Origin: Octopus vulgaris
Taxonomy: Eukaryota
Reading direction: 5' to 3'
Assembly: GCA_951406725.2 (NCBI GenBank)
Contig: OX597834.1
Location: 35,216,001-35,280,000, forward strand
Length of the DNA: 64,000 nucleotides
The notes under the pieces were generated by a model. The model saw nothing but the letters and a program-made list of their open reading frames with translations. It ran no database searches and had not been told where the DNA came from. Below are positions 1 through 64,000 of this stretch, piece by piece (position 1 is the stretch's first letter; every line of letters begins with the position of its first letter). Both the position numbers and the translations under genes were made by a program.

Positions 1-753
1 GGATTTATTTGGATAATACCTTACAAAATTCTGGTGCATCTGACTTAAGTACCATATTCATTTGAATCTAAATTTTGCTGAACTTTATATATATATATAT
101 ATATATATATAACGACGGGAGGGCTCTCTCATTCCTCATTCTTTCTGGTTTTCTCTACAAGCATTCTCTTTTTTTTCTCCTCCTCCTCCCTCCCGTCGTT
201 GACCCGCGACGAGGCTACTACTGTCTTTCTCACCTGGCTTCCTTCAAGTGTGGACGACTTTCCTGTCTCTCTCTTGCTGACCTCAAAAAGTGTTCAAAAT
301 ATTTTTTCTTTCGTCGTGGCTTAACAGCTCTCTGTGTTTGTGTTACTGTTATTCTCCTTGTCCTGTCTTTTACTGTTTATATTTTGTACTGTCTTTACTG
401 TCCTGTTTTTGTTACCATTTTTAATGTGTTTGAGAGAGTGGTTTCTTTGGTTTGTTTGTTCCTAAACAACACTTATTTTAGTGCTGTGGACACTGCCAGA
501 TTGAATGGTACTGGCCAGGTGTCAAAACCATAATGATATCCGTGGGGCAGCTGATGATGGAGGTATGTTGGATTGTTGGTATGCCTGTGGAATAGTATTA
601 TAACACATCCTTTTGATATATATATGTGTGTTCTGTATATAACTGTCCTCTATATCACACAGACTGTGAAATACTATTTTGTACTAAAAATTTCTTCTAT
701 TCTGAATTTAAAAGTTACAGTGTACATTGGTTTTTGTTTCCTTGTGCCTGCAG

Positions 754-908
754 ATGTCCTGAGAATGTCTCCTGGAGAAGTTTCTTCAAGAAACTCTACA
801 TAAAAGATGGCAAATATCTACCAATTTATAAACAAATCAAGCGAGCTTGGAGAACCATTGAGAATTATATAGAAACAAATGTACCTCTCTTGAAGAATTC
901 CTTGGCTG
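754..908 (+). CDS. FBXO3: FBXO3-like coding exon (first visible; F-box exon(s) lie upstream of window)
   Basis: cctgcag|...GCTG|gtaagt; encodes CPENVSWRSFFKKLYIKDGKYLPIYKQIKRAWRTIENYIETNVPLLKNSLA, matching the FBXO3 segment (WKSLF...IKKAW...) before the SMI1/KNR4 domain. Confidence 0.85.
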
Positions 909-927
909 GTAAGTCTACATCCATTCA

Positions 928-960
<33 letters not shown>

Positions 961-1218
961 TCATTAACTTCCACTTTTCCATCCTTGCAAATGGAATTTG
1001 CTGAGGCTGGTTTTTCTTTGACCAGATGCCCTTTCCAGTTGCCAGACCACTCCTGTTCCCAAGCAAGGTGATATTTTTCTCATGGTCAGACATGTCTTCT
1101 ATGGCGGACTAGAAACAAATATTGCTTGTATGACAGGAATGCTCATTTAAAACCATCATGTGGTGTCATGACAAGGGTACACACACACACACACCCGCAA
1201 TGTATATAGTATCATTAT

Positions 1219-1557
1219 AGGCGCATGACTCAGTGGTTAGAGCTTCGGGCTCACAATCATAAGGCAGTGAGTTCGATTCCCGGACCGGGCTGTGTGTTGT
1301 GTTCTTGAGCAAGACACTTTATTTCACGTTGCTCCAGTTCCACTCAGCTGTAGAAATGAGTTACGACATCACTGGTACCAAGCTGTATTGGCCCCTTTGC
1401 CTTTCCCTTGGATAACATCGGTGGTATGGAGAAGAGAGGCTGGTATGCATGGGCGACTGCTGGTCTTCCATAAACAACCTTGCCTGGACTTGTGCCTCGA
1501 AGAGGAACTTTCTAGGTGCAATCCCATGGTCATTCATGACTGAAGGGAGCTTCACTC
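1219..1557 (+). mobile_element. tRNA-derived SINE (related copy 51215-51520 on - strand)
   Basis: A box TGACTCAGTGGTTAGAGC and B box GTTCGATTCCC, followed by a body shared with other copies in the window. Confidence 0.75.
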
Positions 1558-1629
1558 TTTTAAATAGTACCTTTATTAAGAAGGCTAATATCAGTGGCCT
1601 GTCAATGGGGACCTCAGTCCACACGGCAT

Positions 1630-1832
1630 CACAGTAGCAGTAACATAGTCAACTGCTACAAAGGTAAAGGTGACACTTTAGATACAAATAATTACAGAGG
1701 TATCAAGTTGTTGGATCAGGTAATGAAGGTCACGGAGAGGTTCATAGCCCAACTAATTAGGGAGAGAGTCAGTCTAGATGAGATGCAGTTTGGGTTTGTG
1801 CCAGGGAAAAGCACCACTGATGCTATATTTCT
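1630..1832 (+). mobile_element. RTE-type LINE reverse transcriptase fragment
   Basis: YKGKGD...NYRGIKLL...QFGFVPGKSTTDAIF, typical non-LTR RT N-terminal motifs. Confidence 0.85.
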
Positions 1833-2137
1833 GGACTATGGCCATTGCTAGAGAGAGAGCACCAACTTCAAGAATTGTTAATTTTATTTTTAGTAGATTA
1901 CATTTGGTCCCAGTATTTTGTCTGTCTGGTATTGGTTTTCTTGATTTCTTGAGAACCAAACAGTCAAGTGAGTACCATAGACCAGTGATTCCCAAACTTT
2001 CCCAAGGTGCTGTACAGTAGGACCGAACCCAAACTCACATGGTTGCAAAGCGAGCTTCTTAACCGCACAGCCATGACTGGCAGTTCTTGCTTTATTACTG
2101 TTTCTATAAGTTTTTAATAATTGTTGCATTGTTGTAG

Positions 2138-2255
2138 GTCCAGCTGGAGAGAAGGAACTTGCTGAAGCTGAAGAATACATTGGATGTCCCCTACCGAAAG
2201 ATCTAAGATGCTCCCTGAGCTTTCACAATGGAGAATCCCTAACAGAATATCTAGG
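2138..2255 (+). CDS. FBXO3: FBXO3-like exon, SMI1/KNR4 domain
   Basis: ttgtag|...|gtaagt, phase-compatible; GPAGEKELAEAEEYIGCPLPKDLRCSLSFHNGESL resembles FBXO3 'E..IGCKLP.DYRCS..IHNG'. Confidence 0.9.
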
Positions 2256-3687
2256 GTAAGTAATTGCCGTCTGTAATTTGGATATAAACTCAGCGAATAT
2301 TTTATGGGAGTGAGTTAGTTAATTACATTGACTCCCAGAACTTGACTGGTATTTTGTTTCCTTCACCCCAGAAGGATAAAAGGCAAAATTGATTTCAGCA
2401 GGGTTCGAAATCAGAATGTGAAACCCCATAACTAAATACCAGAAAGCATTTTGTCCAACGATTTGACCATTCTGTCAGTCCATCACCCTTCATGCCTATC
2501 TACTGCCATTGGTCAGAAGTAGTAGTACTAGTAGTCATCATCGTTTAACGTCCGTTTTCCATGCTAGCATGGGTTGGATGGTTCGACCGGTGTCTGAGAA
2601 GCCAGGAAGCTGCACCAGGCTCCAGTCAGTGTTTCTACAACTGGATGCCCCTCCTAATGCCAACCACTGTCAGTATAGTGGGTGCCTTTTTACATGCCAG
2701 GGGAGGCTGGCCACAGCCACAATCAGTTGGTGCTTTTTACGTGTCACCAGCACATAGATAATAATAATAATCCTTTCTATTATAGGTACAAGGCCTGAAA
2801 TTTGAAGGTAGGGGATTAGTTGATTACATAAACCCCAGTATTTCACCGGTACTTAATTTATTGACCTCAAAAGGATCAAAGGCAAATTTGACCTTAGCAG
2901 TATTTGAACTCGGAATGTAGTGATGGGTGAAATATTGCTGAGCATTTCATCCAGCGTGCTAATGCTTCTGCCAGCTCACTGCTTTAGTCATAATAATAAT
3001 AATAATTCTGTGTACCAAATCTTCTTGCAAGGCTTTGGTTGGCCTGGGGCTTTCATTGGACTTTTCGTGGCTACAGTCTTGCCAGGTGCATAGTTTGCCC
3101 GCCCATGTGCAGGATGTTTTTATGAGACGACCAGTGTTGGTGTGTTTACATCCCCATAACTTAGCAGTTTACTCTTTTACTTGTTTCAGTCATTTGACTG
3201 CGGCCATGCTGGAGCACCGCCTTTAGTCGAGCAAATCAACCCCAGGACTTATTCTTTGTAAGCCCAGTACTTATTCTGTCGGTCTCTTTTGCTGAACTGC
3301 TAAGTTACACCAGCATCAGTTGTCAAGCAATGTTGGGGGGACATTTTAGTTTGTTTGAAACATTGAAGAATTTAAAAAGAAAACAGACAGCTCCTGACAA
3401 CAGGGGAAGTTTCAGGCACAAAGGCCCATTTTCAGAAGAAAAGAGCAGTCTAAGAAAAATTCAGTTATGTAGGATTCGTTAACCCATTCGAATTTGAATG
3501 GATTAATGGATCCTAACTAACTGAACTTCTATTTTTAGACTGTTCTTTTCTTCTGAATATGGACCTTTGTGCTTGAAATATTATTTTATCAAACTTCCCT
3601 TGTTGTCAGGAGCTGTCTGTTTTCTCTTTTTTTTTTTTTAATTCCAAAATGTTTGTTATGACAATGTATCTCTGTGTCTCCTTCCAG

Positions 3688-3769
3688 AGTTTTGGGAATG
3701 GTACAAATAGCTGACCATGCAGTCTGTGAGAAACTTCTTCCACTTGCTTCCATAAGGATGAGTTATGCG
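3688..3769 (+). CDS. FBXO3: FBXO3-like exon
   Basis: cttccag|...|gtaaga; VLGMVQIADHAVCEKLLPLASIRMSYA; phase fits both neighbours. Confidence 0.8.
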
Positions 3770-4630
3770 GTAAGAGTTGACTTCTTTATTGATGCAATGT
3801 TTTTCATCATCATCATTGTTGTCGTTTTAATGTTCACTTGGAGGCAGATTGTTTATGGCTGGATGCCCTTCCTGTCACCAACCCTCACCTGTTTCCATGT
3901 TAGGTAACATTCACCCCTAGGGGCCAGACATGTTTACATGACAGATTGGAAATGAATTCTGCTTGTACAACGGTAACAACTATCACAAGATGTCAAAATA
4001 AGAAGACACCATCTCTCTCACACACACTCATTCATGTGAGGAAGTCACGTATTCACCCCTTCATGAACCTTTGTGTGTTTCCAAGTGAAGTGATATTTCC
4101 CCGTGGACAAAAATGTTTCCACGGAAGCCAAACGAAGGAACTGCTCCCAACATGATAGCATTCATTTACAACTGTCATACGATGTCAAGGCAAGGAGACT
4201 GGCACACACACATATATATATGTGCATGCACTCACACCCATGCATGGTGAGCTTCTTTCAGTTTCCATCTACCAACTCCACTCTTGAGGCTTTGCTCAGC
4301 CTGGGGCTATAGCTGAGGACATCTACCCAAAGTGCACCCCAGAACCATATGATTGGAAAGCAAACTTCTCAACCACACAGCCATGCCTCCACCTATATAA
4401 ATGTAATTACCAATATTTCTAATGACTTTTAGGCACACAACATTTCGTTATGCAACCACAATTTGTTACAAAGTATATTAAACATTTTCATAAGCCAATA
4501 CCATGTCCTGCTGTGTTAGCAGTGCGCTTAAACCATGTGTTACAGTCAAAAAATACGTAGAGATGACCATAACACAATATTTCCAATAATCTTGTTTCTT
4601 CTTTCTCTTTCTGATGTCATCATGCTTTAG

Positions 4631-4784
4631 GAACGTGGGATGCTTCGTGGATGTTGCCAAATCACTGACTGTTCCAGGTCGAATGTCTGCCAGTATCTGG
4701 TAATCTCCGATAAGTGTGACCTGCCAGTCAGCACCATCTTCTACCACGTCCATTATGTACAACGAGGGAATGTATTTATTTCAG
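4631..4784 (+). CDS. FBXO3: FBXO3-like exon
   Basis: ctttag|...|gtaaga; ERGMLRGCCQITDCSRSNVCQYLVISDKCDLPVSTIFYHVHYVQRGNVFIS, open frame, phase 0 to 1. Confidence 0.8.
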
Positions 4785-5559
4785 GTAAGAACAACATTGT
4801 TTAGATCAATGGTTCTTATGACCTTTGGGGGTCCATATTACGACACTGTCGTAATAAATTAGTTATAATCCTACAATGCACAAAATATTTTAACAAATAT
4901 TTTTATAGAATTTGTAATGATATTTAATTACAAAAGTATAATTGAATTTTTTTGAAGATCAAATAGCTATAAGGGCCGCATCCCCTGAGTAAAACAGTTC
5001 CTGTCTAACTATTGCCAGGATCAAAAACGTTAGTTAAGTAATAATAATAATGATTTCAAACTTTGGCATGAGGCCGGCAAGTTTAAGGGAGGGACTAGGT
5101 CAAGTATATTGACCCCAGTGCTCAACTGGTAATTATTTTATCAACCCCAAAAGGGGTGAAAGGCAAAGTTGAGCTTGGCAGAATTCGAACTCAGAACGTA
5201 AAGGCGAATGGAGTGCCACTTAGCAATTGTCCCAGCATGCTAACGATTCTGCCAGCTCACTGCCTTAATAATAATAATGATGATGACGACCACTATTATT
5301 ATAATTTATGACGGCCTTCCACTTACAAGGCAATTATTGGCTCCAGGCTAGAGTAGGAAACACTTGCTGCCCAAGGTGTCATGCTGAGAGACTGAACCAT
5401 AAATTTTGTAGTTATAAAAGAAGCTTCTGAACTGCACTGCCACACTTGTGCCTCTGAAGCAAAATTATAAATTTTTTTAAGCCTTAACAACAAAGAAATT
5501 TCTTTTATGTCTGATTTGAATGTTTTTTTCTTCTTCTTAATTTATTCCTCTTGTCACAG

Positions 5560-5644
5560 CAAACTCCTATCTACGGTGGCTCACACAATTTGCAGAGACC
5601 TTGCAAAACGGTCGCTTCTCCATTATTGACAACAAAATGTATCG
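5560..5644 (+). CDS. FBXO3: FBXO3-like exon
   Basis: tcacag|...|gtgagt; ANSYLRWLTQFAETLQNGRFSIIDNKMYR, similar to FBXO3 'ATFTDWFTSY...GGFPIIRDQIFR'. Confidence 0.85.
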
Positions 5645-6461
5645 GTGAGTTACAACAATTACATCCTTTTTATTTTGCTTGTTTCACTCGTTTGACTGTG
5701 GCCATGCTGGGGCATCACCTCGAAGAGTTTTAGTCAAACAAATCAACCCCAGCATTTCTTTTTTATTTAAAAAAAAATTTTAATGCCTGGTACTTATTCT
5801 GTTGGTCTCTTTTGCCAAACCACTAAGTTACGGGGATGACAAACAAAAAAACACATAGATGTACACGCATATATATACAATGGGCTTCTTTCAGTTTCTG
5901 CCTACCAAATCCACTCACAAGGCTTTGGTTGGCCCTAGGCTGTCGTAAAAGATACTTGCTTAAGGTGCTATGTGGTGGGACTGAACCTGGAACCATGTGG
6001 TTGGGATGCAAGCTTCTTACCACACAGACATTTTCTTTATGATTGATTTACTCAGAGGAAGAAGTACTGTGCCATGGAAGGTATCTGCTTTGGTTGAAGT
6101 AAGGAAAAGAATAGAGATGGATAAATGTATGTCACTTGATGTAGTGAAAAAGGGAGTTGTATGTCTTAGTTGCTTTATGGTACGGAAACTGGAACGAAAC
6201 ATTGATTGTGTGGTTTATTTCGATTTGTGAAACTTTACTTATATTTAACCCTTTAGTCTTCAGATTATTCTGTCAAATGTAATCCTTATTTATCCACATT
6301 GTTTTCGATTAATCATGCATTATCTTGTAGCTTCAAGATTTCAATAATGTGACTGTTTAAGTTTAGAATGACATTGTAACAGAAGTGTAAGAGGCCAGTT
6401 TGAACATAAAACAGGTAGAATATTTGGGGGTGGACTTAGCTAGTTTAAATGGCAAAGGATT

Positions 6462-6790
6462 GACCTGATGGCTTCACCCTGTGGTCCTGGTTGAGAGACA
6501 GATGCCTTGTCTAGGAAGTCACAGTTAGCGACTCCTTTGCTTCTTCTCATCCTGGATGCTGCAACCAGAGCGAGATCCACAGCTTCTGCAGCTGAGTGGA
6601 ACAAAATCCTGAAGTACTGCAATCTGTCAGCCAACTACATTTTCCATCCTGTGGCATTCGAGACGTTTGGTGGGGTCGGACCACTGACTGCGAGGTTCCT
6701 GTCTTCACTGGCAGCTCACCACGCAGAGCTAACTGGTGAAGCTTGTGATGGTGCTTGGTTGTTCCAGTGCATCAGCCTTGCCATTAGAGA
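6462..6790 (+). mobile_element. CRE/R2-like non-LTR retrotransposon C-terminal (restriction-like endonuclease) fragment
   Basis: decayed PDG..., AAE..K..KY..L...YIF.PVAFETFG..G...FL...TGE.....LFQ.ISLAI motif. Confidence 0.65.
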
Positions 6791-7625
6791 CTATTGAGCT
6801 CCCAAATTTTCAACCTAAGGTGGGGAATTGTTTTTGTTTTTTTACTTCTCACTCCTACGTATATATTTAACTCTAAGAATAATAAACGGCCACATTTGAC
6901 CTTTTTTTTTATTCTTAAACTGAAAAATATGAGGAAATTAACGACGGTGTGCATTAGTAAGTACAATATGATGAAAGACACTGTCCTAAAACGTCTTTTG
7001 TCATTTTTACTACAAAAGTAACTTTGAAATTGTCAAACATCATAAAGATTGGTTTCCATTATGTTCAACGCAAGGGAAATAACTCTTCCTTGACTCGTGG
7101 GTGCCATTGTAGTTGTTAGGTTAAGACCGGCACTCCGTCGGTTACGACGACGAGTGTTCCAGCTGATCCAATCAACGGAGCAGCCTGCTCGTGAAATTAA
7201 CGTGCAAGTGGCTGAGCACTTCACAGACATATCTGTCTACCTGTCTCTGAATTTTTTTTTGCCTTTCCCATCTATATCATTCATTGATATTTCATACACA
7301 TTCGCATTTGATACCATAGTTTCAAAAGAAAAGAACAAACCCTAAAATGTTTATTGCAATTGACTAGAAAAGGATAAATATTCTTTTTTTTTCAGCAATC
7401 TCCATTTGAGACTTTTTGAAAAATTTATCGTTATTTCCAAAATAATTCACATATGAAGACAATTTAAATACTATAAATTATATTAACTCCTAAGATACCT
7501 GGCAAAGCCCCCAAAATATGAATAAAATAATTTGGCAGTTAATGGATTAATTTCATCAGAAATATTGCTATGAAAGTATTAAACAATCCTAACTGCTTTA
7601 GTTATTATTATTTTGTTTTTTCCAG

Positions 7626-7760
7626 ATTTTACCATGAACCTGGTACCGTTGCAGTGACTGATAACATGTTCTCTGTAAAAGTCAGCACCTGTTTCCACCC
7701 AGAACTTAGCATGATAAGCATGACAAGTCCACCGGAGTTTTTTTTCACATATCGCATCAC
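7626..7760 (+). CDS. FBXO3: FBXO3-like exon, start of ApaG domain
   Basis: tttccag|...|gtaagt; FYHEPGTVAVTDNMFSVKVSTCFHPELSMISMTSPPEFFFTYRIT (ApaG 'V.VST.F.PELS...FFTYRI'). Confidence 0.92.
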
Positions 7761-8092
7761 GTAAGTCTCTCTCTCTCTTATATTCTGTCTTGCTGGAATT
7801 TTCAAAAGAATATAAAATCTGCAACGAGGATGGTAATATGGAGCAGTTCTAGCAGACAACAGTCAGGTGGAATTCATTGAAGCAGGGCTCCTTGTGGCTG
7901 GACATGTTTTCTTTTACAGAAGATTGGAAACAAATGACATGCCCAGCCACGAGGAAACAGGGATGGCATCCAGCTATAGAAAATCTGCTTCAATGAATTC
8001 CACCTGACCCACGCAAGCATGGAAAAGTAGACGTTAAAACGATGATGATAAAGGACATTTGTTCATAAACTTTATTTTTTGTTGTTTCATAG

Positions 8093-8208
8093 GATGTCCA
8101 TGTTTGAAGACGCACCAAAATCTAAATCATGTCAGTTAATCTCTCGGCATTGGATTAGCACCGACGAAAATGGAATAGAAGACCGAATCAGTGGACCAGG
8201 TGTTGTAG
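8093..8208 (+). CDS. FBXO3: FBXO3-like exon, ApaG domain
   Basis: tcatag|...|gtaaag; MSMFEDAPKSKSCQLISRHWISTDENGIEDRISGPGVVG contains the ApaG motifs QL.SR.W and GxGVVG. Confidence 0.92.
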
Positions 8209-9337
8209 GTAAAGTAATCTTTGTTTCTTTCATCATTTAACATCCGCTTTTCCAGCTGGTACGGTCAAGGCTTGCACCAGGCTTTACTGTTTATTCTGGA
8301 TTGGTTTCTATGGTTACATGCCCTTCCTAATGTCAATCATTTTACGGAATGTGCTGGGCGATTTTATGCAACGCCAGCATCAATTCTGCTGTGGTGGACA
8401 TGTCTTAGTACAGCAAAGCCACCAGATATCTCAGCCTTTTGTTGTCTCCTTCACAAGGCTCATCCAGTATTTATTATATTCCATTGTTACCTTGGCTTGA
8501 AATAGAAAAGGCCGACCAAAGCCTCGTGAATGGATTTACTGTACATATTTTCGGATGGATCGCATTATAATTTGGGGAGTTACATTATACTTAAGGTTTG
8601 CAATTACCAAAATTTTAAAACTGAAAAGCCCAGGCCCAGAGTACGCGCCCGCCGTCTACTTCAGACGTCCAGTGGATAGGTTGCACCACTAATCTTTATC
8701 GAAATACAATAAGTGGAAGGCATATATTTTAAATAAGAGCCAAGCCTCCCATTGTTTGTCACTTCCTAAAGAATCGGGCATGATACGCCTTAACAATTAA
8801 CGTTTGTCATTTTTCTAAGCAATTATTACTGTTTGTTCAATCATCAAAATTCCGGCCAGCACAGTAAACAAATATACTTCCCTGAGGATAATCTTAACAC
8901 TAAGAATATCTCTAGAGTTGTCTCCCCTACTTGCCAACTATTTATTAACTTAGTGACGTCGTTTCCGAGTCAGCCTTAAAAGATCCTAACCGTCAGCGGA
9001 TGTAAAGATGAAACGTCTTTAATGGAGATAAAGACTACGGCATCAAGGCAAAATGTAAAGAAAACTAGTGTAATCTGAGTGAATGCATGCATCCTCGTTT
9101 AACGTCCGCTTTCAATGTTGGCATGGGTTGGACGGTTTGACTGAAGGCTGCACCAGGCTCCAATCTGATCTGGTAGAGTTTCTGCAACTGGATGCCCTTC
9201 CTAACGCTAGCCACTCCAAGTGTAGTGGGTGGTTTTTATGCCAGTTAGGCGGCAGTGGTGCTTTTTACGTGTCACCGGCAGCACTGGCAACGACCACACA
9301 ATATTAAAATTTTAAAAAATCACCTCTTCCTTTGCAG

Positions 9338-9451
9338 GTAAATACCCTATAATGAGACCTGGAGTTGAATTTTCGTGGGTTAGTTGTGTCACCTTCAATA
9401 CAACATATGGAAATATGGTGGGCTTTTTCACAATGCTCATCTATGCAACAG
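9338..9451 (+). CDS. FBXO3: FBXO3-like exon, ApaG domain
   Basis: tttgcag|...|gtaagt; KYPIMRPGVEFSWVSCVTFNTTYGNMVGFFTM (ApaG 'P.I.PG....Y.S......G.M.G'). Confidence 0.92.
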
Positions 9452-10458
9452 GTAAGTGATAATTTCTTTTATATTCTAAACCTTTTCTTCTTTTTTCACA
9501 CCACTTAGAAGTTCTTAAAAATAGAAGCCCTTTTCATAAAGTGTAAGGAAAGAAATCCATTAATTTCTTATATAATTGTCTACAATGCAGAAAAAAAAAA
9601 AAAGTGAAATAGTGCAACATCTTACAAACATTTTCCATCTAATTAACTCTTCTCTGTCACCCCAAATTTGTAGCCTGGTAAGAAAGTAGTGTGTTCATTT
9701 GACCTTTTCCATCCATTAGCATTCTGAAACCTTGTTACGGTTATCTCTCCAAATGTTCTATACAAATTATAGCCAGCACATGTATCTGAGATATCAGATG
9801 AAAAAAATGGATAATGGGCATGTATGTCATATTGTGGGAGCTTTTGCTCCTTCATCAGCAACCACCTAACCCCTAAAGCACCCACAAACACATTCACTAT
9901 TGTGGCAACTTGTTATTTAAACTACTTAAACAGTTTCCAGCTTCAAAAGCTGACGAACCAAACTTCAAGAGACCCATGCTTCACAACCACATTGTTTCAG
10001 GTTCAATCACATTGCATAGCACCTTGGGCAAGGCCCAACTTGACCAAAGGAAAATTGTGTGCTAGTTGTAAATGAGAGTCACTGTCATACAAGCAGAGTC
10101 TCTCTGGCAAGAAGAGCATCTGGTAGAAAATCTGCCTCAATAAACTTCGTCTGACTTGTGCAAACACACAAGGGTAGAATAGACAGTGTTGATGATGTCA
10201 TTGCCGAGGTTTTGATCCACATCAACAAGCCAAGACGCTTCTGAATTATAGGACCTAACATAAGCAACATTTCATTGAAGCAGTTTATATGGCAGAAACA
10301 GGGATCAAATAGCAGGTGTTATATTAAGTTTCATGCTGCCTGTAGGATTTTAATATCATTTGATCCGTTTTTGCCATATAAACTGCTTCAATGAAATGTT
10401 GCTTATGTTATCCTGTTTATTTCCAACCCATATAAATCACTTCTCTTTTACTTCACAG

Positions 10459-10544
10459 ATGAACTGATAAGAATCCAGTGTCCTCGCTTTCACATGAAGT
10501 GCCTCCCGTATATCACAGAAGAAGAGAGAAAAAAACGATTATGA
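10459..10544 (+). CDS. FBXO3: FBXO3-like last coding exon
   Basis: ttcacag|; DELIRIQCPRFHMKCLPYITEEERKKRL*, contains FBXO3 'PRFHM.C'; TGA at 10542-10544. Confidence 0.9.
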
Positions 10545-11389
10545 GCCCTGTTCATTTCAAAATTCAATTTCATTTCATTAAATTACTAAAATCTTTATAT
10601 ACTAACTTGAAAGTTGAACTTTTCTTATTAACACACATGTAATTATAAACTTTTTTCATGCCAAAACTGAATTGCTATGTGCAGTAAAACTCTGACGATC
10701 AGCCGAATATAATAGGGCAACCTAGTTTTTAAAATTTCCCCTCAAAAATTCAAATTTGGCAAACAAAAGGGTTGACCCTTTTGTTGCCAAAATTGTTTGC
10801 ATAAAAAACCTCCTTTTTGCATTAAATGGCTGTGATGTAAGGATAATTTCATGTAAGTAGCTGGCTTGAATATTGATAGCGAAGGGAATTCCAGTAAAGA
10901 TACCCTTGGGCCACATTTAAGCCGAGACACAAGGATGGGTACAGCTCATTCAGGACCTGCTCTAAAGAGTGGAAGATGAAATCCTTGAGTAAACCATTAC
11001 GGTTACACCAATATTTTTAATTGACTCTTAAAATACTGACTTCTGTGACATGCTTATTAAATTCATCAGTATTTTGGGAATTAATTGGAACAAAGATAGA
11101 GTATGTCAATAGAAATATGGTAGAAAAAGGCATTACCTGCACTGAAGCTGTGAACCCATTCACTGTGAAAGAGACATACAAATCCATCCCTTTCTGAACA
11201 CTGGGTACCCACACACCTTCCTTTCCATGCCCCCCACCCTCCATGTCGATCACTTTCAGAAATGTAAATAGTTACACCAAGATACTATCTCTATAGACTT
11301 TGGCCAATAAATCTTCCCACCTGGACTGGATTTGAAACACAGGGGTTTAAAAAACGAAATAAAACAAGAAACAATAGTTCTCTTTCACA

Positions 11390-11395
11390 TTTATT
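11390..11395 (-). terminator. RPL36A polyadenylation signal
   Basis: AATAAA on the minus strand 14 nt after the stop, followed by a T/GT-rich downstream element. Confidence 0.75.
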
Positions 11396-11408
11396 CCTAA
11401 GAAACACT

Positions 11409-11429
11409 TTAAAACTGAATCATCTGGCC
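11409..11429 (-). CDS. RPL36A: 60S ribosomal protein L36a (eL42/L44) exon 5
   Basis: minus strand tttcatttcag|GGC CAG ATG ATT CAG TTT TAA = GQMIQF*, the canonical eL42 C-terminus; AATAAA follows at 11390-11395. Confidence 0.9.
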   Translation of the reverse strand, partial: GQMIQF

Positions 11430-12101
11430 CTGAAATGAAAGAGAAAAATGCTTTCAGTAAAAAGAAATATATACACATGTACATCGCAAATATATACACA
11501 CAAAGTTAGACATTAAAACCAACTGACTAGTTTCTCTCATGCTTATTCTCAGGATTGTAATTGCCCACAGCTGAAAGCTCACAAGTTTTTGAGAACAGCC
11601 TAATCATAATTTGTTATACACAGAAAGAGATGCAAATGTAACTGAAGCCAATAAGATTTATCTACTGTTTAGCCCTGGGCAGCAATGCAACAGCACTCAA
11701 TCCATAGCAGTAGCTCCCGCTTTTTTGTTGTTGTCGAGGGACCCCTTTGATTCCTGTTCTATTCTCCTGGAACTCCATAGCCATTCGATGTACATAAAAT
11801 AAGACAACCAGTGTGTCTATGTATGCCTTATGATGCTGAAGCAGGTTGGATGGGGTGACATTGCTCCACAGACACAGCAGTCTGTCACATGAAGGAAAAA
11901 CAGAAGAGCTTCTCCTGCCACACTAATCATGGGGGATAAAATAACTTGGAAACCAAAGCGTATTCTCTTATTCAACAGACATGATGTAAAAAAAACCTAA
12001 TCTATTTCTCTAAACACCAAAACTTCAAATATCTCTGGTTGAAGAAAAAACATGTAACAGATGACAGCAAGCCACCAGAGAAATACAACCCAAAGGAAAA
12101 G

Positions 12102-12290
12102 GTATGTAGCAGGTGAGTGCGAGACACCAGTCATCCAACATTAAGAAAGAGGTTGCACTGGGTCCATACGTCTTAATCCTGACAGTTTAATCTCCTTCCC
12201 TGGGTACAATCACAACTGACACGGTCAACTGACCAATGCAAAAACACTGGTCATAATGACTACAACTGGACACTGATGTACAGGAAGGTA
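12102..12290 (-). ncRNA. box H/ACA snoRNA copy A1 (SNORA81/HBI-61-like)
   Basis: Sense to RPL36A: long 5' hairpin CCTTCCTG...CAGGGAAGG, H box AGATTA, 3' hairpin CAGG...CCTG with loop CCTCTTTCTTAATG, ACA 3 nt from the end. Confidence 0.8.
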
Positions 12291-12492
12291 TTTCACATTA
12301 CACAAAAGCAGTTTTAGCAATTTTAAATAAACATATATAAAAGTGACAAAAATAATTGTACAAATTGATTTTACAGACCATCTCATAGTCTTTTAGCAAA
12401 AAACAAATACTGGCTTACGTTAGAGAGAGAGAGAGACCAGTGAAGTAAACTGCAAGAGATTTGAATACAATTTCCTATCCAACAGTTGAAAT

Positions 12493-12661
12493 TCATGTAT
12501 CAGGCAACAGTGAGACACCAGGCAACTTAGCGACTGCACTGGGTCAAGTCAATCCTGATTGTTAATGTCCCTCCCTTTGTTTAATCCCAACTGACAGTCA
12601 ATGGCCAGTGTGTGTATACATACACACTGAACACAATGACTACAGTCAGACATAGAAGGTA
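12493..12661 (-). ncRNA. diverged H/ACA paralog, subtype B1
   Basis: Alignable to the A copies; keeps H box ACATTA and terminal ACA but lacks the CTCTTTCTTAAT loop. Confidence 0.5.
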
Positions 12662-13007
12662 TATATAAATTATACACAAACACAAATCTAAACCGAGAAG
12701 ACACAGGCTTCCATGCCAATGGACAGAATGGAATTTGTTGAATAAAATTAGAGCAACAATGAAAACGTCAGCATCTCTATCTTAGCATGAATAAACTCAA
12801 TTTACTGAAACTATAGCTAAGTATGAGGTTATTTAAACACGAAAGTATAAATGTAAGGCTACAATACCAAACTGCGAGTATTACAACTTGCAGTCCTAAA
12901 TATGTTAAACACAAGTAAGTTTATCAGCTTCACTGAAGACATTACACCAAGTCCTATAAAGTGCTTCTACTTATAAAATAGTACACCAATATGACCAAAA
13001 TGAAAAG

Positions 13008-13196
13008 CTATGTAGCAGGTGAGTGCGAGACACCAGTCACTCAACATTAAGAAAGAGGTTGCACTGGGTCCATACGTCTTAATCCTGACAGTTTAATCTT
13101 CTTCCCTGGGTACAATCACAACTGACACGGTCAACTGACCAATGTGTACACACTGGTCATAATGACCACAGCTGGACACTGATGTACAGGAAGGTA
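13008..13196 (-). ncRNA. box H/ACA snoRNA copy A2
   Basis: 189 nt, near-identical to A1; H box AGATTA, ACA box. Confidence 0.8.
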
Positions 13197-13895
13197 TTAG
13201 CACATTAGCTAACTCACCATACACGTAGGACTCAGGTACTGAGAAAGAAACCCTTGGTTGAAATGGAAATTTTGCCTAAGTACAGAAGGGGTAACCTTTT
13301 GGCATTTAAGCCAACCAAAACTTTCTACTGGCCTCTCACACGTACCTTACATCATACTAAAGATAAACAATCAAAATCTCAAAGCGATGAGATAATGCAT
13401 GGCTAATTCAAAACAATACACAAACGTATTTCACAGAATAATCTGAATGCTGAAGGGTTGAATATGAAGTCAACCAAGTTTATTTCATTAACACCACAAA
13501 CTGAATAATCCCGCATTGGAAAGTGCTACATCAAGGGAACAATGGTTGTCTAATTAAGGAACTCAGCTCATAAACCTTTGGAATTCAAATGACCCTACCA
13601 AATTTACAATCACATTGTTTTGAATCATGCACCATCTCCTAGCTTCAGTATCTCTATGCAATATTACAGGGCAAGTATGAAAGGCAGGATCTGGTTAGTT
13701 TAAATGCCAAAAGGTCAAGCAAAATCATATTTATAAGGCATGTGAAATATGTTCTCTTATTCAACAGACATGATGTAAAAAACCCAATCTATTTCTCTAA
13801 CCACCAAAACTCCATGTCTCTTGCTGAAGAAAAACATGTAACAGATGACAACAAGCCACCAGTATCTACCAGAGCAATACAACCCAAATGAAGAG

Positions 13896-14084
13896 CTATG
13901 TAGCAGGTGAGTGCGAGACACCAGTCACTCAACATTAAGAAAGAGGTTGCACTGGGTCCATTCGTCTTAATCCTGACAGTTTAATCTCCTTCCCTGAGTA
14001 CAATCACAACTGACACGGTCAACTGACCAATGCAAAAACACTGGACATAATGACTACAGCTGGACACTGATGTACAGGAAGGTA
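13896..14084 (-). ncRNA. box H/ACA snoRNA copy A3
   Basis: 189 nt, near-identical to A1; its flank 13750-13895 duplicates 11960-12101. Confidence 0.8.
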
Positions 14085-14439
14085 TTTTCAAATATTAAAC
14101 TTTATTATTATTATTATTATTATTATACACTGACACACACACAAACCACCACATTGCTTTTTAATCAAACCAATGTAAAAAAAAACATTCAGGAACATAA
14201 TTAAAACAGACTTGATTCATGAAGTAAACTAGAAGAGATTTGAATACAATACTTCAGCCAACAACGGGAGACCAACCATTGTACCTAACGGCAGTTTTTG
14301 GTCTAGCCTAAACCACAAATCAAACGTTTCCATATCAATTACTCCAAATTACCCTGGCTAATTTAAAACCAAAATTAACACAAAGGCTGCATATTTGAAT
14401 AGAAATATAGCAACATAAAGGCTAATATCTCTCCTTTTA

Positions 14440-14657
14440 TACAATTACAATCACCATAGTCAATGACCAATATATATATATGCTGTAGAAACACTGCCAG
14501 ATCAGACTGGGCCTGGTGCAGCCTTCTGGCTTCCCAGACCCCAGTTGAACCGTCCAACCCATGCTAGCATGGAAAGCAGACGTTAAACCATGATGATAAT
14601 ATATATATACACACACACATTGGTCACAATTGCAGAAAGAAGCACACAAGAAAGTAT
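14440..14657 (-). pseudogene. decayed subtype-B snoRNA copy (B2) interrupted by a SINE fragment
   Basis: tgaccaatatatatata[SINE 3' end ~14483-14597]atatatatacacacacacattggtca: the 5'-hairpin apex is split by an insertion; the B-type flank GAAGTAAACT...TTTGAATACA is at 14221-14248. Confidence 0.5.
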
Positions 14658-16181
14658 ACAAACTATACATAATATTAACAAAGTATAAACCTAGTTTGAG
14701 GAGATAATTAGGTTTCCAGACCAAGCTTGGCATAAATATAGCATTTTAAACCTAAAACAAAGAGCTTATTGCTAAATGAAAAGAAACTAGGGCAGCAAGA
14801 GATTACTTATGCTTTTCCCTGCCACTAACCAACTCAGAAACTAATGGCTTATACACAAAACCATATTTTAACAAGGTTATCAACAGAAGTCCTACAACAC
14901 CAGAGATAACATGTGGCTTCACTAAGTAACTGCTTATCTTTGGTGTAAAAATTCTCCATTTTCCAAATGTTCCCTCTCCACATAATAATATATTTTCTGT
15001 AATTTTACAAACCAGGCATCGGTTTCACATTCAGACACCAGAATCCCAGAAGCAAATGAAAACTGCAACTGAACCCTGACAACGATAACAATCCCTCTTT
15101 CTAAGATGAAGTTTTAGAAAGAAAAGAAACTTAATGTGTAAAAGATTAGATTACCAAGGGAAAATCCCACCCCAGAATTACCTCAACTAGGAAACAAAGA
15201 AAAAGCAATGAAAGATGGGTGTGAGCAGAGAAACCAACCAGTCTAAATGATGTTTAGTCACGTTCCACAACAGTTGCCCCACCCAGCAAGGGCTCAATTC
15301 TCAGCCAACTTCACAGAGGAAATCAAATTCCTCGCAAAAAAAAAACCATCGATGCTGAATGAAACATTCTATTAAAAGAGATGTTGATGCGGGGAGAGGA
15401 GAGAGAAAAGGAAGAGCACAGATGAGCCTTTAGGTGACCCCCATTACTCTAGTATAAATAGGATACATTTTGAATGTCAGTATATGACATATGAAGCCCA
15501 ACAGATTTCTGGCAATATATGCCAAGTAAACCGAGAACATTACAATTTATGAGGCATGTATTGGGCAATACTGTGGTACGATTTAACCGTGTTACAGTAA
15601 TTGTTAACAGAAAAGATCAGCAGTTGGATTAGCTTTACTTTTGCTATTTCATGCTTGCATGGGTTAGATGAATGTGCTACTGGGGCACTGTTTTATAACG
15701 AAATTCCTTTCCTGCTGCAAGCTGCCACACATTCAAGTAAAGGAACTCATATCCCACATGGCTTTGAAGCAGATGATTTGTTCACAAGAGATATAAATGA
15801 ATTTATAAGAAAAAAGAAGATTGCATACACAGAAGCAAAATTGATTTTTTGTTTTCAATACCCTGACCCCAACAGCTACATGGTGTAGATTAGGTGAAAT
15901 GGAGGATGTTACATCAGGTAACAAGCGATGAGCTGCAGAACCCATGCTGAAGCCGATATCAGAGCTTAGTGTAACCCTGCGGCTTGCCAAACTGTCCAAC
16001 CCATGCAAGCATGGAAAATGGGTACTGTAAGTGATAATTATTGTATTGTGAACCCCATTTTTTAAATATATACCAAGCTTTAGGGACTGATATGTACTAC
16101 AATCACCTGCAGTTCCAAATATAGTAACAAATGCCTACTCATATTATATACCTACAACAGCAAGTCAACCCAAAAGGAAAG

Positions 16182-16328
16182 ACATGTAGCAGATGAGTGT
16201 GAGACACCTGCCATTCAACATTAAGAAAGAGGTCCATACGCCCAAATCCTAACAGTTTAATCTCCTTCTCTAGGTACAATCACAACTGACCAATGCATAC
16301 ACACTGGCCACTGATGTACAGGAAGGTA
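16182..16328 (-). pseudogene. internally deleted H/ACA copy A4
   Basis: Same ends and boxes as the A copies, with three deletions between short direct repeats (GGT, CAACTGAC, CTGG). Confidence 0.65.
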
Positions 16329-16480
16329 TATTCCCCATTAAATAAATTCCTCAGCCCAACCAGACCGTCTTTAAGCCAAATCAATGTAAAAATATTGACT
16401 TCTTACATTAACCAGAGATGTAGATTAGTGAAATAAACTAGAAGTGATTTGAATACAGTTTCCACATTCAACTGCTGAAA

Positions 16481-16653
16481 TAATGTAGCAGGCAACAATA
16501 AGATGCCAGTTAATGTAGTGACCGTACTGGGTCTGGTCAATCCTAAGTGTTAATGTCCCTCCATGATCACAACTGACACAATCAATGGCCAGTGTATATA
16601 CACATACACTGGACACACCAACTACAGCCAGACAAAGAATGCACAGGAAGGTA
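16481..16653 (-). ncRNA. diverged H/ACA paralog, subtype B3
   Basis: 5' CCTTCCTG, H box ACATTA, CCTGCT-ACA end; lacks the conserved loop; shares flank with B1. Confidence 0.5.
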
Positions 16654-17355
16654 TATAAACTATATGAGAGCAAATATTAATAAATCAAATCTTAATGAGG
16701 TTTTAAGTTTTCAATTCAATCCTGACACAAAAATTTGGCTAATCAAAAAAAGAGTTCATTGCTAAATGAAATCAGAGCAACATTTCTATGTTAACATCAA
16801 TAAACTTAATTTACTAAAATAAAAGTTAATTAAATAGGTGTGTATAAATTAAGTGAAGAGCTGCATTTAAGAAATTGCACAATGCCCATTGAATGCTCCT
16901 CAGGCTTTATATGCCATCAGACCAACACAACACAAGCTGGAAGACCTCAATGGTAATGGTAGTAAGACAGCAGTTAGTCGACAATGAGAAGGCATTGACC
17001 CTTTAGCATTCAGATTACTGTCAAACAAAGCTTATTTATTCAGTTTTAAATGATCTCATAGCTTTGAAATTTCAACAACATAATTACTTTTAGAATGATA
17101 TAGTAGTGTAGGTTTGAGAGGTCAGACCTGGCTTGTCTGAACAGAAAACAGAACAATTGGGTCAGATACGACCAAGTTAAATGGGAAAGGATTAAGTTTC
17201 CATACTAAAACCAAAACGAGTTGTTGCTAAATGAAATCAAAACAAAGAAAATTTCCTGAAACTATGACTCTACATATAAATATATTTAAGAGAAGAATTT
17301 CTTTGATGAGATTACACCAAATTTCGTGTTCTCACATCAATATGAACAAGCTGGA

Positions 17356-17541
17356 AGGTGTTTCAGGTGAGTGCGAGACACCAGTCATTCAACATTAAGA
17401 AAGAGGTTGCACTGGGTCCATACGTCTTAATCCTGAGTTTATTTCCTTCCCTGAGTACAATCACAACTGACACGGTCAACTGACCAATGCATACACACTG
17501 GACATAATGACTACAGCTGGACACTGATGTACAGGAAGGTA
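17356..17541 (-). ncRNA. box H/ACA snoRNA copy A5
   Basis: 186 nt; H box AAATAA (ANANNA), CCTG-AA-ACA end, conserved loop. Confidence 0.78.
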
Positions 17542-18251
17542 TTATTGCTATTACTGCATGATACAAAATATAAACAAGAAATGCAATCAGTCACTTAAAC
17601 AGAAACTAACCACACACAAGTGACATAAAAACACATTCTACCAATTGACTAACACCTTTCCTTATGGAACATTCAAAACAAACCTTATTAGTGAGAGAAA
17701 TAACACAACATTACCATCCGCAGTATCGTCAATAAAATAAGATCTACTTCCATTGTCAACACTGACCGATAATAACTAGTGAGGGTTGCTTACAATAAGG
17801 AACAATATGAAAACCATGGTACTATTATAGTATAGCTGATCAATGCCATCTCAGGACAGCAAGCGACTTTTTGATTAGCAAAATACAACACTGATGATGA
17901 CCACCACCATTGAAGACCAGACTGTAAAACTAACAAAACCACAACGTATTTCTTAGTAAGATGAAGGATATAGGGGTTAAAATAATTTTGTAATGCTACT
18001 GATAAGACTATGAAATCCCTCTACCCATCCTGCCTTACCTGAACAAACACACAATATTTCCCGATTGCAGTTTAACAAGATCACACAATGGACACCAGGG
18101 CTAGACATTCTCTGACCTGAGCTGGTCAGTTCTTAACTGGAACCGCATTACTGGTTCCATCATGATACTGCTCAAGGAACTGCAGTCACTACCCAAATGT
18201 TACATTTATTTTACAAAGATATTGAACACCAATCATCAAATAGAACAATCG

Positions 18252-18440
18252 AATTGTAGCAGGTGAATGCGAGACACCAGTCATTCAACATTAAGAAAGA
18301 GGTCGCACTGGGTCCATTCGTCTTAATCCTGACAGTTTAATTTCCTTCCCTGAGTACAATCACAACTGACACGGTCAACAGACCAATGCAAAAACACTGG
18401 TCATAATGACTACAGCTGGACACTGATGTACAGGAAGGTG
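18252..18440 (-). ncRNA. box H/ACA snoRNA copy A6
   Basis: 189 nt, starts ~65 nt after the GC donor; H box AAATTA, ACA box; flanks unrelated to the other copies. Confidence 0.8.
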
Positions 18441-18505
18441 TTGGTGCAAAAACAAAAAGTCTGTTCAAATGCACAAAAAGTAGGGAGTATAAAAACAGGA
18501 CTTGC

Positions 18506-18622
18506 CTTCTTTTTCTTGTCACCTCCAAGCTCAAAGTGCTTACACCGTTTAATTGGCAGTTGTTTTCTATATTTGCATTCTGTACACTCCATTCGAAGGA
18601 CAATTTTCTTGGTGGTTTTAGC
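18506..18622 (-). CDS. RPL36A: RPL36A exon 4 (GC donor)
   Basis: ctctag|[39 protein letters not shown]|gcaagt; 117 bp, phase 0. Confidence 0.95.
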
Positions 18623-18747
18623 CTAGAGAAACACGAAAAGTAAATTTTCACATCTCAAACACATAACACTGGAAAGGCAGCTAACATAATAATACTTGAG
18701 CCATTCAGAAAGAGGACACATTAAAAAAGGCAGACGAATATACGTAC

Positions 18748-18815
18748 CTTTTTGTGAAAGATAGGTTTGGTCTGACCACCATAACCTCTTTGTTTTCTGT
18801 CGTAACGTCTCTTAC
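18748..18815 (-). CDS. RPL36A: RPL36A exon 3
   Basis: ttgtag|(G)[22 protein letters not shown]|gtacgt; contains the GGQ motif. Confidence 0.97.
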
Positions 18816-19961
18816 CTACAAATAAATAAAACATTTTTAATTCCAATATATAAGACAAAACACAATTACAACCTAGGATCCGATTCTCAGGAAACAGAAT
18901 AATTCTAAAGAGTCCTTCCCTACAAGGATACAGCAGTTGTCTCCCTATTGCCAGAATTTCTCACCCAAATGATAGAAACCACAGGAGTTTCCCGTAATGG
19001 ATCCACCTCCCTAAATGAAGGAATGACTCGCTTCTTAATACTAAAACAGTTAACGAATGAAATGGAATAACAGACATGCAACAACTACGCTTTACAAACT
19101 CGGCATTAAGGTTTTCTAACTCTTATACAAATATCAAAATAATTTTGACAAAAGAAGGGACGCAACTACGTTAATTACAAATTATTGGATATACAAAAGG
19201 GGGCACGGTTTAGAAAGAGCAGAGAAAAGGCGAGACATTCAGGTCTTGCTTCTAAGATTATTTACTAGAAAAAAAAAAAAATTAATATATCAATGAGCTT
19301 TGGAAGGATAGTGAATTCATAAGACACATTGGCGACAAACAGGTGCTAGGTTCAAAGCAACATGTAGGTTGTCGAATGAAACCCCTTCCTCCTGCTTCGA
19401 TTTAACTACGTATTACCCCTTAACAAAATTGTTAAATACAGAATCCCTAAGACCGCTCTTATTAAGGACCCTTAACAGAATGAGCAGGGAACAGGATTCA
19501 TATCATCAATATAAACAAAAAGAGAACTATCCTACTTCGACCATTTTTACTTAACATTCCTCATGATTTCTGTATTTTATTTGTAAATTTAACCACGTGG
19601 ATGCATATAAGCACATACTGCAGCAGTTGGCTAATCATTTCAGCTGAGATAAACACGATCGTCAGTCGAAGTAAATCGATTATATAGACTATGAACATTA
19701 AATACAGTGGTGTTTTAGAATAACTCTCCCTTGAAATTACATAAAGGTTAGCCCTTGCCATTTTTTTTTAAAAAGTACTCATGAATTTCATACAACAAAG
19801 AATTGTGATTTTGAAACATAATTTCAAAATCACCCTCAAAAGCATTTTATGCCACTCCCTTCACCCATTCCAGTACCAGAAACACAGGCAACGAGCAATA
19901 GATACATCGAAACTGTCCAAAATACTGAGAGTTGCTAAAGGATCTCAGGAAGTTTCTCATA

Positions 19962-20216
19962 CCATGTGAATGGCAGCAAGCATCAAAACTGTTGTTCAAG
20001 CCAAACCAACAGCAACCTTTACACTTGCACCACAACTCATGCGAATATCTACCGCAAGTCCAGTTCTTGTGTCGCAGTGTGCCTTAATGCCAACCCTAAC
20101 CCTTGAGCAACACCAACACAATGCAAGCTCCTTGGAGGGCCTATGCCAGACAGGTCAAAGCCTGACTAATACGGTCATCCCCTTCCCAGAAGTAAAAATC
20201 AGTTTGCATAGGGCCA
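19962..20216 (-). ncRNA. candidate structured intronic RNA ending in ACA (H/ACA-like, unassigned)
   Basis: Minus-strand stems GGCCCTATGC/GCATAGGCC, ACTGCGA/TTGCGGT, GCAAGTGT/ATGCTTGC, GCTGTTG/CAACAGT, then ACA+3 nt; G-U pairs favour the minus strand; no perfect ANANNA found. Confidence 0.35.
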
Positions 20217-20229
20217 ACAACCCCACAAA

Positions 20230-20370
20230 GAGAATAGTAAAGTTACAGGAACATCAGTGACAATCCAAAACCAAGGGCTGGGAGAGGAAGACCTTCGGGG
20301 ACAGCTCAGAGCTGAGAACAGTGGAGAAAAGTCGCCGATGGCCCACAGTCCATAGGGAATGAAAGGCTTA
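20230..20370 (+). mobile_element. RTE-type LINE 3' end fragment in RPL36A intron 2
   Basis: GGGAGAGGAAGACCT (GRGRP) and TGGAGAAAAGTCGCCGATGGC (WRKVADG) near a tail-like end. Confidence 0.5.
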
Positions 20371-20487
20371 ATACCTACCCATGGCCATGTACTTATGATT
20401 ATAACACTACGTCACTTCTTCGTGGATCATTAGATGCATTGTGCAGAGATAACAGTAAAAATACAAATACAACTTTAGGGGCCTTAC

Positions 20488-20599
20488 CTTGGGCACATAG
20501 TGAGGCTTTACCAGCCTTGTACTGTGACACCTTGTGAAGAGTATGTTTCCTGCATTTTCTACCTTTGCAGTAGGTCCGCCGGGTTTTGGGGACGTTCAC
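20488..20599 (-). CDS. RPL36A: RPL36A exon 2
   Basis: tcacag|[38 protein letters not shown]|gtaagg. Confidence 0.97.
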
Positions 20600-21975
20600 C
20601 TGTGAGACAAAATATAATTATAAAATTTAGGGAACAAATCTTAACAGAAACTAGATAAGTTGAGTTTGATGTGATAGTGATGGATACATAACGAAAATTA
20701 AAGCCTTAAGCTTCCCTGGTAAATTACGGGTGACTTAATTCATTCAACCTCGAACAGCCAATAGTCTTTAAAACAAGGGACAGTTGACTGCTAAAAATAA
20801 CAGCCAGATATCCCTGCAATGATGTCATTCCTGATATACATAAAACATGGTCGTGGGTGGAATACCTTTAACCCAGAGTCGTAGGTCTCCTCTGCTCAAT
20901 AAGGACAAACCCGAGCCTAAACATCAACACTTGAATTCGAGTACATTATACCTCATTTGTTCCTCTTTCAATAAATTTTCACTTTTTTAAAAAACTGCCG
21001 ACTAAACAAACCATTGCTCGTTCGAATTTTAGATGAGTTATCCCGAAACTGCAGGAGACCTCTTGAATGTTGATTTTCAGGTAGTACTTAAATGCAGGTG
21101 TTACGTACAAAAGCATTCTAAATGTACGCTGTGCAGACGTGTAACGACACCTTAAACCCTAAAAACTAACCCTACCCTACACATCGTTACGTAGAAGCTT
21201 CGGGACCTCCGTGTTCAAGTAGTGGGGCTCCTCAATGGTCCTTAACAGCATTTCCATCCACTAACTTATTACTTTCAAAGTTTATGCTAGATCAATCAAA
21301 TGTATATGTGTGTGTATATTGAAGGACGGTTGTTATAATTGAGAAATGGAATCAATAGATGAAGTGGAGGGTCTTCACCAGAAACCAGATCTCCTGAAAC
21401 ATTACAAACTTTTAAATTTAAAAAAGTATATACCTACCTATACATATATATAATACTACCTATATATATATAATACTACCTATATATGTTTATATGCATA
21501 CAAAAGCTTGTTTAATGCTGATAAACTGTATAAATTCATGGTATTTTAGTATTGATAAATCCAACATATTCAGTAATTTTTATGTAGAAGGCTGACACCA
21601 TGTGATTATAGACATTAAAATATCATCACTAAAAGCTTATTATAAATAATAATAATACACAATAGATAAAACTGGCAAAACTAACGTAACATTAAAAGTA
21701 TATTCTCTAAATTATTTGAAAGATGAGGGGAAAATTTAGAAGAAAAACATATTTAAGCTCTGAACTTGCAACAACTGTACAAGTTTTTAGACTCCGACAT
21801 GGAGAAAAATTTTGCTTATAAAACCTTTTAGGCTCAGTTTTAAAATACGTAAGTTTCATAAAATGGAATAAAACAGACCTATATGTGTTAATAAAAAGGT
21901 TTATGGTGAATATATATTGTAAATGATGCAAGATGGTAAGGGATTAATCTGGAAAAATTAGAAACGTGTACTCAC

Positions 21976-21978
21976 CAT
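21976..21978 (-). CDS. RPL36A: RPL36A exon 1 (initiator ATG only)
   Basis: minus strand cctcttccgctaagcattgagaATG|gtgagt; ATG-only first coding exon typical of RP genes; spliced total 106 aa. Confidence 0.9.
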
Positions 21979-21992
21979 TCTCAATGCTTAGC

Positions 21993-22000
21993 GGAAGAGG
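21993..22000 (-). promoter_or_regulatory. 5' TOP / TCT-type initiator of RPL36A
   Basis: CCTCTTCC on the minus strand 15-22 nt upstream of the ATG, the typical polypyrimidine start of RP mRNAs. Confidence 0.75.
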
Positions 22001-22537
22001 ACCACAGAGGTAGATCCGCAGTTAATGTGTACGTCCTATGAAGGCAACAAACTTCGGCATTAAATTATCAAATTTACTTGTGAAATAGGTTTGAAATATT
22101 ATTAAAATTTAAATTGAATTTTTTTTCAATTAAGAAAAATATATTGAATACTTGCTTTATTTTAATATTTTAGCAGAGAATATAATCTAAATTTGTCCTG
22201 AAGGTGAAGGTTAGAGAAGAAGTGTGAGTACGAACGGAAAAGATGGGAGAGAGAGAGGAAGGGAGGAAAGAAGAAAGTGAGGGAGAGATAAGGAGGGAGA
22301 ATGAAATAGAGAGAGAGTGGGCAGACAAAGAGGAAGAGAGATGCACAACAGCGGAGGAGGAGGCAGTAAAGGAAGTAGAGGAAGTGACAGAGTAAAAAAC
22401 TCGAGGGAGAGGGAGAGAGAAAAAAGTAGACTGACATTGAGTGAGAGAGAGTGAGAGAGAGAGAGTGTGAGGGAGAAAGAGAAGTTAGGATTTCTGACAA
22501 CTTTGGGACAGTTTCTGTGTAAAATACCGGTCAAACT

Positions 22538-22591
22538 ATGAGTAGCGAGGATCACTCTAATCTTACCGAAGCTAACAATGGCAAAACAAAG
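22538..22591 (+). CDS. putative exon 1 of small acidic protein (SMAP/C11orf58-like)
   Basis: aactATG MSSEDHSNLTEANNGKTK|gtaggt, phase 0, divergent from RPL36A; N-terminal length fits SMAP; link to exon 2 is inferred. Confidence 0.55.
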
Positions 22592-23363
22592 GTAGGTGCC
22601 TGGCTATATTTGGCATATTTTTCACCATTTCACATTTTCAGATTTTTCTGTAGCTTTCAAAGAGAAGCTTTATGAAAGAAAAAAAAAAAACTAAAAAAAA
22701 AAGCGGAGCAAAGCTCGTTCTCTCTCTGGACCCTGTCTTCTCTCTGTCTCTCTTTGGAACCCTTCCTTTATTTGTCTCTCTCCAGACTCTCTCTTTCTCT
22801 CTATACCCTGTCTTCTCTGTTTCTCTTTTTCTGGACTCCTCTCTGTCTCTCTAGCACTCTTTCTTTCTATCTTTCTCTCGCTGGAGCCCTTCCTTGTCTC
22901 TCTTTCCCTCTGTCTTGGAACTATTCTCTCTGAACCATTCTTCTTCTGTCTTTCTCTGTCTCTCTTCTCTAAAATCCATTCTCTAAAACCATTTCTCTTT
23001 CTATCGCTCTTCTCTGTATCTTCTCTCTTCGCTCTCTCTTAATTTCTTCCCCGCTCTTTCATTCCAATCTCTTCATTAATCTACAATTTATTTACAACTC
23101 ACCATTATTTATTCTCAAGCTTCTAATTTTCTCTAAGATCGAATAAAACCCCAACTTTTGGCTGAACACAATTCCAACCGCTTTTTTAAAAAAAATCTCT
23201 TTTGTTTTTCTGGAGGATCCCTTTACTTTAAACAAACAATAAAAATAAACGGTTTGGATTTAGATTTAAGAAATAAATCGGGGGGGAAAAAAAGGCGGGT
23301 TAAAGAAATTAAATTAAGTCTGAAATATACGTGTAGATAAAAAGCAAACAAAAAGTTCTCACG

Positions 23364-23400
<37 letters not shown>

Positions 23401-26400
23401 CAAAGGAAAAAAAATTCCTCTTCAAACCTCAGTAGCAACAAACAACGACGACCGCAAGCAATACACTAATTAATCTGTCTTAATAGATTTTAATCCATTG
23501 TTTACAAGTGAGTAACTATTAAGTCTCTCTTCTGATCCATCCATTCAATAATAACGTTTTGAAGAAGAAACAAAGGCGGATGGACCCGTCGTCACCAACC
23601 AACTTGGCTGCCTTCCTTTTTTCTCTTTGTTTCCATACATTTCGCTTCTCTTTTTTTTTTCGCCTTCAACAATTAACGAAAGCACCATGTCTATCTATCT
23701 ATTTAATATACTACATCTCCTCATTATCTCACTAATTCTTCTTCTCACCTCCCCCTTTGTTTATTTCATTTTTATTTTTCTACTACTATATTAGTGGAGC
23801 ACTTCTTAAAAACACTTAACTCTCTCTGTTCTACTTCCTAAATCCGGCATTCTCTTTTCACTTTTCTATTTTTATCTATTCCTTCATTCTTCTACTTTAT
23901 CTACCTATTTGTTTTTTTTATTTTACCTCTCTGTCTCTCTCGATTCATCTCTTTCACGCTTCGCGCTCTATCAATGTGTGTATGTGCGTACCTGCATGCT
24001 GTAATAGTGTTTATAGCCTCAGGTCAAACTCAGAGAGAGCGAGCAAACCTATGATCAAAGGCATTCCAGCCTTGACCATCTTTCCCCCAAGACTATTGTA
24101 TACACAGAACATTATTATCCAACGCGCCCTTCTGTTTTGATCTTGTTTGTTTGTTTAAGCAGTAAGAGTTAGATTCGTGGGCGGGTGGACATAGCTGTTA
24201 TTTCTAGCAGACCGAGCTTCTCTACACAGCGGCTCGCTAGTTGGATATTGTTGTTTGTGGAAGAGCGAATCTGGGCGCCAAAAGCAGCAATACTTGATGC
24301 TTATATGTCTCCTACCACCACACCACATATAATATAATGACAATGCAGTGAAATCAAACGATCTTTCTCCATATAGCACTCACTCGTCCCCCCCCCCTTT
24401 TCCTTCTCTCTGCCTGTTTTTTTTCTTCTGCTTCTCTCTCTCTCTCTATTCCTCCTCCATACAGTTTTAATTCCAGCACCGACTAGCCATGTCAGTCGGC
24501 TTTGTTAGAATAGAGATTACCCACTCCTATAACGAACTGATAGAGAGAAGGGAAGCTTTCCACATAGAGACAGACACACACGCATTATATATATATATAT
24601 ACATACACACATATATATTCATTACGTGTATGCATGTGCGTATACAATGTGCAATATAAGTCATATTTCTGAGACGTGTCTTCGTAAAATCTAGACACAA
24701 TATCGCTTCTCCTTTCGCCAAACGAGTGAAGCCTTTGTTTCTTGTGTGTAATATTTTCGTTGCTGTTACCATTCTGCTTGCTGGCTTACTTTTCCTATAA
24801 GCCGTATAATTTTTATTTGAAAATAGCGCCTGTATAAGTTTCTGAAGTTTGCATTTATATCTGGCTTTCTTCTTCTTTTCCCCACCATCATATCGCGCAC
24901 CGCCTTTTAAATAAGACCACGGTACGAGACGAGGACTTCCACGTGGTCGGTCGATTTCGTTAAAAATAGCAGCCAGGTAGCCCTTCAACTCACGCTTATC
25001 GCCTTCGAAAATAGGGAGGGCACATTGGATAATGTAGTCCTAGAAATTAACCATTATATATAAATAAAAAAGTAATCTGCTGGATCATATATGTATATAT
25101 ATATATATACAGTTGCTAAACAATAGCAACTGTATATTGCTAACAAATAGAACCGCTTATACAAACCATTCAAGCTATCAGAAACAATAGACTAATCGCC
25201 CTCAAATCACTACCTACTGTTTTTCAAGAACGAAGGACACGTTAGATAATTTAGAGTAAAATCCGAAGAAACTGGTTCTGTATATACTATGTTTGAATAA
25301 AAGACGGGATTGTCACGGCTAGAAGACTTTTAGTCATAAGGTTCACCCAAGGATGTCAACTGGATAAGACAACAACAAACACGTTATATTCTTCGAAATT
25401 TACCCATTCTTCAAATATTCTATAAGCAGTCGATTTGTACAGCGTGACTGCTTGTGTGTGTGTGTGTATGTATGTATAGATGTACACAAGCGTATTATGT
25501 TCATCTGTGTGTGACGCGAACCAACAAAGAAGTCTGTGTGCCCGTTCAGCCCTGTTAGGAGCAGCAGTTAAATTTCCCTTCATCACGTTATACCATTTTA
25601 AAACCAGAAGGGATAACGTTTTGATAATGTGGTTCTTGATGAACTATCCTTCAAAATATGTTAGGATGGTCATTGCTCGTATACTTTTAAGTCCGCTCGA
25701 CTAGTACTGACCTGGAGGGTTGGCTGTACAACAAGTTTTAAATATATAACTTGTTTCCTTCAGCCTTACGCGCACTTACGCAGCATATCTTAGAAATAAT
25801 TCAGTTTTTGTTTTTTTTTTATCGATTCTTCTGTTTATCTCAGACTCTTATTTCTGAATATTTCCTTCTCCTTACTCGAAAATATATTTACTTTTTGCCT
25901 ATTTTCTAAAACGACTGCCTCATAACGAGGGAATCCTTAATTAGGGTTTAGGAATCTTTCAGTGTTAGAAACGATTGCAACTTTGCATGTGTGGGGCGCG
26001 CATTTATGTTGGGGGAAAATAACGACGCTTTAATTTTACAAATTTATAGGTGTGCAAACTGAATTAAATTAGTGTTTCCGATTTAGGGTTTAAACAATTA
26101 TTTTTTTTTATATTGGGGTTTTAGAAACTCTGCCAATGAGGAGGTTTTTATGCAAACGTGGGGAAGGTTCTTCCATTCCGGCTCTATATGGTTTGTTAAC
26201 CTAGAACTAGGAGTCGAGTCTCGCTTAAATCACTTTCTTTTTTGAAAAAAGCAATTGAATTGTTATTTAATAGCACTAATGCCCAGAAAGAAAATAATAC
26301 AGGGCAGTCAAGGCTGTATTGCCTTTGGTTATAGGTTTGCTTAATCAGTGATGGCCAAATTGTACATTAAAGTTTAATATATTTAGGGTCCTATATATGA

Positions 26401-28428
26401 ATGGAATTATACAAAGGGACTAAAATTAGTAGAGTTGCTGATATTATTCACACTTTTTGTGTGAATCATTATCAACGATTAGAAATTGATCTGGCTTTAA
26501 TATATTCTCCTAAATCCCTCCCTTCGTATAATAATGTGACCCGGTGTCTAATGTTCCTTACAGTGTCGGGTAAAATACCTCTTTTGCGGTATTTAGTTAC
26601 AGCTCTTTATATTCAGAGTTCAAATCGCATCGGTGTCGGTATTGGTTTTCATCCCATGGGGGATGTATATCGAATACGGATAAAGTTGCTAATCAAATTA
26701 CTGAAGGTATTGATTTCAAACCGGCACCATTCTCCCTCCAAAATATGTGTGGTCTTATCTTTGAAAGAGAGCATTATTTTCATTATTATAAGGCGGCGAG
26801 CTAGCAGAATCGTTATAGCGCGCCGGGCAGTCCGTGTTTAGCCCGGAGTCAACTTTGCCTTTCATCCCTTCTGGTTCGATAAAATAAGTACCGGTTGAGC
26901 ACTGGGGTCGATGTAAACTATTTAACCCAACCCCACCCCGAAATTGCTGGCCTTGTTCCAAAATTTGAGACCATTATTATAAAGGCCAGCTAACGGAATT
27001 GTTAGAGCGTCGGAAAAATACCTTTTGGTATTTCTTTCGGCTCTTTACGCTCTTGAGTTAAAATCCCTGCGAGACCAACTTTGTCTTTTATCCTTCTGGG
27101 GTCGATATAATAAAGTACCTGTCTAGTACTAGGGTCAGTGGCCTCGATTAACCACTTCCCATCAAAATAGCTGGCCTTTTGCCTAAGTCAGTAGCCATTA
27201 AATAAAGGGCGATGGATATTCAAAATCGTTAGAGCATCGTGGTGAGGGGATGCTTTGCGGCATTTATCTTCTTTTACTATTTGAACTCAAATCCTGCCGA
27301 GCCCAACTTTGCCTTTCATTCCTCTGGGGGTCGATAAAATAAAGTGTTAATCTACTTCTGGGTCAATTGTATCGATTAAGCCTTTTCTCTCGAAATCGTG
27401 TCTTAATCGGGAATCGTTATTTATGCAGGCTTATAACATTCTGAGTTCAGATTCCGCCGAAGTCAATTTTGGCTTCAATCAAATACAGTCAGTTTTGATT
27501 TTTGCCCTTTCAGGGGCACATAAAAGTACCACTTATGTACAGGGCTCGATATCGATTGACCCTCTCCCCACAAAATTACTGGCCTCGTTTCCTAAATAAA
27601 TAAAAAAAATTACTCTCTTAATTATCATTAAAGTGGCAAGCTGGCAGAGTCGATGGCACATCGGACAAAATGCTTAGCGGCATTTCTTCTAGGTCTTTTG
27701 CGTTCTAAGTTCAAATCCCAACGACGTCAGTTTTGCTTTTAATCCTTTCGGGGTCGATGAAATAAGCACTAGTCGAGCAGTGGAGTCGATGTAATTGACT
27801 AATCCCTCTCCTCGAATTTCAATCCTTATGCCTGCCTATAACAGAAAGAATTATTTATTTATTTATATGACTCAAAAGAACTCGATATGATGAGTCAAAA
27901 AGAAACCATTTATGATTTATTGATGTTGGGAGAACGTGAAGTTTATTCAACAGACTCATGAACGAATTATGCCACTTCACATTTCCAACTAAACATGTCT
28001 TCGTCTTCTAAGCTACGCCGTCATCACTCCACCTGCAATCTCGCTAAAAATAGCAGTCAAATCTTTCTCAAATCACACCCTCCTGTCTTAATAATAATGT
28101 TATACCGAAGGCAAAACATTGCCAACAATAATAATAGTAATAAAGAAGGAGGCATTGGATAAAGCAGACCTAGGTACACAATGTCGATCTATTTCTGTAT
28201 AACAAAAATCGGGTTGGTCATAGCTGGAACGTCTTTGATTTGAATCGACTTGGTGTGTGTGTGTGTGTTGAGGCCTAAACAATATACCGACATTTTTTTT
28301 TAAAGAGAATTTTTCATTTCGAACCATTTAACCTCAATCTTCCTTCCGTGTGTGTTTGTTGCACCGAATGAAACGATGGCAGACAAACAGGCAGGCAGAC
28401 AGACAGCGCCTACACACACACAGACACA

Positions 28429-28467
<39 letters not shown>

Positions 28468-28545
28468 ACTTCCTGGCACACACAGACATATACATATGTA
28501 TATAGTAGATACATACACATATATATAGTTACATACCTATATATT

Positions 28546-28581
<36 letters not shown>

Positions 28582-29233
28582 ATGAGAGAGATTCGCAGAC
28601 ACAGTTTACGTGCATGCAATACACAGTGATGGCTCCTCTCTATCACCTTCTCTCTTTTTCTCTCTCTCTCTCTCTCTTCTTCACTTGTGTAGGAGCTGTG
28701 AAATTCTTACATTTTACACACACACACACACATCAAAGCCAAAGTATCTCATTTTTAGAAATCTCCGATTTTGGCGGGTGTCGATCGTTTTTTTCCTTTT
28801 CCTTTCCTTTAATTTTTTTTTCGGTTTATATCACTGCCTGCCTCTTGCCTGCTTGCTTATCCTCCCGCTGCTGCTGATCAGCGCACTCATCGTGGTGGTG
28901 GTGGTGGCGGTGATGGTAATAATAAATTATGAGTTGATCTGTTTCTAACAAATCGATCGAGCTGCTGTCGTCGTGGTCGTCGTCAGAACCTACCTATGAA
29001 CTTCTCTCATCTAAAAGTGGGTCAGCACAAAAGCAAAGAAGTGGCACCTTTGTCTCGCGCTCTCTCTCTTAATCGCAAACACACACTTTAAAACAACCAA
29101 GCACTGGCCTAGCTTCTCTCTCTTTTATTTCCATTATTTTTAGCGAACAGAGTCGGATGATTTCAATAAAAAGCACGCTTGCATTACCATACGTATATCC
29201 TCACACACACAAATGTAATTATACACACACACC

Positions 29234-29235
29234 TC

Positions 29236-29266
<31 letters not shown>

Positions 29267-29279
29267 CTATCTATCTGTC

Positions 29280-29310
<31 letters not shown>

Positions 29311-29357
29311 CTATCTGTCTATCTATCTACCTACCTACCTACCTACCTATCTATCTA
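29234..29357. repeat. (TATC)n/(TACC)n microsatellite
   Basis: direct reading. Confidence 0.95.
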
Positions 29358-32224
29358 AATATACACACACACATACTTATACCACATAATATACTTCTAA
29401 ATTTTATTATTTCGCTTACGCTGAGCGACACGCACACACGCAGAGAACTATTTCATTGAGCTCTTTGCTAAACTACTATGCGAAGAAATATTCTTATATC
29501 TACGCAATATTAATTCTTGCACGCACACACATATATAGACACGGTTTTATTTCTGTGACTTGTATCATAAGCAATTAAGATTTTAAAAATATATATATAT
29601 TATGGAGGAATATCCAAGTTGTCATCAATACATATTCATATTTTCACCGAGGTCGACTTTGCCTTTCATCCTTTCGGGGTCGATAAATTAAGTACCAGTT
29701 ACGCACTGGGGTCGATGTAATCGACTTAATCCATTTGTCTGTCCTTGTTTGCCCCTTGTGGGTAATAAAGAAACACATACATATTCATATTTTTCCCTCT
29801 TGATTTTTAAGTTAATTTTATATATATATAGTCTTTTTTTCTGGGAACGGAATTTCTGCCTTTGGTTCTTGTTAAATGGTAAATTTCTTCCACAAAGAAC
29901 TGCAAATTTGGTCATCAAGTAAAATCTCTGTCTGTGGTTTATTGTTTGATATAGATCTTCACATCTTCACAAACACTACACTTGATAGAAATAAATATAT
30001 TTCCGTGTCGACAACCAAAAGAATATTTGATATATTCAGCGCAATGCTAACGACCTTTTCTTGTGGGTGTTTTTCTTGTCTTTTTTTTTACACTAAATTG
30101 TCATTCTTTACTAAAAGTGATTGTGTGTGTGTGTAGTACGAGTATGTATATGTAGTATGCGTGTGTGTATGTACATATATTGTATGCGCGTATATGTTGT
30201 ATGTTTCTATGTTTATGCACGTATATGTATATAGGTCTGTATGTATGTATGTATGCATATGCGTGTGTGTGTATGCATATATGTGTGTGTGTGTGCGCGC
30301 GCTCACACGAAGAAAGATCGTTATTTCAATTGCTGTACTGAATTTTAAATCAATATCTTAACAATTTAAGCTTTTATGAGAGACAAGAAAATTCGTCGAA
30401 ATATTTAGATGAAGATATAATTTACTTGTCGGTTTATGATCACAAATTGAAAATGGAAAATTATCGTTAAGTGATCGGTTATTGATATTTTGGAAAGGAT
30501 TTTTTCCTCTCTCTCTCTTTCTCTCAGAAATGTAATCTTTGTTTAAAAAAAAAACGTGTATCCCCTCCCCATCCAAAGAAAGATATAAAAAAAAAAAACC
30601 GAATAAATAATAATAAAGATGATAATTCTTTCTGCTGTAGACACTAGGACTGGAATTTGGGGCCGGGGGCCGGGGTCGATTACATCGACCTCAGTGCTTG
30701 AGTCGTATTTTTATTTTATCGATTTCGAAAGGATGCAAAGCTATGTCGATCTCAGGGGCACTTGAACTCGTAAAGACGAGCGAAATGTCGCTGGGCATAA
30801 TAGTAATAATAATAATGATAATAATAATCGTTTCTACTGGAAGCACAAGGCCTCAAATTTGGGGGAAGGGATTAACTCGATTACATCGGCTCCAGTGCGT
30901 AACTGGTGCTTATTTAATTGACCCCAAAAAGATGAAAGGCAAAGTCAACCTCGGCTGAATTTGAACTCAGAACATAGCGGCAGACGAAATACAGCTAAAC
31001 ATTTCGCCCGGCGTGCTAACGATTCTGTCAACTCGCTGCATAACAACAACAACAATAATAATAATAATAATCCTTTCTACTAAAGGCACAATTAAGATTA
31101 GGCATAATTAGGAGCTAAATTAGGCCTGAAATTTTGGGGAAGAGGTTATGTCGATTACTTTGACCCCAGTACGGAACTGGTACTTAATTTATCGATCCCG
31201 AAAGGATGAAAGGCAAAGTCGACCTCGGCAGAATTTGAACTCAGAGCGTAACGGCAGACGAAATACGGCTACGCATTTCGCCCGGCGTGCTAACGTTTCT
31301 GCCAGCTCGCCGCCTTGTCGACCCCGAAAGAACGAAAGGCGAAGTCGATCTCGGCGACATCTCAATAATAATAGTAATGATGATTATTTTTTCTAATGTT
31401 GGCACAAGGCCAACAATTTTGAGGATGTGTTTAGTCGATTATATTGATCCCAGTGCATAACTAGGTCTTTATTTTATTGATCTTGATAGGAACAGAAAGA
31501 CTAAGTCGACCCCGGCGAAGTTCGAACTCAAAACGTAAAGCCGGACGAAATGACATTAAGCATTTTATCAGACGCACTAACGATTACTAGTAATAATAAT
31601 AATAATGATATTAGAAACAAAAAAATTGAGGGTGTTGGAGAAGAAAAATTTGGAAAGATGTCTTTCTTTTTAAAATTTTTTCTTCCCTCTCCGGAAAATC
31701 GTAATTTCCGTTTTTGAAGACATGAATTAAAAAACAGAAAAATGAAGAAAGAAAAAGAATGGTAAGAGTTGCCTCTTCGACACGTTCGCTTGGACATTAC
31801 CAAAGAATATCAATATTCCCTACTTTCAATTTGTGGCCAAAACCCGAAAGAATGCCGAGTCGTTCAAATTTCTAGATTATACTTTAGAGAAGAGAGATTT
31901 CTTGACAAATGAATGCGTGGATATGATTTGAATGTGTGTGTAACTGGTTTTAAATATTTGAAAATGTGTGTGGAGAGAGAGAGAGAGAGAGTACGTGTGT
32001 ATATTTATACACACACACAGAGAATGTGTATATATACATATTGAGATAGTGCGTGCGTGTGTGTAGAGAGAGAGTTTTTGTAGTTTTGAATGCTTTCGTG
32101 TGTATACACACACACAGCGTGTATGTATAGTTTTTGTTGTTTTGATCGTGAGGAGAATATGTAAACTATTTGTGTATCTTTGTATAAAGTGCTTGTGTAT
32201 GTGGTTCTGTTTTTGTAGTTTTTA

Positions 32225-32255
32225 GTATGTGTATATGTATGTATATGTATATATG

Positions 32256-32309
<54 letters not shown>

Positions 32310-32484
32310 TATATGTATGTATATGTATATATGTATGTATATGTATATATGTATGTATATATATATGTATATATATATGTATATATATATATGTATATAT
32401 ATATATGTATATATATGTGTATATATATATGTATATATATATATGTATATATATATATGTATATATATATGTGTGTGTGTGTAT
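32225..32484. repeat. compound (TA)/(TATG) microsatellite
   Basis: direct reading; source of the YI/MY low-complexity ORFs. Confidence 0.95.
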
Positions 32485-33279
32485 GAGTTCATTTTGTACT
32501 GTCTTTGTAGTTCTGAATGTGTGTGTGTGTTATCTCAGATTTCCACAGCAGAGAAAAGCGATCAGGTTCTTAAGGCGATCAATAAAGATGTTAAGGAACA
32601 ATCTATTTCATCCTAAGATGTTGTTCACACACACAACACAACCCCACGCCGCCCTCCACAGCACCGCCGCACCATTCCCGTACTGTGTTTCATCACACTT
32701 CACAACGGCTTATATACTACATTACGTTGCATAAGGAGCCCGAATATGGTCAATAGAACTGTTAAAAATAGCTGCTAAATCCTACCTCAAACCACATCCG
32801 ACCGTCTTAAAACAAGAAAGGAAACACTGAACATCGTACCCCAAGATGTGAAAAAATCTTTAGAAGCAGGGGTGGTCGGTGAAAGTAAAGAATACGTACA
32901 CCCGGTGTTTAGGGTTTAGGGTTACGCCTAAAGCGGGTGGTGTACGTATTCTTGACCTCCGTCGGAATGATCAAGTCTAGAATAACTTTGACCATAGGGT
33001 CTCCTCAATACATGTTAGAAATAGCAGGCAAATTCCTGCATATCACACTCTACTGCTTTAAATAAGGAAAAGGCTTTAAATAATATTCTACAGGCTGGTT
33101 GGTCACTATTGGAATGCTGTTGCAATAATAACGTAGTTTTATTGGATTAGACAAACAACACACTATATCAACAGCGTTGTTGATGATGTCAATTGTATAT
33201 ATTCACACACCTTCATTGAACTTATTCTTTACCACCAGTTCTCCAAACTTTGTAGTAAAATACATACATATATATATGA

Positions 33280-33624
33280 CTGGCACCCGGCAGATGCCAG
33301 GACCCCTGGACTGGTGGTACGTAAAAAGCACTATCTGAATCGTGGCCGATGCCAGCGCCGCCTTGACTGGCTTCCGTGTCGGTGGCACGTAAAATGCACC
33401 AATCCAACCGTGGCCGATGCCAGCCTCGCCTGGCTCCAGTGCAGGTGGCACGTAAAAAGCATCCACTACACTCACGGAGTGGTTGGCATTAGGAAGGGCA
33501 TCCAGCTGTAGAAACATTGCCAGATAAGACCGGGGCCTGGTGCAGCCTTCTGGCTTCCCAGATCCTCGGTCGAACCGTCCAACCCATGCTAGCATGGAGA
33601 ACGGATGTTAAACGATGATGATGA
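33280..33624 (+). mobile_element. abundant SINE/LINE 3'-end family ending in (GAT)n (also ~2537-2755, 9090-9295, 34950-35123, 60343-60527)
   Basis: shared GGAAGGGCATCCAGCTGTAGAAAC...CAACCCATGCTAGCATGGA...GTTAAACGATGATGATG. Confidence 0.8.
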
Positions 33625-36600
33625 TATACACATACACACGTGTGTGTATGTGTCTAGAGACAGGAGAGAAAATACTAAACCCATATGATTGTTTGCTCAA
33701 AGCTGATAGTTCATTGTATATGCTACTCCTAATTTCTTGTGTGTGTGTTGGTATATCTCGTAGCTATTATGTTAAACTGTCGTATGTCCAAATACGTTTT
33801 TTTTTTGTGGGGGGGTTTAAATATTTATTTTTGCTTGCAATAGCTGGTTCTTTTGGTCAAACTGTAGTACAACAGTTTTGCTATGGAATGGTGAAACTAT
33901 TTTTTTCATTTTCTGAAAAAAGCAACGTTTTGGACTTACGACACTTTTGCAATATAGCAACGATTATTGTGTGTGTGTGTGTAGGTATACAGAAATACAT
34001 GTACATAAATATTATTTCAAATGATGCTGATAATGATACACAAACACACATACATTCTCTCTCCTCTCCTTCAGACATTCTGCATATGCTGTGGTATGTT
34101 GCTGTCTGTTTACAATGAATAAACAATCATTGATGTTTTCACATACAAATATTTCTCTGTGCATGCTTATTATATCAGTTTGTGTTTACATCTCTCACAA
34201 GAAGTCAAGGCACTACTTGACAAACTGGCCTTGGTGTGTTTACATCCCCGAAACCTAGCGGTTCGGCAAAACAAACCGATAGAATTAGTACCACCAGACT
34301 TAAAATAAGTAAGCGCTGGGGTCGATTCATTCAACTAAAAATCCTTCAAGGTGGTGCCCCAGCATGGCCACAGTCTAAAGACTGAAATGAGTAAAAGATC
34401 AAAATAAGACACCAACCTCCAAAGCCTATTTATTGCAAAATACTCCTCTGCCAATTAACCAATTGTGATATTCAGGTGTTGGGGTAGAACCCTATCATAC
34501 CCCACCTACCTTTATGATCATTGATTGTAACTAATTAACTAATTGCTAATCACTGCTATAGCCTACCTCCCCCCACCAATATGTTGTATATTAATGCCAT
34601 TGTCAACCCTGTGACATCAATGTCTCAAGTTCTATGGCTCATAGGTTTTGTTGACCGGTTCCTATGGTATGGAAGTGACCAAGATCATAATGTCTTCCCT
34701 GCATTAGATGCCTGTCTGCCACAGGGTGACCGTTTACAGCTGAGTGGACTGGAGCAACGTGAAATAAAGTGTTTTGCTCAAAAACACAGCACACCACCTG
34801 GTTTGAGAATTGAAACCATCTTGAGATTGCGAGTGCCATAGCCTAACCACTAGGCCACATAACTACACATACATACCCACAATGATAACCCTCCTAATCC
34901 ATACATGACTATCTGGTTCAGTGGCTCTCAACCATTTTTAACCTATGGACCTCACTCACTACACTTTCGGAGTGGTTGGCATTAGGGAGGACATGCAGCT
35001 GTAGAAACCTTGCCAGATCAGATTGGAGCCTGGTGCAATCTCCTGGCTTGCCTGTCCTCAGTCAAACCATCCAAACCATGCCGGCATGGAAAGTGGACAT
35101 TAAATTATGATGATGATGATGATTACTTGTGTAGATTGGACTAAGTATAATGTTAGAGAATAAACTTTTAAATGTTGAGTTGTATTATATGGCCCAGTGG
35201 TTAAGGTGTTTCGCTCCTGATTACCAGATCGTGAGTTCAATTCCCAGAGTTGGTGGCATGTTGTGTTCTTGAGTGAAGCATTTCATTTCACATCGCTTTG
35301 AGGGCGTGAGACTGGCAGAGCCATTGGCATGTTGGCAGAAATGCTTTACAGTATATCTTCTGGTTCTCTGCATTCTCAGTTCAAACCCCAGCTGTTGAAT
35401 TTATTATGAAATTAAAGACATTCCAAAGCTTAGAATCTTGTATGGATTAGGAGGGTAAAAAAAATACCAGGTGATCCAAAGTGGAGGAAACTTGTGGGAG
35501 AGGAACCCATTGGAAGGTATGTTGAAAGCAGATTTCACAGGGCTGAACTTCAGAGTGGAGATGACAAAGGCCTGTAATAAGTAGCAAAACTATTCTTTTT
35601 TAAACGAACATGTTCATTCCAATTGTAACCATTTTGTCATTTTGGGAATACATCTAAGAATAAATACCCAATATGTTCTTTCTTTATTTAAAACAGTAGT
35701 GACTTGAGTATGATTAACTGCTTTTTCTAGTAGGTTCATGTAGAGGCATCACTCTATTAATCTGCTTGTGTGTGATATGGTTATAGTTTGTGATGGAAAC
35801 AGTTGATCTCAGGCAATATTCTCTCTAACTTTTTGTTTTTACTCTGTGTGTTTCGAAACGTGTTTGTGTGCAAATCTTGTCTTCCTTTGTAAAATAAGTG
35901 TGCATCCATGCAGGTAATACGACTGAGAATTGCTCAGATTTCTTCAATTAAAAAAGAAAAAGGGTTTCATTTTTCAAAACCTTATGTGCAAACGTTTTTT
36001 TTTCTTTCCTGTTGTGCATTAGTTATAAAGCACATGTGCACACACAATCACGCAGCATGGAGGGAACACTGATTTCAGGTTAAACTTATTCCAGTTGGAT
36101 ATTGGCCAAAGAGTGGGTTAATCTTGCTGTACTCCGAAGGAGTTCCATGATAAGTGTACATATCTGTTTCTTTATTACCCACAAGGGGCTAAACACAGAG
36201 GGGACAAACAAGGACAGACATAGGTATTAAGTCGATTACATCGACCCCAGTGTGTAACTGGTACTTAATTTATCGACCCTGAAAGGATGAAAGGCAAAAT
36301 CGACCTTGGTGCAATTTGAACTTAGAACGTAACAGCAGATGAAATACTGCTAGGCATTTCGCCCAGCGTGCTAACATTTCTGCCAGTCATCATTTAACAT
36401 CCATTTTCCATGCTGGCATGGGTTGGAGAATTTGACTAGATCCAGTAAGCTGCAGGGGCAGGGCTTTGGAGATCTTCAATGACATGTTTGGCATGGTTTC
36501 TAGGGCTGGGTGCCCTTCCTAATGCCAACAACATTACAAAGTAAACAGGGGTGCTCTGTTTGTGACAGAGGCCCTAGTGAGGTCCCTAAGTAACTTGCTA

Positions 36601-37920
36601 GACAAGTACAATAAAGGAGGGACAAGTCCCCCTGACCAAAAGTGTGGAGGGGGGTATTTTTGTGCCAGGTGTTGAAAGGTTAAAAAGTATAGGAGAAGGG
36701 CAAGCACAAGCGTCTTGCTGTAGAGGATATACATGGTTACACTGCATTATATAAGGGTAGGTAGGTAGGTGTAGCTAAAAGAATTTTCTAAGGAAAGGAG
36801 GACAACCAAAGCACAAATAAAACAGAAAAACGGTAAGATGACAATTCCTGACATAATGTCGATAATCTACAGGATCACCTCTTGGGAATAAAAAGAAAAA
36901 AGAAAATACTCAATAAAATCTGATTTAAAAATCAATGGTGATTGACTGAAATGGTTTTTATTGGAAAAAAAAAAAAACAAACGGTTTTTAACAACCATTT
37001 TAAGAGAAAGGAACTTGTTTTTAAAGCAATTCTTTATTGCTGTAAATTGTTTGTCAAAGAACAGCTGTCTATTAAAATATTCTTGTCAGATAATGTTTTC
37101 GTTTTATTTATTTATTTTTTATTTATGCCATTCTTTTACATACATGTGTGTGTGTGTATGTATGTATATATATATATATATATATAGGCGTGGCTGTGTG
37201 GTAAGAAGTTTGCAGCCCAACCACATAGTTTCAGGTTCAGTTCCACTGCATGGTACCTTGGGCAGATGTCTTCTGTAGCACTGAGCTGACCAAAACCATG
37301 TGAGTGAGTTTTGTAAATGGAAACAGGAAGGAGTCATCGTATATATATATACACACGTGTGTGTTTGTCTTTATGTTAAAATGTGTTTGTTCCCCACTGC
37401 GACATGGCAACTGGTGTTGGTTTGTTTATACACCTGTAATCTAGTGGTTCTGTAAAAGACACCAATAGAATAACTACTAGGCTTTAAAAACAGAAATAAA
37501 TTTTGGGGTCAATTCATTTTACTAAAAACCTCTCTTCAATGCAGTGCCCCAGCATGGCCACAGTTCAATGACTGAAACAAGTGAAAGAAAGAAGATTGTC
37601 ACTTTATTCTCGTTTAATTCTTCAGCATTGCAGCCACGTGTTGTTTAGCCGCAATTCATTCCTCATCTAACAGATGTATGGTTAAAGGCATTCCAGATGT
37701 GACCAGTTCGCCTTTTCACGTGTTTGAGTGGTATCTAGGACAACGTCATTATCCAGTGTATCATTTATTCGACCTTTTGGTTGCCATGTTCCTGTTCAAA
37801 TACACTGTTTCAATTAATTTCGAAGCTAATGAAAAAGCTAGCCGACTTAATGATTATTAAGCTGGGTCTTTGAAATAAATTAACATGAAATTTTGATAGA
37901 AATTCTTAATTTAGAACATT

Positions 37921-38593
37921 TTAACCCTTTCGTTACTGTATTTCTGTTGAGATGCTCTGTGTTTCTTTCAATTAATTTTAAATATAACAAAGAATTTAGT
38001 AAAATAACTTAGTTATCATTCAGCTAGTGTTAGGAACATAAATTGTGACTAAGGTTTGGTGGAAGATTTTAAATGAAAACAAGACATTTGTACTACAGAG
38101 GCAGTTTCAGGCAGGTTGATATCAAAAGGGTTAAGAATTGTTTCTCTACTATATATTTTAACCCTTTCATTACCGTATTTATTTTGAGATGCTTTGTATT
38201 TCTTTCAGTTACTTTAAATATAACAAAGAATTTACTAAAATAACTTAGTTATCATTAAGCTAGTGTTAGGAACATAAATTATGACTAAGGTTTGGTGGAA
38301 GATTTTAATTCAAAACTTAAGAAAACAAGGCATTTGTACTACAGAGCCAGAGGCGGTTTCAGCCAGGTTGGTATCAAAAGGTTTAACCTTTTAGCATTTA
38401 AACCGACCATATCTGGCCAAAATATTCTACCTGTTTTATTACCAAACTGACCAGATCTGGCCTTTCACACTAACCTTACAATATCATTCTAAAAACAGTA
38501 ACCTCTTCAAAATCTCAAAGGATGATTAATACAAAACAATGAGAATAAATAATCATTACTACTGACAGAATAATGTTGATGCTAAAGAGTTAA
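37921..38593. mobile_element. cluster of piggyBac-type MITEs (TTAA|CCCTTT...AAAGGG|TTAA)
   Basis: Units 37921-38134, 38158-38386, 38383-38593; further copies at 55586-55808, 58589-58812, 47950-48166, 6246-6460, 16996-17195. Confidence 0.8.
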
Positions 38594-40139
38594 AACAAAG
38601 AATTTGAATCATAGAACTAAGGGGAAGTTTTAGGTGTTTTTGTATTGAAAGAGTTAAGAAAGGCTTTGCCTTGTATTTCAAAGAATTACTTAACCTTTCT
38701 GTAGAAATGCATTGCCTTTTGTTTCAGTTAATTTTGAAATTAATGAAGAAATTAATCAAATAACCTTCATTAATTAAGTCAAGTGTTTAGAACATAAATG
38801 AACCTGGAAAATGGAAGGCTTTAATTTCGATCAATTTAAAACTGGGAGTTAGTTTCACAGAACGAAGGGTAGTTTTAGATGAGTTACAGAGCAACACAGC
38901 TGACGGTATCATACAGTATTTAACCTTTTTTTTTTTAAAAATAATATTGTATTTCTGTTGAAATAGCCTGCCTTGATTTCAATTAATTTTGAAACTAATG
39001 AAGAAATTAGCAAAATAAATTCATTATTAAGCTGGTGTTCAAGACCTAAATTAATAGAAAATTTTGATTAAAGGTTTTAATTTAGGTTATTCTGAAACAA
39101 GAATTTTGTACTTTAGAGTCCAGGAGCAACCTCAGCTGGTTGGCATTGAATGGGATAAGGTGGTACGATGTGATTTGATTGGGATTTGACTGTTTTTTTT
39201 TTAAAGCAGATCAAGTAACTATGAAGAGGTTCCTTCAACAATTTGACAATGTTATAAATCTTGTTTGGTTTCTTTAAGTTTATTTTGGCTTTCCTGAAAG
39301 TTTCAGTTTCACTATAAGTTAAGCAGTCCATTCACATCACCCAGGTACCACCACCACCACCATCATCACCATAACATCCACTTCTCCATGCTTGCATGGG
39401 TTGGGTAGAATTTGTTGAGGCAGCTTTTCTACAGCTGGATGCCCTTCCTGTCACCAACCCTCGCCTGTTTCCAAGCAAGGGAATATTTTCCCAAGGCCAA
39501 GCATGTTTTCACAGAAGATTAAAAACAAAGGATACCATCTGCGTGGTGGTGATGCTCGTTTACAACTATCACCAGGAGACAATAATACCTCTCCCCCACC
39601 ACCACACACATACATGATTATATGACAGGCTTCTTTCAGTTTCCATCCACTTACTAGGCTCGGGACTATAGTAGCAGCCACTTACCCAAAATGGCACACA
39701 AACTTCTGGGGTACTGTAGGCTCTTAACACCCCTCATACCATTATTATGTACAGGCTTTTGATGTCCTGGGTACTGTAAGGGAGTGTTTTATTCTCATTC
39801 CCCATCAGATATATCCTTTTCTACTCTAGGCACAAGGTCTGAAATTTTGGGGGAGGGGGCAGTCGATTAGATTGACCTAAGTACGCAACTGGTACTTAAT
39901 TTATCGACCCCGAAAGAATGAAAGGCAAAGTTGACCTCGGCGGAATTTGAACTCAGAACGTAAAGACAGACGTGATACTGCTAAGCATTTTGACCAGCAT
40001 GCTAACATTTTCGCCAACTCCCTGTCTTCCCCCATCAGATACATGACCATTGATAGCTCTTATTTCATGTTAGGTGAGATATAGGTCATTGCTGATAACA
40101 GTAGCATATGGATCACAGCTATTATGTAATTAGTATTTA

Positions 40140-41046
40140 ACTGGTAGTTAACAAAACTTGGGTTTGGGTCGTATCTCTTATATGATTACAGTGCTTAGGT
40201 CATAACTTATAATTAGCATTTAGATACTAAGTGTCATACTATAACTTAGTGTTTGGGCAGTAGCTATTGTATAACTAGTGTTTAGGTCAAAGCTATTATA
40301 TATCTGTGATGTTTAGGTTATAATTACTAGTGTTTAGACCATAGCTGTTACTTAGTGTTTAGGCTAAAGCTGTTATCTGTAGTATTTAGATCATAATTAT
40401 ATATCTGTAGTGTTTGGGCTATAGCCATTATATATCTGTAGTGTTTAAGCTATATCTGTTGTCTAGTGTTTAGCTCATAATCATAGTAACTATTATATAG
40501 GCCATAGCTGTCATATCTGTAGTGTTTAGGCCACAGCTGTTGTATATCTGTAGTGTTTAGGCTAAAGCTGTTTTATATCTGTAGTGTTTAGGCTATAGGT
40601 GGTATATCTGTAGGATTTAAGCTAAATCTGTTGGCTGGTATATATCTATAGTGTTTAAGCTAAAGCTGTTTTTGTATTTGCCGTGTTTAGGCCATAACTG
40701 TTTTATATCTAGTGTTTAGGCCATAGTTATTTTATATCTAGTGTTTAGGCCATAGCTGTTATATATCTATAGTGTTTAGGCTAAAGCTGTTATATATCTA
40801 TAGTGTTTAGGCTAAAGCTGTTATATATCTATAGTGTTTAGGCTAAAGCTGTTATATATCTATAGTGTTTAGGCTAAAGCTGTTTTGTTTTGTATCTAGT
40901 GTTTAGGCTATAGGTAGTATATATATATATAGTATGTAGGCTAAATCTGTTATCTGTAGTGTTTAGGTCATATCTGTTATATATCTATAGTGTTTAAGCT
41001 AAAGCTGTTTTGTAATGCTGTTATCTATAGTGTTTAGGCCGTAGCT

Positions 41047-41081
<35 letters not shown>

Positions 41082-41125
41082 CTAGTGTTTAGGTCATAGT
41101 TGATATAAGTGGTGTTTAAGTTGTA
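40140..41125. repeat. ~31-bp minisatellite
   Basis: unit GTGTTTAGGCTAAAGCTGTTATATATCTATA; exact copies at ~40770-40885, decaying outward. Confidence 0.9.
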
Positions 41126-42015
41126 GTTGTTGAGTGCTTGCCTCCAATATTGGAATTGTTTTCACTTTGTTGTGTTTTCATTTTGCCTTTGTTTATTTTT
41201 TTGTTGTGGTTTTTTTATTTTTATATTTTTATCAATTTATATCTCATTACACCTTGTGCACTCTCTGTATCGTTTCCATAGAGACCGGTTCTTCCTTCCC
41301 ACCATCCGTTCGTTCCTACTATTCAGCTGCTAAATTACCAAACTACTGTCTTGAATTTACTTGCAGGAGAACTTTGTAATGAAAGCTGGTTTATTTATGT
41401 TTTAAATCCTACTCCCAAGTCTGTGGGGGTGCTGCTATATGATGCACTCAAAACTTCACTGACTGATGATGCTGATGATGATGATGGGGATGGGCAGGTG
41501 GGGGTTAGATGCGGTGATGAGGATGATGGGGGGTGGGGAGTGAAGATGATGACAGTGATGATGATGGTGTTGCTGCTGGAGGTGGTAGAGATGTTGATAA
41601 TGGTGGGGGGTGCTGCTGCTGGTGAAGATGATGGCGGTGGGGGGGGGGGGGTGCTTGTGAAGATGATGGCGGTGGGGGGGGGTGCTTGTGAAGATGATGG
41701 TAGCAGTGGCAGTGATGATACTACTTTAAGTTCAAATCTTTTCTTATACTGCAAAAAAAAAAAAAAGAGAGGAAAAAAAAATTTTTTTAATTGAGTAATC
41801 AGAAAAGGAGAGGTAGTATCCCTCCCTTGCCCCCGTCCTTTGCTAGCATCCCCTTTTGCAGACATTTTAAGATTGATGAAGCTGACATCCAAACTGAAGG
41901 ATGGATGTGGCAGGGAGAGAAAGAACAAGGAGTCTGGGCCAAATACTTGCAACAAGGTGAAATTTACTAAAGACAGCCTCAAAACCACATGGTGGACACA
42001 TAGAGCTTTTACCTT

Positions 42016-42248
42016 TTGTTTCAGTCAACTGCGGCCATGCTGGGGCACCGCCTTGAAAAATTTTGTTCTAATGACTTGTTTCAGTCATTAGACTGCGGTC
42101 ATGCTGGGGCACCGCCTTGAAGAATTTTGTTCTAATGATTTGTTTCAGTCATTAGACTGCGGCCATGCTGGGGCACCGCCTTGAAGAATTTTGTTCTAAT
42201 GACTTGTTTCAGTCATTAGACTGCGACCATGCAGGGGCACCGCCTTGG
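42016..42248. repeat. four tandem ~64-bp copies of a SINE terminus
   Basis: TTGTTTCAGTCATTAGACTGCGGCCATGCTGGGGCACCGCCTTGAAGAATTTTGTTCTAATGAC starting at 42016, 42076, 42140, 42204. Confidence 0.9.
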
Positions 42249-43139
42249 ACAAACCAACCCTGGTGCTTATTTTATGTTTGAAGCCTTAATTTGTTGGTCT
42301 CTGTTGCTGAACTGCTAAGTTACAGGGACGTAAACACACCAGCACCGGTTGTCAAGCAGTGGGGGGAGGCGATACACACATATACATGGCAGGCTTCATT
42401 TTGGTTTCCATCTACCAAGACCACTGACAAGGCTTTGGTTGGCACGAGGCTATAGTAAAAGGTGCTTACCCAAGGTGCCACACAGCCATGCCTGTTCCTT
42501 TGGTAGGGAGAGGAAAAAAAAAAAAGAAAAATATATTTTGATGAAAAATCCCTCAAACCTAACACAAGGGGGTCAAAAGAGGGGCCACTGCTAAATGTGA
42601 ATGTTAAACTTCAATGCATTGTTGGTGTGTCACGGGTAATGTTTCTCAGTAAAGCTTGGTCCCTGTTTGGGGCATCTGTAAAGGCACGGGGCCTTGTGGT
42701 TAGGGTGTTGCACTCACAACTGAACTGCTAGATCATGAGTTCAATTCCTGGACCGGAAGGTGCAATGTGTTCTTGAGCAAAACTTCATTTCCCGTTGCTT
42801 CAGCTCACTCGCCTATAAAGGGGTCACCCCAAGACAGAAAAGCTGTCTGGCCTTCCGATCAGGAGGAGTGGTGGCCTGTTCACCTAGCTACTGGTGCGGT
42901 GTGGTGTCATTCGGAAAGCTAAAAATAATGTGAAGCACACTGTGACCAGCGATGTAGGACAACGTCTGATAGTCTTGTCGATTACTATGATTTGATGTAT
43001 CTAAGGTGTTGTTGTTGTTGCTGTTAAACCTCAGCCAACCATAATCAGAGAAAATTACATTAAAACCTCTTCAGGGCCATGGTTAGGAGTATAAAAACAA
43101 AGAAACAATTTGGGTGTCTTTTACTATTATATTTGGGCT

Positions 43140-43520
43140 CTTTTTACTCTTTTACTTGTTTCAGTCATTTGACTGCGGCCATGCTGGAGCACCGCCTTTA
43201 ATCGAGCAACTCGACCCCGGGACTTATTCTTTGTAAGCCCAGTACTTATTCTATCGGTCTCTTCAGCCGAACCGCTAAGTGACGGGGACGTAAACACATC
43301 AGCATCGGTTGTCAAGCAATGCTAGGGGGACAAACACACACACACATATATTTATACGACGGGCTTCTATCAGTTTCTGTCTACCAAATCCACTCACAAG
43401 GCTTTGGTCGGCCCGAGGCTATAGTAGAAGACACTTGCCCAAGGTGCCACACAGTGGGACTGAACCGGGGACCATGTGGTTGGTAAACAAGCTACTTACC
43501 ACACAGCCACTCCTGCGCCT
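43140..43520 (-). mobile_element. full-length tRNA-derived SINE, family 2 (also 54762-55119, 37186-37594)
   Basis: head GGCGCAGGAGTGGCTGTGTGGTAAG...TTCAGTCCC, internal (TG)n, tail GACTGAAACAAGTAAAAGAG; many partial copies in window. Confidence 0.85.
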
Positions 43521-46500
43521 ATACCTTATAACCAATACCTTATGAGTGAAGGCAGCAAGCTGGCAGAAACGTTAGCATGCCGGGTGAAATGCTCAGCAGT
43601 ATGTCGTCTGTCTTTACGTTCTGAGTTCAAATTCCACTGAGGTCGACTTTGTCCTTCATTCTTTCAGGGTTGATAAATTAAGTACCAGTTGCATACTGGG
43701 GTCAATCTAATCGACTGGCTCCCTCCCCACAAAATTTCAGGCCTTGAGGGAGATTTGTCTGTTATTTCTAGTCAGTAAGAGATCAAGCTGTGTCGCTTTG
43801 AGGGAGATTTGACTGCTATGAATATTACCTGCGATGGACAGGTAGCTTATCCATGAAGAGCTTTTTTTCTCATGACAGTGTCTCTTTGTTACCTCAGTCC
43901 ATTCCAGTTGTCAATAGAAACCACCGGATCATATGAGAAATATTACCGGTGATAGACTGGTGTCATATCCAGGAGATTTATCTCGCATCACATTGTCTCT
44001 ATAGTGCTATTCTATATTACTTCAGTTCACCTTAGCTGTCAACAGGCACCAGTTGATGATCCGGGAGTGCTACTTCTGATGGACTTGCTTCTTATCCATG
44101 AGGAAGTTTATCTCGCATCACACTGTCTTTATGATGCAATGCTCTACTCTGCATTACCTCAGTTCACTCTCACTGTCAATAGGTATCAGCATATGATCTG
44201 GCTTCGTATCCATGAGGGAATTTGTCTCGCATCCATAGTCTCAGGTGGTACATCATCTTAGTTCATGAGCGCAGATGTGGCTGTGTGGTAAGAAGCTTGC
44301 TTCCCAATTACATGGTTCCAGGTTCAGTTCCACTGCATGGCATCTTGGTCAAATGTCTCCTACTATGGCCTTGGGCTAACCCAAGCCTTGTGAGTTGATT
44401 TGGTCGACAGAAACTGAAAGAAGCCTGTTGTATATGTGTGTGTGAACCTAGAACCATGTAGTTGTGAAACACAGTTCTTACCACACAGTGGCGGTGGTGG
44501 TGGGGTTGGCAATGAGGAGTGTTTCAAATATTAGTTGCAATTTTTCAGGAAGTGAAACTTGAAGTGAATTAGAATCCATACGGTGATGTGTAATTAATAC
44601 AATTTCTGCGATGAGTAAAATGCAAAAAAAAAAATTTAAAAACAAAAGATTAAAATTTTTTTTTTCTAAAGTTTATTTTTCTGAATGAATTTGTTTTTCA
44701 AAAATTTGAAGAAAAATAATTTTTTTCCTTTTTTTTCTATTTTTAAGAAATTTTAATTTAAGAAAAAAAAATAGACCTTAATTCTCATTGTTAGAATTAT
44801 ATTGAACCTAGAACTGTTTAGAAATATTTGTGTGATGATGAATAGCTGGGTGAGTCACAAGGGATGAGTGTGACTAGCTCTTAGTTTTTAGCTGGGGGGG
44901 GGTTTCAAGTTGAATGTGAGGTAAGGCTTCTCTTGGATAATGGTACCATTTCTGGGTATTTGGAACCACTGGGTACCACCTCAGGGTAAAAAAATATGTA
45001 GGGATTAACGTTTCAACATAATGAAATGACCCCATATATATAAATATATATATATAATAATTATTTGAGGGAATTATTAATCCTAACTTACTGGGAAAAA
45101 TTCAATTTAGAAATACTAAATCAAATTTCACACAATATAATATAAAATCCTTAAATCCTTAAAAATGTTTTAGCCCAAAGGTCGCGGCCATGCTGGGGCA
45201 ACCACCTTTGATATATTATTTTATAAACTTCCATACAGTTTCCACTTTGTACAGTGGGACTGAACCTGAAACCACATAGCTGCTAAGCAAAGTTCTTAAC
45301 CACATGTTGGTTTTTATTTAGACGTCATCGGAGTGCTCAATACATATTGTAGAGACTATGTCTTTTTTATTGGAATTTACCCAAGTGGCCTTTCTACAAA
45401 TGTCTTCTACTATAGCCCCTGGATATGAATTATATTCCATTTTATTGCTTTTGTAAAAAAATAATTTTACTGGATCTGAGACCAGGAATGGATATATATA
45501 TACATATATCTGGTCAATACATCTGGAAATGTCCATCCTCAGGCCAGACACGAGTGATTGTTTTAGTCAATTCCACATTGGTTTCACATTGCAGTTGTGT
45601 ATGCATATGTCCACAGTACGTGTGTACTAACTGTCCAGTTTATGTTGCACTCAATGGTCATCTTTGCCACCATGTGGTAATGTCATCTCAAACAGGCTCC
45701 TACCACATGTGTGGGTGTGTGTGTGGATATGAAGATGATGGTTGTGCATGTGGAAATTATGATATGAATGTATAGGAGGATCATTCCATGTGTGTGTGTG
45801 TTAGGAAGTGTGCAGTTGTTGTGTGTGTGTGTATGTGTGCATGTAAGGAAATTGTATGTGTGTGTGTGTGCATGTAAGGGAGTGTACATCTGTAAGGATG
45901 ATCATTCTGTGTATTGGTTTGTGAGTGTGTTTGTGTGTGTGTGTGGTGCTTGGTGTATGATTGATCTTCGTAAAATATGGGAAATTAATGTGTATTTTAT
46001 TATGATTGATGTTTGCGAAATGTAATAGATATTAAATCTGTGTGCATACGTGCTTGTGTGTGTGTGTGTGTGTGTAAATGTACTCCCCTCCCCCTTCTCT
46101 CAGGCCAGTAATCTCTGTAGCCACTCCATCAAACACTGCTACATCAGAGGAATCGAGAGCCAGTCAGTCAGTACACTTGTGTCTATAAACCATCTTTGTT
46201 GTGTAGCAATCTTCTTTATTTACAACTGGGCAATCTCTTCTTACATAAGAGAAATGGTTCTACAAAATGGAAGGGGACTGTAGCGGAGGTGGCGGTGGGG
46301 TAGGGGTCTGGTAATCATCTTAGCACGGTGGTGTTTGATTAACCCTAGGTCAGTTCTGATCCTGTTGACCAGTGGTTCCCAGCGGAGTCCATATACAATT
46401 TGTTAAAAATTTATGTGCAATACATGTGGGATTTATGTGCAGTGGTGGTGCAGCATGGCCGCAGCCTTCGGGCTAAAACATTTTTAAGGATTTAAGGAAT

Positions 46501-46731
46501 ACAATCAATTATACTTCAACAATATGCAAAATGTTTTAACAATTTTGTTTTTATGTAATTCCCAATAATATTTAACTTTAAAAATGCAATAGGGTTTTTT
46601 GTTTTTTTTTTAACCTTGAATGGTTATGGAGGGTCCATCTGAGTAAAAGAGGAGCCAAAAGGGGTTTCCATAGGCAAAAAATGGAGAATCACTTGTGAAA
46701 AATTTCTTCTGTAAAAAGAATGGGTTAGCAC

Positions 46732-47241
46732 CAGGGCTGTGGAGTTGAAACAAAAGACTCTGACTCTGACTCCTCTTTATGTAACTGAGTGACTGTGGTC
46801 TGCATATCTCATAAAGCTTATGCATACGCTTGTACTCTGAGTCAGCCTATACATTATAACTGGTTTGTATTAAAGAAGAAAGACACTGTGAGTTGGAGTT
46901 GGGGTTGGTATAGTTTTACTGACTCAAGGCGGCAAGCTGGCAGAAACATTAGCATGCCAGGCGAAATGCGTAACCGTATTTCGTCTGCCATTAGGTTCTG
47001 AGTTCAAAATTCCACCGAGGTCGACTTTGCCTTTCATCCTTTTGGGGTCAATTAAATAAGTACCAGTTACGCACTGGGGTCGATATAATCGACTTAATCT
47101 ATTTGTCTGTCCTTGTTTGTCCCCTCTGTGTTTAGCCCCTTGTGGGTAGTAAAGAAATAGGTATAGTTTTACTGAATCTGACTACCTCTTAATTGTTCCC
47201 GATTCCGACTCCACAACTCCGACTCTGACCCCATTTCCCTG
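46732..47241. mobile_element. hAT-type MITE with GACTCC repeats, hosting a SINE
   Basis: CAGGG...CCCTG ends, 8-bp TSD GTTAGCAC on both sides. Confidence 0.75.
46927..47160 (+). mobile_element. full-length tRNA-derived SINE, family 1 (also 63504-63732, 48937-49165, 36163-36387, 31070-31316)
   Basis: A box TGGCAGAAACATTAGC, B box GTTCAAAATTCC, core TTCATCCTTT.GGGGTC.ATAAATAAGTACCAG; flanked by a duplicated GTATAGTTTTACTGA target site. Confidence 0.85.
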
Positions 47242-48174
47242 GTTAGCACATTGGACAAAATGCTTTTCAGCGTTTCATGTATCTTTGCATTCTGAGCTTA
47301 ATGTTTGACTTAGCAAAATGTATGAACAAAAGAAAAATTACTTGTCTCTTTTCAGGTTTAGGGGTTAAGGGTTGTGTTTAATGTTAAAAAAGATTTTAAA
47401 TGTTCTTACATGTGTTTTTATGTATCTCTGTGTGCTATTCAAATCTTTGACCTTTTATTTGTTTGAGTCATTGGGACTGAGGCCATGCTGGGGCACTTGG
47501 CTTTAAGGGTTTAGCCAAACAAATTGGCTCCAGTACTGATGCTTTAAAAAGAAAAAATCTGGTACTTATTCTGTTGATCTCTGTTGCTGAGCTGCTAAGT
47601 TACAAGGATATGTACAAAGCAGCACCAGTTGTCAAGTGGTGGTGGTGGTGATGGCGGTAGGGGTTAGCACAAATAGAAAGACATACACACACAAAAAGGA
47701 ATGCCCAGTCTAGGCTGTAAAGTGGTTGGCATTAGGAAGGGCATCCATCTGTAGAAACCATGTCAAAGTAGACCCCTTAGTATGATGCAGTCCTTGGACT
47801 CAAAGGATCCTTGTCAAACTGGCCACCCTGTGCCAACATGGAACATGGACATTAAATGGGGATAATGAAGAATTTAGTAAATTATCTTCACTAATTATTT
47901 TGGTGGTGTTTGGGACATGAACTAACATGGAATTTTGATGGAAGGTTTTGATCCTTTAGCATTTAAGCTGGTCATATATGGCCAAAATATTCTACTTGTC
48001 AAGCTGGCCAGATCCAGTTTCTCATACCTCCCATACAGTGCCAATCCAAAAATAAACAATCTCATTATTGAAATCTCAAAGCTACAAGATAATGTACGAT
48101 TAATTCAAAACAACGTGAATAAATCAATATCACATTTGACAAAATAGTCTGAATGCTAAGGGGTTAATTCAGAT

Positions 48175-48410
48175 TAGTGGTTCTCAACCATTTTTTTTGC
48201 TTATGGACCCCTCTGATTCCTATTTTGCCCAAATGAACCTTCCTGGCCATTCGATGTTTTAAAACTCGTGTTATTTTTATAATGGAATATTATTAGGAAG
48301 AAATTATTAAAAAGAAATTGTTAAAAATATTTTTTGCCTTGAGGGAAATAGGACTAGTCTGTTGGATCCTCAACCACCAAAGTCATAGGGGCCTTGTTTG
48401 AGAACCACTA
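48175..48410. mobile_element. hAT-type MITE
   Basis: TIR TAGTGGTTCTCAA/TTGAGAACCACTA, 8-bp TSD ATTCAGAT/ATTTAGAT. Confidence 0.75.
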
Positions 48411-51400
48411 ATTTAGATCATTTTAAAACGGGAAGCTTACAGAACAAAGGAGCAGTCTGGGGTGGGTTGGTATCAGAAGGGTTAAAATGTTCATATTTTA
48501 AATAAAAAATCTTCCTTCCAGCATAATTTCATGCAAAAAGTCTTTTGTTGTGTTTCAAACACTTGGTGGATGTCGAAATAAACTTAAATGTTGTATATTT
48601 TTCTAAATGAAATGAAACTGTTGGTTGTTTTCATAGGTTGGAAACATGGTGAGAAATGGTTAAAAATTGGTGAGGTGGTGATATGGTCATCTTCTGTAGA
48701 TGATCATGTGTGTAGATGTCTTATGTCATGTCTTGTGTGATTTGTTGGTCATCTGGGACAAGGGAACAATCTTTGGGTTGGATGGTCATTTCATGTAAAC
48801 AGTTAACTTAATCTGGGTTGCTGTTGTCTTGCATGGATCAGTAATCATACCCATAATCTCCTAGAGATACAGGTGTGGCTGTGTGGTTAAGAAGTTTGCT
48901 TTCCAACCACATGGTTTGGAGTTCAGTCCCACTGCATATTTGTTTCTTTATTACCCACAAGGGGCTAAACATAGAGAGGACAAACAAGGACAGACAAACG
49001 GATTAAGTTGATTACATCGACCCCAGTGCATAACTGGTACTTAATTTATTGACCCCGAAAGGATGAAAGTCAAAGTCGACCTTGGCGGAATTTGAACTCA
49101 GAACGTAATGGCAGACGAAATACGGCTACGCATTTCACCCGGTGTGCTAACGGTTCTGCCAGCTTACCATCCCACTGCATATCAGTGGTTGTTGTATTGG
49201 GTGTGCCACTACACCCAATGCCACCCAATTTCAAGCAGGGCTATAACAAGTTTTCCAGTAAGATTTGTGATTAAGTCACAGCAGACACCTAGCTCACCTG
49301 GAATATACACCCCTGCTGGATTATACCTAGGGTGAGTGTCTTCTACTATAGCCTCAGGGCCAAAAGCTTTATAAAGGGGTTTAGTAGACAGGAACTGAAA
49401 AATCCCATCTGATGTGTGCAAGTGTGAATGTGCATATGTTTTTGTATCTCCTTGTTTTGGCATTGCATTATTGCTATAAATAAACGTCATTTCATTTCCA
49501 ATATTCGGTGAAAACCTGTTTCACCATGGGGTGAATATTACCTTGCTTGGAAACTGGTGAAAGTTGGCAGAAACAGGTAAGGGCATCCAACCACGGATAA
49601 TCTGCCTCAATAAACTTCATCAGACCCATGCAAGCTCAGAAAAGGGGGCATTAAAACGATGATGATGTATCTGTGCTGTCAGTGACCATATCACACGTCA
49701 GAGTCCACCACGCAAGAAAATAAGGGAAGACAAAACCTTGGGGAAGCAAAAGAAGGGAAGACAGCCCCAGTGTAACTGGGAAATCTCTGGATAGTTGCTG
49801 TAACAATGAATTTCTTCATTTTACATATTTATAGTTTAAGAAACTTGTCTGATCTCAGCACATGGTTTACCATTTATTTACATTACATGATGGTCAAATG
49901 TTGAAGCATAGCTTGCAATGAGTAAAACAGCTTGGAAACGACCTATCTAATGCCAGTCTCTGACCACTGTCCAGTACGCTCGGTACCATCCCGCCTCCTG
50001 TAATCTTTCCAACCATCCATTCGCCAGTCTATCTGTCTATCTCTCTTATCAACTCTACCGCCTCCTCCTCCTCCTTTCACTATAATTAGTACATAGTTTA
50101 AAGTTGGACAAAGTATTCTGTTTGAGAACAATATGAGATGGGAGAGGTGACCTCCCTTGCTTACTCTATATGGACACAAAGTGTGTGTCAATAGCCAGTT
50201 GGAAAAGATTTTTCCTGGGGATCAACAGTAGTAACATCGTACTTGAACAGGACTGTCACATTCTGTTGGCAAATAAACTTTACTATTTGGTACTGTTATT
50301 GCATCTCTCTCTCAGAGATTTAAAACTAGCTGTTTCTCTCTTTGTGAGATGATCAGCGACTGTGTGTCGCTTAAAAAATATATAGTTTAAGCAAGTTGAG
50401 TGAGCTTCCATCACTAGCCTGTGATTGTCTTGCATCGAGGATGTGGAAAAAAACCCGGAAGCCTAGGTCTTTGAGTACCACGTAGGGCTAGAGATTGGAG
50501 TGATGACCTTCCTTGGCTTACACTTTGCAGACACAAACGGTGTGTCGAAAGCCAGCTGGAAAAGATTTTTCCTGGGGCCAAACAACAATAACATCGTTGG
50601 CAAATAAACTTTACTATATACATATATATATATATTGAGTCAATTATGTCAACATCAAATGGAAATTGTAGTTATGATACCCGTGCCGGTGGCACCTAAA
50701 ATGCACCATCCGAACGTGGCCGTTTGCCAGCCTCTTCTGACCCCTGAGCCAGTTGCACGTAAAAAGCACCCACTACACTCATGGAGTGGTTGGCGTTAGG
50801 AAGGGCATCCAACTGTAGAAACACTGCCAGCTCACCTGCGACGGACCGGTGTCCCATCCAGGTGGGGAGCCTATACGCCGAGGAAACCAGGAAACCGGCC
50901 CTAATGAGCCAGGCTTGGCTTGAGAAGGAACAAACAATATATATGCCGAAAGTCACTGTCCTTTTTCTTATTCTCCCTCTCAGTTTTGGGGTCTCTTTAC
51001 GTTTTTGCAAGTTGGTGTCAAGAAGGGCGTCCAGCCATAAATGCCCTGCCCAAACTGAGACACTGGTCCTCAAACCTATTGGATCTTGTTGAATTGTACA
51101 ACCTATGCCCACATGGAAAGCAGACATAAAACAATGATGATAGTTATATGTAGTTTACTGTTCCGTTATTAGTAGGCTCGACAAAAAGAGTACTCTATCC
51201 AGCGAGAGATAAATCTCATTTTAAAAGGGTAAGGACCCTTTCGATCACGAATGACCATGGGATTGCATTGCACTTAGAAAGTTCCCCTCTAAGGCGCAAG
51301 TGCGGGTAAGGTTGTTTATGGAAGGCCAGCAGTCGCGCCTGCATACTAGTCTCCCCTCTCCATGCCACTGATGTTGTCCAAGAGAAAGGCAAAGGCTGAT

Positions 51401-52165
51401 AGTTTGGCACCAGTGACGTCATGACATGAAATAATGTCTTGCTAAAGAGCACAACACAGCCTAGTCCTAGAATCAAACTCACTGCCTCATGATTGTCAGC
51501 CCAGTGCCATAACCACCTCATATATATATATATATAGTGTTAGGAACATAAATTGTGACTAAAATTTGGTGAAAGATTTTAATTCAAAACTTATGGAAAC
51601 AAGACATTTGTACTCAGAGCCAGAGCCGGTTTCAGCCGGGTTGGTAACGAAAGGGTTAAACCCCAAAAGGACTTGCAGATCAGTTCTTGACTCTTGTTTC
51701 ATAGTGTTAAGAAAGTGAGGGAGATGTCTTCTCTCAAATACAAAGCGCCATCCTTTGTCACAATTTGGTGTGTATACCTACGTACCTACCTACCTACATA
51801 CCTATCCGCCTACTTATTTACCCACTTGCCTTCCTACTTACCTCCCTAAAAGGGGCCATGAACCCTGCTCTTCCTCTTGATTAAGTCATAAAAAGGAAAA
51901 CAAAAGTTAAAGATTCTGGACATGTTTCAGCATTATGAGGCCTCTTCAGCACTTTGTTGACTTCACTTTTGTGGCCCAAAGTATGTAAGTACAGATGAGA
52001 GTGTACTACTAAATAGATGTACAGTAATGTACATCTCATACTTCGCTGCCCGTTTATATATATATCTCTCAAACCCGCCCTGCCCTCCACTCCGTCAGCG
52101 TAAGAACTCGATCGCACCCTCCCCTCTCACTGACTCTCATAGACGTTTCTGTTTTCTTTCTGTAG

Positions 52166-52255
52166 GGTTCTCCCAATGACTGGGAATCTGCAAGCTTTGC
52201 TGGCAATGAAGACCGCAAGGAAAAGTTCCTTCGTTTGATGGGTGCTTCTAATAAG
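52166..52255 (+). CDS. SMAP-domain exon (small acidic protein, C11orf58-like)
   Basis: tttctgtag|GSPNDWESASFAGNEDRKEKFLRLMGASNK|gtaaat; 'W....G.E.RK.KFLRLMGA' is the SMAP-family signature (also in RSRC2/KNOP1 C-termini). Confidence 0.88.
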
Positions 52256-52880
52256 GTAAATAAACGAAAACCAATACTAAGTCCTTAGCGTGTGATGGTC
52301 ATTCTTGTTGGTTTGGATAGGGGCTTGCGCAAACAGAAACCAATTAGGGATTAACCCCTTCTTTTTTTAACATTTTTTTTTTTGGTTTGTTTTTGAAAAT
52401 AACAATAAACACATCATCCTCCGCTCCTCGTTTCCCTGTATTTCTTCATTAATGCTTCCTCGTTTATATTGGTGCCGCCTCGTGGCTGGCAAAACCAAAG
52501 TTAACCCTTCCTACCGCTAACCAGGATGGATTAATCCCCACCTTTTTTTTTTTTATATTTTTTTTTGTTTGCTTTTGAAAATGATTATACTTATCTCGTC
52601 CTCGGCACCTCCTCATTGCCCTGTGCTTCCTCATGTATGTCGGCATCTCTTGTGGCTGACAAAACCAAAGTTACCCCTTCTTATTGCTAACCAGGAATGA
52701 AATATGGTCCCTCTTTTTGGTTTTTTATTTTATTTTTTTTGATCAATCATTTTTGTTGTTTACTCAGGTTAATTACTATCCACTAGGCGTTGAATGTCAC
52801 ATAGTCCAATTGTGACCAACCCTGTTTATTTATTTTTTTTTTTTTCAGGCATAGTAGATTCAGAACTATGCTACCCAATG

Positions 52881-52911
<31 letters not shown>

Positions 52912-53282
52912 GTAAATCAGTGAAATTTGACTTGGTGGGGTAGTTAGCTGCTGTGTCTTGCAACCAGAGTTGCCATGTACAGGAATATCGACTATCTCAT
53001 TGGCTTGCGTTTTCGTTCCCTCGTTTAACCCCCGAGTCAAACCTGATTTAGCGGACCTTAATGTCACGTCATATTTCTGCAGGGTTAGGACAGGATGGAG
53101 TGGAGTGGGTTGCGGGGAGCAAAGGTGGGAATGGTGTCACTGCTCTCAACCAATCCCTCTGTATTTACCGGTCATGCAACTCTGGAAAGGGGATGAAAAG
53201 CAAATTTCACATGAGGCTCTTCAGGTGGGGTTTAACGCTTTGTTACCATATTTCTGTTGAAATACATTGCTTTTGTTTCTTC

Positions 53283-53356
53283 CAGGGCCGTGGAGTTGAA
53301 ACAAAAAAGACTCCGACTACCCCCTAATTGTTTCTGACTCCAACTCCACAGCCCTG
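53283..53356. mobile_element. 74-bp minimal hAT MITE
   Basis: CAGGGCCGTGGAGTTG...CAACTCCACAGCCCTG with perfect 8-bp TSD GTTTCTTC. Confidence 0.8.
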
Positions 53357-53961
53357 GTTTCTTCTACTTGTTTTAGCTTTTATTTGATTCAGTCATTGTA
53401 CTGTGGCCATGCTGGGACCCTGCTTTCAAGGGTTTAGTCAAACAAAATGACCCCTGTACTTTTTTTTTTTTTTTGTAAGCTTGGTACACTTGTTCTGTTG
53501 GTCTTTTTCTTGCCAAACTGCTAAGTTACAGGACATAAACAAACCAAGACTGGTTGTCAAGGAAAAGGTGTAACATACAGACAAACACAGATACACACAC
53601 ACGTGATGGGCTTCCGCATAGTTTCCATGTATTAATTCACTCACAAGGCATTGGTTGGTCGGGAGCTATAGTTGAAGACACTTGTCCAAGGTGCCAAGCA
53701 GTAGGATTGAACCCTAAACCACAAGGTTGCAAAATGACTTTTAACAACAGGTCAGATATAAATTTACAAGCTGGCAGAATTGTTGGCACACCGGGTGATA
53801 TGCTCAATGGCATTTTGTCTGTCATTACATTCTGAGTTCAAATTCTACCAAGGTCGATTTTGCCTTTCATCCTTTTGGGGTTGATGAAATAAGTACCAGT
53901 TACGCACTATTTCCCCTGCCTCCATTTTTCAGGCTTTGTGCCTATAATAAGCAAGATCATT

Positions 53962-54318
53962 ATTACCTCTGCCTTAACGAAGGTGGAAGTATTGTTTTCA
54001 GTTGTGTTTGTATGTTTATCCATGGACAAGATATCTCAAGAACCGCTGGATGGATTCTGATGAAACTTTCAGGGATGTTTAGCCTTGTGACTGGCACAAA
54101 CTGATTAGATTTTGGGACCGATCCAGTACCAGACAAGGATTTGGGATTATTTTTCCTGTTTTTTTTAGAGCGTTCTGGTTCATTTTTAGTATTCTCGTTT
54201 GTGAGAGCATTCGAGTTTTATTTCAGATGTTCTCATTTTAAAAATCATCTCCGATTAATTGTTGAGAGGATGTTGATGTTGCCCTTGGCAGAGGTTTGCG
54301 CTCTCTGAGTGCTCTTGT
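53962..54318 (+). mobile_element. Helentron-associated non-autonomous element (HINE/DINE-1-like)
   Basis: subterminal inverted repeat ACCTCTGCC/GGCAGAGGT, 3' palindrome GCGCTCTCTGAGTGC, insertion in a TTA-rich site. Confidence 0.6.
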
Positions 54319-56359
54319 TATTATTATTGTTAATGCTTCTTTAAAGCAGTGAGCTAAAAGGACCGTTACCACATGGGGCCCAGGTACTTAACTGGTGTCC
54401 TATATGCAAAGACGTGGGCAAGTAAGATGTGGGCTACCAACGAAGAGGGATGAACATCGATTGGCTATGACATACAGGGCCATGGAAAGATCCATGCTCG
54501 GAACATCATTGTAAAATCATATCCGAAATGATGTAATTTGAGAACGTAGCAGGGTCGCAGAATTTATTACCTGTTTCCAAGCAAGGTAATAAGAGACAGA
54601 CATCTTTTCACAAAATGTTGGAAACCTATAACATTCATTTACAGCATTCATGTGAAGACAAGGAGATACAAGGCTAGACTCATACGCAGCAAGTTTCTTT
54701 TGGTATCTGTATCAACTTCATGCCCAAGGCTTTGGTTAGCCCAGGGCTATAGAAAAAAAAATAGGTGCAGGAGTGATTGGGTGGTAAGGACCTTGCTTCC
54801 CAACCACATGGTTCCGGGTTCAGTCCCACTGCATGGCATTTTGGGCAACTGTCTAATACTATAGTCTTGGCTCAACCAAAGCCTTGTGAGTGGATCTGGT
54901 AGACGGAAACTGAAAGAAGCCCGTCGTATATCTGTGTGTGTATGTATGCTTGTGTTTGCCCCCCCCCCCAGCATCACTTGACAACCGGTTCGGCAAAAGA
55001 GTCCGGTAGAATAAGTACTAGGCTTACAAAGAATAAGTCCTGGGGATGATTTGTTCAACTAAAGATGTGCTCCAGCATGGCTGCAGTCAAATGACTGAAA
55101 CAAGTAAAAGAATAAAAGAACCTATATATATATATAGTTAAATAAAATTCAGGTAAAAACCTCACACAAAGCTCATCTGCCGTTATTGGCTACCTGATGT
55201 TACTATACAGTGGAAATGCTGCTGTTACTGGATATACATCAGGAATGACAGTAAGATCTAACAAAGGACTTCTTTTAAACGATTACCTGGGGAGGTGCAT
55301 TTTACACTTTCTTTGGATGATAAATGAAAGCACATCTCACCAATGTACTACAAGTGTTAAAAGGCGGTAAGCTGGCAGAAACGTTAGCACACAAGGCGAA
55401 ATGCTTAGCGGCATTTCATTTCTCTTTACATTCTGGGTTCAAATTCCGCTGAGGTCGACTTTGCCTTTCATCCTTTCAGAGGTCAAAAAAATTAAGTAGC
55501 AGTTGCGTACTGGGGTCAATCTAATCAACTGGCCCCCTTCACAAAAATTTCGGGCTTTGTGCCTAGAGTAGAAAAGAATGTACTTTAACCCTTTCGTTAC
55601 CAACCCAGCTGAAACCGGCTCCGGCTCTGAGTACAAATGTCTTGTTTTCATAAGTTTTGAATTAAAATTTTCCGATAAACCTCAGTCACAATTTATGTTC
55701 CTAACACCAGCTGAATGATAACAAAGTTATTTTACTAAATTCTTTGTTATATCTAAAATTAATTGAAAGAAACACATCACAAAATAAATACGGTAACAAA
55801 AGGGTTAAGTGTGAAAATCTGTCAAAACAGTTGTAGAGATTTTAAATGAAGAATGCCATTCATACCATTTTCTATCTATCTATACATACATACATACATA
55901 TGTGTGTGGTGGAGACAGGGCAGTGGTAAATCGGGCCCTGTGATCCTGTGAACTGGTTGTTAAAATGTTTCTTTTAAATAAAAACCGGTTCTTGCTTTTT
56001 GTGCTAAACATGGAACCCTATTGGGAAAAAAATCAAAGAATTCACACCATATGTATATGTGTATAGTATAGTATATATATGTGTGGATCTTTATGAATTG
56101 TTCTTGATGAAGTGTCTGAATATATTCGCATACATTATGTACATACCTAGAAATACTTCATTTTCTCTCTCTCTTCTCACATGCATATCAAAGTTTATGA
56201 TTTCATGTGTATCATTATGTTCACATGCATTATATACACACACATACTATAGCCTCATTCCCTTCACACACATGTCTACATATATATGTTTGTATGTATA
56301 TATGTGTGTGTACATATGTATGTATTTGTATATATATATATATGTATTTTTTTCAAAAT

Positions 56360-56556
56360 GTGACCTCGTGTGTACCGTTGGCGATTTTTTTCCTCTGTCT
56401 TCCCTTCTCTGGATCTTTCCTTCTCCTATGTTTCCAACGAAGAGCTCCGCTCGAAACGTTAAACCCTCCTTCTTTCCTGAGCGTCCGATAATACTATATT
56501 TATTCCACGTCCTCGCGTTGTTGTGTTTTTTTGTGCTTTCTTCTTTGGATTAACTT
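56360..56556 (+). mobile_element. Penelope-like pLTR remnant (second copy 57780-57977)
   Basis: two ~195-bp near-identical copies ending in (TA)n, carrying a ...GA-AGAGCTCCGCTC-GAAACGTT hammerhead-like motif. Confidence 0.55.
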
Positions 56557-56589
<33 letters not shown>

Positions 56590-57542
56590 GTGTGTGTGTG
56601 TGTTATATATGTATGTGTATATCCCCTTGGGATGGGTCCATATATGATTTGTTAAAATTTATTTTTACAATACAGAAAATATTTTCACAATTTTTATTTA
56701 CACAATTCCAAATAGTATTTAATCCTAAAAATATAATGGCGTTTAAAAAATTTTTTTAAAATCAAATGGCTATGAGGGTCCATCTGTCAAAATAGGGGTC
56801 AAAAGGGTCCATAGGCAGAAAATGGTTGAGAGAACCACTGCTATGGACAAATGATTGACCAGAGATTAGCGAATGCTTAGCGGCATTTTATCCGTCTTTA
56901 TGTTCTGAGTTCAAATTCTGCTGAGGTCGACTTTGCCTTTCATCCTTTCGGAGTCGATGAATTAAGTACCAGTTATGCACTGGGGTCAATATAATCGACT
57001 TAATCCATTTGTCTGTCCTTGTTTGTCCCCTCTGTGTGTAGCCCCTTGTGGCCAATAAAGAAATAAGAATGTTATTTGGAGGAGCTTTGCTTGCTATTTC
57101 TACCTTGTCAAGCAACCATGTAGAGGCTCTTCATGGAGATGAAGACATGATTGTGATGTTGTTAATAATGATGATGATGATGATAGTGGTGGTGGTGGTG
57201 AAAATAATGTTGGTAATGATATCATCATCATCATCATCTGTTTTCGCAGAATTTTGGAAACGAAAGATACTACCTGCACGATGGTGACACCTGCTTACAA
57301 TTACCATGCAATGTCAAGGCAAGGAGACAGTAACACACACACATAAACACACACGTGCCCATACACATAAATAAATATGATGAGCTTCTTTCAGTTTCTC
57401 TCCACCTTATCCACTCACGAGGCTTTGGTCGACCCAGGGTTGTAATAGAAGACACCTGCCGATGGTGCCATGCAGTGAGACTGAACCTGAAACAATCTGG
57501 CTGAGAAGCAAGGTTCTTAACCACACAACTATGCGCTGCACC

Positions 57543-57577
<35 letters not shown>

Positions 57578-57592
57578 AGGGGTTTGAATGAT

Positions 57593-57645
<53 letters not shown>

Positions 57646-57970
57646 CAAGGGAATTCCAACTGTCTGTTTTTTGTTTTATTTATGTTCTTTATAATATTAA
57701 TGTAGAATATACAATATATAGTATAAATAGTAAAATGAAATGAAGTATTGGTTGTCTTACTGAATAGATGACATATTGAATGTGACCGCGTGTGTACTGT
57801 TGGCGATTTTTTTTCCTCTGTCTTCCCTTCTCTGGATCTTTCCTTCTCCTATGTCTCCGATGAAGAGCTCCGCTTGAAACGTTAAACCCTCCTTCTTTCC
57901 TGAGCATTCAATAATACTATATTTGTTCCACGTCCTCGCGTTATGTTATTTTGTGCTTTCTTGTTTGGAT

Positions 57971-58030
<60 letters not shown>

Positions 58031-58137
58031 ATATATAGCATAAAATTGGTTTGAAAAAAAGAGGTAATGATTGTGTGTGTGTGCAATGTCTGATGCCATT
58101 TTCTGGAACTAAAACAAAATCCTTTCTTTTATTTCAG

Positions 58138-58174
58138 AGAGACCAAGATAATCCAGGAAATGAGAAAGGTCTCG
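58138..58174 (+). CDS. possible next SMAP-gene exon
   Basis: strong acceptor ctttcttttatttcag|RDQDNPGNEKGL|gttcgt in phase 0; no recognisable motif. Confidence 0.45.
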
Positions 58175-59635
58175 GTTCGTATTTCTAATTTCTTTTTTTT
58201 TTTCGTCATTGTTGTTGTTTAGCCCTGGGTTAACAACTCTGACCCTGTAGCAGACCTATGATTAAAGGATGTTCCAGCTGTGACCATCATAGTTTTTTTT
58301 TTTTTTTTTTTTGGTGGCGGTCATCCTCGGTTCAACTTCTCCCAGCTGAGAGGCTTTCATCTTGCAAGTTACTTGGTCACCCCACTGGTGTTGGTGCCAA
58401 ATAGAAAGCACCCAGTACACTTTGTATGGTGGTTGGTATTAGGAAGGGCATCCAGCAGTAGAAACTATGTCAGCAGACGGGAGAGCTTGGTGCAATTCTC
58501 TGGTTTGCCTATCTCCTGTCAAACTGTTCAACCCATACCAGCATGGAAAATGGATGTTAAATGATGATGATTCAAACATAGTGGATATTTAACCCTTTCG
58601 TTACTGTATTTATTTTGAGATGCTTTGTGTTTCTTTCAATTATTTTAAGTATAACAAAGTATTTAGTAAAATAACTAAGTTATCATTAAGCTAGTGTTAG
58701 GAACATAAATTGTGACTAAGGTTTGGTGGAAGATTTTAATTTAGAACTTTTAAAAACATTTGTACTACAGAGCCAGAGCCGGTTTCAGCCGGGTTTGTAA
58801 CAAAAGGGTTAAGAACATTATCCCCTATGTGGGTTAGTGGTCAGGGTATTAGGCACATGATTGTAAAGTCTTGAGTTCAATTCCTGGCTGTGCACTGCGT
58901 CCTTGAGCAAGACATTTTATTTCATGTTGCTCCAGTCTACTCAGAAAGCAGAAATAGGTTGCGCCCGTTCTTTAAAGGGCTAGTCTTGTCACATTCTGTG
59001 TCATACTGAATCTCCCTGAGAACTACATTAAGGATATGTCTGTCTGTGGAGCCCTCGCCACGTACATGTTAATTTTACAAGCAGGTTGATTAAATCATCT
59101 GGAACATTCATCATAACCAACTAGCAGCGAGCCAGTTATCCCCTGTGTCAGGGTGTGTAATTTGAAGGTGATTTGGCTACTATTTCTAACAGGTCGAGCA
59201 ACTATGTAGAAGCCACCTCTTCATTGTTAGATCACCTGCTGGAGGAAACATAGTTACAGAGATAAGATACTGACTCCCCAAACCATGGGTTTTGAGTTCT
59301 TATTTTGTCCACGTGTTTGTTTCTCTGGTTGTTTATAGACATAGATATGGCTGTGTGGTAAGAAGCTTGCTTCCCGACCACATGGTCTTGAGTTCAGTCC
59401 CACTGCATGGCACCTTCAGCATGTGTCTTCAACTATAACTCCAGCCCAGCGAAATCCTTGTGAGTGGATTTGGTTAGTAGAAACTGAAAGAAGCTCATCG
59501 TATGCATGTGTGTGGTGTGTGTTTGTGTCTCCTTGCGCTTGACATCAAGTCATTGTTGTAAACGAGTATCACTGTCATACAAGCAGTGTCGTTTATTTCC
59601 AATGCCCTGTCAGAACATATCTGGCCACTCTCTCT

Positions 59636-59925
59636 CTATCCGCTCAGTCGAAGTTGACTCTCGGTCACTCGTTGGATCAGTGTCCTCCAGTCAGTTCTAT
59701 CCTGGGCCGCTTCCTTCAGATTGGCCATGTCCATTCCAGTATCACTCCTGATGTTGTCAAGGCAGCGGGTTCTTGGTCGGCCTCTTCCTCTCTTGCCACT
59801 GACCATTCCGAGCATGATGTCCTTCTCCAGGGATTCTCTCCGCATAATATGACCGAAATATGCCAATCTACGCTTGGTGATCTCAGCTTCTAGCGACATT
59901 TTCGGCCGTATCTGCTTAAGAACTT
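59636..59925 (-). mobile_element. RTE (Bov-B-like) LINE 3' end
   Basis: KRRLAYFGHIMRRESLEKDIMLGMVSGKRGRGRPRTRCLDNI...AAQDRTDWR. Confidence 0.9.
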
Positions 59926-60911
59926 AAGATCTGGCCACAGGGAAATATTATTACCTTATTTGGAAACCAGTACTTTTCAAATGAAAATACCCTGTATTCA
60001 GGCATGTGCCATGAGTTATTACTCAGGGTAGGCAATTGGTGACATTTATGCAGTAAAGCACATGAAAAAATAAGCGAAATGCAGGTGCCCAACTGAGTTG
60101 GAAGCAGATTTACTTCTGCCTTTATGGGGCATAAAGAAAACGTTGTTGTAGGAGTATATGCAGCATGTGTACTACAGCAGTTCTATGCGTAGCTTTAATA
60201 CTGAGATTCAAAGGAATGGGCGAATTATGCTTACCTAATCTACAAAAATATAAGGTAGTTTGCATTTTATGCATAATAATCAGAGCTTCATAATCTTATT
60301 GAATTAGGTGCATATTTTGCCATAAAAGGAAAATGTTACTATTGGCACATAAAAAGCACCCACTACACTCTCGGAGTGGTTGGCGTTAGGAAGGGCGTCC
60401 AGCTGTAGAAACTCTGCCAGATCAAGATTGGAGCCTGGTGCAGCCATCTGGTTCACCAGCCCTCAGTCAAAATCGTCCAACCCATGCTAGCATGGAAAGT
60501 GGACATTAAACGATGATGATGATGATAATCTATTTCATTCAGGGTAAGCACTACCTGCCTTGCCTCCCCAGGCAGCACATCTGTGCCTGGGTAGTATTTG
60601 TTCCCTACCGAGCTGTCCAGATAATCCCTTACAGCACACTCTCTATCGGAAAGACAGTAAACCAGTGATTAACACTTTGAACACCTGTAGCCATCAAATC
60701 TGACATTAAATGAATGATTAAATCAATAAACACTTAATGGTAATTAAAGATTTAGATCACCTGTAAAAATAATTAACTATTTAATTAGATCCTGTTTGTT
60801 ATTGAAATATAAATGAAGAATAGCTGATTAAGTTTAGGTATTACATTAATTAGTTTATTGCTCCTAGGTGCCATTTCCCTACGTTTCTGAGGAAGCACAA
60901 TGCTATACTGA

Positions 60912-60914
<3 letters not shown>

Positions 60915-60964
<50 letters not shown>
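60915..60964. repeat. (ATT)n microsatellite
   Basis: direct reading. Confidence 0.95.
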
Positions 60965-60965
<1 letters not shown>

Positions 60966-63900
60966 GGTGGTGAGCTGGCAGAATTGTTAGTGTGCTGGGC
61001 AAAGTGCTTTGTGGTATTTCGTCTGTCTTTGTGTTATGAGTTCAAATTCCACTATGGTCAACTTTGCCTTTCATCCTGTCAGAGTTGATGAAATAAGTAC
61101 CAGTTACACACTAGGGTCAATGTAATCAACTCACCCCTCCACCAAAATTTCTGGCCTTGTACCAAAATTTGAAATTATTATTATTATTATTGAGTGAGAA
61201 CGCAGTGCATGCCATCAAAGTGACACTGGGGTACATATATACGAAGCCCAGTATACCCATCATGACTACCCGTCTGATAAGGGTACACCAGGCACATGCA
61301 TCACAACCATATGTGCATGACATGGTGATCTTGTATCAAGATAAACAATGCCAAATTTCAGGCCTCATGCATTTAGTAGAAAGGATTATTATTATTATTA
61401 TTATTATTCAGTAGTCTTATTTTTATCATGTGCTTTCACTGCACCATGTGTGCGCCATGGTCTTGTGCTGTAGTCTGTTGTGATGTTCTTATTTTCACTG
61501 TATTGAAAGTGTATTACGTAGGATGTGTGCGGTGCCTAGTAATGCTGTTTTCTGTATGTTATATATGCTTGTTAGTCCTGGTGTTTTTGTTATCTATTTG
61601 TCTGAATGTTATTTTTTTATCATACCTAATGCACCTACTATGATAGGAATTGCTGGGTCACAGCTGTATTACTTCTGATCTTGGGGTTGATTAAAGTGCT
61701 AAATAGTCCTTTCTACTATAGGCACAAGGCCTGCAATTTTTGTGGGAGTGGGCTAGTCAATTACATTAACCCCAGTGTTCAACTGGTACTTATTTCATTG
61801 ACCTCAAAAGAACGGAGGGCAAATTTGGCCTTGGTGGAATTTGAACCCAGAACACAAAGCGAGTAGCTAAGCTTTTTGTTTGACATGCCAACGTTTCTAC
61901 CACTTCACCGCCTTTAAAATGCTAAATAATAACCTTTGTGTCAAACTGGATATCATGGCTGTATTATGATTATAATGCTGTTTGACTGGGCTTTTATCTG
62001 CATGCTAAACAACATATTGTATTTTATGGCTTAAAAGACACATGGGCATATTAGACACAGCACTTATTCAACAAAGTTTTTTTTAGAGCATTAAAGCTTA
62101 TGCAGGGCCCAACTCTGCATCTAGGATCCAGGGTGGGTTTTTTTTTTTTTTTTAAACATTTTGGTGGGAGAAAAAATGTGTGATCCATATCATCAAATAA
62201 GGTGTGTAATAGCTGGATTAACCTATAATCCCTATCTCCAGACTGGATTTTAACTCTTATTATCTCAAGGTATTACATCTGCTTGGTTGGGGTCAGTTGC
62301 AGTGCTAAATGGCAATTTGATCTATGTGTGTGTCTGTGTTTGCCCCCCCCCCCTCCATCACTACTTGACAACTGGTGTTGGTGTGTTTACACCCCCATAA
62401 CTTAGCAGTGAAAGTTAGTTGTCAGAACCTGCATGAGACCCAGGGTGGGATCATACTTATGTTTGCTTGTTTTAATATCACCCCCTGGTCATTGGGTCCA
62501 TTATGTTAACAGTGGCCAAGTTCTTGATTTGAGTTGAATTGACTCCCTTCTTTTCACTAGTCCCAGAGACCCTGAAAAGGGGTCAAATAATGTTGCTTTT
62601 CCTCTGATTAAATCTTTAATAAATATTAGATACCAGTCATAGAGTGAACTCTACTGAAACATTTAATTCTAGGGGAAAATTATCTCGACACCATAAAACA
62701 GGAGCCTAAAGCCCTCAGGAACCTTATGGCTCTCTCTCTCTTGCTACTATTGCTCAGTTTTCTAGTGTTCTACCTTCCCATTTTGATGGCCACACCTTCT
62801 CCATCAGCGTTATTAAAACTAATATCAAGGCCACACCCCCTACATCTGTGTTGTGCCAACCTGAAATCATGACCACACCTTTTCCAGTGTTGTGTCATCA
62901 TCATAGCTACATCTCTTCCATCAGAGTTGAGTCAAGTCAATGTTATGATCAGAACCACTTCTGAGCTAGGGTGTACAGAAGCAATGTAGACTTATAGTGC
63001 ATCACCTCAAACATGCTGTGATGTGAGATAAATCTCTCCTGGGATATGACACCAGTATATCACTGGTAACATACCCATTGACAGCTGGGTGAACTGAGAT
63101 AATGTAGAATATAGTGTACCACCACAGACACACTGTGATGAGAGATAAATCTATTTATGGATATGATACCAGTCTATCAGGCGTAGCATTCCTAGATGCT
63201 CTCGTGGTACCTAATAGTAGCTAGGTGAACTGAGGTAATGGAGAGTACAGTGTGCTAACCACAGAGGCATTGTGGTGAAAGATGAATCTGTCCATGGATA
63301 TGATTCCAGTCTATCAGAAGTAACACTCTTTGATGATCTTGTGGAACCTGTTAACAACTAGGTATACTGAGGCAATGTAGAATATACGAAGTCTGATCAA
63401 AAGCTATCAGGACTGCTACTATAAAAAGAAACGGACAGCACATATCAATTTGGTATTTCATATCCTTATGAGTGAATTTGAGAGGTATAGAAACTATGTG
63501 GAAGTGGCGAGCTGGCAGAAACGTTAGCACGCCGGGCGAAATGTTTAGCGGTATTTCATCTGCCGTTACATTCTGAGTTCAAATTCTGCCGAGGTCAACT
63601 TTGCCTTTCATCCTTTCGGGGTCGATAAATTAAGTACCAGTTACGCACTGGGGTTGATGTAATCGACTTATCCCTTTTTCTGTCCTTGTTTGTCCCCTTT
63701 GTGTTTAGCCCCCAGTGGGCAATAAGGAAATAAGACACTGTGGAAGCCTGTTGCGTATATATAAATGTGTGTGTGTTTCTTGGGTTGTTGACATTCTCAT
63801 AACTTAGTGGTTTGGCAAAAGAAACCGATAAAAATAAGGACCAGACTTGAAAAATGACATTACGTACTGGTGTTAATTTGGTCAACTAAACTCTTCGAGT

Positions 63901-64000
63901 CAGTGCCCCAGCATGGCCACGATCCAAAGACTGAAGACTGAAGCAAAGTAAAAGGTTATAGAATTTAAATATCTCAACAGTTTTGTTATAAAATTATAAT

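What the first reader, a model, noticed from the sequence alone, without database searches (positions are those of the whole stretch)
12102..18440. Array of nine related H/ACA snoRNA units inside one ribosomal-protein intron
Seen: the last RPL36A intron (11430-18505) contains five intact ~186-189-nt copies (12102, 13008, 13896, 17356, 18252), one deleted copy and three diverged copies of one element, all sense to the host. Each intact copy folds as hairpin - ANANNA - hairpin - ACA+3 nt. The H box varies only at N positions (AGATTA/AAATAA/AAATTA), most other changes fall in loops or give wobble pairs, and for A5/A6 similarity drops at the predicted RNA ends. Established: vertebrate intronic snoRNAs are normally one per intron because they are trimmed from the debranched lariat; polycistronic intronic clusters are known mainly from Drosophila and plants. 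Inference: this is a lineage-specific, selected snoRNA amplification that needs a mechanism to separate the copies.
Basis: partly seen in the sequence, partly recalled or inferred. Interest (0 to 1): 0.9.

Follow-up and report, generated by a model that had tools for sequence, protein, structure and literature searches.

The report
Retargeted SNORA81-like snoRNA array in intron
One intron of a ribosomal-protein gene holds eight recognisable copies and one broken copy of a likely small guide RNA, probably a distant relative of vertebrate SNORA81, which is predicted to modify uridines near the ribosome's catalytic centre instead of the human site; packing several such genes into one intron is known from flies, but how the copies would be cut apart is untested.

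Summary
Observation confirmed. The 7.1-kb last intron of RPL36A holds five intact copies (185-188 nt, 91-96% alike, flanks at background), one deleted copy, two diverged copies (type B) and a SINE-broken remnant, all sense. The element was found nowhere else in the 2.8-Gb genome. The H box and ACA box sit at canonical places. No covariation was found and no mature RNA could be shown.
New here: (1) The unit aligns end to end with Rfam SNORA81, far below the cut-off, but shares an exact 16-nt loop in register. (2) The human SNORA81 target site is a C in this organism's 28S rRNA. (3) The best-fitting pocket targets cluster within 43 nt beside the 28S P-loop: U3892 (type B, 13 of 13 pairs), U3918 and U3934 (type A). 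The three-site cluster was matched by 0 of 300 and 0 of 400 shuffles, but the test is post hoc; the two type-A pockets are not significant alone.
Clustered intronic H/ACA genes are known from Drosophila, so the layout is not new. The release mechanism is inferred, and a sno-lncRNA product is not excluded.

The parts
11409..21978 (-). RPL36A/eL42 host gene, coding exons 21978-21976, 20599-20488, 18815-18748, 18622-18506, 11429-11409
   Evidence: open 106-aa frame with splice signals; Pfam PF00935
11430..18505 (-). last intron, 7076 nt, GC-AG
   Evidence: sequence; junction in contigs of 2 of 2 RNA-guessed runs
18252..18439 (-). copy A1, intact, 66 nt behind the donor; H box at 18343, ACA at 18257
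17356..17540 (-). copy A2, intact, 3-nt hinge deletion; H box at 17444, ACA at 17361
16481..16652 (-). copy B3, diverged type B, lacks the conserved loop; predicted guide halves 16540-16535 and 16500-16494 for 28S U3892
16182..16327 (-). copy A4, internally deleted type A, both boxes kept, probably decaying
14411..14655 (-). copy B5, remnant broken by a SINE-like insertion (about 14490-14600); no recognisable 3' hairpin
13896..14083 (-). copy A6, intact; H box at 13987, ACA at 13901
13008..13195 (-). copy A7, intact; H box at 13099, ACA at 13013
12493..12660 (-). copy B8, diverged type B; predicted guide halves 12552-12547 and 12512-12506 for 28S U3892
12102..12289 (-). copy A9, intact, 672 nt before the acceptor; H box at 12193, ACA at 12107
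12138..12153 (-). 16-nt apical loop of the 3' hairpin, identical to the Rfam SNORA81 consensus and invariant in 6 of 6 type-A copies
12116..12172 (-). 3' pocket of A9: guide halves 12172-12165 and 12122-12116, predicted for 28S U3918
12206..12279 (-). 5' pocket of A9: guide halves 12279-12270 and 12209-12206, predicted for 28S U3934 (alternative 18S U1299)

Best explanation
The intron carries a tandem cluster of likely H/ACA snoRNA genes, probably descended from the SNORA81 lineage, whose copies would be released singly from the spliced intron and are predicted to guide pseudouridylation of uridines beside the P-loop of this organism's 28S rRNA. Steps: (1) Shown: the copies lie sense in one intron that is spliced as a unit. 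(2) Inferred: they arose by local tandem duplication, including a B+A cassette repeated three times (order A1, A2, B3-A4, B5-A6, A7, B8-A9); selection, probably with gene conversion, kept the units alike while the spacers diverged. (3) Inferred from H/ACA biology: dyskerin/NOP10/NHP2 load on each copy during RPL36A transcription. (4) Inferred, untested: after splicing, cuts in the 153-1516-nt spacers open the lariat and exonucleases trim to each protected unit; no shared spacer signal was found. (5) Predicted: type B guides 28S U3892 (my odds about 0.6), the type-A 3' pocket U3918 (about 0.45) and the type-A 5' pocket U3934 (about 0.35; alternative 18S U1299). Positions are on the 4890-nt 28S of locus L017. 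(6) The loop shared with SNORA81 likely has a separate binding role that does not depend on the target.
For: Boxes and hairpins are in canonical places in 8 of 8 copies. Identity is 91.5-96.3% within units and at background in the flanks. A genome-wide DNA search finds 6 matches for type A and 2 for type B, all in this intron. SNORA81 is the only Rfam hit on copy A9 at E<=10, spans model positions 1-179 and starts at the unit's 5' end (for A2). It shares 10 of the first 11 letters and an exact 16-mer ending 36 nt before the 3' end in both; the in-register chance is about 3e-6 over all 4227 families, or 0.08 at any offset. Both B copies pair with 28S U3892 in 13 of 13 positions at distance 14, and their three guide differences are all Watson-Crick/G-U swaps. 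Read by hand against the Rfam LSU consensus they pair only 10 and 11 of 13, and the site is C there, so the fit is to this lineage's own rRNA. Joint B score reached by 1 of 100, 4 of 300 and 15 of 400 shuffles. Two type-A pockets within 45 nt: 4 of 300 and 2 of 400. All three sites: 0 of 300 and 0 of 400, also with a 300-nt window. The U/A-variable guide position faces the single mismatch at U3918. Control: this genome's U17 copies carry a changed guide word that fits the same 18S. Guide shuffling between snoRNA families is documented (PMC6984369, passages).
Against: No mature RNA could be seen; only contigs were available. Rfam scores of 19.9 and 12.3 bits are far below the cut-off of 45 (E about 5), and a genome search with the family found nothing. 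There is no covariation, and the 3' hairpin is not stabler than shuffles. Single pockets did not beat shuffles in the first fixed scan. Type-A pockets alone are not significant: 3' 34 of 100 and 115 of 400; 5' 10 of 100 and 75 of 400. For the 5' pocket 18S U1299 scores one point above U3934. Registers, the scoring scheme and the 45-nt window are mine and were fixed after seeing candidates. The fits contain 3-5 G-U pairs, and the type-A fits also a mismatch. The 5' pocket is mostly closed in the free fold. Predicted guide activities often fail when tested (PMC8522698, passages). Only 18S, 28S, 5.8S, U2 and U6 were scanned (1452 uridines); U1, U4, U5, 5S and tRNAs were not. A relative's copy at the A7 place differs at 7 listed sites in 188 nt, about the rate of its flank, so single copies may be weakly constrained (partial table).
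Confidence: 0.58

Rival explanations
1. The copies are real H/ACA RNAs, but the predicted targets are false; they are orphans or act through the conserved loop, for example in binding a protein or chaperoning pre-rRNA.
For: The loop is unchanged between vertebrates and this animal while both pockets differ. Type-A pockets alone are not significant. The human site is lost. SNORA81 is listed among chromatin-enriched snoRNAs (PMC4696412, passage).
Against: Three best fits cluster in 43 nt, and the type-B fit follows lineage-specific rRNA letters. Type B lacks the loop yet keeps both boxes. The loop pairs with the rDNA unit no better than shuffled loops (-16.3 versus mean -17.3 kcal/mol).
Confidence: 0.2
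2. The intron is trimmed only from its ends, as in vertebrates, giving a ~6.3-kb sno-lncRNA capped by A1 and A9 (SLERT-like) with internal H/ACA units as a scaffold.
For: Both outer copies are intact. This is the known outcome of two snoRNAs in one vertebrate intron (PMC11028025 and PMC5054931, passages). No common cleavage signal was found in the spacers.
Against: The spacers are unconserved and carry SINE insertions. Internal copies are as conserved as outer ones, and type B is internal only. Lariat-bound snoRNAs do not guide modification (PMC8609340, abstract), which sits badly with guides fitted to the own rRNA.
Confidence: 0.12
3. One or two copies are functional, and the others are pseudogenes kept alike by gene conversion.
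For: A4 is deleted, B5 is broken, and A7 breaks a basal pair. A relative's A7 copy carries the letters of the other paralogues.
Against: Identity stops at the RNA ends. Changes avoid stems. B3 and B8 are only 74% alike yet keep boxes and target fit.
Confidence: 0.12
4. Recursive or nested splicing divides the intron so that each piece holds few snoRNAs.
For: One acceptor-donor junction (CAG|GUAAGG) lies at 18039, between A1 and A2.
Against: Such a site occurs in 288 of 1000 shuffles and four times on the other strand. No other spacer has one, and none was among the joints shown (84 rows not shown).
Confidence: 0.05
5. The unit is a SINE or a snoRNA-derived retroposon.
For: Sharp boundaries between units and flanks.
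Against: All matches lie in one intron in one orientation. The five other genomic hits of the loop word are at chance level (13 for the control word) and carry no unit. No A-tails are visible. Flank homology points to tandem duplication.
Confidence: 0.02

Closest known systems
Vertebrate SNORA81 / HBI-61 (Rfam RF01241; EIF4A2 intron; guides 28S U4636, old number 4606)
   Same: Length about 180-190 nt, 5' end, basal stem of the 5' hairpin, H-box position, hinge, GAC/GUC upper stem and identical 16-nt loop in register.
   Different: The host is RPL36A. There are nine copies in one intron; Xenopus has one listed copy (PMC6984369, supplement row). Both pockets are rewritten, the H96 site is C here, and the score is below the family cut-off.
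Drosophila intronic H/ACA clusters (PMC3089462 passages citing Huang et al. 2005, which was not available; PMC13228274 passage)
   Same: Several related H/ACA genes in one intron of a host linked to translation.
   Different: Probably a mollusc; two subtypes in a repeated cassette; spacers up to 1.5 kb, longer than I recall for fly clusters (recalled, not checked).
Vertebrate sno-lncRNAs (SLERT, SNORD116 region)
   Same: More than one snoRNA per intron, with intact copies at both ends.
   Different: Those have two snoRNAs. Here seven further units lie between, and no long RNA is shown.
Guide retargeting among snoRNA paralogues (Xenopus versus human; PMC6984369, passages)
   Same: Diverged copies acquire new targets, and snoRNAs move between hosts.
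   Different: The distance here is vertebrate to invertebrate, and the predicted sites are untested.

Membership tests
Box H/ACA snoRNA | H box ANANNA in a single-stranded hinge | tested here: met
   8 of 8 copies
Box H/ACA snoRNA | ACA directly behind the 3' hairpin | tested here: met
   8 of 8 copies; identity ends 0-3 nt later
Box H/ACA snoRNA | two hairpins | tested here: inconclusive
   5' hairpin z -3.5 to -5.3; 3' hairpin consistent but not above shuffles; no covariation
Box H/ACA snoRNA | bipartite antisense pocket 14-16 nt from a box that fits a uridine | tested here: inconclusive
   type B p about 0.01-0.04; type A significant only jointly; post hoc
Box H/ACA snoRNA | discrete stable RNA ending 3 nt after ACA, bound by dyskerin | not testable with these tools
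   only assembled contigs were available
SNORA81 (RF01241) | Rfam gathering score of 45 bits | tested here: not met
   19.9 and 12.3 bits; none genome-wide
SNORA81 (RF01241) | conserved sequence blocks in register over the whole model | tested here: met
   model 1-179 aligned, exact 16-mer, 5' end
SNORA81 (RF01241) | guides the H96 uridine (human U4636) | tested here: not met
   own 28S has C there (the register to human rests partly on recall); best fit to H96 scores 14 against a shuffled mean near 23
SNORA81 (RF01241) | EIF4A2 host intron | tested here: not met
   host is RPL36A; the own eIF4A gene was not examined
Intronic snoRNA cluster (Drosophila type) | several snoRNA genes in one spliced intron | tested here: met
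Intronic snoRNA cluster (Drosophila type) | release as single mature RNAs | not testable with these tools
   needs small-RNA data
sno-lncRNA | stable long RNA with snoRNA ends | not testable with these tools
   contigs show neither ends nor levels
scaRNA | CAB box (UGAG) in a terminal loop | tested here: not met
   UGAG occurs in 2 of 5 intact copies, outside the loop; no U2 fit among the top hits
SINE / snoRNA retroposon | dispersed copies in both orientations | tested here: not met

The most novel reading that the evidence does not exclude
An ancient SNORA81-lineage RNA kept a 16-nt loop unchanged from vertebrates to this invertebrate while rewriting both guides. It then expanded into a nine-unit, two-subtype array in one ribosomal-protein intron that installs three lineage-specific pseudouridines around the P-loop of a strongly remodelled ribosome, with the monomers cut out of a 7-kb lariat by an endonucleolytic route that vertebrates do not normally use.
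Probability: 0.3. Interest if true: 0.7.

Novelty: new variant of a known kind. Interest (0 to 1): 0.48.

Why it matters
It would extend clustered intronic H/ACA genes from flies to (probably) molluscs. The internal copies are distinguishable by sequence, which makes it directly testable whether an animal cuts such clusters apart or leaves a sno-lncRNA. It also points to an unexplained loop in SNORA81, a snoRNA now studied in ovarian cancer (10.64898/2026.10.06.757013, passages), that has outlasted its guide sequences and so may carry a second function. Finally, it gives three specific, cheap predictions of rRNA modification. None of this is a new class of system.

Tried and rejected
Rfam at gathering threshold over the window: 0 hits. 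First rRNA motif search in the genome: 0 hits; a shorter one found the rDNA array. Longest antisense scan and a loose pocket scan: nothing convincing. Fixed-pocket single-copy scan: no pocket above all shuffles. Loop pairing with rDNA, U2 or U6: not above shuffles. Spacer hairpins as RNase III signals: present in some spacers, not homologous, several from repeats; inconclusive. Recursive site at 18039: chance level. Expression: no RNA holder listed on record; the contigs cannot show ends or levels. The covariance model could not be run genome-wide, so very diverged copies elsewhere are not excluded; its one hit at E 0.003 in other loci was an (AT)n repeat. SNORA70 as a second test of clustering gave only a sub-threshold hit. 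Huang et al. 2005 could not be read. Earlier scan notes: none for this genome or sequence. Literature listings showed no paper on a cephalopod snoRNA cluster, an invertebrate SNORA81 or an RPL36A-hosted H/ACA array; these were titles and abstract starts only, and database annotations or unseen supplements may hold such records.
Full report
1. Observation. The host is RPL36A on the minus strand: five coding exons give a 106-aa protein with the Pfam Ribosomal_L44 domain. Its last intron runs 18505-11430 and has a GC donor. Contigs of both RNA-guessed runs laid, and of neither of the two other runs, join across it. BLAST, nhmmer and a covariance model built from the copies find eight units in the intron and nothing comparable in the rest of the window (the training copies match by construction). 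In transcript order they are A1, A2, B3, A4, A6, A7, B8 and A9. A ninth, B5, lies between A4 and A6 as a weak remnant: its right half beats all 300 shuffles against two of three copies, its left half does not. A high-copy repeat interrupts it, and one relative's contig lacks most of that insertion.

2. More than chance, and not a mobile element. The five intact copies are 91.5-96.3% identical in all ten pairs. Their flanks are at background, except behind A6 and A9, and the B copies also share some flank. This points to old tandem duplications, including a B+A cassette repeated three times. In the 2.8-Gb genome a DNA search finds six matches to type A and two to type B, all here. The loop word occurs at five other places, against 13 for the control word, and none carries a unit. 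These searches give lower bounds. Contigs of independent runs from this and three close relatives bridge unit-flank borders, so the array is not an assembly artefact.

3. Anatomy. All eight units have a stable 5' hairpin (z -3.5 to -5.3), an ANANNA hinge, a looser 3' hairpin that does not beat shuffles in the intact copies, and ACA at the end. Changes among intact copies fall in 6 of 104 paired and 17 of 81 unpaired columns, and three of the six break a pair. No pair shows a compensatory change, so the fold is supported by energy and box geometry, not by covariation.

4. Ancestry. Rfam has no hit at threshold. At E up to 10, SNORA81 aligns over its whole model to A2 (19.9 bits) and is the only hit on A9 (12.3 bits); the cut-off is 45. 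The alignment starts at the unit's first base, puts the H boxes together, and shares an exact 16-nt apical loop that ends 36 nt before the 3' end in both. My estimate for such a word is 3e-6 in register over all families and 0.08 at any offset. I put descent from the SNORA81 lineage at about 0.8 but do not file it as a member, because score, host and target fail. Human SNORA81 lies in EIF4A2 and guides 28S U4636 in helix 96, a base that is not universally conserved (10.64898/2026.10.06.757013, passages). In this organism's 28S (locus L017) that position reads C (the exact register to human rests partly on recall).

5. Targets. I scanned 1452 uridines of the own 18S, 28S, 5.8S, U2 and U6. Loose scans and single-copy scans gave nothing above shuffles. 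Scoring copies jointly, both B copies fit 28S U3892 with 13 of 13 pairs (3-4 G-U) at distance 14. Their three guide differences are Watson-Crick/wobble swaps. Against the Rfam LSU consensus they would pair 10 and 11 of 13, and the site is C (read by hand). The type-A 3' pocket ranks U3918 first, next to the P-loop, and the 5' pocket ranks 18S U1299 first and 28S U3934 second. Shuffle results: B alone 1 of 100, 4 of 300, 15 of 400; type-A 3' 34 of 100, 115 of 400; type-A 5' 10 of 100, 75 of 400; both type-A pockets within 45 nt 4 of 300, 2 of 400; all three sites 0 of 300, 0 of 400. The sites are Rfam LSU model positions 2608, 2634 and 2650 (counted), around E. coli U2231, U2257 and U2272 (recalled numbering). 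The scoring, registers and window are mine and were set after seeing candidates, so these numbers overstate the case, and such predictions often fail (PMC8522698, passages). As a control that L017 is the working rDNA, the genome's U17 copies carry a changed guide word that fits it.

6. Mechanism. Shown: one spliced intron with sense copies. Inferred: co-transcriptional H/ACA assembly, cuts in the spacers and exonucleolytic trimming, as for yeast polycistrons cut by Rnt1 (PMC10557570, passages); for co-hosted snoRNAs in other species the actors are largely unknown (PMC12508059, passages). I found no shared spacer hairpin and only a chance-level recursive splice site. The vertebrate default would give a sno-lncRNA (PMC11028025, passages and first part of the introduction; PMC5054931, passages). 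I rank it lower because the spacers are unconstrained and the internal-only B type seems fitted to its own target. The available runs cannot decide this.

7. Comparison and novelty. In Drosophila, H/ACA loci are generally clustered in introns (PMC3089462, passages; PMC13228274, passage; the primary paper was not available). The mfl cluster is one-per-intron and is not a precedent (PMC1821038, passages). Reviews treat intronic clusters as a standard class (PMC12205218, passages). In this genome, two U17 copies also lie before the first coding exon of RPLP0 with no strong splice pair between them, so the habit may be wider; a non-coding exon is not excluded. Seven listing searches showed no report of this array or of an invertebrate SNORA81; unseen supplements or databases may hold one. 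Earlier scan notes list intronic tandem arrays in other genomes and are leads only.

8. Verdict. The feature is real and very probably a set of H/ACA snoRNA genes. It is a new variant of known kinds: a known layout, and a known family lineage with a lost target, a conserved unexplained loop and candidate new targets. Interest 0.48.

Noticed in passing
window 18505-18500 (-): The snoRNA-bearing intron uses a GC donor (GCAAGU); a weak donor might slow splicing and give time for RNP loading (speculation).
   Followed up: partly
L043:6115-8141 (G000:C3:154352114-154354140, +): Three SNORA73/U17 copies in RPLP0: two before the first coding exon, apparently in one intron, and one in the next. Their second guide word reads GAGACC and fits the changed own 18S.
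   Followed up: partly
L043:8630-8753 and L044:422-2153: A sub-threshold SNORD22-like hit, and a ~830-nt unit (part of an RPLP0 exon plus intron, each with a weak SNORD59-like hit) repeated three times at 94-98% identity; a real duplication or an assembly artefact.
   Followed up: no
L017 (G000:C20:23971400-23981399): The rDNA repeat of about 18.3 kb has a much expanded, GC-rich 18S (2643 nt) and 28S (4890 nt); further 28S fragments are scattered on many contigs (10 of the other hits inspected).
   Followed up: partly
window about 14490-14600, 15990-16017, 9090-9150: Copies of a very high-copy SINE-like repeat; one has inserted into copy B5 and is mostly absent in one relative's contig.
   Followed up: partly
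window 10256-10410: A near-perfect 44-nt inverted repeat (98%) with a 67-nt gap downstream of RPL36A, MITE-like.
   Followed up: no
window 18039 (-): An acceptor-donor junction (CAG|GUAAGG) between A1 and A2; chance level in shuffles.
   Followed up: yes
G000, many contigs: U2 and U6 snRNA genes are numerous (48 of 48 scored candidates each), with tandem U2 arrays on C3 and C23.
   Followed up: no

What the first reader, a model, noticed from the sequence alone, without database searches (positions are those of the whole stretch)
12102..12190. 3' hairpin matches vertebrate SNORA81 (HBI-61), including a conserved CUCUUUCUUAAU loop
Seen: the 3' hairpin reads GAC-CCAGU-GC-AAC-CUCUUUCUUAAU-GUU-G(G/A)-AUG-ACUGGU-GUC. 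As I recall it (unverified), human SNORA81, hosted in EIF4A2, has GAC-UGGGG-UG-GAC-CUCUUUCUUAAU-GUC-CA-AUG-UCCUUU-GUC: same loop and AUG bulge, different but pairing stems. The 5' hairpin offers a short GUA/UAC pocket about 14 nt from the H box, loosely compatible with the 28S site (GUA-Psi-G-UGC) attributed to SNORA81. Inference: the snoRNA sits in a different host gene here, and the loop is a deeply conserved non-guide element. It also resembles the 18S rRNA segment CUCUUUCUUGAU, so it could be a protein-binding site or an rRNA mimic.
Basis: partly seen in the sequence, partly recalled or inferred. Interest (0 to 1): 0.7.

Follow-up and report, generated by a model that had tools for sequence, protein, structure and literature searches.

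The report
Octopus snoRNA aimed at ribosome break
An intron of an octopus ribosomal-protein gene holds eight copies of a likely small nucleolar RNA that shares an unchanged 12-letter loop with vertebrate SNORA81 and whose guide pocket is predicted to pair across the spot where octopus ribosomal RNA is known to be cut, so it is a candidate guide for that unexplained cut.

Summary
Window 12102-12289 (minus strand) has box H/ACA anatomy and is one of eight tandem copies in the 7-kb last intron of RPL36A in an octopus-type genome. It fails the Rfam SNORA81 threshold (12.3 bits; cut-off 45). Yet a vertebrate SNORA81 fetched here shares a 16-nt block around the loop at the same spacing, on stems with 5 compensatory pairs of 12, and aligns better than 3000 of 3000 shuffles: a remote homologue in another host gene. 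New lead: the 3' pocket pairs, 4+8 bp in the usual register, with this genome's 28S helix 88, across the incirrate-specific break TATG/CGTC. It is the top site in 12.7 kb, but 38 of 1000 shuffled guides score as well somewhere, and a G sits at the pseudouridine position. Best reading: a non-modifying, snR30-like guide that holds H88, with the loop as a protein dock (0.38). Rivals: chance match, pseudouridine guide for the neighbouring U, an 18S site. Expression and binding are untested.

The parts
12102..12289 (-). Focal H/ACA-type RNA, 188 nt to ACA+3 (loop-bearing, type A)
   Evidence: Two hairpins, H box and ACA box; ends are predicted, not mapped
12194..12288 (-). 5' hairpin; pocket predicted closed, no convincing target
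   Evidence: Folds; target scans
12188..12193 (-). H box AGAUUA
   Evidence: ANANNA kept in 8 of 8 copies as AGAUUA, AAAUAA, AAAUUA, ACAUUA
12165..12172 (-). 5' strand of the 3' pocket, GACGUAUG; predicted to pair with 28S H88 UAUGCGUC (break motif)
12123..12164 (-). Upper stem-loop shared with SNORA81 (GAC/GUC base, 4-bp stem, 3-nt bulge, 5-bp stem)
   Evidence: 5 of 12 pairs changed on both sides against L016
12140..12151 (-). Invariant apical loop CUCUUUCUUAAU
   Evidence: Identical in L016 and Rfam consensus; 6 of 8 window copies
12119..12122 (-). 3' strand of the 3' pocket, UCGC, starting 15 nt before ACA; predicted to pair with H88 GCGA
12105..12107 (-). ACA box
   Evidence: present in 8 of 8 copies
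13008..13195 (-). Type A copy
   Evidence: 219.7 bits to model R1, which was built from it
13896..14083 (-). Type A copy, A at the position facing the break G
16182..16327 (-). Type A copy with internal deletions; 5' guide extends the H88 pairing to 10 pairs, 3' guide loses one
   Evidence: 91.1 bits
17356..17540 (-). Type A copy
18252..18439 (-). Type A copy, A at the position facing the break G
12493..12660 (-). Type B copy without the loop; 3' pocket predicted to guide pseudouridine at own 28S U3892
   Evidence: 54.5 bits; 7+6 pairs, 1 of 1000 shuffles as good
16481..16652 (-). Type B copy without the loop; same predicted U3892 target, kept through G-U changes
   Evidence: 48.7 bits; 13 of 1000 shuffles as good
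11430..18505 (-). Last intron of RPL36A, 7076 nt, GC-AG ends, host of all eight copies
   Evidence: splice joint seen in one contig of run X4
11409..21978 (-). RPL36A (eL42) coding span: ATG 21978-21976, exons 20599-20488, 18815-18748, 18622-18506, 11429-11409
   Evidence: Translation; Pfam Ribosomal_L44 on two exons

Best explanation
This is one of eight tandem intronic copies of a likely box H/ACA snoRNA, likely descended from the same ancestor as vertebrate SNORA81, whose 3' pocket is predicted to base-pair with 28S rRNA helix 88 across the octopus-specific break and would hold it there without modifying it, while the invariant loop likely docks a protein. Shown: the boxes, the array, the host gene, the likeness to SNORA81, the C at the old 28S target, the complementarity to H88. 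Inferred: release from the intron as dyskerin snoRNPs, loss of the 5' guide function, binding to pre-28S before H88 pairs with H22, a protein on the loop, and a part in folding or licensing the cut.
For: H box in 8 of 8 copies with the free letters varying, ACA in 8 of 8. Copies are 94-96% identical while 11 of 12 flank comparisons are 56-69% (one 92%). Homology to L016: 0 of 3000 shuffles, 5 of 12 pairs compensated. The register is fixed by homology: the GAC/GUC stem base lies 15 nt before ACA in both RNAs. In that register the top contiguous site in 12,669 nt of pre-rRNA, U2 and U6 is 28S H88, score 11 against 8.5 for the next; it spans TATG/CGTC, the break motif of PMC13321053, present once in each of 4 of 4 fetched 28S copies. 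The H88 regions of 37 of 37 other eukaryote fragments (mostly fungus-like, no cephalopod) score 4 to 6.5. Opening cost is lowest for H88: 6.7 kcal/mol against 11.5 (18S rival) and 13.2 (U1 rival). The three 5'-guide changes of copy 16327 keep or extend the pairing. In four runs from four other coded organisms no substitution is listed in the loop or in UCGC. Copies that lost the loop have an ordinary U target. snR30 has the same division of labour (PMC2664660).
Against: The H88 match was first seen by eye after reading the break motif, so it is post hoc. 38 of 1000 shuffled guides score as well somewhere in 18S+28S (2 of 150); with gaps allowed H88 ranks 2, behind an 18S site, and 35 of 200 shuffles reach its score. 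Two of 5 intact copies, and all cover of organism C, have A facing the break G, which splits the 8-bp helix; for these copies H88 ranks 6 or 2. One contig of organism D has a further helix-breaking change. Copy 16327 loses one pair of the 3' guide. The 3' side is only 4 bp. No squid, cirrate or other invertebrate homologue could be obtained, so there is no guide-target covariation. snR30 pairs in the lower pocket with distant motifs; this match is in the upper pocket and contiguous. No evidence of expression or binding.
Confidence: 0.38

Rival explanations
1. The RNA is a real SNORA81-like snoRNA kept for its loop (a protein dock or scaffold); both pockets are orphan and the H88 match is chance.
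For: 3.8% of shuffled guides score as well; several sites compete under other scorings; the vertebrate 3' pocket is short and A-rich while the loop is invariant; the U/A variant weakens the helix.
Against: The top contiguous hit falls on one 8-nt lineage-specific motif in 7,533 nt of rRNA, in the register set by homology; copy 16327 extends it.
Confidence: 0.27
2. The 3' pocket binds H88 but as a pseudouridine guide, in a shifted register, for the first U of UAUG. By my recall this matches human 28S pseudouridine 4361 (old 4331), guided there by SNORA23; that equivalence comes from no call.
For: An alternative register gives 5+6 pairs around that U (read); 28S pseudouridine 4331 exists in human (PMC10454564 passage); type B copies show the scaffold can serve ordinary guides.
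Against: It needs the invariant GAC/GUC base to open, leaves a U-C mismatch beside the U, and puts the U 16-17 nt from ACA; it does not appear among the top U-centred hits of any register; the A variant breaks its second pair.
Confidence: 0.2
3. The true partner is 18S helix 30/31 (own SSU near 1736), and H88 matches only because the two sites look alike.
For: Rank 1 in the gapped score for the three intact pocket variants; 1 of 200 shuffles as good; energy -18.9 against -19.2; it uses the whole pocket.
Against: Needs two bulges and a mismatch, and again has G at the active position. With the H88 core fixed, random free letters give an equal non-H88 score in 30 of 439 and 224 of 439 trials, whereas only 1 of 64 fillings of the three imperfect places gives the full H88 score. 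The vertebrate pocket does not show this match beyond 5 bp (read).
Confidence: 0.1
4. It guides pseudouridine at U1 snRNA U143 in stem-loop 4.
For: 9+6 pairs, best U-centred hit of any register.
Against: 17 nt from ACA; 22 of 100 shuffles do as well over rRNA plus six snRNAs, 23 of 300 over the snRNAs alone; highest opening cost; no UGAG in either apical loop (CAB consensus recalled).
Confidence: 0.02
5. The copies are a local repeat or mobile element and not a snoRNA.
For: No Rfam hit at threshold; fold z only -1.34.
Against: Confined to one intron, host strand: 6 BLAST matches and 6 motif matches in 2.8 Gb, all in this intron; boxes kept in 8 of 8; far better kept than flanks; homology to SNORA81.
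Confidence: 0.03

Closest known systems
SNORA81 / HBI-61 (Rfam RF01241), vertebrate H/ACA guide for 28S U4636 (old 4606), hosted in EIF4A2
   Same: 5' end ACCUUCYUGU, about 180-190 nt, 16-nt block with the loop, identical spacing, 3-nt bulge, compensated stems, stem base 15 nt before ACA
   Different: Below the Rfam cut-off; host RPL36A; eight copies in one intron; H96 target is C and the 5' pocket is predicted closed; 3' pocket longer and complementary to H88
snR30/U17 (PMC2664660; abstract and Discussion read)
   Same: H/ACA RNA whose 3' hairpin pairs with pre-rRNA without modifying it and carries a distal element read as a protein-binding site
   Different: snR30 uses the lower pocket and two distant 18S motifs; here the match is contiguous, in the upper pocket, on 28S, and only predicted; no sequence likeness
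Trypanosome LSU-processing snoRNAs (PMC6411936 abstract; PMC9841430 passages)
   Same: snoRNAs tied to lineage-specific fragmentation of large-subunit rRNA
   Different: They act on spacers that are removed or through modifications; the octopus break is in core helix 88; no homology tested
Yeast snR37 (PMC13015370 abstract)
   Same: H/ACA core plus extra elements that recruit non-core proteins to scaffold pre-60S
   Different: snR37 keeps its pseudouridine function and has extra helices; the protein partner here is unknown
Drosophila intronic H/ACA clusters (PMC3089462 passages)
   Same: Several H/ACA snoRNAs in one intron of a translation gene
   Different: The clustering itself is a known arrangement and is not the novelty

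Membership tests
Box H/ACA snoRNA | Hairpin-hinge-hairpin-tail fold | tested here: met
   Centroid fold has two hairpins; 3' upper stem supported by covariation with L016; fold z -1.34 is weak
Box H/ACA snoRNA | H box ANANNA in the hinge and ACA after the 3' hairpin | tested here: met
   8 of 8 copies
Box H/ACA snoRNA | Intronic, on the host strand | tested here: met
   Last intron of RPL36A
Box H/ACA snoRNA | Accumulates as a discrete RNA ending 3 nt after ACA, bound by dyskerin, NOP10, NHP2, GAR1 | not testable with these tools
   Only assembled contigs were served, which cannot show ends or level
Pseudouridine guide (type A copies) | Pocket pairs on both sides of an unpaired U 14-16 nt from a box | tested here: not met
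   No U-centred site above chance in 18S, 28S, 5.8S, U1, U2, U4, U5, U6, U12; U11, U4atac, U6atac, tRNA and mRNA not scanned
Pseudouridine guide (type B copies) | Pocket pairs on both sides of an unpaired U 14-16 nt from a box | tested here: met
   28S U3892, 7+6 pairs at 14 nt; 1 and 13 of 1000 shuffles; register chosen from two tried
SNORA81 (RF01241) | Score at or above the gathering threshold of 45 bits | tested here: not met
   12.3 and 19.9 bits; control L016 189.9 bits
SNORA81 (RF01241) | 3' hairpin with CUCUUUCUUAAU loop on a bulged stem | tested here: met
SNORA81 (RF01241) | 5' pocket complementary to 28S H96 around U4636 | tested here: not met
   Own site reads GGUUUG-C-GCGC in 4 of 4 copies; alignment to Rfam LSU; human context from a primer
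SNORA81 (RF01241) | Hosted in an EIF4A2 intron | tested here: not met
   Host is RPL36A; model R1 and Rfam find nothing in 70 kb around two eIF4A loci
snR30/U17-type processing RNA | m1/m2 motifs in the lower 3' pocket pairing with 18S ES6 | tested here: not met
   No Rfam match; predicted pairing is upper-pocket and contiguous
snR30/U17-type processing RNA | Required for an rRNA cleavage | not testable with these tools
   Needs knock-down
scaRNA | CAB box (UGAG, recalled) in an apical loop | tested here: not met
   Loops read UUUU or GUAU/GUAC and CUCUUUCUUAAU

The most novel reading that the evidence does not exclude
An ancient SNORA81-type snoRNA was rewired and amplified in incirrate octopuses into the guide for the 28S helix-88 break: its 3' pocket grips both sides of TATG/CGTC, leaves the G before the cut in a wobble or mismatch, and its 12-nt loop, unchanged between vertebrates and cephalopods, brings in the cutting or remodelling factor. 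It would be an animal H/ACA RNA that directs a cut in the ribosome core.
Probability: 0.2. Interest if true: 0.95.

Novelty: new variant of a known kind. Interest (0 to 1): 0.76.

Why it matters
PMC13321053 shows that the H88 break raises translation fidelity in octopus and calls it a post-transcriptional cleavage; 'snoRNA' occurs 0 times in its main text and supplement and 'nuclease' 0 times in the main text. This locus offers a named, testable candidate for how the site is chosen. Apart from that, it carries SNORA81, studied in ovarian cancer only as the U4636 guide, outside vertebrates, and shows that its loop outlasts both the host gene and the target uridine, which points to a second, unstudied function that can be tested in human cells. 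I found neither point in print: 40 of 58 papers listed; 20 of 23; 0 papers hold the loop sequence; main texts only.

Tried and rejected
Rfam at threshold over the window: 0 hits; RF01241 over the genome: 0. Loop as antisense guide: no complement above 9 nt with G-U allowed. Loop as 18S mimic: chance level. 5' pocket targets: best any-register U hit scores 10.5, below the 12.5 that 22 of 100 shuffles of the 3' pocket reach; no null was run for the 5' pocket itself. Invertebrate homologues: a strict pattern over metagenome contigs gave 7 loci, 1 of 7 a SNORA81 (vertebrate, L016), 6 not. Animal 28S for comparison: 37 eukaryote fragments from prokaryote assemblies, none recognisably vertebrate or mollusc; 0 in viral contigs. 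Expression: no RNA holder listed; contigs of runs guessed to be RNA cover copies and flanks alike and say nothing on level or ends (7 of 24 listed runs were laid). The difference table showed 40 of 335 rows, so it was not used for counts. The whole genome could not be scanned with the covariance model, so diverged loop-less homologues elsewhere are not excluded. Earlier scan notes: nothing by sequence, place or the octopus words; the 8 notes shown do not bear on this. Paper searches did not confirm the human guide assignments at H88 or at the 18S rival site. Fig. 5E of PMC13321053 (cephalopod H88 alignment) is an image and was not seen; supplements of the other papers were not read and may hold snoRNA-rRNA contact data.

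Full report
Observation. It is the 3' half of a 188-nt element, 12289 to 12102, with a long 5' hairpin, an H box at 12193-12188 and ACA at 12107-12105.

Setting. The element lies in the last intron (18505-11430, GC-AG) of RPL36A/eL42; one contig of run X4 shows the splice joint. The genome has 2.8 Gb, a 2,643-nt 18S and the motif TATGCGTC in 28S helix 88, which PMC13321053 reports as confined to incirrate octopuses; I infer an incirrate octopus. The intron holds eight copies: five intact ones with the loop, one with deletions, and two diverged ones without the loop (type B). All eight keep ANANNA, in four spellings, and ACA. Intact copies are 94-96% identical, their flanks 56-69% in 11 of 12 comparisons. 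BLAST and a loop pattern each find 6 places in the genome, all in this intron. This is the pattern of a tandemly amplified intronic snoRNA; such clusters are known from Drosophila (PMC3089462 passages).

Relation to SNORA81. The Rfam model does not recognise it: 12.3 bits, E 5.9, cut-off 45. A pattern scan of metagenome contigs returned 7 loci, one of them a vertebrate SNORA81 in EIF4A2 beside SNORA63 and SNORD2 (L016). Against L016 the global score is reached by 0 of 3000 shuffles, and by 4 of 3000 without the 16-nt loop block. In the upper 3' stem, 5 of 12 pairs change on both sides; slid structures show at most 1. This covariation rests on one vertebrate sequence against five near-identical copies, so it is one contrast. 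No homologue lies in 70 kb around the two eIF4A loci on C19. I read it as a remote homologue, not a family member by the tested criteria.

The old target is gone. SNORA81 guides 28S U4636 in H96, a site not universally conserved (10.64898/2026.10.06.757013 passages; PMC8759569 passages). The human context is visible in a primer of the PMC13321053 supplement, and the L016 5' pocket pairs with it 5+5 by eye. The same place in 4 of 4 own 28S copies reads GGUUUG-C-GCGC. The octopus 5' pocket strands pair with each other and no target stands out. The loop has no rRNA complement above 9 nt and its likeness to 18S is 10 of 12, reached by 23 of 300 shuffles.

The 3' pocket. The invariant GAC/GUC stem base lies 15 nt before ACA in both RNAs, which fixes the register. 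In it, GACGUAUG and UCGC pair with own 28S GCGA-[GC]-UAUGCGUC, 4+8 bp with two G-U pairs. It is the best contiguous site in 12,669 nt, 11 against 8.5. This is the loop of helix 88, and UAUG/CGUC is the site of the octopus break (PMC13321053 sections 5, 9, 10). The nucleotide at the pseudouridine position is G. One further exchange of pairs would zip 14 contiguous target bases (-19.2 kcal/mol, rank 1). None of 37 other eukaryote H88 fragments scores above 6.5.

How strong is that. I noticed the match by eye after reading the break motif. 38 of 1000 shuffled guides score 11 or more somewhere in 18S+28S; what is unlikely is the place. With gaps allowed an 18S site ranks first (1 of 200 shuffles) and H88 second (35 of 200); but an equal non-H88 score arises in 30 of 439 to 224 of 439 trials once the H88 core is fixed, while only 1 of 64 fillings leads from the 18S model to the full H88 match. 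A U1 site at 17 nt is at chance level. The base facing the break G is U in three intact copies and A in two, and A in all cover of organism C; C was seen in none. That weakens the helix, and could equally leave the cut site open. Copy 16327 extends the 5' pairing to 10 and loses one 3' pair. In four runs of other coded organisms the loop and UCGC show no substitution; one contig has a 4-nt deletion in the loop and two contigs change 12170. No cephalopod without the break could be examined.

Type B copies. Both pair 7+6 around own 28S U3892 at 14 nt from ACA, and their differences are G-U compatible (1 and 13 of 1000 shuffles; register chosen from two). So loss of the loop goes with an ordinary U target, and keeping the loop with a pocket that has none. 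With two copies this is a hint only.

Mechanism. Shown: anatomy, array, homology, lost H96 U, complementarity. Inferred: the copies are released from the intron and assemble with dyskerin; the 3' pocket binds the H88 loop of pre-28S before it pairs with H22; the loop docks a protein, as proposed for the distal 3' hairpin of snR30 (PMC2664660 Discussion) and shown for extra helices of snR37 (abstract); this holds or licenses the site for cutting. snoRNAs tied to large-subunit fragmentation are known in trypanosomes. I give 0.38 to non-modifying H88 binding, of which about 0.2 to guiding the cut; 0.27 to a chance match; 0.2 to a shifted pseudouridine guide (human equivalence recalled); 0.1 to 18S. 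That it is an H/ACA snoRNA related to SNORA81 I put near 0.9.

Verdict. A new variant of a known kind. Interest 0.76: the mechanism is unproven, but it makes the origin of the octopus H88 break and a second function of SNORA81 directly testable. Papers seen: PMC13321053 (passages, sections 5, 9, 10, supplement passages); PMC2664660 (abstract, Discussion); PMC6411936 and PMC13015370 (abstracts); 10.64898/2026.10.06.757013, PMC8759569, PMC9841430, PMC3089462, PMC6962438, PMC10454564 (passages); the rest as search listings only.

Noticed in passing
window 18505-18504 (minus strand): The 7-kb snoRNA-bearing intron of RPL36A starts with a GC donor; the joint is seen in one contig. A weak donor may matter for release of eight RNAs from one intron.
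   Followed up: partly
window 12177-12171 and 12146-12140; L016 3' hairpin: The loop's UCUUAA has a complement UUAAGA inside the 3' pocket in both RNAs, on the 5' strand here and on the 3' strand in the vertebrate. Unexplained; could be a closed state or chance.
   Followed up: partly
L016 2982-3000: By eye, the vertebrate 3' pocket strand UUAAGAUUUGG can pair, with several G-U pairs, with the human H88 loop as given by a primer. One-sided, different register from the octopus match, no null run.
   Followed up: no
window 12583-12579 (copy 12660): The 5' hairpin of this type B copy has UAAAC 15 nt before its H box, complementary to own H96 GUUUG, as if tracking the old SNORA81 site on one side; the other side does not match.
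   Followed up: no
window 10250-10410: Near-perfect long inverted repeat downstream of RPL36A that draws weak miRNA-model hits; likely a small mobile element.
   Followed up: no
window about 22000-21985 (minus strand): Pyrimidine tract just upstream of the RPL36A start codon, as expected of a 5' TOP ribosomal-protein mRNA.
   Followed up: no
L065, L067 (C19) and L066 (C28): Two eIF4A-like exons 36 kb apart on one contig (86% and 76% to the vertebrate exon) and a third on another contig.
   Followed up: partly
L007/L011 spacer: ITS1 carries three copies of a unit of about 365 nt; 18S and 28S have long GC-rich expansions.
   Followed up: no
window 2758-63738: Several dispersed repeat families of 100-230 nt in both orientations, SINE-like, and a 31-nt tandem array at 40250-41050.
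   Followed up: no
L028-L064: At least 37 prokaryote assemblies of the genome collection hold contigs of eukaryotic 28S rDNA.
   Followed up: no
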